From contig BFEA01000037.1 in assembly GCA_003427395.1 (NCBI GenBank), positions 1,653,821-1,717,820 of the forward strand: a DNA stretch of 64,000 nucleotides, given 5' to 3'. Shown piece by piece: positions 1 to 64,000 of this stretch. This DNA comes from Chara braunii (Eukaryota > Plantae > Charophyceae). Each line of letters starts with the position of its first letter. The stretch's first letter is position 1. The notes under the pieces are model-generated. The model searched no databases. It was not told the DNA's origin and saw nothing but the letters and a program-made list of their open reading frames with translations. Made by a program: the position numbers and the translations under genes.

Positions 1-2801
1 GAGCAAATAACCATTTATTCGTTACCACTCCAATTCATCATAGAACTCTTTATCATAATTTTGCGCTCGATGTTAGCTTTGTGTTCAACCACTTTACTCA
101 GATCACTTTTCTTATTCCGTTGCACATCTAGCTCACGAGATACATATAGTCGCTCTCTTGTCTCCCTTAGTAGCGCCTCCCTCTACTTTTGCAATATCCC
201 CTCAGCCTCGATTTTCGTAGTTGCACGTCTCTTAACCTTTAATTTTTTTGGCATCATGCCTGAGGCATGTCGTGGACATGGAAGAGGGAAAGGTGGAAGA
301 GAAGGGAAGGGTTTAAAGGAGCCAGCACCGTGCGCCTTGTAAGGGTTCAAAGGAGCCAGCATCGTGTGCCAGAAGGCACATCAGCTCGGAGTTGGATGAA
401 GAAGAGAGGTAGGGTGTGGGACCCACTCAAGGGTCTGCCCACTCCACTCATTCCCTAGGTGGTACGAGAGAACTTCATCCCCAACGAGGATGAAATACTA
501 TCAAAAGAAATATGAGGCACGCGACGGCGCTCCCGACACTTCTTCCCCTCCATATTCCCCAGAGCACCTATCACCCTTGCAATAAGGGATAGCAAGATCA
601 CGCAAGAGCGATGGAGACAAATGGCGCAGCGATGGAGAGAGATCGCGCAAGAGTGACAGAGAGAGATCGCGCAGAGATGGAGAGAGTTCGTGCTGGAGAA
701 AGATGGCGCAACGATGGAGAGAGGTCACACTGTCGGTGCGGATACCCTTACAAGGGTACTCGCACTGGGTTTTTGCAGTTGACAGAGAAAATGGGTCGAT
801 TCATAATTAATGGGAAGACCCCGCGAGTCGTAGGGGTCCGCGGGTTAAAGGTTCGGCGGTAACATCTAGGACTAGGGAGTGTGTGGGCGCGCAGGTTTGA
901 GACGCGCGTGATTTTTCCCTCTTTGATCGCAATAGAAGACGCAGCGTGGATTCTGGTCGACGTGCTTCATTATAACAGTTGTTTGTTTTGATTAAATTGA
1001 CTAACCTATGGGCGCTCTTTTCTTTGGTTCCGCATGGTACGGTGGACGGCTCAATGAGCCTGTTTACGCGGAAATCCAGATGATGGGATCTGATGGATTT
1101 GGCTAAGGATGGGTAGGCCGACGTGAGTTTGGGTGGTCCTCTGTGCAAGTGTGGGCCGGGAAGTGGCGTAGGGCGTTTCCTTGGCCCCAAGGGCCGTGCG
1201 CTACCTCTTTATAAGGTGAGTCAAGCCTGCTGGTACCAGGCTTGGGCCTACCCTATAGGTTACAACACCAGACTGGTACGCAGCAGAAGCAGGGATCGAG
1301 GCCAACAGCAGGCGGCGTGGGAGCGGAGCATGGTGAAAAGGCTTGAGGGGTTGATGGGCCTGTGGGACTATCCCCCTCGCCTTTTGTTGCCGCAGGGCCG
1401 AGCGTGGGGCTGACGGGCAGGCTGGGAGGGGTGTTGTGGTCCCCGCCCGACTACCGCTCGTCCCCGTTGTATATATATATATATATATATTCTATTTGAC
1501 GATATATATATCTAATCTTATTTAGCTATTATTATTATCGCGCCCGTATGTGGACGCGGAAACACAGCGGGAGCACACCGTTGAGCTGTTGAAATCCCGA
1601 CCTGAGTTCGGAGTTGGATGATGGGACTTGACGAGTAAAATCGATTAACCAGAGGGCGGTCATCCCCGCGGCCCCGGCAGTGTCCCTCGGGGTATCCGGT
1701 GACACTTGAAGCGATAGGAGGGAGGACTACATGGCCTCGGTGCAGGGATGAAAAGGGTAAAAGGCGGGGGCCGACGGCACTCGAGTACCGCCGGGCCAAT
1801 TGGTCGAAGTACGAGACGCTAGTGACTGCACTACGAGGTGTTGGTGGTTGACTGCAACAGGGAGAAGGACAAATGAGATGAGGGAGAAAGAGGCCGGTAG
1901 AGCGGTAGCAGTTCCGCACCCTGGGGAGGGATTTTTTTTGTCATTTTAGTTTACCATCCTTTTTTTGCATTCTATGTTATTTCGCTCTCATTACTATCCG
2001 TGGTCCAGTTTGACTTAGGGCGTGGTACCGCGGCTGGGTCTGTCGGGGCATCCGTTAGTATTAGAGCAATGTAGAGAAGATTAGCACGGCCCCTGTAAGC
2101 AGAGGGTAGGGTAGGTATAAGATAAAAAGGGGGTAGGACCGCGGTTGAGGACTGTTGGAGTGCCGAATGCCCTCACATTGTGCGGTGTGAGAGGCCGGGG
2201 GTGAACCCGAGTATGAAGTAGAACCGGGTGCATGCGATGAGCCCCGGGCGGAGAAAGGCAGCGGGCGATGGAGTTAGCCAGGCAACGCGGAGCAAGCAGG
2301 CGGGGTACGCCGGGGGCTGGACGCAGCGGGCAGACCAGTGAGCTCCCAAAGTATAAGTGGAGAGGCAGCGCTCGGCTGCTCACTTATTCCTGCGGGAGCA
2401 ATGCGGAAGCGCTGCCAGGGTGGCTCACGCTGGGAGGTCGGTGGTAGTACGGTGAGGTGCAGGCAAGGCCCAAGAGGGAGAGAGAGCGGGCCAGCCCTGT
2501 CTGAATCCGGACGGGGAGTCGGGTTGGTGCGCGTATAGGAGGAATCCGGACGTGACGTTGCGCCGCGTGCATGGAGAGGCCTGAAGAGATAAGCAGGGCG
2601 AAGGAGGCAGGAGACCGGGCAGAAGGGCTGAGGCATCTGGCGCCGCTCTAACCGTGACGGGCAGCGAAGAGGCAGGCCGCGGGGGAACGAAGGGAAGGCG
2701 ACGTATCTGGACGGGGAACCACCCCGGGTCCATGTACGGAAATGGGTGGGAAACAGGGACGACCGAGGGAGATGAACCTGGCCCAGGTCGCCACCTGGGT
2801 G

Positions 2802-3659
2802 CTGTGTGTCCGATTTTGAATTCAACGAGGCTTCCCCGTTGAAAAATTCAACGCGCGTTGAATTCCCGTTAAACTCCCATTCAAACGTGAGTTTGACGCG
2901 AATTAACGGGGTCCGGGATGATTTGTTTCCTGGGCTAAAAATTATCCAAAAAAAAAAACAAAAAATATGGGGTTGTAGGTTTTTTTTAGGACTACAACCT
3001 TGTATTTTTATTTTTATTTTTTGATGCTTAAATATAGTTTTTAAAAATCAAAAACATAAACATACAATAAAAAAACAGAAACTAAAATGAAATAAGTGTT
3101 TTTGTTTTGGGTTTCACACAGATTTTGTAATGGCTAAAACGAAAACAAAAAAAACAAATAAAAAATATAGGGTTGTAGATCTTTCAAAGATGTATAACAA
3201 TTTATTTTTTCTTTTATTTTTTTGGAACTTCGTGTATTTTAAAAAAAAAACAAAACCATAAAAAGCAAATAAAAAAAAGGAAAAAAAAAGACACACACAC
3301 ACACAAAATTGGGCCTGTAGAAGGTTGCATGCGTCCGGTGTCAGTTGGTTGAGGAAACCCAGGCCCTGGGTCGCCTGTTTAAATGTATGGAAAGCAGACC
3401 CTGGGTTGGATACGGGTACTGGGCCAAACACAGGCCAAAGGCAGTTGAGGGCATGCAACCAACTCAGGCCCAAGGCCTGTTCTCGTTCGTGCTGGGCCTC
3501 AGGCTACCAGCCCCTACTGGAAGCAGCCTTGGAGTAAACAGAGGCAGGCCACTTCGATATAGCAAAGGGCCTGCCTCCAAATTGGGCATTCGGGTGTTGG
3601 CTCCATGCTGCGTAAGCGCTGCCGCGCTGTAGCTCGCTGGCACTCACGCCAACAATCAT

Positions 3660-3717
<58 letters not shown>

Positions 3718-3913
3718 TTACAAATACACATATACACAAACACCCGTGCATATATTCATATTCATGCACAGACACAGTCTCACGCGCAGGCACACACATT
3801 AGTGACACATACACACATACGTGCACACACAGGACACCTACACACACATTTTTGAATTTAACGGGATTCAACGGGAGTTTAATTCCCCCGTTGTCCGTTA
3901 AAAAGATACACAG
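2802..3913. mobile_element. Non-autonomous hAT-like DNA transposon nested in LTR A
   Basis: 8-bp TSD CCTGGGTG (2794-2801, 3914-3921); TIRs CTGTGTGTC / GATACACAG; repeated AACGGG/CCCGTT subterminal motifs at both ends; no transposase. Confidence 0.85.
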
Positions 3914-5717
3914 CCTGGGTGCATTTGGAACGACGAACGAAATAGCGCAGCGGGCAAGGAAAAGCAAAGAGTGGGCGCCGCGCCAGCAGTAGTAGGCGGG
4001 ACGAGTGGGGAGTGAACCCGGACGGGTTAGTGGGCCGGGTGCGTTCGAGGATGAAAACGGGAGTGGCTATGGAGGGAGAAGGGCGCTGTAACTTACTCGA
4101 TTCTTAGTAGAATCGAGCAGGAGAAAATTCTAGAGTGGGGTTTTGGGGGCAGGCGAGTCCGATTTTTAAGTCGGATTTCGCAGAGAGTTAGTGAGGGGGA
4201 GGAAGAGAAGTACTTACCTATAGAGTTGGCGGTGCGGGGAGAAAACAAAAGTCGAGCTTAATGCATTCATCCATGCTCCAGTGAAGGATTCATTTCTGCT
4301 GCGTGAGGGGTGGACGACCGTCCAGCATTCAACAGCCGTTAGCCCGCCTTAGGCCACGATCGCCGTCCCAGGCGGAGGACTTGCACTACTCATGGTCTGG
4401 ATCCGAGGCCAGACCCGCGTGCTGAATGTGAAGTGGACCTGAACTGTTGAAATATGTTTCGGTAGCTGCGGTTACTGCTGGATCATGCTGCTGCGTACCT
4501 CTGGGGCTGCGCATTATGCACAGACAAGCTGCTACTGGCGAAGTTGCACACAGACTACCGCTACGAAAGTACTGGGTTGGGGTCCAGCTGCTGCTGCGGC
4601 AGATTGGGCACGGGTTGTTAGTATGATTAAGGGTCATCGTCGCAGGAGTGCCGCAAGTATCCGCCGATGATTACTGTGTACCTGTCGCATACACCTGCGA
4701 GCCACTGAAGGCAACTGCTGTTGTCGCTGCTGACCACTGTTGTGTGCCACTGCGTTTGCTACAGTCTGTTATTGTCGCTGTTGATCCACATCGTTGTGTG
4801 CGGCTGTGCCAGTGGACTGTGTGTGAGAGCCACTATTTGCCACAGATTAGGCACGAACTATTGCTACGGGTTGCTGTGTGCCGCCACTGTTGCTGATGGA
4901 CTAAGGCTGGCTGCTGCGTTGTACGACCGACTGTGTACAACTGTCGTTGTGCTGGCCACTACTGTTTGTTATTGCTGTTGACCCCCGCCGCCTACCGCTG
5001 CTGCGTCTAAAGGACTGTTGCAAGGAGCTGTGTGGCCACGGGTAGGTTGATGAGAATTGTTGAAATCCAGAGAGGGGATCAGATTGGGCAAAGTAGAAGG
5101 ATAGGGCAGAAGTCTAAGGAGTCAGCAGAAGTTTGACTTCAGTGGTTTAACCCAGAGAGCTGACCAAACTGTCACATTGGCTGCCATTGCGAGGCCCTAA
5201 GGAGCATCAAGATTACGAGGCCCTCTTCAGTGAGGTTGAGAGCACCCCCCTTGTATCTGAGAGTCTCAAACCATCTACTTCTACCCTTCTTACTCTAAGT
5301 CTGGTCCTGATTTGAGGGGAAGGCGGCAGGCGGGATTGCAACCCGTAGGACCGCACCAAGACTCTGTGGGGAGTCAACCCACCGATTGCGGGAGCTCTGC
5401 CGGAACTAAGGAGGAGTTCTGGAGGCAGGGAACTGGCAGGTAACCCATCATGTCCCTCTATACACCCGAGCTTTAACCCCTATTTGTATTTTCCATTGCA
5501 TCTCTGACTGAATATATGGTGTGCAACCCTATCTTATTTTTGGTTTGACTTTCAGGAAACTAAACCAGACTAAGTAAAGGAATGTCTTTTCAAGCTCAGT
5601 TTCAACTTATTGATTGTATGAATTCAGACTGTTGAAAGAAAGTGCATCTGGGGAAAGGCAGGATGGAGCTATGTTTTGCTTGATGGTTGATTGGGTCATT
5701 AAGGCTGGGAGGTCCCC

Positions 5718-6640
5718 ATAAGTTTGGGGAGACCCAGTGCTTTGTTTACTTTGGGTTGCATGGAGCAGCAGACCCTTCTATAAGTGTAGGGGATCTGAAT
5801 GCTCTGGAGGCTGGGATGTCCCCATAAGTTTGGGGAGACCCAGTGCTATGGCTTGCATGAAGGGTCAAACTGTTCCGTAAGTTCAGGTGGCCTGACTGCT
5901 CTGACCTGTGAGGGGTTTGATTGCGCTTGATTTCCAGGGACTTAGGGCGCTCAATAAGTTTTGGTGCCTTGGGTTGCCTTGTTTTCACTAGGGTTTGATT
6001 TGTTTCTTTGGTTTCTGAAACGAGGAGATCTGAGTTGTTCTATAAGTGTAGGTGGCTCAACCTCTTCCTGCTCTTTATTCTGAAGAAATAACCTTGGTAA
6101 AGGGGCAGATCCTTCTGTAAGTTCAGGGGGTCTGACTCGATGCCACACACATGATGATTCAGAGAGAAATGAAATTGGCAGAGAGTTAGATCCTTTTGTA
6201 AGTTCAGGGGGTCTGGCTCAAAGCCTCGCACATGTTGGAACCCCATGATTATAACTTGGTTATACTTTATTACTATTCTATCTAAGAACGAGCTAATCAG
6301 ACTGTTCTATAAGTTTAGGTGGTCTAACTATAGCCGTATCACAACTTGAAGAAAGTATAACTAAGAATAAAACAGGTGGTAAACTGGGGCAGACTGAACT
6401 TAAGTTAGCTCAGTCATATGCAGCCTTAGAAGACAAATGTGAAGATAAGTATATATAACTTGGATACTTTAAACAGTTCAGGGCAACTAGAGTGGTCTAG
6501 TCATGTGCCCAAAGAAGAGAAAAGTAGTCGTGCCCTCTGTTTGTGTATACTTGACCAAGTTAGAACGCTTTATAAGTTTAGGTATTTTGACTTTAGGCCT
6601 GGCTAAGTTGGGCGCGCTCTGTACGTTCAGGCGGCCTGGT
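5718..6640 (+). repeat. Dispersed motif RTAAGTT(C/T)AGG(G/T)GG, about 11 degenerate copies in LTR A
   Basis: Copies near 5718, 5780, 5824, 5878, 5953, 6042, 6117, 6198, 6309, 6572 and 6621. Confidence 0.7.
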
Positions 6641-6899
6641 CTATGCCTTATGTAAGATGGGTATAAAGGGTTAAATCATTGAGAGATCGTGAACTATTGT
6701 TTGTTCATGTTGACTTGGGACTGGCGAGAGTACGTACCTCTGTGGTTTGGTCTGCATGTGACTGAGTGAGGTTACTACTTAGTCCGAGTTTCAGATTGAT
6801 AGGTAGTTGCTTTAGTTGTTCGCGACGTGCTAGAGTCATAGGAGTTAGTGTCAATTCCAACATTTTCTGTAGTAACTTTTTTTTACTTAGATCAATTCT

Positions 6900-7490
6900 T
6901 GCATTTTTTGGGATATTTTCTTATACTTGGCTTGTATAAATCTTGGCAAGCTACTTTCTCTACGGGAAGCGCTGCCGAAATTTTTACAAATCCAAGAAGT
7001 TAGTTGAATTTTGACTTGTCAAAAGTTCGACTTTGTCTTTTCTTATATCTTACTTAGTAAAAATTTGGAAAGTCTTCTTTTCTAAAGGGAGTGCTGTCCA
7101 AATTTTCGTTAATTCAGGGAGGTAGACAAAATTGGACTTTGAAAAGTCAAAATTACGTTCAATTCCTGGACTTAGCCTTGTATAAATTTTGGAATAACAC
7201 TTTTCTAAAGGGAGTGCTGCCGAAATTTCTGCAAAACTAAGGAGTTGGTCAAATCTTGCGTAAGTTGAACTCAAGTCGTCTTTTGAGTTCATATCTGACT
7301 CGGTGAAAATCTGGGAAGTCTCCCTTTCTAAAGGGAGTGCTGCCCAAATTTTTGCTAATTCAGGGAGTTAGACAATATTGAACTTTCCAGAGTTAAAATT
7401 TATCTCTGCTTTCATATTTAGACTTATATAACTTTTGGAAAGACACTTTTCCTACGGGAAGCGCTGCCGAAATTTTCTTAGTTTAAAGGA
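6900..7490 (+). repeat. Degenerate ~123-bp tandem repeat, 5 units, in LTR A
   Basis: Core TTTCTAAAGGGAGTGCTGCCGAAATTT recurs near 6955, 7077, 7201, 7325 and 7448. Confidence 0.8.
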
Positions 7491-9743
7491 GACCGATTAT
7501 ATTTTTGACAGGCGGCGATTTTGATAGTCCACTCTGATTAGGGGAGATTTTTACCATACTGCTTAGAGATAGGTTTAGATACAGTTAACTAAGGATGACT
7601 TGGATAAGATCACGATATGGAGACTGTTCTTCATGAACTTATAAGATTCAGCCTGGGACATTGACCTGTCATGTGCTACAGACCATCTTGATCGTTGATT
7701 CAAGATCCGGACTAGATTCAGCTTGATCCCTTGAGGATCATCATCTGTTATCACTGATAACAGGTCGGTTGCCGATTCGTCGGTCTACGACTCAATTCCA
7801 ACTCACCCTCCACACTCAACCTAAAAGGCTTTAGCCCTGGTGACTTCATTGTTTCATTAAGGTTTCACCCGGACTTGTATAGAATGGCCATTTAACAAAG
7901 GTACTAAGTATTTAATTAAGATTGGTTGGACAGGAGGTTGGGGCTTGCATGGCTAAAGTGAAGGGTGTGAGTGTCAAAGATGGTTGGGGTTCACTCCATG
8001 TAGTATGTGGGCTGTTGATTTGACTCGTTGGTGTGATTGCAGGTATGTGCTGTGAATCAGATTCTGGATTTGGTTGCCTGCGATCACATGTATACGTATG
8101 GTTGTGAGGGACCCCAATGAGACTGTGAGAAGTGATCGTCACCTACTTAGCCCCTTATAAATGCATACACGGGTGTACCTGGGATGAATGTTTGCATTGG
8201 CTAAAAGGGCCCCCGTATTAAAAGCCTACTCAGAGGTTAAGACTGAGAGGCCTAGGGAAGACCCTTCCTTTTTATTTATTTTGCTTCTTGGGGTTTTCTT
8301 AGTCGAACGTTGGTTCTGGGCCGGGATTCAAGGTCCTTATCCACGACATCCCAAGCCCTAGGTTCTGCAGGGGAGGGATCCCCCCTCGCATAGAGCCTAT
8401 TCGCATTGCCCGTTGAGGCACCCCACCCTGAAGACGGAAATGTCGCGAGGGCCGAACGACATGTCCTTCAGCCGTTGAATATCGTGTGGGGTAACCCCCC
8501 ACAATACATTCCTTCAGCCATTCAATATCGCGAAGCCGGAGCCGCGATTACCATATATGGTTGACATCTTTTGGTTGGTATGAGACTGACCCACAGCTGT
8601 GCGGCTTTATAATATAATCCCGCGCGTGACGTTTCGTCGCCCTAGAGTTTAAAAGTTATGGGATCAAAAAGGACCCGCATATACGAGCGAACGCTTGGGA
8701 TTATTATAGGCCGCTGACACCACCCGAAAAGGGAAGGGTACCCCAAGGTCTTGTATTTTTCTTTTGGGATACTACTTGTGTTTTTTTTAAATTTATAGTT
8801 GGACGTTGTAGTCCGTGGCAGCCGTCAAAGTCAAACCCCTTGACTTTTGCCCAGGCCTGGAGTAGGACTCACCTCCAGGGCCGCAAGAAACGACTACCAC
8901 CACGGGTATGGACCTGTGTACCACCCGCTCTGCATAGAGTGCAGAAGAGGGTGTGTGGTCTTCAACCGCGCTTGGCGGTTGTCCAGCGTCGAGGGACTAA
9001 CCCTTAAGGCGCATGTCAGCCGACACTTGAGTGTCGAATGCGACCCTCGAGATTAACGAGGGCCGCATAAGTATGGGCACTACATAGTACGTCATCATTG
9101 CGACTGCTTGCATACACTTGCATTGCGAGTCGATATGAGTAAGCCCTGCGTCCACGCGGTTTTATACTAAGTCTCACGCGCGACGCCTATCTGATTTCCG
9201 CATCGAAAAGTTATGGGTTGGCTACCGAGGGGCTAGGAGCGTTATCGCGTTGTTCAGTGTGTGTGTGTTTTATTTGTGTGTTCGTAAAGTAGTGTGTGTG
9301 TGGTGTGTGAGATGCGTCCTAGTCGACCGACGACGGGCCGCGCTTGGGACTTCAGCCCCCCCAAGATGTTGGTTCGCGTGCGGACCTGATATAGGCGTAT
9401 TACCGCGCGTACCCCCTATGCTACAGCGAACGAGAAACGCCCTCGGCTGGTCCACCTCTGCGATTACAACTGATCAGCTTTCGTACTGCAGACTGGCAGC
9501 TCAGCGGGGATATGCCCACCGAAGGGAGGTGACAGCTCCCGTAAGGTGGAGGTAAGTTGCGCCTCGCCTAGGCCCTATCCTGTCGTAGGGGCTCGCGAGA
9601 GGTATGGCTGGCGCACTCGGTCAGAGTGGCTTGCGGAAGCTCCATGTATATTGCGACGAAGGATTAAAAACCAACTCCTGCGTGACGCGGCCGGGAGGGT
9701 CCCGCGCTGCCCTTGTGCGATGCCGGATCGATGCGCCAACAAG

Positions 9744-9762
9744 TGGCGTCGTTGTCGGGGAT
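9744..9762 (+). promoter_or_regulatory. Primer-binding site, tRNA-Asp type (element A)
   Basis: TGGCGTCGTTGTCGGGGAT, 2 nt after the LTR-terminal CA; two C>T differences from the plant tRNA-Asp PBS TGGCGCCGTTGCCGGGGAT. Confidence 0.85.
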
Positions 9763-10086
9763 AACGGTTGCCTACCGTTGTCCCTGGTGGAACGACATCC
9801 GGGTGTGAGATTGAATGGGAATAGGCATAAAGGAATGGCGAGAGAGTAAGGAAAATAATGAGGGACTAAGTACTGGTAAGGGAGGCCTAGTGACTTTGTA
9901 TGTACACCCTGTTTACCTACCTGAGCTAGGAAAGCTACGAGGGACGGCTGTGTCCATGTCAGATGAGTATATAAGGAAGTTAGAGAGGGCATACAGGATA
10001 GACCCCCTTGAGATAGGATGCTGAATAGGCGAGTGTCCTTGTTTTTCTTATAACAGGGAGCCTGAAGGGAAAAGTCAGTCAAGATT

Positions 10087-11153
10087 ATGGAGAGCGGTGG
10101 TATATCGGATGGCACCGGGAAGATCCTGACGCTCGAGGACCTTATTGCGGCCATTGACCGGCATGAGAAAACTCCAAGTAATGTCCCTAAGGTCGACACT
10201 TTTTACTTCAATGGTGAAAGGGTCTCAGACTGGTTGGATCAGGTGGAACAGGCAATAGTGGGACTATCAGATGCAGTGAAATTCCAGCGGATTATGAGAT
10301 ATGTGCTTTATGGGCACCATCAGGAGGTGCAGAGGGTGGTCAGTGACGCCAATGGCGATTGGGCCAGGTTTAGAGAGGGAATGCAAAGGAAGTACAGGTT
10401 GGGCGATGGCCTGCTAACCACGAGAGACCTGGAAGCAATGAACAAGGATAACTTCACTACGATAGGGGCCTTCATACATGAATTTAAGAAAAGGGCAAGG
10501 AAGGTCCACGGGATCTCTGGGGAGACACAATGTGCCATCTTTCTGGGACTACTTACTACGTCGGAGGCCGAGGAGTTGACGGGTCATGGAGGGGGGAGTA
10601 CTAAGCTCACCTGGGCCACCATTGACAATGGGGTGGAAGATGGGAGCCTAGACCATGTGGAGCAGCACCAGGTATGGCTGCAAAGACAGAAGAGAAAGGA
10701 GAGGGATGCTACGGCATCCGGGACTCCATGGGTAAGAAAAATTATCACCGACATACTGACAGAGCTAGACCCGGTGATACAGAGAAAGGTGGCAACGGCG
10801 ATTCAGGGAAAGGCCAAAGAGGCCGTGACAGAGGAAGCTGCCCAGGAAGGGTGGGAAGAAGAGGAGGCGGTGCCCCCGCACCTCTCGAAAGTGTAGCGTA
10901 AGCAGCGCAATTTGACGCAAGGGGGGCAATGTTCGGGAAAAGGCCAGATGCCCCAAGCGGTGGTAGTTACCTCCCCGAGTGCGTCGGCGCCTTCGAGTAG
11001 TGCAGGTTTTTCGCAGGCGCCAGTACCACCTTTCGGACAGTGCCCATGGCTCGTGATCAACACCTATTTACCTTGGGGAGGGCCGGCACCCTCTGGACAG
11101 GTAGTACCCTATGCTGGGCCGCAGACGAGTATGCCGCCCCCTATCTATCCCGC
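10087..11153 (+). pseudogene. gag: gag of element A, N-terminal part (capsid-like)
   Basis: ORF 10087-10896 with FNGERVSDWLDQVEQ...W.RFREGMQRKY, capsid-like; continues past one stop to ...PPPIYPA at the insertion site. Confidence 0.8.
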
Positions 11154-11723
11154 TGTTGCGCGCGGCAGTCCCACACCCAAACGTAAAGTAGTTTTTGGTG
11201 TTAGACCTCACGGTCGTGTCACGCAGGAGTTTCTTCTTGTCATTTTACGCGATACCAACTCCGACCGTGCGCTCGTGCTATACCTCTCACGACTCCCTAC
11301 GACAGGTTAGGGATCCCGCGAGGTACAACATACCTCCACCTGCGGGAGCTGTCACCATCCCTTAGGTGGGCGTATCCCTGCTGAGCTACTGACCCACGTG
11401 CGAAGGCTTTTACATGCAGTCGCAGAGGTAGGCCAGCCGAGGGCGTTTTCTCGATTGCCGTAGCATAGGCATACGCGCGGTAGAACGCCTTAAGACTGAC
11501 CCGTACGTCGTGCCCCGAGGTACTAATTCCCCGGACCGACTACCTAATCAGGTCGACTTTCTCGGACAGTCTTCCACGCTTAGCTATCCATGACAATGAC
11601 TCTATGTTTCCTTTGCTCATCATGTGAGAATGCCAAGGTCGATCCCCTTTGTAGTCTCCTATTCTCTCAAACAGAAGCTAGACAAATAACTTTCAGAACC
11701 CGACCAACTACCATCTTATTCAC

Positions 11724-11756
<33 letters not shown>

Positions 11757-12739
11757 AATGTTTGTATGTAGATCAGGGGAGCTGACTGAGCGGTGAACCT
11801 CACTTTCACGATTGTCGTGTTCCTTTGCCCGAATTTATCAGACGATCCCAAACTAAGAGGACGGCACAAACGTCTAACACTTGTGCAGATGCAAAACATC
11901 ACATACACACATACAGATGCAGACACAAAATGCGCTACAAGCGTCAACCTTTAATCCATTCATAGCAAGCCACCCACGCCCCAAAACCTTGAAAACAACA
12001 TTCCTTCCTAAACCTGACTCCTCTTACCCCAACCCTTCACATTTTCAAAGACCTCTGAGTGTGATTTGGACAAGTTTAGGTGTAGATACATGAGGAAGAT
12101 TTATCTGTTCCCTTCCTAGGTCTTGTCTTAGGTGTGGGTACCAAGCCAGGTGGAAGTTGAGTCGGAGTTATACCGACCTGTTATCCAATAATAACAGAAT
12201 TTATAGTTCCCTTACGGATTTCTTCCGTAGTCCTCTCCAAGAGCGCTGAACCCTGTAGACATAGCACAGTCCGAAAGAATCTTAACGTCTTTTTTTCGAT
12301 GTTGGAATCTAGAAGATCCCTTCTAGCCTTGTGACCCAGTGTTTGGTGCTCACCGTCGACCTACTTCCTAACTCCTACCCTCACTATCAATTCCCTCGCC
12401 TGATTGGTCTAGGTAATGAACATAATTCATTCCCAGCCTGTTTGTCCCATCGGTTCCACTATGTCTCTTTAAAAGTTAATTATGAGCCCCATGTATATAA
12501 TGACCTCAAGCAATACCATTCATTCAATTCAGAGGGGAAATCACATGATAGAAATCAATTCAGGATTTCAAAGGGTGATAAGTCTCTCTGAGTCAAGGTC
12601 TCACTTATCCTTTCCTCACTGGAATCAGCAAGTTAGTAATGGTTCGAATTAGCTACATGAAGGCAGACATCTGGCAGTGGATTGGTCAAGATTCACTCAA
12701 ACTTTGTTGGTATCTGGCGTGGAGAGTACAAGTTATCAT

Positions 12740-13875
12740 GGCGACGAGGCAGCCTTCGTAGAGCCTCGCTCCTCTTAATTGCCTAGCATACATATATATA
12801 GATAGTTATATGGCGATGAGGCAGGCTTTAGAGAGCCTCGCTCCTCTCGATCGCCTAGCATAAGTATATAGATATGGCGATGAGGCAGGCTTCATAGAGC
12901 CTCGCTCTTCTCTATCGCTTAGTATATGTATATATAGATAGATATATGGCGACGAGGCAGGCTTTATAGAGTCTCGCTCCTCTCGATCGCTTAGTATATG
13001 TATATAAATATATAGATATATGGCGATGAGGCAGGCTTCATAGAGCCTCGCTCCTCTCGATCGCCTAATATTCTTATAAATATGGCGATGAGGCAGGCTT
13101 CATAGAGCCTCGCTCCTCTCGATCGCCNNNNNNNNNNNNNNNNNNNNNNNNNNNNNNNNNNNNNNNNNNNNNNNNNNNNNNNNNNNNNNNNNNNNNNNNN
13201 NNNNNNNNNNNNNNNNNNNNNNNNNNNNNNNNNNNNNNNNNNNNNNNNNNNNNNNNNNNNNNNNNNNNNNNNNNNNNNNNNNNNNNNNNNNNNNNNNNNN
13301 NNNNNNNNNNNNNNNNNNNNNNNNNNNNNNNNNNNNNNNNNNNNNNNNNNNNNNNNNNNNNNNNNNNNNNNNNNNNNNNNNNNNNNNNNNNNNNNNNNNN
13401 NNNNNNNNNNNNNNNNNNNNNNNNNNNNNNNNNNNNNNNNNNNNNNNNNNNNNNNNNNNNNNNNNNNNNNNNNNNNNNNNNNNNNNNNNNNNNNNNNNNN
13501 NNNNNNNNNNNNNNNNNNNNNNNNNNNNNNNNNNNNNNNNNNNNNNNNNNNNNNNNNNNNNNNNNNNNNNNNNNNNNNNNNNNNNNNNNNNNNNNNNNNN
13601 NNNNNNNNNNNNNNNNNNNNNNNNNNNNNNNNNNNNNNNNNNNNNNNNNNNNNNNNNNNNNNNNNNNNNNNNNNNNNNNNNNNNNNNNNNNNNNNNNNNN
13701 NNNNNNNNNNNNNNNNNNNNNNNNNNNNNNNNNNNNNNNNNNNNNNNNNNNNNNNNNNNNNNNNNNNATCGTCAAATAGAACTGCCCGGTAAACCGTAGG
13801 CAGAGAGGGAGAAGAGTATATATATAGATATGGCGATGAGGCAGGCTTCTTAGAGCCTCGCTTCTCTCGATCGCC
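12740..13875. repeat. Tandem array of ~44-bp hairpin units separated by variable TA-rich spacers
   Basis: GGCGATGAGGCAGGCTTCATAGAGCCTCGCTCCTCTCGATCGCC at 12740, 12812, 12876, 12948, 13022, 13084 and 13832; an N gap (13128-13767) lies inside. Confidence 0.9.
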
Positions 13876-14406
13876 TAGTATATATACAGATATCGACGCC
13901 CAGTCCCAACCTTGAACCATCCGGAAGCCTTTAGGATCACGCAGGTGGGTCACACGGGACTTGCACCTCATGTCCTAAATCCATCTGGCTGATCCTAAGC
14001 TGAGTTAGTCTGAATCCCCTTTTGTTATTCATTGGCCAAGGTTAGTTGAGGCAATTCATCATACCAGAGGGTTTTGTCACTCACAGCCCATTCTCCTGAT
14101 CCCCCAACTCTTTACTCTCTTGGTCAGGTGACCTATAAGCGAGGGAATACTGTCAGAAGTATACCCCTCTCCCTGTCCATCACATCTCGAAAGAAAACAT
14201 CCACGTAGCGAGACAATCAACTCAACACTTCTTGTTCTCGCTGTGTTTACCAACATCAGTTAGACATACCCCAGACAAATCATACTTCCCTTCCCTAATC
14301 TAAGCATTATTGTTTGCCTTCCTGTCCCCGGGTTTAGCCTTGAAGGATCCCTGACTCAAAGTATTCACTCCTTCAGTATTGTCATAGGCAGTCCCCTGAG
14401 GTTATA

Positions 14407-14433
14407 GGTTTAGGGTTTAGGGTTTAGGGTTTA
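14407..14433 (+). repeat. Interstitial plant-type telomeric repeat (TTTAGGG)3.5 / telo-box cluster
   Basis: GGTTTAGGGTTTAGGGTTTAGGGTTTA read directly. Confidence 0.85.
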
Positions 14434-14799
14434 TGTTGAGGCACACATACCTCACTGTTCCCTGCCTCCAGAGTTCCGCCTGAACTCTGGCAGAGCTCCC
14501 GCAATCGCCCTGACATTGGTCATATACAACTCATGCAATCGATTGCTGGCTCTTAGGGTTAGCTTAGGTCAGGGTTAACTCAACGGGGATCAGACCCCTA
14601 TCAATAAGTCGAGGAGGCATGTATCTGAGAGGACCGCATGAAGACAAGTATGGAGGAGGATGGAGGAGGTGGGCACCATGATAGCGTCTCCCTCCTCTCC
14701 AATTCCCCCCATACTCTTCTTCACCTCCTGCCTTGTACTGATGTCGCATGTCAGCTATATTAACTAACAGAGATAGCAGAAATAATCAAACGATAACAA

Positions 14800-14829
14800 T
14801 CGGTAATAATAAAATAAATAACAACAGAA

Positions 14830-14879
<50 letters not shown>

Positions 14880-17574
14880 CAGACTAAGGGAAAGAAGATG
14901 CCCTTTTTGTCGATGTTCCCTCCTTGTCATAACTCCTCCCTTTTCTCATTCTCTCTTTCTCTGTCCCTCTCTTCCTCCCTTTGTGTATACGTCCCCCTTT
15001 TGTGTGTCCCCGTGTATGTGTCTCACTGTATATGTCGCAATCTGCAATGTGTGTCACGGTGCTAGTTATTGTGCATGTCACCATGACTGCGTGTGTCACC
15101 GTGTGATTATCACCATGTGACAGTGTGACTGTGCGGCTATCACTATGTATGTGTCACAGTGCATGTATCACTGAGTGGCTGTCACTCCACCGTGTACTCC
15201 GTGTGCGACTGTGTGCCTGAATCTGTGTCTTCTCTATGTACGTTACTGTGTATGTTACAGTCTATATCTCACTGTCTATCCCACGGTTCGTGTCACACTG
15301 GGTGCATCACAATTTGTATCTTGCTGTGTACGCTACAGCCTCTGTCACTCTTTGTATATCACAACCTGTATTTTACTGTGCATGCCACAGTCTGTGTCCC
15401 GCTATGTATGTCACAGCCCGTGCCTCACAGTGCATGTCACAGTCTGTGTCACATTGTGTATGTCACAACTTGTGTCACTGTGTACGTCACAGTCTGTGTC
15501 ACTGTGTATGTCACAGTTCGTGTCCCTGTGTATGTCACCGTGTTGTGTGTGTCTTAGTGTTTCACTGTGCCTGCTTCACTGTGTATGCGTGTGTTTCACC
15601 GTGCATGTGTCATTGTGTGTCTGTGTGACTGCGACACTGTGCATTTGTGTGACACGACGCATCTGTATATCCTTGTATGTGTCTCACTGTATATGTCGCA
15701 ATCTGCTGTGTGTGTCACGGTGTTTGTTACTGTGTATGTCACCGTGACTGCGTGTATTTGCGAGACTGCGCGAAGATGTCCCGCATGCCTTGAGCCCGTG
15801 TGTCACACGGTCCATGTGTGTGTTGTCACCATGCCCCCTCTGTTCGTGATTGTCACAGTATTTGCGTGTGCGTGACTGTTTGTGTACACGCAGCTGTCTG
15901 TGTGTGTCACAGTGGCTGTGTGTTACTGTATATGTGCGCGCCACTTGTGACTGTGTGCGTCACAGTAGCTGTGTGATAGGGTAGTTGCGGCCATAGCCGC
16001 CATAGCTAGAGTTAGTGTGTAGTGTGCACGTGTGTCTTTCATCTGCCTGTCTGCATTATCTACCTGCACATCTGTGCTTGTCTTGATAGGTCTGTGTCTG
16101 TCCATGTTGAGCCTGTCTGCCTGCCGCAACCTGTTTGGTTGCCGGTGTCTGGCTGTCTGCTTCAGACTGTCTATCTGTTCGATAGTCTGTATGTCCGTGC
16201 CTGTTTACCTCCCCTTCTTTTCTCTCACCGGGGATGAGGCACAGCTCAATCAGTCCCATTCCAGCCAGTCCAATCTAGTCAAGCAAGTACCGTCTAGGAC
16301 TGTGTACACCGTGGGCCAGGGAAACAGGGCAGACCAACGAGTCACAAAAGTATAATCAAGAGGTCACGCACAACCATTCATTCATTCCTGCGAGAGCCAT
16401 GCGGAAGCGCTGTCTCAGCGTCTTGTGCGAGGAAGTCTGCAATGAGCCCGGAGGACGCAGTGTGCGAGTGTTCAGAGTTACGCGTGTGAGATACCCAGGG
16501 TGATCTGGTGCATGCGTACAAAGAGTTGTTTGGGCGCAAAGTCGTCATAGTCACCGAAAGTGAACTCGTATCTGAACTGTGTTCTCGGCTACCATATCTC
16601 TGAGTACTGTGTGGGCTCGTGTTGCCAATTTGCTATGCTGCTGTTTTCATGCATGTAAAGTGTGACTGAAAGTGAGTCTGATTACTCACTAGTAATACTA
16701 ATAATAATAATAATAATAATAATAAAAGCAATAGTGAACTTCAGCAATCAAGCAGCATCACCTACACAGACCGGATAGTCGTGCCCTCGAAACAACAACA
16801 GAATTGCATCACGTGTTTCACCAAGTAAGAACACCAAGAGTTCATATTTGATAATGTTGAATCAGATATAGTCCCATCATCATCCTGAAGAACCAGAGTT
16901 GATATCCTACCCGGCGCTCAGCGCCCAGTCTACATATGGCCGATCATATCTAGCCCACTACTATACGGCCGTTGGTGGTATTGACAACTTTCCAAAGTGC
17001 GAGCAGACAACGGCCAATACCGCACGCATTTGCACCAGGTAAGTCTCTCCCTTCACTCACAGCCTTGACCCGCACCTGCTGATGCCACGTGTATCATCTC
17101 TCTCTCTCACCTCCTTCCTCTCACTCTCTCACTCGTAGTCTGTAGATGCTGGGAGGTCAGGTATCGAGAGGGTGAGGGAGAGATGGTGGACTTAGAGGAG
17201 GAAGAAGAATAACTCTCTCTCGTTCCCTCTCATGTACATCTCTTTTCCCCCACCATTACCTGTTAACTAAGTTCGATGCAGTCCGCAACACGATCCGATA
17301 CGACACGCAACATATTGCGTCCTCAACATGGTGAGCACGAATGACACAATCGTGCCTTCCAACAATTTGGTCGGATAGCGGTCAACCCCATGATGCCACC
17401 TGTTGAGGCACCACACATCCTGCATGTCTTTAGCTTTCGCTTATGGTAGGTACGCAAGGCAGGCAAGAACAAACTGTTTCAATGATAATAATAAAATAAT
17501 GATAAAATAATAATAATAATACTAATAATAATATCACCAATAATAATAACAACAACCACAATAATAAAAAAAAA

Positions 17575-17615
<41 letters not shown>

Positions 17616-17680
17616 CATCACCAAGAAGAACAAAACAGAAATAATAATTATAATCATAATCATAATCATAATAATAGTGA
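14800..17680. repeat. Low-complexity block: (AAT)n runs flanking a TGTGTCAC-rich degenerate minisatellite
   Basis: (AAT)n near 14835-14880, 16690-16725 and 17480-17680; many GTGTCACTGTGTATGTCAC-like units in 14990-16000. Confidence 0.7.
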
Positions 17681-18402
17681 ACGCTACTTATTGTTTTAGT
17701 CATATGCCTGTCTGAAATCGTTGGGAGATCGACAGTCCCGGCGAGAATCCTCCATTTCTTTCTCTTATATACACGCACCCACGCATGCTCTCACGTACGT
17801 ACTTATGTATATACATGCCAGTGCGCACACAAGTAGTAGTGCATACTTCCGCGTTCTAGCGACAGATTCAACTGATTTCGCTCGTCCTACAGCAGGAAGT
17901 AGCATGCTTTCTGCCGCGCGACCAACACACACTCGTACACATGTATATTTCCATGTTTTAACGGTAGATTCATACGATTTTGCTCTCCCTATGGGTAGTA
18001 GTGCCAAGGAGTAGACCGCGGGATGGGAGACTTACTTGCTCCTCTCTCTCACTCCGCAGCCCGATTCGTCACGAAGCTTCAACACAGTGCGTCCATAGCC
18101 CAGGCACGATGGACATAGTGCGTATTCCCAGAAGTCGGGCGGGTAAGTCGTGTTTCCTCCCCCTTTCTTTCTTCTCCTTCTTCTCCTTCTCCTTCTTCTT
18201 CTTCTTCTTCGTTGTTGTCACCTTCCCCTACTGCCTACTCTCTTCTCTTCGTGCCCTCTCTGCCAGCCGCAGCAGCAGTAAGCTTTGAATGTACCCGGTC
18301 GCGGTTTGTGACCGGGTTCATTCAATTCTAGCATTGAGACTTCTTCCTTCTATTTTTTTGGCTCCTCCCCCTTCCTCTCTCCTACTTACACAGACACACA
18401 CT

Positions 18403-18433
<31 letters not shown>

Positions 18434-18595
18434 ATACGCACTCCATCGATAGGATGAGCAAAATCGAAATGAATCTTCTGCTGAAACGGGGAAATGTACA
18501 CTGCCACCTTTCGATTTGCTCGTTCTATCGATCCAAGTAGCTCGCGTCGAGCCGTGGGTTGGGGACTTAGTAGTTGGCCAAGGTTGGGGACTTAT

Positions 18596-18639
<44 letters not shown>

Positions 18640-21600
18640 NNNNNNNNNNNNNNNNNNNNNNNNNNNNNNNNNNNNNNNNNNNNNNNNNNNNNNNNNNNNN
18701 NNNNNNNNNNNNNNNNNNNNNNNNNNNNNNNNNNNNNNNNNNNNNNNNNNNNNNNNNNNNNNNNNNNNNNNNNNNNNNNNNNNNNNNNNNNNNNNNNNNN
18801 NNNNNNNNNNNNNNNNNNNNNNNNNNNNNNNNNNNNNNNNNNNNNNNNNNNNNNNNNNNNNNNNNNNNNNNNNNNNNNNNNNNNNNNNNNNNNNNNNNNN
18901 NNNNNNNNNNNNNNNNNNNNNNNNNNNNNNNNNNNNNNNNNNNNNNNNNNNNNNNNNNNNNNNNNNNNNNNNNNNNNNNNNNNNNNNNNNNNNNNNNNNN
19001 NNNNNNNNNNNNNNNNNNNNNNNNNNNNNNNNNNNNNNNNNNNNNNNNNNNNNNNNNNNNNNNNNNNNNNNNNNNNNNNNNNNNNNNNNNNNNNNNNNNN
19101 NNNNNNNNNNNNNNNNNNNNNNNNNNNNNNNNNNNNNNNNNNNNNNNNNNNNNNNNNNNNNNNNNNNNNNNNNNNNNNNNNNNNNNNNNNNNNNNNNNNN
19201 NNNNNNNNNNNNNNNNNNNNNNNNNNNNNNNNNNNNNNNNNNNNNNNNNNNNNNNNNNNNTGGTAGGTTCATTCGTGTGATAGTGTGTATTTCCATGTTC
19301 TAGCGGTGGATTCATCCTATCGATGGAGTCAGATGGAGGTCCACCGCACGATCGGAGTACATGCACGCACTCATACACACACACACACACACTCTTACGT
19401 ACACATTCTTACGTACACATTCTTACGTACACATTCTTACACTCACGTACACACACGCCCGGGCACACGAGTATTAGTAGTGCACCTACCCATGTTTAGC
19501 GGTAGGTTCATTCGCTTTTGCTCATCCTAACCTTGGAAGTACAGCGTGAGATTGGAGACTTACCCGTTCACTCTCTAGCTCCGGCGTCGTCGTCGAGGCA
19601 GTTGTCAGCTCATCGTTGTCGTGCTCGTCGCGCGGTCAGGTAAGTATTTTCTCCTCTTCTTCTCTTCTTTCTTCTCCTTCTTCTTCTCCTTCTCCTTTCC
19701 CTTTTCTCGCTCCTTCTCTTTCTCCCTCTTTCTCTAAATGATAAGTTTCAAGGAACCTTCTTCGGCGCTCCCTGCGGTAACCGCCGAGATCACCGCAATC
19801 CAGACACTTCACCGGTCCACTCAATCGGTAGGAGCAACGGGCCGCGTACGAAGGGCAGGGTCGTAATCAATGCGATCCTGATGACTCGCGCTTACCAGGC
19901 ATCCCTCATTTAAGATCAATAAATACAACAATCTTCCCCGTCGCAGTGGACTCCTTCCCTCTTCCCGCTTCTTCTTCTTCTTCTTCTTCTTCTTCTTCTT
20001 CCTCTTTCTTCTTCTCGCGCGCCCCACTTCTGCTTGCTGGCAATCGTGTTTTCCCTTTTCTTGCCCCCGTACCCCTTTCTTTAGCATCCGCGCCCCTTTC
20101 CTCCTCGTATGCGGTCGCTACCTCACTGCGCTCCTCTCCTACCCCCTGCTCCTCGCTGCTCTCGTCCTTCGCCCACTCGCAATCCCCTCTGCTCGCTAGC
20201 CCGGGCTTGCTGTGTCGCTCTCTTGGCCCATACGCTACCCTTCCCTGCCGTACTCCAACTCGATAGTCCTCCCCGTCGTTGTCGGAGCGGGATGTCGGGA
20301 AGTCCCGGGGGAATGAACCTGCCCCGGTTCTAACCATTAGTTCATCTAGTTTTCTTACGAGAATCGGGGCAAAAATAAATAAATCAAGAAAAACAAAAGA
20401 ATCTAGAAATTGTAAAAAAAATAAAATAAAAAAAAATTGAATAAGACAAAAGAAAGAGAAATCTAACTACCTAACTACCCGGTCGTGCCATCTATCGGGC
20501 AGACCACCTAACTAGAACTAATCCTAACACTAAGGTCGCGGGTTCAAGCCCCGGCCACTCGAAACCGGACAAAACAAAAGCGGGGCTCTCTTTTCAAAAG
20601 GAGCTAGCTCAGCAATGAATTGGATTCGTTCCCTGGATCCACTGCTTAACGACCTATACCTAAACCTACTGAGCTAGCTCCTTCTCCAATTAGTAAAAGA
20701 GCCGCTCAGATATAAGTAGAGTACCGGGGTTCAACCCACCTAGTGGTCTGAGCCCGTTTCTAGGTCTGTGCGTGGACACGCTTGATGGTCTGCGTGCCTG
20801 TCTGAGCGCTCGCCGACCTTGAGTGTGTGTGTGCCCCAAGCGGGCACTTGATTCAACGGAAAGCCCGAAGGGTCGGTACTTACCTGTGACCGGGACATTG
20901 AGGTTGGCCGCGGGGAAAACACTCAAGTGGCGGGAAGAGAGGTTTGCGGCACTTAAGAGCCGCCTGGAACACTTGAGTAGCAGGTAGGCCGGTATCACTC
21001 CAAGTCGGACGTGCCGGGTAGTCAAGGCCAAGCAGAAGAAGACAAAATCGGCGTTTTTCATAGGCCTAGTACCGTTAGGTAGGCGTGTATCAGTCCAAGT
21101 AGTATGAGTCTAGGCCCTGTATAGATGATATCAGAGCTTACACCGGTGTCTCCCTTGGTAGAGGGACGAAGGCACCGGTCGCTAGGGTAGTCATGCGGTC
21201 AGGAAGTCACCTCCCAAGGGGCGACTCCCTTTTCTACCTACGGGAGGCTGAGTTAGAGCCTCAACCTCGCTTATGGTGCGCAAGTAAGGATAAAGGTACC
21301 GCTCGAGCAATCGTCAACAATCGGGATGCTACCTCAACCCCGATGATCATACACTAATAATTGCTCCGGTCGTACGACCGGGGCGTGTATTAATTTATTC
21401 TGACTGATGTACTGACGATTAAGTCTCAGCGTACATCGTAGATCTACTCGTCATAACATCAACCCTATCGACCCCTCAACCTCTTTGGTCGAAGGGTATT
21501 ACTGCAGATCCTAACCTTCACAGTGTGCGTCATAACAACACGCGCGCATACTTAACGAAATTTTCTCACCGATTTTGCCCCGGACTCAATGGCCGAGGAA

Positions 21601-21734
21601 TTCGTTTCGAGTGTCACGCTCAAGCATGCACACCCTTTCTATTCCAGACTGGCTCCGTCATGGTAGCCGATGCCGCCACCGTGTCTAATGCAAAAGCATG
21701 GCCAAATACCCTTGTAAGGGTATTTGGTCTGACA

Positions 21735-23698
21735 CCGCAGCCCAGGCCCAGCCTATGGCCCCGCCACCATCGCCCGCTCCTAGTTCGCAAGGGGGCGTGG
21801 CTGGAGGTGGGAACCAGGGTCAGGGCAATCAAGGCAATGGAGGAAGGGGTGGTGGAAGGGGGAGAGGCAGGAATGGCGGCGGTCGGGGAGGACAATGGAA
21901 TGGCCAAGGTCAGGGGCACCAAGGTCAGGGGGATCAAGGAAGTCAGGGGTATGGAAGAGCCCGCTTTGACTGGAGGTCGGCTATCTGCCAACACTGCGAC
22001 CAGCAAGGCCACACTATAAGGTTTTGTTACATAAGGCAGGAGGATGAGAAGAACGGGCTGATTTCCTCCACCATGGATGGAAACATCTATGACCAGTTTG
22101 GAGATTTTATCGACAGGAAGTTTGGCGGAGTGAGAGCGGAGGCACAACGAAGAGCGGCAGCGGGACCACCACCCCCTGCGACGTTCAGGTTGTGGCAGGA
22201 AAAGGAAGGACCACCAATTGGGGTAGAGGAAGTGGGGAGTGATGAGGAAGTGACTCAGGGGCTACGAAAAGGAGGTAAGAGGGAAGAGCCCATAATCATT
22301 GAGTCAGACGACGATGGAACCTCTGTCCGCCTTGTTGGGGAAAATGGAGGACCTGTTGGACAAGATGGGGAGGTACCAAAGGAAGTTGGTGGACCTCTGT
22401 GAGGGGGTAAGGGAATGGAGGTCTAACGTCGCCAATGTGTTCCTTTATGACTCCGGCCCGGAGTCAGCGCCCGGGCGACCCGGAGTAAATGTAGTGGGGT
22501 CGGGCCTGCGAACGGGGACGATGATGAGACCTCTTACCCCGCAAGCCCGGCTGACACAGGCAGCGCGAACGCGAAGTCAGGCCAAGGCCAGTGCTAGCCA
22601 AGAACCTCCCCGGAGAGAGCCTGAGCCAGGAAGAAGGAAGGAGGATGTGGAAGTGGAGGATGATGACGACGAGGAGGAAGAGGATGAAAGGTTGCGCCAA
22701 GAAGAGGACCAGAGGGCGGAGCAAAGGGTGAGGAAAAGAGAGGCCAGGGAAGCGGCTGAGCCGGTTTTGCACGGCTGGAAGAATGGTTTGACGTAGAGAA
22801 GGTGATTGACAGGTTGTTAGAAGGGCATAATGACCTCATGACCTTAAAGGAAATCTTGGCGTCAGCCCCTAAGCTCCGCGATGGATTGAAGGGGAGGTTG
22901 TCGTGGCGTCTGGTACCCAACGTCCATCTGGGTACGATCCTGCCCAAGGAGGTGGAGTGGGCAGAGTCGGGCACGAAGATGGATTGGACGTGTGTGGCCT
23001 GCGGCACACTGGATTTTGTAGTGAAGGGCTCCAAGTGTACAGCGATGGTGAACACAGGGGCGGAGATGAATATCATCCGGGAGGCGGATTCCATCAGGTT
23101 CGGACTGGATATAGACCGATGTGACTGCGGCATTCTACATGGGGCAAGCTGCAGGGCCATGTTTTGTGGGACAGCCTCGAATGTGTTCATCGAGGTTGGG
23201 AAAGTAAAGGCCAGAGCATGTTTCTTCGTCATGCCGGATGTGGATCACGGAATCCTCCTAGGGAGGTAATTTTTTAGCTGAACGGAAACCGTGATATTCA
23301 ATAAGCATGACGGGACTTTGATCCTCCTCCTATGCGACCCTGCCTGCGGGAATTATGAGGTGATCACCTGCAGGAATACGGGGCCGAAGAGCATAAGGAA
23401 CCGGCCCAATCCAGGGTCCTTCACAATCGAGGAGTCGGAGGGCGAGCGCCGGACGCTCCGGGCGGAGCCAGAAGAGGAAAAGAGGGTTGAAGCATTCTCC
23501 CTCAGCCTGTCGGACGTGGGAAAGGCCATGGATTTGGTGGCCGCACATGAGATGGCAGATCCGGATGCCATCCAGGCATTGAGGGAGCAGGTCCTGGAAT
23601 GCCCCGAGCCAGGGAGATTGGAATTGGTATATCGTCTTCCGGATGGCAGGAGGAACCCGACGTTGATGCAGGCGCAATCCGTGAATGGCCTTTTTTAG
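21735..23698 (+). pseudogene. gag C-terminus (Gly-rich region, CCHC knuckle) and aspartic protease of element A
   Basis: CQHCDQQGHTIRFC knuckle; AMVNTGAEMNII protease site (D>N) and ILLGR motif; several frameshifts and stops. Confidence 0.88.
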
Positions 23699-26600
23699 GG
23701 GGCGGCTCAAGCAGGGTTCCCAAAGGCGGTACAAGACGGTAGACCAGAAGTGTCGCCCAGTCCCCGTCCTCGTTACTGAGGACGAGGAGGTGTACTATGA
23801 ACGAGAGCGGGGGTTGATACGGCGGATGAAGGAGAAAGCCACAGCAGGGCCATGCTGTATCAACGAAGAGAACGATGAGAAACTGATTATAGGGAAGCCC
23901 GACTTCCTATTGCCTCAGGAACGAGCCTTGATGGTAGAGCTAATGAAGAAGAGGCATCGCGCCTATGCGTTTAGCGACGAGGAGCGTGACAGAGTGGATG
24001 TGGACAAGATACCTATGATCCACATCCATACCGTGCCGCACGAGCCTTGGAACCTAAGGGGGGCGCGATATCCTAATCCTGACGAGGAGAAGTTGGTGGT
24101 GGATTACCTCGATGGCAAGATAAGCACGCATGTCGCCGACTATTCTAGTGGACCATATGCGTCCCCGTGGTTTTGTTTTATCAAGCCTAACGGGACATTG
24201 CGGTGGATGCAAGACCTACAAAGGCTAAATGTGGTGACTGTGCGGGATGCTGGAGGATTGCCCAATGCGGACGCGCTATCAGAGTCCTGTGCTGGAAGGC
24301 CTATAATTTCACTTCTAGACCTTTACTCAGGATATGACCAGTTTCCGGTCTATCCGCCAGATAGGTCGGTGACGGCTATGCAAACGCCTCGAGGACTGAT
24401 CCACATGAATGTGGCTCTGCAAGGGTGGACTAACACGGTGGCGATGGTCCAACGGGCCATGATTCGGGTTATGCAGTCAGTCAGCCCGCATATCACTCAG
24501 CCATATATTGATGACTTGGCAGTGAAAGGGCCGGCAGTGAAGGAGAGTGACGAGGTTTTGCCCGGGGTAAGACGTTTTGTCTGGAAGCATATCCAGGACC
24601 TCGAGAAAGTCCTGAGCCTGTTCGAGGAGCATAACCTCACGGCAAGTGGGGCCAAATCCAGACACTGCATGAGGGAAGCGACTATCTTGGGTTTCGTCTG
24701 TAGTGAGAAGGGCCGACAGCCGGATATAAAGAAGACGGACAAGATTACTGAGTGACCAGTTCCATTCCACTCAATAACTGATGTCCGGAGCTTCCTTGGG
24801 ACGTGCGGATTTTGAAGGGCCTTCGTCAAGAACTTTGCGGCTAAGACTGAGCACCTGAGAAAGCTAGTTCGTCAGGATCAGGAGTGGGTTTGGGGCGAAG
24901 AGCTGGAAGAGGTGGTGGCCAGAATGAAGAAGGAGTTCCGAGAAGGGGGTCTGGTGTTGGGGGCGCCAGACTATGACGCCACAGAGACGAGACCCTTCAT
25001 TGTTGAAACGGATGCGAGACCAACTGCCTTAGGTGGAGTTTTAATCCAGGCAGACACGGAGGGAAAGGAAAGGTCTTTGAGATTTGAGAGTCGGACTCTC
25101 TGTACGACCGAGAGGAACTATTCTCAGTTCAAGAGGGAAACCCTTGTCGTCCTCCACTGTCTGCGAATCTTCTAAAACTACATCTTCGGCAGGAGATTTA
25201 TATTGAGAGTGGACCCAACTGCCCTGGCCTACTCTCTAAGGAATTATGTACCATCGGATCCAACAGTTGCCAGGTGGCTGACGTACATCTGGATGTTTAA
25301 CTTCGAGTTGGAACGGATCCCTGGAAGCAAGAACCGGGCGGACGGGCTGAGTCGTATCAACTGGGATGGTCAAGAAGGAGAGGCAGTGGAGAATACCCCC
25401 CCAGTTGATGGATTTTTGGATCAGGAGGAAGATGTCCGTCCCCACATTAACAAGTGGTCGCCGCGAGTGCCCAGTTGTGTGGGCCATCCTATCTGGAAAG
25501 CACCGAGTGGATATGAATGGAAGGCGGAGCTAGTTCTTAAGCCTTTTGAGGAAGAGGATCCCTGGGGTAGTAAAGATGTTCAATGGATGATGAAGTTGGC
25601 ATTGGCTGGATCGCGTAGCCTAGTGGAAGATGTGAGGGCAATAGAGGAAGGTCCAGGCCAGGTAGAAAGGCATGAGGAACTGATGGGGGGAATGTATCTC
25701 CTCGTCAACACACTATTGTAGGAAAGCCTCGATCAAGCAGGCTCGTTGAATCCGACGGGGAATGAGGACGAGGTGCCCGAGAGCCAGGACGACGAGTTTG
25801 AAGAGGGTGAGATCAAAGAGACCTTTCATGCAGAGGAGTATGAAGGAATCTACCTGGAGCTGGGACTCCTTCTGTCATGCGAAATGCGGCTTAGATATGC
25901 GAGCGATAGGACTCAAAGGATGATGCAACGCTACTTGGTGCGAGATGGCCATCTTTTCGTGAGAAGAGAGTCCCAAGAGAGTCGTTTGCGGTAGGAATCG
26001 TCAGGTTGACGTCATGGCAGCACTTCATGATGGCATTGCAGGAGGGCTTTGAGGGGTACAAGCCACATACATCAAAATAAGTGAGTTGTACTACTGGGAT
26101 AAAATAATGGATATGGTTGGGAAGTTCTGCCGATCTTGCGTGCCCTGCCAGGAGAGATCCCGCTTGAGGCAAGGAGAGTCGTTACATCCAAGGGTAGAGC
26201 GAGAAGTGAGGGCTGTAGTGCATCTCGATCTACTTTTCATGCCGCTTGGGGACCAGGGCTATAACTATATTTTCGATGCGCGCGATAACCTGTCTGGCTT
26301 CGTAGATGGACGTGCCATTCGTACAAAGAACGGACCTGTCTTGGTTAGTTGTATCGAGGAGTACTACCTACGTTACCCTTTCGTCAGGGAATTCGTAATG
26401 GACAGGGGATCGGAGTTATCAAGGTATGGTGTAGTAGCCAACTACACCACGGCCGCGCACCCCCAGACAAATGCTCCAGTGGAAAGAGGACATAGTACCA
26501 TTACGAACCTCCTGGCTAAGTGGACCGAAGGTAGGCCTAATTAATGGCCAAGGTACCTAAGGGCGACATTCTTTGTCGAGAACATTACAGTGAAAAGATC

Positions 26601-27069
26601 CACCAAGTACGCACCGGCGACGTTGTGGTATAGAAGGCATGCCACCTTCCCAATCGAGAGTTTTCTTAAGACCTGGAGGCGCCAGGATCTGGAAGTCAAC
26701 TTGTCTTTTGAAGAGTTACTCGATATTCGGGCGCGTCAGGTGGGGGCGATAGAGGAAAGGATCCAGGAGGCATCCAATCAAGTGGAGAGGAGCCGTATGG
26801 ATGATAAGGCTCGCTGGGACCAGTCTTCGTGAGTGAGGAAAGTACCTTTGTGAGTCGGGGACGTCGTACTCCTATATGATTTATCATTGGAAAAGCAATG
26901 GTCCAGGAAGCTCAACAAGAGGTAGTTAGGTCCCTACCGGATCGTGCGGTGTGGAGATTTTGAAGCCTACCAGATTGAAGAGTTGAATGGGACTGAATGG
27001 AAGGAGTGGGTATCTGGAACGCGGCTGAAGAAATTTGTGGCGAGAGAAGAGGTGAGAGAGATGATCTGA
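23691..27069 (+). pseudogene. pol: pol of element A: RT, RNase H, integrase
   Basis: SPWFCFIKPNG, LLDLYSGYDQ, QPYIDD; PFIVETDA...ERNYSQFKRE; C.SC.PCQ, VHLDL, MDRGSE, HPQTNAPVERGH; multiple premature stops. Confidence 0.93.
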
Positions 27070-27234
27070 CTTCCCTTAGAGTAGAAGCGATAGGATGTGT
27101 AGGTCAGATAGGTTGCATGCTGCATGAGTATGGTCTGGTCTTAGCTTGCTTTGATTATCACCTGTTTGCTTACCCCAATGTGTGCCTGTTGTCTCCTTCG
27201 CCTGTTGTGCAGGTCTGACTTTACGAAGACAGCC

Positions 27235-29235
27235 ATAGCAAGAGGAGGGAAGGGGACACGGCCGCCACGAAGGCCGTTGGGGGCATCAAGAGGATATGAG
27301 CGGCATGGGCCTCGCCATCGAGAGAGTACTCCGGTATACGATGATGGGGACATTGAGTTATTCCTGGACAGTTTCTGGGACCATGCCAGGCGTATGGGCT
27401 AGACCGTGGCCCAGGCGATTGAGAGGTTGAGTGGAGCCGGCAGGTTCGAGGAGCCCATTGCCCGGATCCGTAGGGAGGCGACGACGAGGCAAGAGGTGGA
27501 GATGAGGATGCAGGAGCTACGACCCTCGCCTGTGGGACCTGATGGCAGGCCGATTCGCCTAGAGATCGGAAATGCGGCAGACTTTATCCCCGCCTTCGAG
27601 TGGTTCATGCAGCGGCAGGGTACACCGAGAGATGACTGGGCGAGGACGCTACCCCTCTGGACCAGAAAGGCGGAGAGACCACTGGCTAGGCAGATCAAAG
27701 ATATGGCCCGGGATTGGGAGAGTTGTAGAGTACACTTGAGGGAGGCCTTCCGACGACCAGAGTCGCCTCAACCCCGAGTTGAGAGGCGCCAGACGAGCAG
27801 GAGGCAGAGGGACCCTGAGCCCAGTGAGGCAAGGCCATCGCGAGGGGGACGGAAGGCCCTGGCCAGGAGAGAAGAGGAGCCGGAGCCTGAGGATGAGGAG
27901 CGAGGGGCGTATCCTGAGTATGGATTGGGACCGGTGGAGTTTCATCATTTTACCGAGGGTGGATTGAGGAGGTCGCCAGTGCGCACACAAGAGGAGGCGC
28001 CGGCATCTGAGGGGCCGTTGAGGGAGTTGGAGGCGCATCTGGACGTCTCTCGATGGGGAGCGTCGCCTCGAGGCGAGGAGCGTGAGGAAGTGCCGCGTGA
28101 GGAGGTGCCACGAGAGGAGGTGCCGCGTGAGGAGGTGCCGCGTGAGGAGGTGCCACGAGAGGAGATGCCACGAGAGGAGGCCCGAGATACTCAGCGAGAG
28201 AGAGGGCTGGGCGATGAGGGAAGACGTGCAGGGAAGGAAGTGATAGAGGTTGAAAAAGACACACCCCCTCAGATGCCAGTAGTGGGTTTGAGGCCTGCGG
28301 ATACACCAGGGAGCACTTGCCAGGCAGCAGAGGGATTACAGAGAGAGGAGGCCCCATTACCTTCATCAGAAAAGGCTCCTTCGCCAGAAAAGAGAGCAGA
28401 AAGGAGGAGAGAGGCCGCAAGCATGAGGAGAGAAGCCTTGGCCCTGATTGACAGGCACCAAGCAGCTCATGCCCTGGAGCACCCAGACCTGGAGGAGCCA
28501 GCACCTGCAGAGCCGCGCCAGGAGCCGTGCCAGCCTGAGAAGGAGGTGGAGGCAGAGATCCCGAAGAGGGTCGACCTCCGCACGAGGGAGAGGCCGCCAG
28601 CTGGAGAAACAGCTAAAGAAAAGAGGGCGAGAAGAAGCAGGAGGATAGAAGAGATATGGCAAGAGAGGCAGAGGTTGGAGGCAGCGGCGGCACTTCCGGA
28701 GCAGCAGCAGGAAAGGCAGAGTTTGGAGGCAGCAGGGGCACTCCCAGGTGAGCCACCCAGTGCACCAGCTAAGGCCCCGGAAATCCCAGAGATGTGGAGA
28801 GACTTCTGGGAGCAGAGAGGAGAGGAGCTTCCTTCGCCAACAAGAGCCGGGTTTGGGGTAGCAAGGAAGGCAGAGGAGAGGCTGGATCACAAGATCAAGT
28901 TCCTGGCCAAGACAACTTTTGAAGGGTACTTGTTGTTGGAGAGCGATCTGGCAGGGAAGAAGACGAAGGCAGAGGGCCATGGATTGCGCTTGGAGACAAT
29001 GGAGGTAGAAATCCAGGAGCTCAGGGCATTGGTGGCTAGTCAGGCTGCCATTATTGAGGACTTGAGGCAGCAGCGTCAAGGGGGAGCGGACAAGGCCGAG
29101 AGCAGCCGACAAGGAGAGCAGAGGCACCCAAGACAGGGATTGCCAGGACAGCCATCTGCAGCGGAGCCCCGCCAGGAGCCACCTATGGGGAGAGTTATCC
29201 TGGAACCAGAGGAGGCGAGAGCCCAGAGGGAGGCA
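27235..29235 (+). pseudogene. Extra ORF after integrase: gag-capsid-like N-terminus, EVPRE repeats, charged/coiled-coil region
   Basis: About 660 codons in one frame with one TAG (27400). Probable start GCCATAG (ATG>ATA) at 27235, just after a polypyrimidine-TGCAG acceptor at 27212. Confidence 0.75.
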
Positions 29236-31912
29236 GCGTCCTTCCTTTTCACTTCCAGTTGATGCCGCTAGTGAATACAGCCTCCCCTGGTTCTCATAAA
29301 AATTAAAGGACCACTCTCCCCTTGCTGGTACTACCAGTTTCCGCTCACGAGTTCCACTGGTCCCTCTGTCAATTACTGATGTCGTTGTCGACGGCCAGCA
29401 CCTCGCTTCCACCTAGTTCATTCTGACGACCTTGAATTTTGGTAACATAACGCCACCAAAATTATCACCGTAGGTGTCAAAATTTTTCGGCAACACTTTC
29501 TCACAGTAGCGGGAAAATAACTTGATGTAAGTTGGTTCCGTCGGGTGCCGCCACGAATAGCCTTGCCGCCTGCTGCTCACTGCCGTAAAAATTTGGCTGC
29601 ACCACCCCACGCGAGTGGGAAATTAGCTTGTCGTAAACCTGGTCCGCCGGTACCGCCGTCAACAGCCTTGCCGCAGCTTACCCGCCGTGGTAAAATTTTG
29701 GCAGCGTTTCCCCACTAAAGCGGGAAAAATGGTTGGGCAAATTTACTAAAATCTGGGTCCCAGGCCCAAATCTCATTGTGTCGAACTGCCGTAGTCCATG
29801 TGGGACCAGCACCAGCTAGAGGGGAAGGGAGCAGAGTGCTCCCTGCCTTGGCTATGGTTGCCCAACTCCTCTCCTCGCGCTCCTCTGCAGAACTCCAGCC
29901 TCCTCCCACGTTGCCTCAGGCAGCACCTCCAACAGCCAGCAATACTCAAGTGTGTTCGTCACACACACACTGGCACCACGAGTGTTTTGTGTGGTAGCTG
30001 GGGGACAACTACCTGTTTTATAGTGGCTGAGGAGGGCTGGACGTCACACCAGCCCCCAGGCGAAATCGCGGCCTCACAGTGAGCCCTTGATCTTATTAAG
30101 ATCCAGGGCTAACTGTGACCGCACCTCAGCCATAGCCTTAGTGAGGGCAGTTCCTTTAACTGCCCTCTTTTTCTTTTTCTTTTCTTTTTCCCAGCTATCT
30201 CGGAATTTCACGAGATAGCCGGGCCTCTGCCATTTCTAAAAATGTGTTTCTTTTATTTTTTTGATAAGGGGTTGGAGAGAGACGACCCCTTACAGTTTGA
30301 TGTATCTGGACCCTTTTTCGAGGGCAAATACATCGGGAAAAAGGTTGTCCTTAGCCTTTTCATGTATGACCCCTCCATTTCCAGGCTCCCTCTAAAATCG
30401 GGAGCCTGACAGTTACCTCTGGCAGCTTCTGCCAAAAGTAGCACCTCGTGAGGACAAGTGTCCTCACGAGAAAGAAGAAAACAACTAAAAGAAAAAAAAA
30501 AAAAAAACTAATCCTAACTATACCGCATCTGGCTCTTACCTCAACCAGGTGCATGCTGTTGCATGCAACAGTCTCCTCCTTACGTTTCTCTGTCCTCCCC
30601 TAAAAACAAGGAGGGCAGTTGGCAGATTGAGAGAGGTAAGGCCTCCTCCTCCCAACCCCCACGTCCTTCTCTCTCTTTCCCTCCAACCAACCCCCACAAT
30701 TTCATTCCCACACGCGCGTCGTGGGCTGCGAGATGCAGGATCTCGCGGCCACGAATATTCCTGGCTTTCTGAGTGGGGAGTTGGTCCTGCTCCCATACAG
30801 CTGAAAAATGTTGTTTCCTCTTCCTTTTGCTCTTACGAGGTTGTTGCCTCGTTCATTTTTTTTTTTTTTTTGCCCTGCTGGCACAGCCAACGAGCAACTT
30901 TGGGGCTACTAAAGGGCAGGCCTGAGTTTGATCCCTGTTGGGGATCGGAAAAAGAAAAAAAAAAATTGGACTTCTTCTCGATTTATGCGTGTCATCCTTG
31001 CGCAAGGGCTATACTAATCTGTGTGCGTGCGGCCAATCTCGGCCATGTGATTTGTAAGATCGTGCGGTCGTGGCCGACCGCGCCTGCAAAAATGCAGCAG
31101 GCCGATCGTTAGGCTCGATCCATGAGTTTGCAAGGTGACAGTTTGATGGCGGTACCTACCGGGCTAGCTCCTTTCACAGGAGCTAAGCTGCAACACTTCT
31201 ATATGAAGTGGTGCAACACCAAGTTGGCCCTGCCTGGCATCCCATAGGCCCAACCCTCCTTACTTGGTTTCTTGGCTGGCCGCCAACATCAACCCCGACG
31301 GTCTCCAGCTTCAAGTAGGGAAGACCGCTAGCCCTATCGGTTGCACCACAGTCCCTGACGAGAGATCTACTCTGCAGCTAATACCTCCTTCGTGCCGTGT
31401 TTCAATCTTCAGCGAGGTCAGTCTTTTCAAGACCTCGTGCTCTTGCGGCCTTGTAAAAAACCATGACCAACAGGTTGTACTCCCGACTCCCGCTGTTTCA
31501 ATCGGACGTGAATAACGTCAGGTTCTAAAAAGTTTAAGTTTCTCAGTCATAGGATTGGTGTGAATAAACTTTGGCAGATACTTCAACCTCATTAAGCCAG
31601 TTCATTTAAACTAAAATTCACCATCGGTCGGACAATTGTCCGACATTAAAAATCCCGAGCAGATACCCTTGTCAGGGTTTTCTACCCCGACCGGGTGTCT
31701 GGTTACACCGTTTACCCTTGTCGTTATGTCTGTCAGCAGGTAGACGGCTGCATAAAATTTTAAACTTTATTCAAATCGCTGACGAGTCGGAATATTTCAG
31801 CAATATTTCTATTTCATCAGACCAAACCTTACAAAACTTACATCAGAATTCGGACCACGTCCGACATTGAAAATATAGGGCAGATACCCTTGTCAGGTTT
31901 TCTGTCCTGACA
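29236..31912 (-). repeat. Truncated 3' LTR of element C
   Basis: Starts TGTCAGGACAGAAAACCTGACAAGGGTATCTGCCC, like A and B. Carries 3 copies of the GCTGCC.AAATTTT core of LTR A's 123-bp repeat (29470-29730) and short anchors shared with B. Confidence 0.7.
30961..31020 (-). ncRNA. U6: U6 snRNA 3'-half fragment (pseudogene) followed by a T tract
   Basis: Minus strand AGATTAGTATAGCCCTTGCGCAAGGATGACACGCATAAATCGAGAAGAAGTCCAATTTTT closely matches the plant U6 3' half. The 5' stem-loop and ACAGAGA box are absent. Confidence 0.92.
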
Positions 31913-32216
31913 GCATTCCCAGGGCGCATTGAATGACTTCCACGTCATTCATTTTTATCCAAAATCATCATATAAGAGGTATTTACCAGAAAAAGCTCTG
32001 ACAGACAACCTTTCCTTTTTCATCAAAATATTTGCTCAGATTGTTGGCATGATGCCTTCAATTTATGTGGACTTCTTTCTGGATGGTTCCAGCATCATCC
32101 CACTGGCGACCACTCAAAATTTTGTCTCTCAGAATAGTACTGGAAGCCCTCCAGCTAGATCCAACATAATCCAATCAATTGATAGTGCTATTCTTATTCA
32201 CTTAGGGAATTCCCTT

Positions 32217-32352
32217 AACTGTCGGGAATCTAACCCGGGTCTCTTGAGTTTACGGGGATGCTCTTCACAACACCTCGACGTATACAACGTCGCCAGGAAT
32301 TTAACCTGGGTCTCCCATACACGCAAGGATACTCACATTATACCACAATCAA
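32217..32352 (-). pseudogene. Two tandem degenerate tRNA-Asp-like units
   Basis: TTGTGGTATAATGTGAGTATCCTTGC...GGGAGACCCAGGTTAAATTCCTGGCGACG and ...AGAGACCCGGGTTAGATTCCCGACAG align by eye with plant tRNA-Asp D- and T-arms; the anticodon arms are degraded. Confidence 0.6.
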
Positions 32353-32717
32353 GGAAAACATCGAAACAAAGGTCTCAAGAGTTTCCACTTCATTCACAGA
32401 AAAACTTACGTTTAACCTATTGGTCCAAATGAGTCAGGATTAACCCCCGACAAGTCTTTCAAAATGTATCAATCTCCTAGATTTTAATCATTCATGAGAG
32501 AAACCATCAATCCACACCTTTCTTTCATTCATCCAGCAGAGTGAGCTCATCCTTTTGATACTCGATAGCATACCATGTAGGATCATTCTGACCCTACGGT
32601 GATTAGCGTCGAGGAGTGATTTTCAAGAAATCAATGAATTGTTATTATTCTAATTTGTTTTATCTTGTATATAAAACTTCTTTGTTGTTAATTAACCAAA
32701 TTTTGCAGAAGTAGAAG

Positions 32718-32879
32718 TTTTATGGACCTACACGGCCAGAGGCATCTCAAGCACAAGCATTTAGTTTCTTGGTCAGAGATTAGAAACTTGGTGCTAATGT
32801 AGAATCTGCCAAAGAACCTACTGGTTTAGGTAAATATCTTATGAGATCTCCAACCGGGGAGATTATTTTTGAAGGTGAA
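32718..32879 (+). pseudogene. psbC: Plastid psbC (CP43) fragment in nuclear DNA
   Basis: Translates [53 protein letters not shown], the conserved CP43 segment, with one stop. Confidence 0.93.
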
Positions 32880-33634
32880 ATTTGAACAATATCCTGACAT
32901 CAAGCCCCGCTTAAGATTCGGGCATCACCAACTTCCCTCTGATTCCAGTCTCACGATCTTATCATTCTGCTGCCGATAGGATAGAACAACCTTTTCCCAC
33001 ACAACCAGAGGTTGGTCATACCTTAGTTGTGAGGACAAGGTGACCCTATCTACTTCAAAGTAAGGAGACCAACCCTACCTTCATAGTAAATCGTAGTCGC
33101 CTACTCTGCTGACAGCGTCCTGATAAAATTGCAAAACCTTCCTCTCTTTCAATGGTAATGTAACCAACCCCTTCCACAAGGAAGGTGACAACATCCCGTT
33201 ATGGACCAGGAACAAAGTTCCGGCACGGGCCTCATTACACCTACACGACTCACATCTTTTAGAAATTTTGCCACAACAGGATATGAGATAGAGTATCTCC
33301 AGACCATACATTTTCATCTATTTACATGCACAGTTATTCTCATAGACTCAGTCATTCACAAAAGAGTATTCACAATTATACACAAAAAAAATAAAAAACA
33401 CTTTTAAAAGCTCAAAGTTGTCACCACTGTTATCACAATAGTTTATTACTTGGATTATAAAGAAATTCACAATTAGATGCTAACAATTGTAAAAAATATA
33501 TATATATCTTAAGAAAATAAAAAGAAACAACATCCTAAGCTATGTTTCAGTGTTGTTGTTTTTTAAATGAAAAACCAGAACTGTCATAATTTACAGAGAT
33601 ACTAAAAACAAAACAACTACTGTACTCAATCCCT

Positions 33635-36600
33635 CTAGATGGACTTCCGTAAACGAGAACCAGAAACCCAATTCCTGTCACGTGCCCCATCCATCTCCTC
33701 AATCTCATATGCTCCATGACCAGTCTTTTTGACAATACGATATGGTCCCAACCATCGGCTATCAAACTTTCTTGACCACTGCTTTTCCAAAGACGAATCG
33801 TAGAGGAGAACAACATCACCAATTTTAAAGGGCTCTTTTCGGACTCGAGGCCGCTTATCCCATCTGTCCTTGTCTGCCTGTCTGCTTTCAGTCGTTGAGG
33901 CAACAACCTCTTCAATCTTCTCCTCTATGATCATTATCTGTCTTGCCCTGTGGTCAGGTAACTCTTCTGTGGAAAGGTTAGTCTTCATATCCTGCTTTTG
34001 CCACGTAGTCAGAAAGCTTTCGATTGGGAACGTTACCTGTCGACCGAACCATGGAGTCACAGGAGCATACCCAGTCGTTCGCTTGATGGTAATGTTTTTC
34101 ACGAACATTGTTGTCCTCAAATAAATAGGTCATCGTGATGGATTACCTGCACACCACTTTGCCAATAACTTCGTCAAAGTAGCGTGTCCTCGGTCAACTG
34201 GAACGTTAACTTGCGCATGAGCTCTGGTGGTATAACTGTAATTTACACCAAGCTTTTTCAAAACAACTTATACGTTATCAGCACGAAACTCTCCTCCTTG
34301 GTCCATCACGAATTCATGGATAAATGGATATCGAAGATGAAATTCCGCAATACATCCAACCGAACTTTCCCAGTTCGTTCACGGATTGCACATCCATCGA
34401 CAAAGCCGGTTAAATTATCCAAGACATTAAAGATATATCTGTATTCATTGATCCCACGCGGCATTACCAACAAGTCAAGATGAACTACTGCACCTGACTC
34501 AACCACATAACGAGGACTAAGTGGCTCAACATATCGAAGATTCGATCGCTTCTGACAAAAGACGCAGAAGTTTCAAAAATCAACAATCATTTTCGTCATC
34601 CCTTCCCAGAAGTAAAGATGTTGAATCTTCTGTAAGGTGGCACGTGCTGATCTATGACCGCCTGCAACTCTATCATGTAGTGCGGCAATCACGTCAAGAT
34701 GTCTCGTTAATCCACACACTACTCTTCTCGGAATGTCATTGTCTGACTTTTTAAAAAGATGACCATACCTGACAACAAAATCCTTACTTTTCAAGCGGAT
34801 TTCTGGATCCATTTCCTCTTCACCAATTCCCCCATTCAACCACAATCCAATCTTCTGGTCGATTCCGTCATACTTATTTTTACGAAAAACTTCCTTGATC
34901 TCACTACTTTCCTCTTTTCCTCTCATCATCTTCAGACGATCCTCCTGAATCAAGGAATTCACGAGAAATAACAAACCCTCACAGGTTCTAGAGGCTCTAT
35001 CAACTTGCTCGTGACCTCCTTCGATTGTCAGAGATTCTTCTGTGATGCTGACTGAGTTGGATAATGCCAAACTCATCATCTGTTCTGCAGTCCTCTCCCC
35101 CCATGGATCCTCTTCAACAAAAGTTTCACCCATCACAAATTCATAACGTACTTGGTAAGAATTAGGTGCATTCCAAACGGATTTACCGGATCGAGAGGAA
35201 ACATTTTTCAAGTAATTAATAAAATTAATACTTAGTTGATGTTCCCCTTTATCCAAAAAATTGTCCATGGGGATTGAGTCCTCCGCCTGGTCCTTGGATG
35301 AATCTCATTCAATTCGACTCAGTCCATTAGCCCGGTTTTGAGTACCGGAGATACGCTCGATCTCAAAATCAAACATTCATATATATGTTAACCATCGAGC
35401 GACGGTTGGATCCGAAGGAGAATAATTTCCTTAATGATTGAGCGAGAGCCGTCAGATCCACCCGCATAACAAAACGTCTCCCAAATACATAATTTCTGAA
35501 CGTACGAAAACAATGAAGAACAGTCAGTATTTTTTTCTTGAATTGAGAGTAATTTCACTCGCTAGCATTCAAGGTTCGACTTTCAAATCTCAACGGTCGC
35601 TCTCGCCCTTCCTCATCTTTTTAGATCAGGACACCGCCCAAAGTTGTAAGTCACGCGTCCGTCTCTACGATGAAGGGTCGATTCGGATCGTTATCGAAGC
35701 AACGAACGCCGAGACTCATTCCGCCTTGTCGAAACGCAGCCTTCATGTCATCCATTGTTGTATGTTGTCTGGGTTCCGATTCCCAATCTTGGTTTTTGCG
35801 TATCAGTTTCCTCGAGTGTTCTACCCTTGCTGCAAACCTTCGGATAAAGATACGTTAAAACCCACAAGTCTCAAGGAAGCTCCGTACATCAGTGATGGAT
35901 TTGAAAGGAGTCGGTAATTTCAAAATTTTGCTCGTCTTCTTTGTATCTGGCCGACGACCCTTCTTATCGCATAAAAATCCAAAAATTGTCGCCTCCCGCA
36001 TGCAGTGTCTTGATTTGACACCGCTAGTTGTGAAGTTGTATTCTTTTAGCTTTCACAGGACCTTATCCGCATCGCGGATATTTGTTCCCAGACAAACTTG
36101 CGAATGCTAGGTAACACTTCCATCGCGTCATTTATGCGAGGTCTTGAAATAGCCAAATCGACGGTATATGGTGCAGTCACGTCCGAAAAGAGTGGTTGCA
36201 TGACCCTCGTCATATACCGCTGTGCAATAGCAACAGCGTTTGTCCAGCCTTGAGATGTTGAGCACATGCGGATCAATCTCCTAGGCGTATGCATTGTTGT
36301 CATAGGTCTATCTGTTGTGTACAAGGGAAATAAATCACAACCTGAATACAAGTCAATCAATGTTATGATGGATCTACTTGCACATGACTCTGATAGTTGA
36401 TCTGCATGTGGAAGTCCACCTGCATTTCGAACCGTCACTACATTCAACCTTTGTAGGTCTTGGACCCATCTAAGGACGCTGTTTGGTTTGATAAAACAGA
36501 ACCAAGGAGATGGATACGGACCATAAAAATAATTTGTCACTTTCGTCTGAACTTTTCATCCAGATACTCAATCACCTTGCGATGGTCATTTGGGTTCGGA

Positions 36601-36977
36601 TACCGTTGACCTCTTATATTTCATAGCTCATGTGGTACCGTATGTATCCTGATCATTGAGATCATATCAACATCTAACCTTCCTCGTTCGTTATGGTCAA
36701 AGACATATGCCAGATGTATGTCCTTTAAAGTACTAATGAGGAAGTCAGTTTCTGCGTTAGTAAGAAATCCATCGTCTCCAATGATCATTTCTTTGATCCT
36801 ATCTGTCAATCGACACGGTCGTTCCTTCGCCTTCATCTTCATTATCCTGATCCACTCTTTCTCCTCTTTGTAATAAATCTCTTGGTCATGAGTGATCAAG
36901 ACGGGCACAGGTTGCGCTTTCTTGCCTATTTTCTTATGTTTGCGCTTCGACCCAGTGACAAGTTTCCGTCCACTAAA
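33635..36977 (-). pseudogene. pol: pol of element C (RT, RNase H, integrase), heavily disrupted
   Basis: ORF fragments 36621-36908, 36046-36540, 34573-35268, 34306-34506 and 33635-34120 are collinear homologues of A's pol. Confidence 0.9.
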
Positions 36978-39854
36978 AATGACCCTGCTTTGATGCGGGC
37001 GTAACCAATGTGCTTACCTCATGCGGCTCGTCCAATCGATAAGTCAAAGTCATATTACCTGCGCCTCCCACATCAGATATCACATCGGTTAATGCCTGTA
37101 CCAACCCAGGGTCAACTGAAGATTTCGTCGAAAGAAAATATATTGTCTGAGATATATTTGGCAGTGCAATAGAAAATTCTTTTGGTTCATCATAACCGTC
37201 AAAAGACTCTTTCTCTCTCCCAAGTCTTTCAAATTCCGGGAAAGAGTAGGATCCGGGGTTAAGCCGGTTCCTTGAGTTTTCAGGCCCCGTGTTTTCGCAT
37301 TTCCTCACTTCATAATATCCACATACAGAACACACAAGGCGATAAACATTGAGCCATCATATTTATTAATGATCAAGATCTCTGTTCGGCACAAAAGTGA
37401 TCTTCCCAGCAATACCTCATGCTCAACTCTGGCCAAAACATAAAAGTAGCTACGAGTTTTAACCTTCCCCACCGTGACCATGACATCACTGGCTGTGTCA
37501 CAGAAAGGGGTTGATCCACTCGCACCCACTTGGAATCAAGTAGCAGATTGATTGATCCGGATTCCAGCCTCAATAGCTTCTCTCTCTCTCATGATATTCA
37601 TTTCAGCATCATCATCAATCAAAGCAGAGTACTCACCTTGTCCAACCTGTACCTTCAAGAGACCAGTGGCAACACATCGCCAGTCCATTTTGGTTCCTGC
37701 AGGTGCCCAATTGGCTTCCGGAGGGAGGATATCACCAAACTCGACAGTCATGACCTTCCTCCGCGTTAATCGCTGCTTGAACTCGTCGCGGATTTTTTGT
37801 GATGCTGCCAAAAATTCCTTCAGCGTGACTAAGTCACGCCGACTTTCCAAAATATAGTCAACGATCTTTTCAATGTTAATTCTTTTTTCAATAAGAATTG
37901 TGTAAATATTCTTCTTACAGCGAGGTTCCTTCTCCTCGACCACCTCCTTTCCCTTCTTCTGTGTCCCGTTCTGAAACTCGCTGTCTTGCCTGCCGCTCAT
38001 CTTCGGCACGCAGCCTCTCGCCTTCTTTTTTTGAATCACTTTGCTCATCATCTGGAATAAGGACTTCTTCCACCGGTTCCTTCGTTCCTCCTTCTGCTGC
38101 TGTTTTTTTGTGCAAGGTCTTTCTGGTCTTACGTACCTGTGGTAATGTCGTTGGAGCCGGTCGCTTAAGTACTGGCCGAGACATCAGAGTAGCAGCCATG
38201 GGTCTTGGACCAGATGAAGATTCAAGGGCAGATGGAGAAGTATTATCTGGTCTATCCCACCCCCCGAATACGTATACATTAGGTAGACCAGGCCATTCCT
38301 CATCCATGTCGAGACACAGCTAAACAACCACATCTCGACATTTTCTGATTTTCTTAGTTACTTTTTGCGCTCGTTGAATGAGTACTTCTCCTTGTTCCGT
38401 TAGTTCGCCCAGTTCCACCTCTGAATCATCCATCTGCAGAGATCGAAATGCTTCTTCTATTCGGAAGAATTCTTCATCTTCCAGCAATGCTACTCTGAAG
38501 GTGGTCGGCAAACTCTTCCCTATTCGCCGGAAGACTTCCTTCCTTATGCCCCCTTTGATGTCCGGATCGATAAGAGTTCCCTCAAAATCAAAGACTTCCC
38601 CGCGAATGGTAGTATATACGATTTTGTTTGCCTCGTCTTTGACGAGGATTTGACAAAATCGCATAATGTGCCCCTTTTGGACGCAATACTTACATGTAAG
38701 ATCCTTAGCCTAGTTATCGCGTCCTCCGAAATCCCTTCGTCTTCGCCCACGACCTCCTCTAGTTTGTTGCTGGCTAGGTCCGGGTTGAGATTGCTCAGGC
38801 TGTGCTTGGATGTTTATAATGTGCCCCTTTTGGACGCAATACTTATATGTAAGATCTTTAGCCCAGTTACCGCGTCCTTCGAAATTCCCTCGTCCTCGCC
38901 CACGACCTCCTTCAGTTTGTTGCTGGCTAGGTCCGAGTTGAGATTGCTCAGGCTGTGCTTGGATGTTTCCGCCGTTCCCTCCGTTCCCACCATTCTTTCC
39001 TTGTTTCTTTGAGATCCCCCGTCCTCCTCGAATTTAATTCAAAGCCTTTCTTTCGGTTTTTGGCAGCTTCCTAGGGGGTTCTTCCTTCTCGCTTTCGCTT
39101 TCACTGTTGCTCGCAATAGCAATTTCCTTCTCTTTTCTCTTACCCCCCTTTGCCTTAATCATCATAATCTCCAACTTCAGACGCTTTGCACGCATGTCCG
39201 CTATCATTTCCTTAATATCCGACAAGGTCTTAAATACTTCACGATCCTTGTTTTTTCCGATATCTTCTTTTTCACGATCTTCTTTTCGCAGTTTCAGCAA
39301 CCGGTAAAGCATTTGATCGAAACTCCCTGCCAAGAGGTCGACTTTTATCTTTGGCCAATCATATCGCTCCTCCATATCTTTCATCAGCTCCCTCTGCTCA
39401 ACCTCTCAAAAGTTGTCCAGAAAGATAAGACATTTGTCCTTATCAGGCATATCAGGTATCAGCCGAGCAACTCGTTCAAATTTTGTCAAAAATTGTTTGG
39501 CTGACCCGAACTTCAGTCGGACGACTTTCCGGATATTAAATCTAGCAGTTGATCCTCCAAATGGTATTTATCCAACAATTTTTCCTTGAACTCAACCCAG
39601 TATTTCAATCCACTCACCAGGGTCATCAACTCCTCCTTATATTCTACCTTTGCAGTATCTTTTTACTTTCTGCAATATTTCCGCATCAGTCTATTCCCGA
39701 GAACTCACTAATTGTTCAAATTTATCGGTCCAACCTGACGCGTTGTTGTCATCGAACAAAGACACTTCCACCTTTGGAAGCTGATCCCTTTGAGTGGTTG
39801 ATTATTGGATTGCTTTGGCCAATTCCCTGATATCATTCCTCCTCTCATCGCCAT
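36973..39854 (-). pseudogene. gag-protease of element C, disrupted
   Basis: CKYCVQKGHIMRFC knuckle, GTKMDWRCVATG, ALIDDDAEMNIM and VLLGR, homologous to A. Confidence 0.85.
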
Positions 39855-40054
39855 TTCCGCCAACCATCTTGAGTAGCACATAAACAATAACATCACACAT
39901 ATATATTTCAATCAACTGTTCCTTGTTTTTCCAACTCTGTACAGTTTTTCTAGCTTTTCATCTGAAAACAAAACAGAAACAAGCTTAGATTATAATTTCT
40001 TAATATTTTATTACCCGAGTGTTGTTCCACCAGGGACAACGGTAGTTTGTCTTT

Positions 40055-40073
40055 ATCCCTGACAACGGCTCCA
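40055..40073 (-). promoter_or_regulatory. PBS of element C, tRNA-Asp type
   Basis: TGGAGCCGTTGTCAGGGAT, 2 nt after the LTR end GCGCTCGACA (40076). Confidence 0.8.
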
Positions 40074-40075
40074 CC

Positions 40076-40541
40076 TGTCGAGCGCATCGGCCCTCGCCTT
40101 TTCTGTCGAAAAGGCGGAAGCCCTCCCGACCATGTCACACAAGGTTAAAACGAAACAAATTAGAGACAACTCAGGGACAACACATAATTAACACCGTGAG
40201 CCGCCGAGATGGCCGTGGTCGCGTCGTTCCTTCGCCGCTCTAGCCGAGTGCGCCAGCTGTACATCCCGTGGTTCCCTACGACAGGATAGGTTCCCGTGGG
40301 GCATAAACTTTCTTCCCCAAGGGGTTGTCACCACCCTTAGGGGTATATCCCCACCGAGCTACTGACCCACGTGCGAAAGTTTTTATGTGCAATCGCAGGA
40401 TGAGTCAACCGAGGACGCTTGCTCGCTGTAGTATAGGTATAAGCGAAAAACGCCTATTGAACCCGAACGTCGTTTGTTACTTAGGGCGCCAATCTCCTAA
40501 GGATGAAGCGTACGCTGGTCGACTAGGGCGATCTCAACCAA

Positions 40542-40577
<36 letters not shown>

Positions 40578-40850
40578 CTTATCAAGGTGAACTCATGCAA
40601 GTCCTTATTATATATATATATAAAGTCATCCTTTCAGTCAATCATTTTACCAATCATTGTTGTGAGATCATACCACAATGTTTAATATAATTGATCTAGT
40701 CTGATGAAATAATCATGCTAGTATGATTTCCTCCTCTTTATTGATATGGTTCTATAATATATTGAGTTTCCCATTAAGATATAGAGAAAGAACTCTTTCA
40801 ATCTTTAGATTAAAGCCCACAGTCAGACCCTTTTTAAGTCTGATTTCAGT
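40076..40850 (-). repeat. 3' part (U5) of the 5' LTR of element C
   Basis: 40076-40535 is homologous to the last ~430 nt of LTRs A and B, followed by a (TA)n run as in B. Upper boundary approximate. Confidence 0.75.
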
Positions 40851-40855
40851 ATCAA

Positions 40856-43800
40856 TGCGGTCTTGGCGTCGTGGTGCTCGACCAAGAGCTGAGTACGAAG
40901 GCCTCGTGCGTCAGGGATGAAAAGTCGGCGAGTGCCTTTGGTATCGATGTAGAGGAGATTGTTGTGGAGGGAGTAGTCGGGAACTGGGTCAAGATCGCGG
41001 AGCTTGTTGTAAATGGTGGCGAAGTCTGAGCAGGAGAGATAGCCTTGGGTGTATCGATGATGGAGTGATGGGAGGAGTTGGATATGAGTCATTGTGGCGT
41101 AGACTTTCTCGAGGGGCTTGTGGTCGGGTCGTCGAGAGAGGGCATCCGCAACGCGGTTGCTTTTGCCGGGGGTATGGCAAATGGTGAATGTGAACTGGGC
41201 AAGGAAGTCTCGCCAGCGGGCTTGGCGTGGAGTGATATCTTTCTTGGAGAGGATGGAGGAGACGATGGTGTTGTCGGTGCGGATGGTGAAGTATTGCCCG
41301 TCGAGGTACGGGCGCCAGACTGTGAGGGCGTGAATCACGGCGAGGAGTTCCTTCTCGTTGGAGGGGTAATTCATCTCCGCGGGAAGGAGCTTCTTGCTTG
41401 CGAAGGCGATGGGGTATTTGTCGGGTGGAGCCTCGAGGTGAGTGGGCGAGTCCTTGATGGAGGGGGTCTCGGCGGTGTCGCGGGGGAAATGTTGGGACAG
41501 TACGGCAGTGGTGACATAGAAATGGTGAGTGGGGGTGACAATCTTGAGGACAGGGGCCGTGGCGATGGTTTGCTTGAGTAAGTCGAAAGCGTGTTGGCGG
41601 CGATCGTTCCAATGGAAGGGCTCGTCCTTGTGGGTGAGTTCGTGGAGAGGTTAAGAGATCTCGAAAAAGTTGCGAACGAATGGGTGGTAATAGTTGGCAA
41701 GCCCGAGGAAGGAACGAAGTTGGAGGAGGGTCTTGGGTGGGGGGTACTCGACGAGGGTTGTGACCTTCGAGGGGTCCATACGGATGCCTTCAGCGGAGAC
41801 AATATGGCCGAGGTATTCGATGCTCGAAGCGGCAAATGTACATTTGCTGAGCTTGGCGTATAATTTTTGCTCTCGGAGGATCGAGAGGACTTGGCGGAGG
41901 TGATGAAGGTGGGACTCGAAGGTGGGGCTGAAGGCAAGGATGTCATCAAGGTAGACGACGACACAGACTTCGAGGAGGTTGCAAAAGATGTGGTTCATGG
42001 TAGATTGGAAGGTAGCGGGGGCATTGGTGAGTCCGAATGGCATCACGAGGAACTCGTAGTGCCCGAACCGAGAGCGGAAGGCGGTCTTGTAGGTGTCCTC
42101 CTCGCGGATACGGATCTGGTGGAAGCCACTGCGGAGGTCGATCTTGGTAAAGTACTTGGCTCCATGGAGACGATCAAGGAGCTCGGAAATCCGAGGTAGG
42201 GGGTACTTGTTCTTGATCGTGATCTGGTTCAAGGTGCGGTAGTCTGTGCACATGCGAAGTTCCCAAGTTCCACCTTTCTTGACGAAAAAGCAGCTGGTTC
42301 CGAAGGGGGATGAACTTGGCTTAATGAACCCTTTTTCAAGGAGTTCACCAAGTTGCCACTTCATTTCTTCGGCTTCGGGGACAGAGAGTTGGTATGGAGG
42401 GCGGCAAGGTGGAGAATGTTCAAGTTCCAAATCGATGGTATGAGATACGCCACGATCCGGAGGTAGTCCGGCGGGTAAGGACTCAGGAAAGACGTCCCTG
42501 AACTCGTCGAGGATTGAGGTGATGGCGGGGTTGGAGGGGGGGGCTTGATCGGGTTTGTCCATCGGGAGTAAGTCCTCGGGACGTTCGCGATCAAGGACAA
42601 GACAGTAGTAGGCGGAGTCGAGGTTTAGGCGAGCCATGTGGAGGAATTGGTGCGGGGTGACAAAGCCTTGGGAGGTTGGATATGGGAGATAGGGGATGTC
42701 GATGGTTGTGTCGGGGGGGGTTGGTGAGGCAAAGGAAGTTGTGGTGGAATGCGTATTGCATGTAGCGGTCCAGCCACCGGGTTCCTAAGACGATGTCGCA
42801 CATCAAGTGCATGACATCAAACGAGACCTGACTGCGGAGGGTTCCGACGGTTATGGTGGTCTCGGCAACTGTGCGGTCTACTACGACGGCGGTGTCTTTG
42901 TCCCCTAGGCGAATCGTGATCGGGGAGTCATAACCGGTAGAGGTAAGACTGGCTTTGCCGACACACGCGTCGGTGATGAAGTTACCGGTGGCTCCAATGT
43001 CGAGGAGGGCCCGAAACTTAGTTGTAGACGCACCAAGGGTGGCAGCGATGAATTTGAGGTGGAAACGAGATGAGTTGGCGGTGGAGATGATGGTGTTGAG
43101 GCGGTGTTGTTCGCTGCCTAAGCGGACAAGCCGATCGTGTCAGGCTTGTTCCTCAACAACATCGAAGAAGGTGATAGTGGATGGGTTTGGAAGAAGGGTA
43201 GAGGAGCATGAGGCAGTGGGAGGTGTTTGCGACGCCTGGGAGTCGTCTGGTGGAGGAGGCATCACCGGACAGGGGGGAGGCAGACGAATTGTTGATGCCA
43301 GACCAATGTCCTGGGGACTGTGTTCATGATGAGGGGGGACCCGCGCTTGCCGAGGGCGGTGATGCGGAGGTTGCGGGTCAAGTGGAGGCAGACTGGCGGG
43401 TGAATCGTGCAGCGTTGGGGCAGTTGGTTTGTTGGTGCCCCAATTGGCGACAATGGAAGCAACCCCCTTTTGCTTGGAGGTAGGTGCGCTCCTCGGCTGT
43501 GAGTTTCTTGAGGCGGGAGGGTGGGGTAGATGAGGGTGGTCGTGAGCTGCGATCTCTACGCTCCATTCTCATGAATTGGACGACATCGAGTTCCTCGGAA
43601 GTGAGGGATGAAGAGTCGAGTGAATCGGAAGATGTGTCGGGGTCAGGTGTGGTGAACTTGTCCGAGGAAGTGATGGAGGTGGTGTCTTCGGGGGTGATGT
43701 GGTGGAAAAAGCGGGTGTGGGAGGTGCCGGGCGGGGGCTGGTGGTGGGGGTGGAGTCAATCATGGTGAAGCATCCAAGAGAGGAGGTCAGCAAGGGGCAT

Positions 43801-44940
43801 GTCGGGTTCGTGGGCGAGGGTAGTTGCAAGGTCTTTGTAGCATACTCGTTTGATGCGGGAGATGAACGCAAAGTCGGGAATGACGGTGTGGGGGAGGTGG
43901 TGGTGGAGGGAGCAGACGCATTGGGCGAAGCGGTCCGTGGGACCGGTCTGGCGGAGGTGGCAGAATTGTTCAAGGTAGTCGTCAATGGTTTTCTGGGGGC
44001 GGAAGGTGGCAGTGAGAAGGTTGGCCCATTGGAGGGGTGACGTAGTCCTCCGGAGGCTCGGCGGTTGCTAACTTCATCCATCCACCATTTGGCTGCATCG
44101 CCGAGGAGGCGGGAGGTGGCAATGGGGAGCCAGTGGGCAAGGGGCATGTGGTGGAGGTGAAAAGAGTTCTGAAGTTGGGTTAGGAAGAGGAAAACGTCCT
44201 CGTGGGGGAGGCCGGAGAAGGACATGATTTCACCAGATCGGAAGGAACGGGGGATTTCCCCGTCGCAGTGAACGATCTGCGCGAGGGTGCTGAAGTTGAG
44301 GTTATCGGGGGTGGTGTTGTAGCAGGTGTGGTCGATTTGGTTGCTGTCCTCAAGGAGGTAGTTGGGAGGGAGTTGTGGCATTGCGGGGTAAGCCCCGGAG
44401 GTGACTTGGGAATAGGTGGGACGGATGGTGGGGACGGTGGAGGTGGTCATGATGGGTTGGGAGAGGGTTTGGGAGTGAGGGGGGGGAAGAGGGTTGATGT
44501 GGATGGGCGAGGAATGAGGCGGAGTGCTGGATGCGCCGGATGAGGGAGGAGGTGGAGGGAACGGAACGATCGTGGAGGTTGAAGGGTTGGTGGATGTGGT
44601 GGTAGAGGTGGTAGGAGTGGAGGAGATCGATGGGGGGTTGTTGCTGGAGGCGGTTGTGGAGGAGGGAGTGGTTTGCGCTGTGGAGGATGGAGTGGTTTGC
44701 GTTGTGGAGGATGGAGTGGTTTGCTCTGTGGAGGAGGGAGTGGTTTGCGCGGTGGTGACGACCGTGATGGAGGGGATGGTCCCTTCGATCATGGTGACGG
44801 GGTCGCATATGGACGACATGTTGGCCTTTATGTCGTCGAGAGAAGCGGTGACGGAGGTTCGGAGGGTGTTGAGTGCATGGAGGATGGCGGAGAGGTCGGG
44901 GATGACCATCTGCGGTCCCGTGAGCGCAGGGTCCAAGTCG
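40856..44940 (-). mobile_element. Element D: conventional Ty3/Gypsy gag-pol remnant, integrase truncated
   Basis: Capsid FSGLPHEDVFLFL, knuckle CFHCRQLGHQQTNC, protease ALLDIGATGNFI, RT DYRTLNQITIKNKYPLPRI...YLDD, RNase H EKELLAVIHAL...RTDN; stops at HHDAKTA. Confidence 0.92.
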
Positions 44941-47763
44941 TTCCACTGGGGTCAGTGATCCATGGATTGCAGAAGAGCGGTTGTCTCAGGACTTCTTCTC
45001 TGTTACCTGGTGCCCCGTGTTTACTCGGCGTCATTTTGCGCCAGGCTTTGATGGTGGGACTCCAATATGTGCTGACTGTTTGAGTGGGGTTTGTGTTGAG
45101 CTGTGCAGTATTGTGCTGTGCGGGGTTTCTCCTGCGTGGTCTGCCGGACTTGATTGTCCAGTCCTTTGCCATGAGCCAAAACAGGCCGTTCATGTTTGGA
45201 GGGGAGTTGATGGGAGCTAAGTTTCTGATGCTGTTTAGCGCCATTTGGGTCCATGAGAGGAACTGTCTGGTGAGAATCTTGATTATCCATTTCATCTGCA
45301 GTGCTATGGATTCCTGTTTTGGGTCGATTATCCCGAGGCCCCCTTCCTGGTGCTTCCTGGTGATGTGGTTCCATGCGACCCTGTTCATGCAAGTGTTCAT
45401 GTTGGGGTCACCTGTCCACAGGTAGCATCTCACCCTGTTTTTAAGCTCCTTGAGGTCGTCGTCGGGGGGGGGACCAGATGGATGCCATATACCACAGTGT
45501 GGAGAAGATTGTTGTATTGACAAGTAGTGCACGTCCGATTAGTGAGGCCTGGGCGTTTTTGCACAGGGCCAGGCGAGTGATTGCTCTAGCTATTAGGTTC
45601 TGGCCCATTCCTGGCCACACCCCTTCCTTATTGATCATAATACCCAGGAACCGTAATGCTTGCTCACTCGTGGTCCAAGTCATGGGTGTGGTTGTGTCCG
45701 GTGGTTGGGGAGGGGTGTCGTCTGCTAACCACCATCCTTCGATTTTGTTCCAATTGACCCTCATTTCTGATGCCAGTCTGAAGGCTTCCATTGCCCTTAC
45801 CAGTGCTTGGAAAGAGCTGTTGTTTGCTCTAACGAGTACCGTAAGGTCGTCCGCGAACATGAGTGCAGTGGGTAGGGCGAAGTCGTGTAACGGATTGAAA
45901 TTCCGTTCTGTGAGGCGGTCAATGAATGGGTCTTTGCGGAGAAAGAAAGCTATGGCTTCCATTATGAAGAGGAATATGGAAGGAGCCAGTGGGTCGCCTT
46001 GTCTGACTGAACGTGAAATTGGATAGGTTTCCGATAGGATTCTATTGATTTGGACTCTTCCTGTTGCGTCTGTGTACATAACTCTCACCCAACTTCTGAA
46101 GTTCGGACCTACCCCCATTTTCTCCATGCATGCATGGAGAAAATCCCAGTTAACTTGGTCGTAGGCTTTCTCGAAATCGAAGAACATGATTGCAGCCTTT
46201 ATTCGTTTTTCTGTGATCTTTCTTGTCGCCTCATTCAGAGTCATCACATTGTCCAATATGTATCGACCTGGGATGAAGCCCGCTTGGTCGATGTGAAAAC
46301 AACTGTTCGTTAGTTTTGTGATTCTGTTTGCAAGAGCCGTGGCGAGGATTTTGTACGGCGTGGCTAGTAGGGAAATAGGTCTGTAGTTTTTCAGGTCTTT
46401 TTTGTCTCCCTTCTTGTACAGCAGTGAGACCACGTTGGTGCTCAGTTCCTTTCCTGGGCCTCCTTTGCGCATGCTTTCGTTGAAGAAGTCGAGTAGGTCC
46501 TCTCCCAGGGTCGGCCGGAAGCAGCTCCAAAATTCCTTGGAGAGGCCATCGATGCCCGGGGCTTTGTCATTATCCATCTGGTTCAGGGCTATGCGTCGTT
46601 CGGCCAGGGTCAGTGCTTTATCCAGGCCTTCCGCCTGACTGGTCGAGATGGTTCTGTCGAGGTATGAGAGCATCAGTTGGCGGGCTGCTCGGTTCGCTGT
46701 TGTCGGGGGTGAGGGAGTCTTGGATTCGTATAGATTTGCGTAGAAGGATCTGGCTATCCCTACCATCTCAGGGCCTGTTGTTTTTGTGCTCCCTGCAACT
46801 GATGGGTCTTTGAGGACCTCTATCATATTGTTCCTTGCGTTCGACTTGATTTTGGAAAAAAAGAATTTTGTTATAGACTCGTTAACTGCATAGTCTGTCA
46901 TCCTTGCTCGTATTTGTAGACCTCTGAGTTCCCATCTTCCCCATTTGTTTAGTTCTTCTTTAGTGTCGTCTAGTAGTTCTTGGTAGAATCCACTGGTTGG
47001 ATCCACCGCTAGATTTGTTTCTGCAATAGCCATAGTGAACTGGAGTTCTTCCCTTCTTCTTTTGCGGTCTCTTGCAATATCTCTTGATTTCGCTGAGACT
47101 ATCCGTGTTAATTTTGTGTAGCTGTCAATGAACCATTGGTGGCTGTTTGTCTTCTTTGATTCACGCTGCTTATTGAGGGCCCAGTTTTCTTGGACTGTCG
47201 CCGTCATTCTTTCTGTTTTAACAAGGAGTTGTTCAGCTTAAAAAACCCTGGCCTATTTGAATTGGTACATTGAAGTTGAGCAGCATTTTGATAGGTTTGT
47301 GGTCCAGTCCTTCGAAGGTTGCTGATGGGAGGATTTCGGCCTCTTTGACTGTTCTGAGTAGGCTCTCGGATATGAGGAAGTAGTCAATCTTGGACAGTGA
47401 AGTCCGGTTGGCTTGGTTCCTCCTTATTCGGGAGAAAACTTTCTTATCCGGATGCAGTGCCCTGAGGGGGTCGCAGAGTTCGAATTCAGTCATCAAGTTC
47501 CGAATCCGGGTGCCCGCTCTTGTGGGTCTCATTAGTGCTGTTCTTGAGATCCGATCCAGGTTTGGGTCCAGGGTCGTGTTCCAGTCCCCTGCGATGATTA
47601 TTGGTTGTGGGTTGGGGATGAGGGATTTGATGTTTTCAAAGAAAGTCAGTCAGTCGGATTTCGTGTTTGGTGCGTAAAGGTTGAGAATTTGCAGATCCTC
47701 TCCTTGCCATTTGATGTCCAACCACGACCATCTCCCTTCCTCACACGCCAGCCCTTTGCAAGT

Positions 47764-48068
47764 GCGTCGTAGCGTATAAGTTTCTACGGAAACTGATAAG
47801 ATTTCATATGGCTCAACGTAGGGAGAAAGCGAAGCAGGAGGCGGCGTGTGGAGCAGCGTCTTCAAAACAAGAGCGGCGCGAGTGAGAAGCGTGGACCGCG
47901 CGATAGCGACCAGTGAAATATCTGGCGATTCCCTCCGCGGGTTGAAGCTCACACTGCCCATTGGCGGTGCTCGAGTTCTGCGAGTTGGTGCGATCTTCTG
48001 TGACGTTTGCGGTGCGTGTCTGGCCACTGATGAGTCCGACGGGACGAAACACGCGATAAACCCTCGCT
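47764..48068 (+). mobile_element. ~305-bp non-coding hammerhead-bearing insertion in the LINE endonuclease
   Basis: Removing it (with one copy of the flanking GT) restores ...IPKTSKTCKGLACEEGRW... in frame. Confidence 0.8.
48014..48054 (+). ncRNA. Minimal hammerhead ribozyme (type III topology, palindromic stem I)
   Basis: GCGTGTC^TGGCCA CTGATGA GTCC-GACG-GGAC GAAA CACGC: complete core, perfect stems II and III, GUC cleavage triplet. Confidence 0.88.
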
Positions 48069-48799
48069 GTTTTTGACGTTTTTGGGATCAGTATCGTCGT
48101 CCCTCTATTGCTTTGACCGTCTTTGTTGGACCACAGGGCGACTGTGCATCCTCCTACAGATCTCTCCATCCTCTACTGTATCTTCGGGTGACTACTCAAA
48201 TTGGATAGACGAGTCTCTTGGAGGAGTATGAGGTCGGGTTTGGGGATATCCTTCCCCACCAGACCTGTCCGGATATCTCTAAGCTTGTCTTCATCGGTCA
48301 GAATGTTCCCAAGGCCGTTGACGTTCCAACTAATTATCTGGAGCCCTTTAGCGTGCCAGTTTATCCTGGGTGGGCTGACCTGCCCTGTGAAAAGGGTGAT
48401 TTAATTCTGAAGTATTTCAAAAAGATTTTGTGGAACTAACGAATTATTTGGGACGTATTTTCGAAAATAGCACAAACGTAATTTCAAAAAGAAATATTTC
48501 TAAAAAGAAAAAGAAAAAATTCGATCGTGAAATTTCAAAAAAGGGAAGCTTTAAATTGTAAAGAATTTTCAGAGAGGAAGTATTTCAAGAATATTTGAAA
48601 AATTAACTACTTATTTCCAACGTATTTCAAAAAGAAATTTCGAAAAGGGACTAATCGTTTTTAAAGGTAGATTGATACAAAAGTATTTTGAAAGGAGATA
48701 GATTAGCTAGATGATAGGGCTTGGATAACTAACGGGGCGCAGCGGGGGGCGCGAATACGTGCGGAGGGAGGAAAGGGGGACTCGGGTGGGAAGCAGGAT

Positions 48800-48836
48800 T
48801 GTCTCTTATACACATCTAGATGTGTATAAGAGACAG
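48800..48836. other. Nextera mate-pair junction adapter (assembly artefact)
   Basis: TGTCTCTTATACACATCT-AGATGTGTATAAGAGACAG, back-to-back Tn5 mosaic ends. Confidence 0.97.
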
Positions 48837-48858
48837 GTTCTAGCCCGTCCGATACCAG

Positions 48859-49340
48859 TGTGACGGGCGTGAGGCTGAGGGTGAGCCGAGGGAGAGGAGA
48901 GAGAGAGGGAGAGAGTGAGAGCACACACACACACTCACTCACTCGACACAACTGACTCGGACCGAGGGTCGGACGCAGACACACTGGCAAGGCACAAAGT
49001 CGGAAGTCTTGGATTCCGAATGCCGAAGCAGCAAGTCACATTGAGTACGAGTACAGCAGCAGAAAACTGGTACGAGACTGGTCCCCGTACCGTACGGGGA
49101 CCCGGTATAAGTACCGGTGAGACACGTACGGTACCAGGGGCATTTCTGCAAAGGCCCCGAGGGCAGAACTGAAAATGCGGTATTTGAAAGTGGCGCCCGA
49201 ATTGCAGCATGGCGCCAGTTGTCCAAAATCCTACGGTACCAAAGGAGGGGTTTGGAGAAAGGGTGCCAGGCCGAAAACGGGATGCAGCCGAAACAGCAAA
49301 AAGATAGACCAGGGATCGAGCCCTGCCGGAGTCCGTAACA
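48859..49340 (-). repeat. Short 482-bp LTR with Met-type PBS
   Basis: Minus strand TGTTACGGAC...GCCCGTCACA (imperfect inverted termini), then 1 nt, then TGGTATCGGA (48857 downward). Confidence 0.72.
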
Positions 49341-51743
49341 CTTATGGTGATCCATTACAACACCCACAAATACACAGACAGCTATCCGTGAATATAACAA
49401 GGCTCAAACAGCAGACACTTCACGTCTGAATCCCATCCATTGGACACGGACACACAACTGCTGAATGATATCAAAGTCATGTAAGTAAGACACAATGAAG
49501 AATGCTGAGAAGCACATCCAGGATGTGCAAGGACAGATCGGGTCCTAAGCTTCTGAATAGGTTAGATTTGGATCCACCCCATCACTGGCTGCCTGCCCAA
49601 GTGCACGTGAGCCTTGGAAGATCCCTCTGTCATGAGCCAGGGCACGCTGATGCGAGTGTATGTTTTGGTAGACCTGGTGACAGCGTTTGATCTGTAGCCA
49701 TCCGTGCTATCTTATCATGGCACTACATCGTTTATGCGAATTGTGACTGCCCTGCCTCCATCTTTATAACATGTGGGAGCCATGTCGCCTGTGATATTCG
49801 TGGCATCCAAAACAGTACCTGCATCTGTGAGGAATGGATGTGATCCTTCCGTTCCGAAAAAAATTTCCACAGCTCAGCGAATCAGCCACCTTGCCTTTGT
49901 GATAATTTATTGTGAGCGTGTGTGCTGAGGGATGTCCACACTCCCCCCTTCCGTCCTCCCTCCCTTTCCCCTCTACCTTTTCTTGTGGCCTACATCTGTG
50001 GTCTGTCTATGGATGCATGTACCTGAAAGATAACACACAAAAACACACAGGTCCATGTGCACATAATGCCACATATTGCATATGGGTTTCCTGCTCAACC
50101 ATATAAACGTGGGAACGTTTCACTAGATCCCAACAAAATCAGAAATTGAAATTGCAGCAAATCAACATGATAATAATTTCTATTCATCTGAATGGACAAA
50201 TATCACTTGTGGTGAATGGTTAACAACACATAGATACAGAGGCCTCACATGCACACACAGACATGAGCCGTGAAAGTCAGTCTGGCACGATCATTCATTG
50301 TCCGTGGAGTTGTGCATAATGAACATGACAACCCAGTTTCACGCGCGCGAGCACACACACACACACACACACACACATACCGCCCCCCCCCCCCCCAAAC
50401 AAACAAACACATGCTCTGTGATTCCATCACAAACACGTGAGCACCCACACAATTGCAGACCCAGGCAATCAAATCCTAAAACCTCTGCCGTGAACATGGA
50501 CACCTCTGAGCACACATTTGACCCCAAATAACAATAAGCGAGATGCTGAATCCGAAACAAGACATTTGCAATGCAATCAAAGAACAGCTGCTGCAGTGCA
50601 ACAACACTAAGGGACTGCACACTGAGGGGGTATGTTCATCCACTGTCAAGATGTTGTTAGCTCAAACCAAAGATCCATTACGATACATACGACGATCAGC
50701 CTCCTCGATGGCATAGTGCCAGAAGCAGCTGTTCTAGCTGGCAATTGCTGCAACATAATCACAGGATCCTGTGTATTTTCTCTTGCGCCGTGCTCATGAT
50801 CTCTGCAAACACCCTCCAAATCAATCCAGCTGGAATCGGACTCACCAAGCTCACTTACGGCAACCGCCCACTGTTGTTATACACCACAACTCCATCCGCA
50901 ACCCCCCAATAATGCTGAATCCCCTCTTCAACCCCCAAACAATGCTGAACTGTATCGTTTACTGCCCCTTGGACTTGCCTTCATCGAACCTAGTCAGTGG
51001 ATTCACAGTCATGAACCTTCCATGAAACTGATCCTGGATACCCAAAAGCAGTTCTGGGGCGATCACTCCCACATGTCAGTGAGAAACTCGTCAGCATGAT
51101 GCTTGTTGCTTTCCATAACTGCCACGCTGTCGAAGTCATAACTGACAGAAACAAAGCTCCTTCGTCCAATTCTAAATCAACACTCTCAGCTTGTCCGTCA
51201 ACCTGCACTTTTCCTTGGCTATATCCCTCTGTTGCTTTGTTTATACGTCTTGGACGTGTGTGTATACTGTGAACTTCTCTGCGTGACCGTTTGGAACTTT
51301 GGTTTGACAACATGGACAAAAGCCTTGAATAGGCAGGGAAAATCGTGAAAAACATTCGCGTTCTTCTGAAGCACAATACATGCAGCTCACAGAAAAGGGC
51401 TTCTCCCTCTAAACTGAAGGCGTTGCCTCTGTCCTCGATCAGCGAGTGGTCCTTATCTTCTGTCTGGACATATGGAGCGCATCTTCTCACATTTGGATTG
51501 GCTATGCTGTGTCACACAGTTGCTGCTCAGCCAATTCTGCTTTCAATCTTCGACAGGAAGAAGCCTGAGTAAGAATGCAGTTCTTGTGACTATCTTGTGG
51601 CGCAGTTAATCAATTTCATCTCCACCCTGTATGAAGATTTCCTCAAGGAAAGGCGGCAGTTCCTTCACGCACAGTTGATTTGTTCACAACTACTTAGGCA
51701 AGGACAACGTTGCTACAAGATAGTTACCCAACCGCTGTGGTTG

Positions 51744-51781
<38 letters not shown>

Positions 51782-52899
51782 GTATGTGTGTGTGTTTTGT
51801 AGACTGTCACCAACATTGAAAGAGTGCCACATGGGATGCTAAACACCTAAAAGCTACTAATGGACAACAAAGGCCACAAATGCTGGGTCTTTGTCAAATG
51901 CAAGCTTGGTTGAGTGGGAAATGCACATACACCCATCCACAAAAGCATACTCAACACTCCTAAATGACACTGATCCAGGGTAAGTGTGACTAGTGACAAC
52001 ATAGAGAAAGAGAGTCCAAAGTTGACAGCCACGATCCCTGCCACATACGCATGCATGTGTGTGATCCCACCTACCAGTGTCTGATCCCTCAAAGAATAAA
52101 TATCAGCAGGCCCCCATTGACTGCCAGCATAACAATGTGCCAAGAATGACAGCAGTTGTCTGCCAATGCTTCATCTAGGGGTGTAGCTTTGCTGTCATCC
52201 TCTATTCCAGACTTGAGAATTAGAGCTAGACTTGTTTCCTATGTGACGCCTCCTTCACTTCCTCCCCTAACAACAAAGGACTTTGTCACTGCGCTGTCTT
52301 GGGGAAGGATCCATGGAGAGGAGATAACAGAAGAGAATCAGGCTCTCTCTCTTTTCCATCACAATCAAACAGCTTCAGCTTTCTCTAAAGAGCTTGGCAG
52401 GACGTCATCAGATAATGAAAGATAAGGGTGGCGAAGTTACCTGTGTCTGGACATCTGATACCTCCTGAGGCAAGAAGCGAAAGAAAGCCACACCATCCAC
52501 ATGTCAATTGGTTGCAAAAAACTTGCAAAACTACCTCTTCCTCTCAAAACATCAAGTACTCTCTGGGACTTGTCTCCTTCGTAAGCTAACCCAAATTGGG
52601 ATAGCGGATTCGGAACCTTGGATGGGAGGACTGACAGTCACTGACTGACCCCGTTTGCAATCCTTTTACCCATTTCCTAGTCACATTCGTTGTAGCTCAG
52701 TCATTATGGGCTGCTCTTATGTACACAGAAAGAAAGAAAAAAACTGTCATAACCGCTAAACTCTTTAAATTCTGCTCTCAAAAAAGCACCTTAGTAGTTC
52801 AGTTTACGTCTGGTAGACTATCCCCCACACGTTTCTGCTCTCCTTTCAAGCTGCAACATAGTGCACACCCACATCTGGAGTGCATCCTCCTTTTGTTTC

Positions 52900-53040
52900 T
52901 TACCGCTGTTATTACTATGCAACACATATGACACGCCAGCGAACCACATACCCACCTTCAGTGCACATATTCCGCTGTTATTACTATGCAACACGTATGA
53001 CGCGGCAGCGAACCACATACCCACCTTCAGTGCACATATT
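52900..53040. repeat. ~69-bp tandem duplication
   Basis: CCGCTGTTATTACTATGCAACAC...CCCACCTTCAGTGCACATATT occurs twice. Confidence 0.85.
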
Positions 53041-53506
53041 CTATGTTTATTCCACTGTCCTTTACTTCGCTGTTGATCTTCAATATCAACCCCCCTACTC
53101 GCTGGGTACCTAATGCACCTCTGCACAGTGCTGTAATCCGTCCTCTCATACTGCCTCGGTCTCTAACTCAAATGAAAACTCGTCAAGATGTTATTCGTTT
53201 GAGACATGATAATACATGATCGCAATACCCAGATAGCCATTAAGAATAAGCCAAACCCATCCAGAGATCACCGGGAGCTTCATGAATCTTCTATTGGCTT
53301 AATCCTTAGCAGGATAATGTGGTCCGTCAAGATACGGCTACGAGGTTCATTGTTGTATAAATAACCAGGCTGCAACCCAGGCAATTCCAAACAGCTCTCT
53401 CTGTGTGTGTGNNNNNNNNNNNNNNNNNNNNNNNNNNNNNNNNNNNNNNNNNNNNNNNNNNNNNNNNNNNNNNNNNNNNNNNNNNNNNNNNNNNNNNNNN
53501 NNNNNN

Positions 53507-53541
<35 letters not shown>

Positions 53542-53659
53542 CTATCCATCTACATCTACCTCTCTCCTCCCCACCACTCTCCCGTGCAACCTGCTTCCCC
53601 CCTCCGCCTTCCTGGTTGCCTTTTCAATGGACAGACCTATGCAACAATTGCAGCTGGTG

Positions 53660-53771
53660 TTTGAGAAAAGGATATCAGACCATGAGCCATGTCAAGGATG
53701 CCACGGAATAAAGGCATTGAGAAAAGGATATCAGACCATGAGCCATGTAAAGGATGCCACGGAATAAAGGC
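53660..53771. repeat. ~57-bp tandem duplication
   Basis: TTGAGAAAAGGATATCAGACCATGAGCCATG...GGAATAAAGGC occurs twice. Confidence 0.85.
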
Positions 53772-54549
53772 TGCTGAGTGAAGATGGTTGACAAAATAGA
53801 GCAGTGACAATGTAAACCACCTGAAAGTTTCCAACCGCCCTGAACAAGGGGGCATTCAGCCAACATACAGCTGCAAGCACACTGATTAGCGTGCAGACCA
53901 CCACGCGGCAATAGGGGTTGCCAAGACGGTGGCAGGGTGCCAGGTTGACTGCGGCCTAGACTGTGTGTATCAATAGCTACATACGGGAACCCATAACCTG
54001 TCCATCAACAGAGAGATATGAAGTGGGTAGGAATAAACATACCGTGTTGCCACACAGCTCATGAGTGCAAAGATGCAAACCTGACCATTCTGAGGGGAAT
54101 GGGAAGAAGCTGAAATTGGGCCATACCGGGAGTGGTAGGGACCCTGAGCAGTGAAAGCCTTATCAGGTTTCACATCTGAGAGCTCAGACTTCCAAAGAAG
54201 CATGTGGTGTGGAAAATGACAACCATGATGACGACAGAACAACAATTTTGACTCAGTCAGACATGCGAACTCGTACCTTGCTGGTACATGAATCCAAGGT
54301 TTGGATCGCAGCCAACCCCAGAAGAAGAGAAATCTGCACATCACTTGCCTGTTGCAGTAACCCATAACTAATGGAACAAGCCAGGGTTATGAAACGTGTA
54401 ATGAGAACAAGAGCAGAGAGAGAAGATGGAGCACCCATGTTCGCAGGGCCTGCAGTCACGTGATGACTTGGTTTGAGGCACAGCTAAATATATAGACAGA
54501 TCGATAGAGACAGACAGATAGGTAGATAGATAGATGGGAGATAATATAA

Positions 54550-54635
<86 letters not shown>

Positions 54636-54752
54636 AGTTTACACCACAACAGCCCCTATTCCACCCAGACGACTAGATTCGAGTTGAGCCAGCCCAACAA
54701 TTAAAGAATTCAACTCTTCAGCAAGCAACATGTTGTGTGTGTGTGTGTGTGC

Positions 54753-54819
<67 letters not shown>

Positions 54820-55478
54820 GTTAAAAAACCCAAATTCTCTCTCATTTCCTCCACAAATCATAACAAACCATCCATAACGAAGAAGTATAGATAGACAATA
54901 TAATAGAAAATGCAAGGTTGGCCACGTTTGTGTGGTTCAGTGCCAAGTGCCCACACACCCATCGGCCGCCGAAGCGGCACACTTGCACATATACATATAC
55001 ATATATTTATTTGATCCATAAAAGGGTGGAGGGCAAGGAGCATTTTACCTAAGACAGAGGACTCCACCAGCAAGAAAACACCGAGGTCCAAAAAACTTGG
55101 AGAGCCCTCCGTGTATGCCCACAAAAAAACCGCAAAACAGCATATAACACAAAAGGCTCCACTAACAAAAAAGCACCGACCACACATGCCAAAGGTCTTT
55201 AAAAAAAAATTGAGAGCCCTCTGCGTTGGCCTACAACACCGCCACAAATAAAAACTACACCGCGGGACCTGTACGCAACACCAAGAGTGCCATGAACCTC
55301 CCCCTGCCGCGCAACCTGCAGAATCGGATGATGTCCTTGTGCTACAGCAAGGCCAATGCGAGTAGTATGCCAATTCCCACAAGATCTCCATGCTACGCCA
55401 GGAGCGCTACTGCTTAAAACACCCTATTCTTCCATGTGCTCCGAAAGAGCAGAGTGCGTGTGTGTGTGTGTGCGCGCG

Positions 55479-55536
<58 letters not shown>

Positions 55537-55728
55537 AAGCTTCCCCCACAACAACCCCTATTCCAACCAGATGAGTAGAACCGGACTGAGTCCTCCCAAC
55601 ACTTAAAAAAAAAAATCTCTTTAACAGGCAGCACGAATCATAATAGAACCATTTTGAACCGTGTTTACCTAGGGTTTCTTTGGGGCAACAGCTCCTCTTT
55701 CACTTTGCCTCGCACATACATGTGTGTG

Positions 55729-55770
<42 letters not shown>
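54550..55770. repeat. Cluster of long (GT)n microsatellites
   Basis: Runs near 54551-54632, 54735-54817, 55458-55532 and 55721-55765. Confidence 0.9.
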
Positions 55771-55771
<1 letters not shown>

Positions 55772-56289
55772 TATGATTCTGGTTGTTTGTGGTCTGAAGA
55801 CCCACACTCACTCACATAGACTTCCAGGTATGCCCATACATACACAGAAGGAAGGGGAGAGGATAGGAGTATCACACCGCAAAGGGAGAGATAAACACAG
55901 CGGAAGACTTGACCGTGCGATATGACAGGGTACACTGAAAGTGCAATTCACTCCACTCAATCCTCACAACCAGTCATAAAGAAAAGCCGAGCAGATCACA
56001 TCCAGGAAACAATGAAACGATGATAGTCCAAACCCAGTTACACACTGTTTATTAAACTCAGAGTCTCGAATTGTCGGGATAACTCCAGTACTACAGTGCG
56101 CTGCTCAGAATGAGCAGCGCTTCACTCCCCAAACCTGATTATCACCTGTAACACCCCTGAGTCCCTGAAACATCAAGCACCACCCAAATACGGCCTCCTG
56201 AGGGAAGTGCCAACCTGAAACAGGCCTCTGAGGCCAAGCGCCACTCAGAGGATGAAGAAGAAGACCAGCACCACAGTATCTGATGATGA

Positions 56290-56530
56290 CGAAGTGTCGG
56301 AAGACTTCCCAGGTGGAAGTCTGCAGCAGCGCCACCAAACCCTGACAAGATGACCTCTGAGGAAGAAGCTGCAGCTATGGCTGCAGCACCACCACCCTGG
56401 AACCCCACTCGAAGTGTCGGAAGACTTCCCGGGTGGAAGTCTGCAGCAGCGCCACCGAACCCTGACAAGATGACCTCTGAGGAGGAAGCTGCAGCTATGG
56501 CTGCAGCGCCACCACTTTGGAACCCCACTC
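56290..56530. repeat. 120-bp tandem duplication
   Basis: CGAAGTGTCGGAAGACTTCCC...GGAACCCCACT at 56290 and 56410. Confidence 0.9.
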
Positions 56531-56911
56531 CAGAGGAGGGTCCAGCAGGGCACCAAACTCTCTCGCCTCCAGCAGACCTCGATAGCCCAGACCTCTGTCA
56601 GCCCCTGCGTGCTGGCAGAGTACAGCGCAGGTCCCAGCTATGGCCGGCGCTCCGAAGGTCTGGCTATGCCTGTCTCCTTCCACGCTGAGCCGTCACCACT
56701 TCCGGTTCACGCGTAGCGCAGCAGCGATGTACTCGGTACCAACTGCCAAAAGCCCTGAACCGATGTGCCCATTCTATCTATGGTCTAAACTAGCCTAGAC
56801 TCGACCTAAACCGGACTGACTGACCAACCGGTACCGATTCTGTTTCGGCCTCTAGGGCCTCTCCCAACCCGGCTATAGGCTATAGGACCGTCTATCAGCT
56901 TAGGCCTGTAG

Positions 56912-57337
56912 GGCCTGGCTGTCCTAGGGGTAGCCCGGGTCTGCTATTCGCAGTTAGGGTAGCTGTAGGAAATTCAGTCAGTATGGGCCTGTATTTTCCC
57001 GAATTTGCAGATATGTCCCTCTCAAATTTTCCGTACAGATAGGTCTCTCGGTTAGCCCTCAGCCAAAGAAAATTACGAATCTAACCTAAGACGCGACCCG
57101 ACCGAGGCAAGCCCCGAGCTTCGGCCTGGCTGTCCTAGGGGTAGCCCGGGTCTGCTATTCGCAGTTAGGGTAGCTGTAGGAAATTCAGTTAGTATGGGCC
57201 TGTATTTTCCCGAATTTGCAGATATGTCCCACTCAAATTTTCCGTACAGATAGGTCTCTCGGTTAGCCCTCAGCCAAACAAAATTACGAATCTAACCTAA
57301 GACGCGACCCGACCGAGGCAAGCCCCGAGCTTCGGCC
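56912..57337. repeat. 211-bp near-perfect tandem duplication
   Basis: GGCCTGGCTGTCCTAGGGG...CCCCGAGCTTC at 56912 and 57123, with about 3 differences. Confidence 0.92.
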
Positions 57338-57392
57338 CAGTGTACAGTTCACTGAGAATCTGCAGGTTTCATTACATATGTGTGCGTGTGTA

Positions 57393-57467
<75 letters not shown>

Positions 57468-57481
57468 CACACACACACACG

Positions 57482-57515
<34 letters not shown>

Positions 57516-57516
57516 N

Positions 57517-57764
57517 GTGGTCTGTTTGTTGGTGAGCTATGCGAGCAAGTCCCCCTGTCGGTTGAGATTTTGAGGTCTGTAACCATACCTGCAGCACAGA
57601 GCAATTATTGCCAATTGTGTTTGCCAGCGACTCTCCTTCAGTTGAGATTTTGAGATCAACCCTTGCGAAGATGTATTCGAAGATTTTGTTGCACAAATGC
57701 TGCAGTAAGTCCATGGACTGTTTCAAGGCTGTCTCTTATACACATCTAGATGTGTATAAGAGAC

Positions 57765-57766
<2 letters not shown>
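57517..57766. other. Misplaced mate-pair read plus junction adapter (artefact)
   Basis: 57517-57728 duplicates 63609-63820, starts at a single N and ends at the full adapter 57729-57766. Confidence 0.95.
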
Positions 57767-57805
<39 letters not shown>

Positions 57806-60800
57806 CAGTATAGCTCGGTACAGTACAGCATAGTTGGTTACAATAAGCTGAACAGATTGATCACAGCCATGCACTGTTCGTGAACAGTTTACTGTACAGA
57901 ACAGAACAGGATACTCAGCTCAACGAGAGGAGGCTGTAGACAAAACGAAATCATATTACAGTTCGGTACAGTAGACGACGTACTGTTCACTAGATTAGAC
58001 TAACGGTTCAGTACAGTAGACGACGTACTGTTCACTAGAGTAGGCTAACGGTTCAGTACAGTAGACTGCTGTACAATGTGGCTGAGTACTACAACCCGGC
58101 AGTGGACTGCAGTACAGTGAGGTGCATCACATCCAGTAACGTATAACAGTGTCGCAGAACTGGGCGGTACGACACTCGCTGGGTTAAGTGTCCAGCTCTT
58201 GGTCTTCAACCAGGGTTTGAGTCGTCCAGTCTCGAGTTAGACTGTACCCTGCGGATAACAAAGTGCAGAGCATGAAACACCATGAATCTACCAAAAACAC
58301 TACACTTACCAGTGGACTTACCCACATGTTGATTTAGCTGAAACCTTCAAACCACCTAATATCCACTCATGCAGCCCACCAAACGCCATGAGCCAGCCAG
58401 TCGACTGTCCATCTCAGTGGGCCACATCACCAGCATAAACAGCATGCCATGCGGGTAATGCTGAGGCAAGGATTGAGTTGTGACCTCACCCGCATCGGCA
58501 TGCAGGTGTATTTTCCCAAGCAACACTGCAGACTTTTGTTACCTACTTGCGGGACTCCCTTTCCAGTATCTAATCAATACACTGTGATGCCGCTATTCGA
58601 GTGTGTAAATCCTCACCAACAAACGGAGCCAAAATGACTAACATACTCCAAGGAGGACTCTCTCCTCAAAAGCCCATAGCACCAACGCAACTGCTCAGCC
58701 ATGAGTCTCACTGTCAGCGCTGTCGCTGAGCCAACAATGAAGTGATCCAACAGTGCAGAACGAGTCCATACTGTGGAACCAACTCCATGCTGACAGGTCT
58801 CTAGATGATAGCATCTATCAGTCTAGACATTGATGTCATGGCGGTTGCGAGTTCTAAGGACAGGAAGACGAGAAACAATCACATCCGGAAGTAGCGGAAG
58901 CTGCAGCATTGTCAGCAACCACAAAGAAGAAGCAGATGAAGCGATGGCAGCACAGGCAGAAGCTGCAAAACTCCAGCGAGAGTGGGAAAGCAGAGAGGCA
59001 GGGTGGGAGGCATGAGTAGTGGCAGGACACAAGGAGGCCTCTAAAACTCGGCTCTACTTGCACCGGCTGCTGTTGCCCCAGTTCAAAAGCCTCAGCATTT
59101 CCCCTGCAACCTATCTGCTCATGCTGCTTCACTTAAATCCTCTTGCTTTGTGTTGATCTCTGACCCTGTTGATTTGCAATGGCACATCACACTGTGCGGT
59201 GCTGTGCTTTCCTATAAGACATCCTGCACCCTGCTACAGGTAAAGCATGAAGCACCAAACAGTTTGAGAATGTGAAAAGCAAGGCTGACTTCGGTGAGCA
59301 TTTGATGGCACAGTCTGCGAATGACAAATAACCTGCAACGAGTATCCTTTCCTCATTCAGTGATTATGGAACAAGTTCGGGATTGGGACAAAAGTCACAA
59401 AACTTAAAACGAGAGGGCTATCCTATCCTCATCATGCGAACATGAAACGTGCAGATGACAAGGATAAGTAGGAGATCAGGAATAAACAAAAAAAGCACAA
59501 GCTTGAACAGCTTAAGCGAAGCGCAGTCTGTTATTTCTAATCTATGGCCAAGCGATCTGAATCACACGAGGACGTGGTATAATTGAGTAGAGGGAGAAAC
59601 TGGATAAGGGCAAGCCGCTAGCAATAGCAATACTGTGAACCCTAAGCATGTTTACAACGTCAGCGCAATAACGATGATGATGAAGACTGAGTGAGAATAG
59701 CGATTCAAAAAAGAGTGGCAGGAAGAGGAAGGGGAACGAGGAGAAGGTAGGGGTAGCATTCCAGTCACTGCAACCTACTTTTGGCTCCCAATTATTAACT
59801 TCAGTGGAATAGCCCCATGGCAAGAAAGGGGAACTCTAGTAATGGACAACTAGTGAACATCAGTGAATTACACTGATAGAAATGACGAAGTTGGCCATAC
59901 CATTCAATCCTCTTTGCAATGCATGACAACCTGTCAAAAATAGCTCCAAAAGATCGTAAAATGCCAGAAGGCATAGGAGGGGTAGGGTGATCAGTAGGAT
60001 GGAGAAGGCAACGACATCCCCCACAAGACTCATAAAAAGCTGAGCTCTGGAGTAGAGTAGGAGGTGTCAGTAAGTGGAAGGATTTCAGGGTTGTATGCAT
60101 AGTTAGCAACTGGTGATCTGCTGTGGAGTTGATTAGCCGTTCTAACCATGTCACAGTCTAGCAGGACTTCCTCATCAAGTTTGAAATCGCCTAACTGTTC
60201 TTTTACTGCCAAAAAAAACCGTCTTCTGTGTAACCTTTAAATTCCTTAACAGCCACTACTGACAAACCTCTTCTCCATCGTCTTGGTCGGCAGAGATGAG
60301 CAACTTCACAGACGTTGACAAAGCTGTGAAGAAGTCAACTCAACGGTCATAACTACCATATTGATGTGAGTAACATTTGGCGTACAGAGTTGCCGCTGAC
60401 TGGCGAATGTAATCATGTGATGTGTGCCGTAATGCTAGTCTCCGATTACCTCTGCCCCTCCATGCTAGGTTAAGAATGACTGAAACCAAAACTGATTAGT
60501 AAATGCCAAATGGTGGTATTGCAAGACCTTCACTGTGGCAACAACAAGTGAGAGGCATGGGCAGATGCATCGGCCAGAAATATGAAAAAAAGGAGATGGC
60601 ACTCACCAGCTGACTACATTGACTCCTAATTGGTTAACAGAACTCAAGATGGAAAGCCTTCCACGGTTCCACCTGAATTCAAATATCATCATACTCGTAA
60701 AACTTTAAAAGTGATAGTTGGTAGGGTGGGCGAGTATGGAGTTCATCAACAAATAGCATAGACTGTAGCAAAGCCTGTTGCCTATGATCACAAACACAAA

Positions 60801-61064
60801 ACATTCATACTAGTGAAAACTGTGATGGAAACAGCAACAGCTCCAAGTCGACAAGAAACGGCAATGACAAAGTTTTGCCAGCACGTGGTGATCGAGGTCA
60901 GAACTGGTCTTCTGTGTTATCCTAGGTTTAAAAGCTGAAAAGGCCTGTTCAATGGGAAGGGTTCATTCGCATGGAACGCCCTGTGCTCATGTGTGTGCTA
61001 TCTAGCCTGTGCTCATGTGTGTGCTCTCTAGCCTGCAACCATCCAACCCTCATCAATCTCGTCA

Positions 61065-61235
61065 CCTCTCTCTCTCTCTCTCTCTCTGTCTGTGCCTGTC
61101 TGTCTATCTGTCCGTGCATCCGCCCGTTGATCTGTGTGTCTGTCTGTTTGGGTGTCTTTCTGTCTGTATCTGTCTGTCTGTTTGTCTGCCTGTCTGTCAA
61201 TCTGTTGGTCTGTCTATCTGTCCGTCGATCTGTCG

Positions 61236-61266
<31 letters not shown>

Positions 61267-61300
61267 GGTGTTTGTTGATCTGTCTGCCTGTTGGTCTAAT
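61065..61300. repeat. (CT)n / (CTGT)n low-complexity tract
   Basis: Read directly. Confidence 0.85.
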
Positions 61301-61740
61301 TTGGATAGCTCTGAACAGCGAAAAACAGAAAAGAGGTTTTGCCTGACTGGCAACTCTGCAAGGATGAAGTGAAAATCTCTACTAGACTTCTCAGACTATG
61401 CAGGGGTCTGACAAAAACGAGGACCCCGAATTCAGTGAACTATGATCCCGTGTAAGCCTACCCACCCGTATGTCCGCCATGTTGCACAGGACAGTCAATG
61501 ATCACAAAAAGCCAGAAGCTCCACGTTGATCATCAGTGGACTGAAATTTAAGTTGAAAGTAAAACATTGACCCACAGAGGCCCTGCAGAAAAAATAAGAG
61601 CAAGCTGCAAGGTATCCCTTCANNNNNNNNNNNNNNNNNCCATGATCTGTGTGTGTATGTGCGGAAGCAGGGAGCGCTGCAAGACTACCATGATCTGTGT
61701 GTGTGTGCAAAAAATAGGGACCGCCGCAATACTACCATGA

Positions 61741-61778
<38 letters not shown>

Positions 61779-64000
61779 GCGCAGCACCTCAATTTCTTCG
61801 TCCTTGCAATTCTCTAAGGCAGGCAGTGGTGCACATCACAATGCCATTATCAGTGCCATAACTAAACATGCTGTGCGATAGCCACTTGAAGAGGAAGCAG
61901 AGCACACACCGCAGGTGGCAGGAGGATTTCAGCTATGAATTTTCAGGGCATTCCTATCACGCATATCAAAAGTCTGTCAAAAGTATTGTCGAGAAAGCCT
62001 GAGCTTTGTGGGCAACTAACGTACTGACAGGACGACTGCTTCGCAATGTGCACACCATGAGAAGAGCAACAGAGAGCCTCCACAGGATAGTGTGACCTTG
62101 GACATCTCCCATCGTTGCCGTACCGACATGACTAAGCATACCAGGTGCACACTCCCTCACAAAACTGATGTGTTGTACCGAAACTGTTTTCCTTCACCTA
62201 ACAAAGGAAAAACCTCGACTCTACATGTGGTTTCACAGGTCTGGCTCCGACCTCAACTGGCAGATGCAGATCTCAACACTGCTGCTCTCCTCAAATACGA
62301 AGTGTTAAATTGTTAGTACCCTTTAACCTAGGATCTACCATTTGCTCGCTCCAGGTTGCTTTCGAGGACTCCTCTGTGCAATCACCATGAAATGGAAATG
62401 TGCAGGCAAGCACTACTGCACTGCTATTCCTGATTTGACTGAAACGGGTGCATGATTGTTGTGGGAGAGGTGGTCAGAAGGACAATATTGCTAGAATGTA
62501 CACTAACAACAATCCCAAACATTTCTCCAATGCTTCTTCATCCCTGTCTGAGATTGCACGCTGCAACTATTTCCCTCTAGTGGTGCTTGACACGAACTAA
62601 GCAGACATACACTAACAGCATCCCACACATTTTCTAACAGCTGGTTTCTCTTTGAAACTGCATACCAACTAATTCCCTCACAGGACATTGAACCATGATT
62701 AGGGCATTGACTATATCATGTCCCTCTGTGCATGTCAACGCTGGTGACATGATCAGTGCTTTGCTTTGCGTTGTTAGTGGTAGACACAACATGTTCACCC
62801 TCCTCCGTTGCAGTCATCCTCAATGGTTCTCTCGATGTGGCAACAAGTCACATGAGCTTCACAGATTAGGTGCACGTACGGTCCTTGCTGTGACATGAAT
62901 GAAACAACCTCGAGCTCGTATCAAACGGTTACGACCATCCTCCTGCACTGGCCTACCAATCAGAAAATGCTACCCTTAACATTAGTAGTATACAAACATT
63001 CCCCCTTAGAAAAAAATAGGAGAACCTTGAGAAGGGAGAATTTCCTTCTGGTGTCACCCATCCTCCCATGGAATGATGACACAATGGCATTTTTACTGAC
63101 ATTAACCCTGTTTTGCCTTACGCATTGCCTCAGTGACAGAAATCATCACCGCCCTCCTTTAGCAGGCCAACGACAAATCCATGGCAAACAGAATTCACAA
63201 TCAACCCAGGTCAGCATTTCTCATTGATTGCTGCTTTCAGTGAAGGAGTAGAGCATGCCTTGCACTAGTCTGTAAGCTCTATGGAGCCTCTGCACTACTT
63301 GGAACTCGTCACACCTGATCCAGCACAAAAGCTAAATTAGGACATGAGGTTTAGTTCTCTGATTGCCTAACAGTAATGGGGAGACGAACGTGAAGACGAA
63401 CGTAAGCGACCTTGGTAACGAGTTGAGCAGATTGACTTTGCCATCAGAACAGCAATTCATTGACAGGCCGCCGTGCTCACTTGTCTATCACCCGAATGAG
63501 TTCAGCAGCTCGCTGATCTTTACCACGATCACTCTCGACCCAGGAAGGCAGTAAGGAATGAGGATGGAAGGTCATCAATGTGATGACATCTTGTTTGTCC
63601 CCAGTTATGTGGTCTGTTTGTTGGTGAGCTATGCGAGCAAGTCCCCCTGTCGGTTGAGATTTTGAGGTCTGTAACCATACCTGCAGCACAGAGCAATTAT
63701 TGCCAATTGTGTTTGCCAGCGACTCTCCTTCAGTTGAGATTTTGAGATCAACCCTTGCGAAGATGTATTCGAAGATTTTGTTGCACAAATGCTGCAGTAA
63801 GTCCATGGACTGTTTCAAGGATCATTATCGTGAGCGCTGCAGGCAAGAAGTTGAAGCAGCAGAGGAACGCACAGATATGCTCATAGGCTATCAGATTGGA
63901 GGTCACACCCTTGCCCATGTGCTCTCCACATCCACTCCCAGTACTTGTTTAGCATGTGATCATCCGGTCGCACATCTTTCCACCTCCCTTCACAGAACAT

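Follow-up and report, generated by a model that had tools for sequence, protein, structure and literature searches.

A short non-coding insert in a decayed retrotransposon of the charophyte Chara braunii carries a hammerhead ribozyme core with no loop on its first stem, and this raises two questions: how could such a ribozyme act, and to what kind of element does it belong? We examined the insert in its window, the whole stretch of 64,000 nucleotides that was analysed, together with contigs assembled from sequencing reads and metagenomes. A first-pass annotation had suggested a hammerhead that dimerises through stem I, in a retrozyme-like family of circular or tandem RNAs or else in the terminal repeat of a Penelope-type element. 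We consider it probable that a non-coding unit of ~407 nt, resembling the non-LTR retrozymes, left the insert as a truncated genomic copy, and that tandem copies of this unit are cut as a reciprocal double hammerhead while the monomer circles are spared. This reading builds on the observed motif, boundaries, closed unit, other copies and palindrome covariation, and on a computed fold; from these we infer cleavage, ligation, circularity and a mobilising enzyme.

The insert and its hammerhead motif

The insert sits in an L1-type LINE that runs on the minus strand and has decayed, and the locus is organised as follows.

45441 to 47207, minus strand: reverse transcriptase ORF of the host LINE, 588 aa (PF00078, E 8e-34)
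47200 to 47745, minus strand: C-terminal part of the host LINE endonuclease, decayed (stop codons)
~47746 to 48060, plus strand: inserted non-coding element of 315 bp, a partial (~77%) copy of the closed ~407-nt unit, delimited by family contigs from reads
48061 to 48350, minus strand: N-terminal part of the host LINE endonuclease (APE), decayed (stop codon)

Endonuclease motifs in the flanks bear out the initial description of an insert that interrupts an L1-type endonuclease and has neither TIR nor poly-A. The coordinates first given to it, 47764-48068, have to be replaced: family contigs of three runs (one DNA, two probable RNA) begin to align at 47745 and end at 48060. The same contigs rule out 47746-47763 as LINE coding sequence. 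A GT repeat reported at the flanks turns out to be a product of the misplaced ends, and the empty site in a sister copy of the LINE shows no duplication. That copy crosses the site with ~4 bases that are absent here; hence there is no target-site duplication (TSD), and comparison of the two sequences indicates that a small target deletion probably occurred at the insertion site. A CCTC repeat near the insert ends was rejected as a TSD, the same repeat being present in the empty site.

Searches of the 315-bp insert found no TSD, TIR or poly-A and no tRNA-Met PBS; they also gave neither a tRNA nor a promoter-like site, and no match to an A/B box pattern. A protein search returned no homolog of its longest frame, and blastn returned no plasmid match to the element. 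Between 48061 and 48085 the host LINE is apparently short of ~7 more bases relative to one sister copy, with the endonuclease frame shifted; this loss may derive from the insertion or from independent decay. Elsewhere in the window, Nextera mosaic-end adapters, back to back, were left in the assembly at 48800-48836 and 57729-57766, and an exact 212-bp duplication (57517-57728 and 63609-63820) ends beside the second adapter pair; these are likely to be assembly artefacts. The first adapter site is 740 bp from the element, the ends of which are backed by the family contigs. The window also contains the 3' part of a U6 snRNA (30960-31021, minus strand; Rfam, 48.6 bits).

The hammerhead and the parts of the insert that bear on its folding are these.

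47844 to 47849, plus strand: a second GCGUGU, which takes the 3' arm of stem III in the predicted monomer fold
48013 to 48055, plus strand: type III hammerhead motif without loop 1 (Rfam RF00008, 43.7 bits, E 4.3e-8)
48013 to 48019, plus strand: 5' (substrate) arm of stem III
48020, plus strand: C17, with cleavage predicted directly 3' of it from the hammerhead consensus
48021 to 48026, plus strand: palindrome UGGCCA (TGGCCA in DNA), supplying both strands of stem I
48027 to 48033, plus strand: CUGAUGA core box
48034 to 48045, plus strand: stem II, 4 bp, with a GACG loop (pair probability 0.72)
48046 to 48055, plus strand: GAAA box (48046-48049) and 3' arm of stem III

The hammerhead core and helices are thus present where the first-pass annotation had placed them. 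With both helices required, the complete motif has a single match in the window and none in 60 shuffles; the bare core pattern alone may arise by chance, being present in 25 of 100 shuffles. No second copy of the motif was found within the 64,000 nt. The GUC triplet occupies 48018-48020 on the plus strand. Stem II has the 4 bp first described, and stem III proves to have 7 bp instead of six, formed by pairing of 48013-48019 with 48049-48055, and is not palindromic. The motif has the RF00008 core CUGANGA, the GAAA and NUH elements, and helices II and III with helix III open. Helix I departs from RF00008, where it is closed by a loop 1 that contacts loop 2; in the RF00008 alignment of our motif, loop 1 has length zero. 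Since the score of 43.7 bits falls below the RF00008 gathering cut-off of 48.5, a default Rfam scan misses the motif.

The closed unit and further families

Reads extend the element beyond the limits of the insert. In the DNA run and the probable RNA runs, the sequence past 48060 continues through 92 nt that are not part of the insert and then returns to 47745. The contigs of this unit measure 437 nt (441 nt in the DNA run), and with a 31-mer overlap the 437-nt contigs point to a closed unit of ~407 nt. It was recovered from a DNA run and from two runs that are probably RNA, under two organism labels. Two further contigs of one of the probable RNA runs (X8), of 373 and 359 nt, match the window only in the ribozyme plus ~20 nt upstream of it, that is, in a single segment.

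47991 to 48055, plus strand: gap-free segment common to the two further X8 contigs (limits 47991/6 and 48054/5), the flanks being different

A common segment with differing flanks suggests that there are further unit families with the same loop-less motif. Other copies, the absence of which would have counted against the original proposal, thus exist in the reads both as unit contigs and as further families.

In X8, a run whose RNA label is a guess, the contig depth, itself a poor measure, lies at ~400 over the element and at 0-9 over the flanking LINE sequence, against 64-92 on the element and 30-290 on the flanks in the DNA run, and this contrast suggests an abundant RNA. The X8 unit contig has 12 differences from the window, from 47817 to 48005, and none in the hammerhead. 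Run X12, which bears the second organism label, gave a result identical to the X8 unit contig, and the variant of these two probable RNA runs differs from the main contig of the DNA run at at least 8 positions. Closed 437-nt contigs are enriched in a probable RNA run; contigs cannot tell circles, and as the closed unit is found in DNA too, the RNA cycles may reflect tandem arrays instead of circles. An oligo-dT raw-read run yielded 4 reads, none of them across the body of the element, which fits an RNA that is non-polyadenylated or unexpressed; at this near-zero depth, no piled-up ends were seen.

These data bear on the alternative that the same double-hammerhead chemistry serves a viroid-like circle which replicates by RNA-to-RNA copying and, as a retroviroid would, enters the genome just now and then. 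The same design does occur in free circles, one of them symmetric, as described below, and plant retrozymes have been reported in both polarities (PMC5680766). The variant of the probable RNA runs, seen under two organism labels and at least 8 positions away from the main contig of the DNA run, could be taken as a sign of such a life cycle; however, strain differences or a few active loci would explain it equally. Moreover, the closed unit is itself present in the DNA run, at a depth of 64; no second ribozyme was found on the minus strand within 315 of the ~407 nt; and the structure of the insert is no greater than that of shuffles (z +0.9 to +1.6). We therefore regard a primarily RNA-based circle as unlikely, and prefer a genomic, retrozyme-like unit.

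The closure of the unit also affects the possibility that the insert represents a 3' pseudo-LTR, truncated at its 5' end, from an autonomous element of the Penelope-like (Chlamys) kind. Hammerhead-bearing Chlamys subclades have been reported in Chara braunii (PMC8557442), and the position of the hammerhead close to the 3' end, the truncated 5' end and the lack of a TSD would all suit such an origin. Yet a unit that closes at ~407 nt leaves no room for an ORF, the longest frame has no protein homolog, and Penelope hammerheads are mostly of type I, those of the Chara clades being termed canonical. The first-pass annotation had proposed a search for tandem ~300-bp units or for adjacent GIY-YIG or reverse transcriptase frames. 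A closed unit was indeed recovered, but with a length of ~407 nt, and no GIY-YIG domain was detected among the tested long ORFs of the window. With the unit closing on itself and both flanks belonging to the LINE, the suggestion of a Penelope-type terminal repeat finds no support, and we hold this origin to be very unlikely. A self-closing non-coding unit remains the preferred description.

Palindrome conservation and the predicted two-copy fold

Metagenome contigs were scanned with a form of the motif that allowed any letters at the six linker positions, a match being counted as complete if it had a stem II of at least 4 bp and a stem III of at least 5 bp. The scan gave 51 distinct matches, 4 structurally complete and 47 not, and the linker is a perfect palindrome in 4/4 of the former and 0/47 of the latter (Fisher p ~4e-6). 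A looser cut-off for stem II, which admits two non-palindromic motifs, gives a p of 6e-5, and counting families gives 3e-4. The palindromes of the complete matches are CGAUCG (L119), ACCGGU (L140 and L150) and UGGCCA (L145); the independent palindromes found are three only. Two capsid relatives recovered by protein homology alone, L273 and L274, likewise have an ACCGGU linker, combined with different stems II and III. In an alignment of the seven motifs, all three linker pairs are 100% paired, each with two-sided changes. As stems II and III helped to pick four of these sequences, only the linker result constitutes an independent test. All seven scored examples lie below the Rfam cut-off (31-44 bits vs 48.5), and standard annotation consequently misses the design. 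Viral collections yielded no complete motif, only type I-like motifs with a chance GUC and chance 16-mers; bacterial genomes, which served as a negative control, yielded none among the matches listed, all of which are chance.

The metagenome examples lie on contigs of several kinds. The source of L119, L140 and L150 is the Yangshan RNA virome (PMC7508674). Terminal repeats identify L140 (1074 nt) and L145 (1113 nt) as circles, and L273 is a circle of 1131 nt. L140 and L150 encode circovirus-capsid-like proteins. L145 has no ORF of at least 90 aa; it carries a twister-P1 on one strand and the loop-less hammerhead on the other (sites 65-124, plus, and 388-433, minus), and a stretch of 20 nt in it is identical to part of the window motif. 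In this contig the loop-less motif fills the ribozyme slot of a symmetric rolling-circle RNA. The circovirus-capsid-like proteins form a family of ~200-aa members (P0001-P0024) encoded on ~1 kb contigs, four of which (L140, L150, L273 and L274) have the motif. Nine other capsid relatives, on linear and probably incomplete contigs, showed no hammerhead and no Rfam ribozyme.

We also observed three related contigs with hammerhead cores on both strands (L099, 2602-2930; L144, 2150-2470; L149, 455-812). They have a long ORF (in L099 of 727 aa, with a GDD motif and no Pfam hit), 6-nt linkers of the G(UUCG)Y type and a self-complementary stem II region. They may be circles resembling ambiviruses, in which the hammerhead follows a further minimal or dimeric design.

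Could the palindrome simply be the scar of a dead canonical type III hammerhead, in which loop 1 was deleted and the two halves of stem I were left as an accidental palindrome? The Rfam consensus UGG-loop-CCA without its loop does read UGGCCA, and loop loss may be how the design originated. As an account of the present element it is the least probable that we considered: no contig in any run has an insertion in the linker, the motif is kept while its flanks diverge, and exactly six palindromic letters, in three sequences, recur in unrelated replicons.

In a hammerhead, the base after C17 pairs with the base before CUGAUGA, which lies on the strand that gives GAAA to stem III. If the palindrome forms its helix between two molecules, it follows from this rule that both stems III must be exchanged as well. 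The dimer proposed initially, with its shared 6-bp stem I, was incomplete: an active core would also require stem III to swap between the copies. Pairing of UGGCCA with its counterpart in another copy is predicted to give a helix of 6 bp (duplex energy -9.1 kcal/mol), and 6 bp is the usual length of helix I in type III hammerheads (PMC7936874). Two copies of the window motif cofold into the full double hammerhead at -37.9 kcal/mol, vs 2 x -12.9 kcal/mol separately. This structure is the cofold MFE in 4/7 motifs (the window motif, L140, L145 and L150); the minima of L119, L273 and L274 are partly different, and for two a non-palindromic control dimerised equally or better. In head-to-tail concatemers of a unit plus one, L145 has the double hammerhead as its MFE, and for L140 and L273 this structure lies within 0.8 kcal/mol of the minimum. 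In a tandem model of the window element, with the 92 nt entered as N, it is again the MFE, with pair probabilities of 0.77-1.0, and non-palindromic linkers lower the probability of the swapped stem III from 0.81-0.84 to 0.03-0.68. In the fold of a single insert stem III has a probability of 0.01, and the modelled pairing of GCGUGU at 47844-47849 is a possible off state.

The contention that a monomer cannot close stem I stands, the six letters having no room for a 3-bp hairpin. The competing idea is that a monomer acts in cis, perhaps slowly or chaperoned, through a 1-bp stem I (U-A) capped by a GGCC tetraloop. Very short helices are known to be tolerated: slow cleavage persists in hammerheads whose helix II is reduced to 1 bp or missing (PMC13725137), and axolotl monomers with a 1-bp helix III are cleaved to ~6% in an hour (PMC7229834). 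The type III-like motifs of the ambisense L099, L144 and L149, with their non-palindromic 6-nt G(UUCG)Y linker, also speak for such a fold. In our element, however, forcing the U-A pair costs +4.3 kcal/mol and its probability in the circle model is ~0, and a tetraloop leaves unexplained why the inner four letters are self-complementary in three unrelated sequences. Cis activity of the monomer is accordingly improbable in our view, and the two-copy fold is the preferred one. In that fold loop 1 is lacking and with it the usual loop 1-loop 2 contact, so that cleavage rates may be low, as is likewise the case for Penelope dimers (PMC4209133).

The proposed cycle and its relation to known systems

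On the preferred reading, the palindromes of neighbouring units in a head-to-tail transcript would form one shared 6-bp stem I, and the GUC arm of each copy would pair with the GAAA arm of the other to give the swapped stems III. Both sites would then be cut, releasing a unit-length RNA that a host ligase would close; ligation by host enzymes has been proposed for retrozymes (PMC7229834). The monomer circle, being without a partner, would be inert and spared from self-cleavage, a logic of cutting multimers and sparing circles that was proposed earlier for stem III dimers (PMC4209133). Partial genomic copies that include the cleavage site would arise when uncleaved circles or concatemers are copied by a reverse transcriptase acting in trans. 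The insert, which starts 275 nt upstream of the predicted site and ends 40 nt downstream, does span it, and so its template would have been an uncleaved circle or a concatemer. Our best guess for the source of the enzyme is a Penelope-like element, families of which exist in Chara braunii (PMC8557442), and a LINE is a possible one; as in Penelope-type insertions, the 3' end lies just past the ribozyme, the 5' end is truncated and there is no TSD. The initial claim of a stem-I dimeric hammerhead in a retrozyme-like family of circular or tandem RNAs is, as far as comparative sequence and modelling can carry it, well supported by the covarying palindromes, the copies, the closed unit and the folding.

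The cycle has close parallels in the double hammerheads of avocado sunblotch viroid, newt and axolotl satellites and Penelope-like elements, in which a palindromic helix too short to stand alone is likewise formed between tandem copies, an arrangement proposed to let multimers be cleaved and monomer circles be spared (PMC4209133, PMC6765202, PMC3088659). Here too the copies lie head to tail (the unit joint leads from 48060 to 47745) and modelling makes a two-core fold possible. In contrast, the known examples are of type I and share stem III, whereas the present motif is of type III and shares stem I, with a long swapped stem III and no loop 1. The element would work like the known double hammerheads and yet falls outside their structural class, which is defined by stem III as the shared helix. 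Within the literature searched, every natural double hammerhead described shares stem III, and no hammerhead with a stem-I palindrome was found in the open papers.

Among mobile elements, the plant LTR retrozymes (Cervera et al. 2016) are similar in being non-coding, of the plant lineage and of type III, with a unit-length RNA predicted between two ribozymes. The element is not one of them: they have a 4-bp TSD, an LTR pair and a tRNA-Met PBS, none of which is found in the 315 nt of the insert or at its ends, and consist of two 300-400-bp LTRs, a unique core and a PPT, whereas the element is a single partial unit. Their unit is 600-1000 nt vs ~407 nt here, and stem I of their hammerheads, 6 bp long, is closed by a loop of 6-8 nt. 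The closest layout is that of the metazoan non-LTR retrozymes (Cervera and de la Pena 2020, PMC7229834), which are short (170-400 nt) tandem non-coding units with one hammerhead each, are expressed, and have no LTR, PBS or PPT, the amphibian ones needing dimers. These are animal elements with type I hammerheads and a GC content <50%, unlike the unit described here, whose motif is of type III and would dimerise through stem I.

Among free RNAs, the capsid-encoding and non-coding viroid-like circles that Lee et al. (bioRxiv 10.1101/2022.07.19.500677) describe from metatranscriptomes form classes that accommodate L140, L150, L273 and L274 (~1.0-1.4 kb, circovirus-capsid-like ORF, HHR3), and also L145 (HHR3 plus twister). 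In the passages used here, no palindromic stem I or dimer mechanism is described for the HHR3 motifs, and the RNAs are not known as genomic inserts. The present account adds palindrome covariation across unrelated circular RNAs, revised boundaries of the insert, a unit of ~407 nt and a model with swapped stems III.

More broadly, we propose a widespread and so far undescribed hammerhead architecture, a symmetric two-core enzyme in which the core of the partner replaces loop 1. Genomic retrozymes of a charophyte, capsid-encoding satellite-like circles and viroid-like circles of the symmetric kind would employ it as a built-in sensor, so that concatemers are cut while monomer circles stay intact; the chances for and against this generalisation appear to us evenly balanced. 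If it is true, it provides a direct structural link from genomic retrozymes to free viroid-like RNAs. The stem-I version would mean that the logic of cutting multimers and sparing circles arose in a second topology; the design is present in three or more kinds of replicon. Two questions become testable: whether the contact of loop 1 with loop 2 can be taken over by the core of a partner, and whether ribozymes have passed between retrozymes and viroid-like circles. A 43-nt ribozyme dependent on copy number could also serve in the production of circular RNA.

Natural rearrangements of the hammerhead core are also exemplified by the non-circularly permuted hammerheads (Eckert et al. 2023, PMC10085705); those are pseudoknotted permutations within a single molecule, described without mention of palindromes, whereas the motif described here retains the order of type III and would require a second copy. 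A recurrent phage hammerhead family, seen in L005, L020, L040 and similar viral contigs, has its GUC six letters before the core and no matching stem III, and its design differs from that of the loop-less motif.
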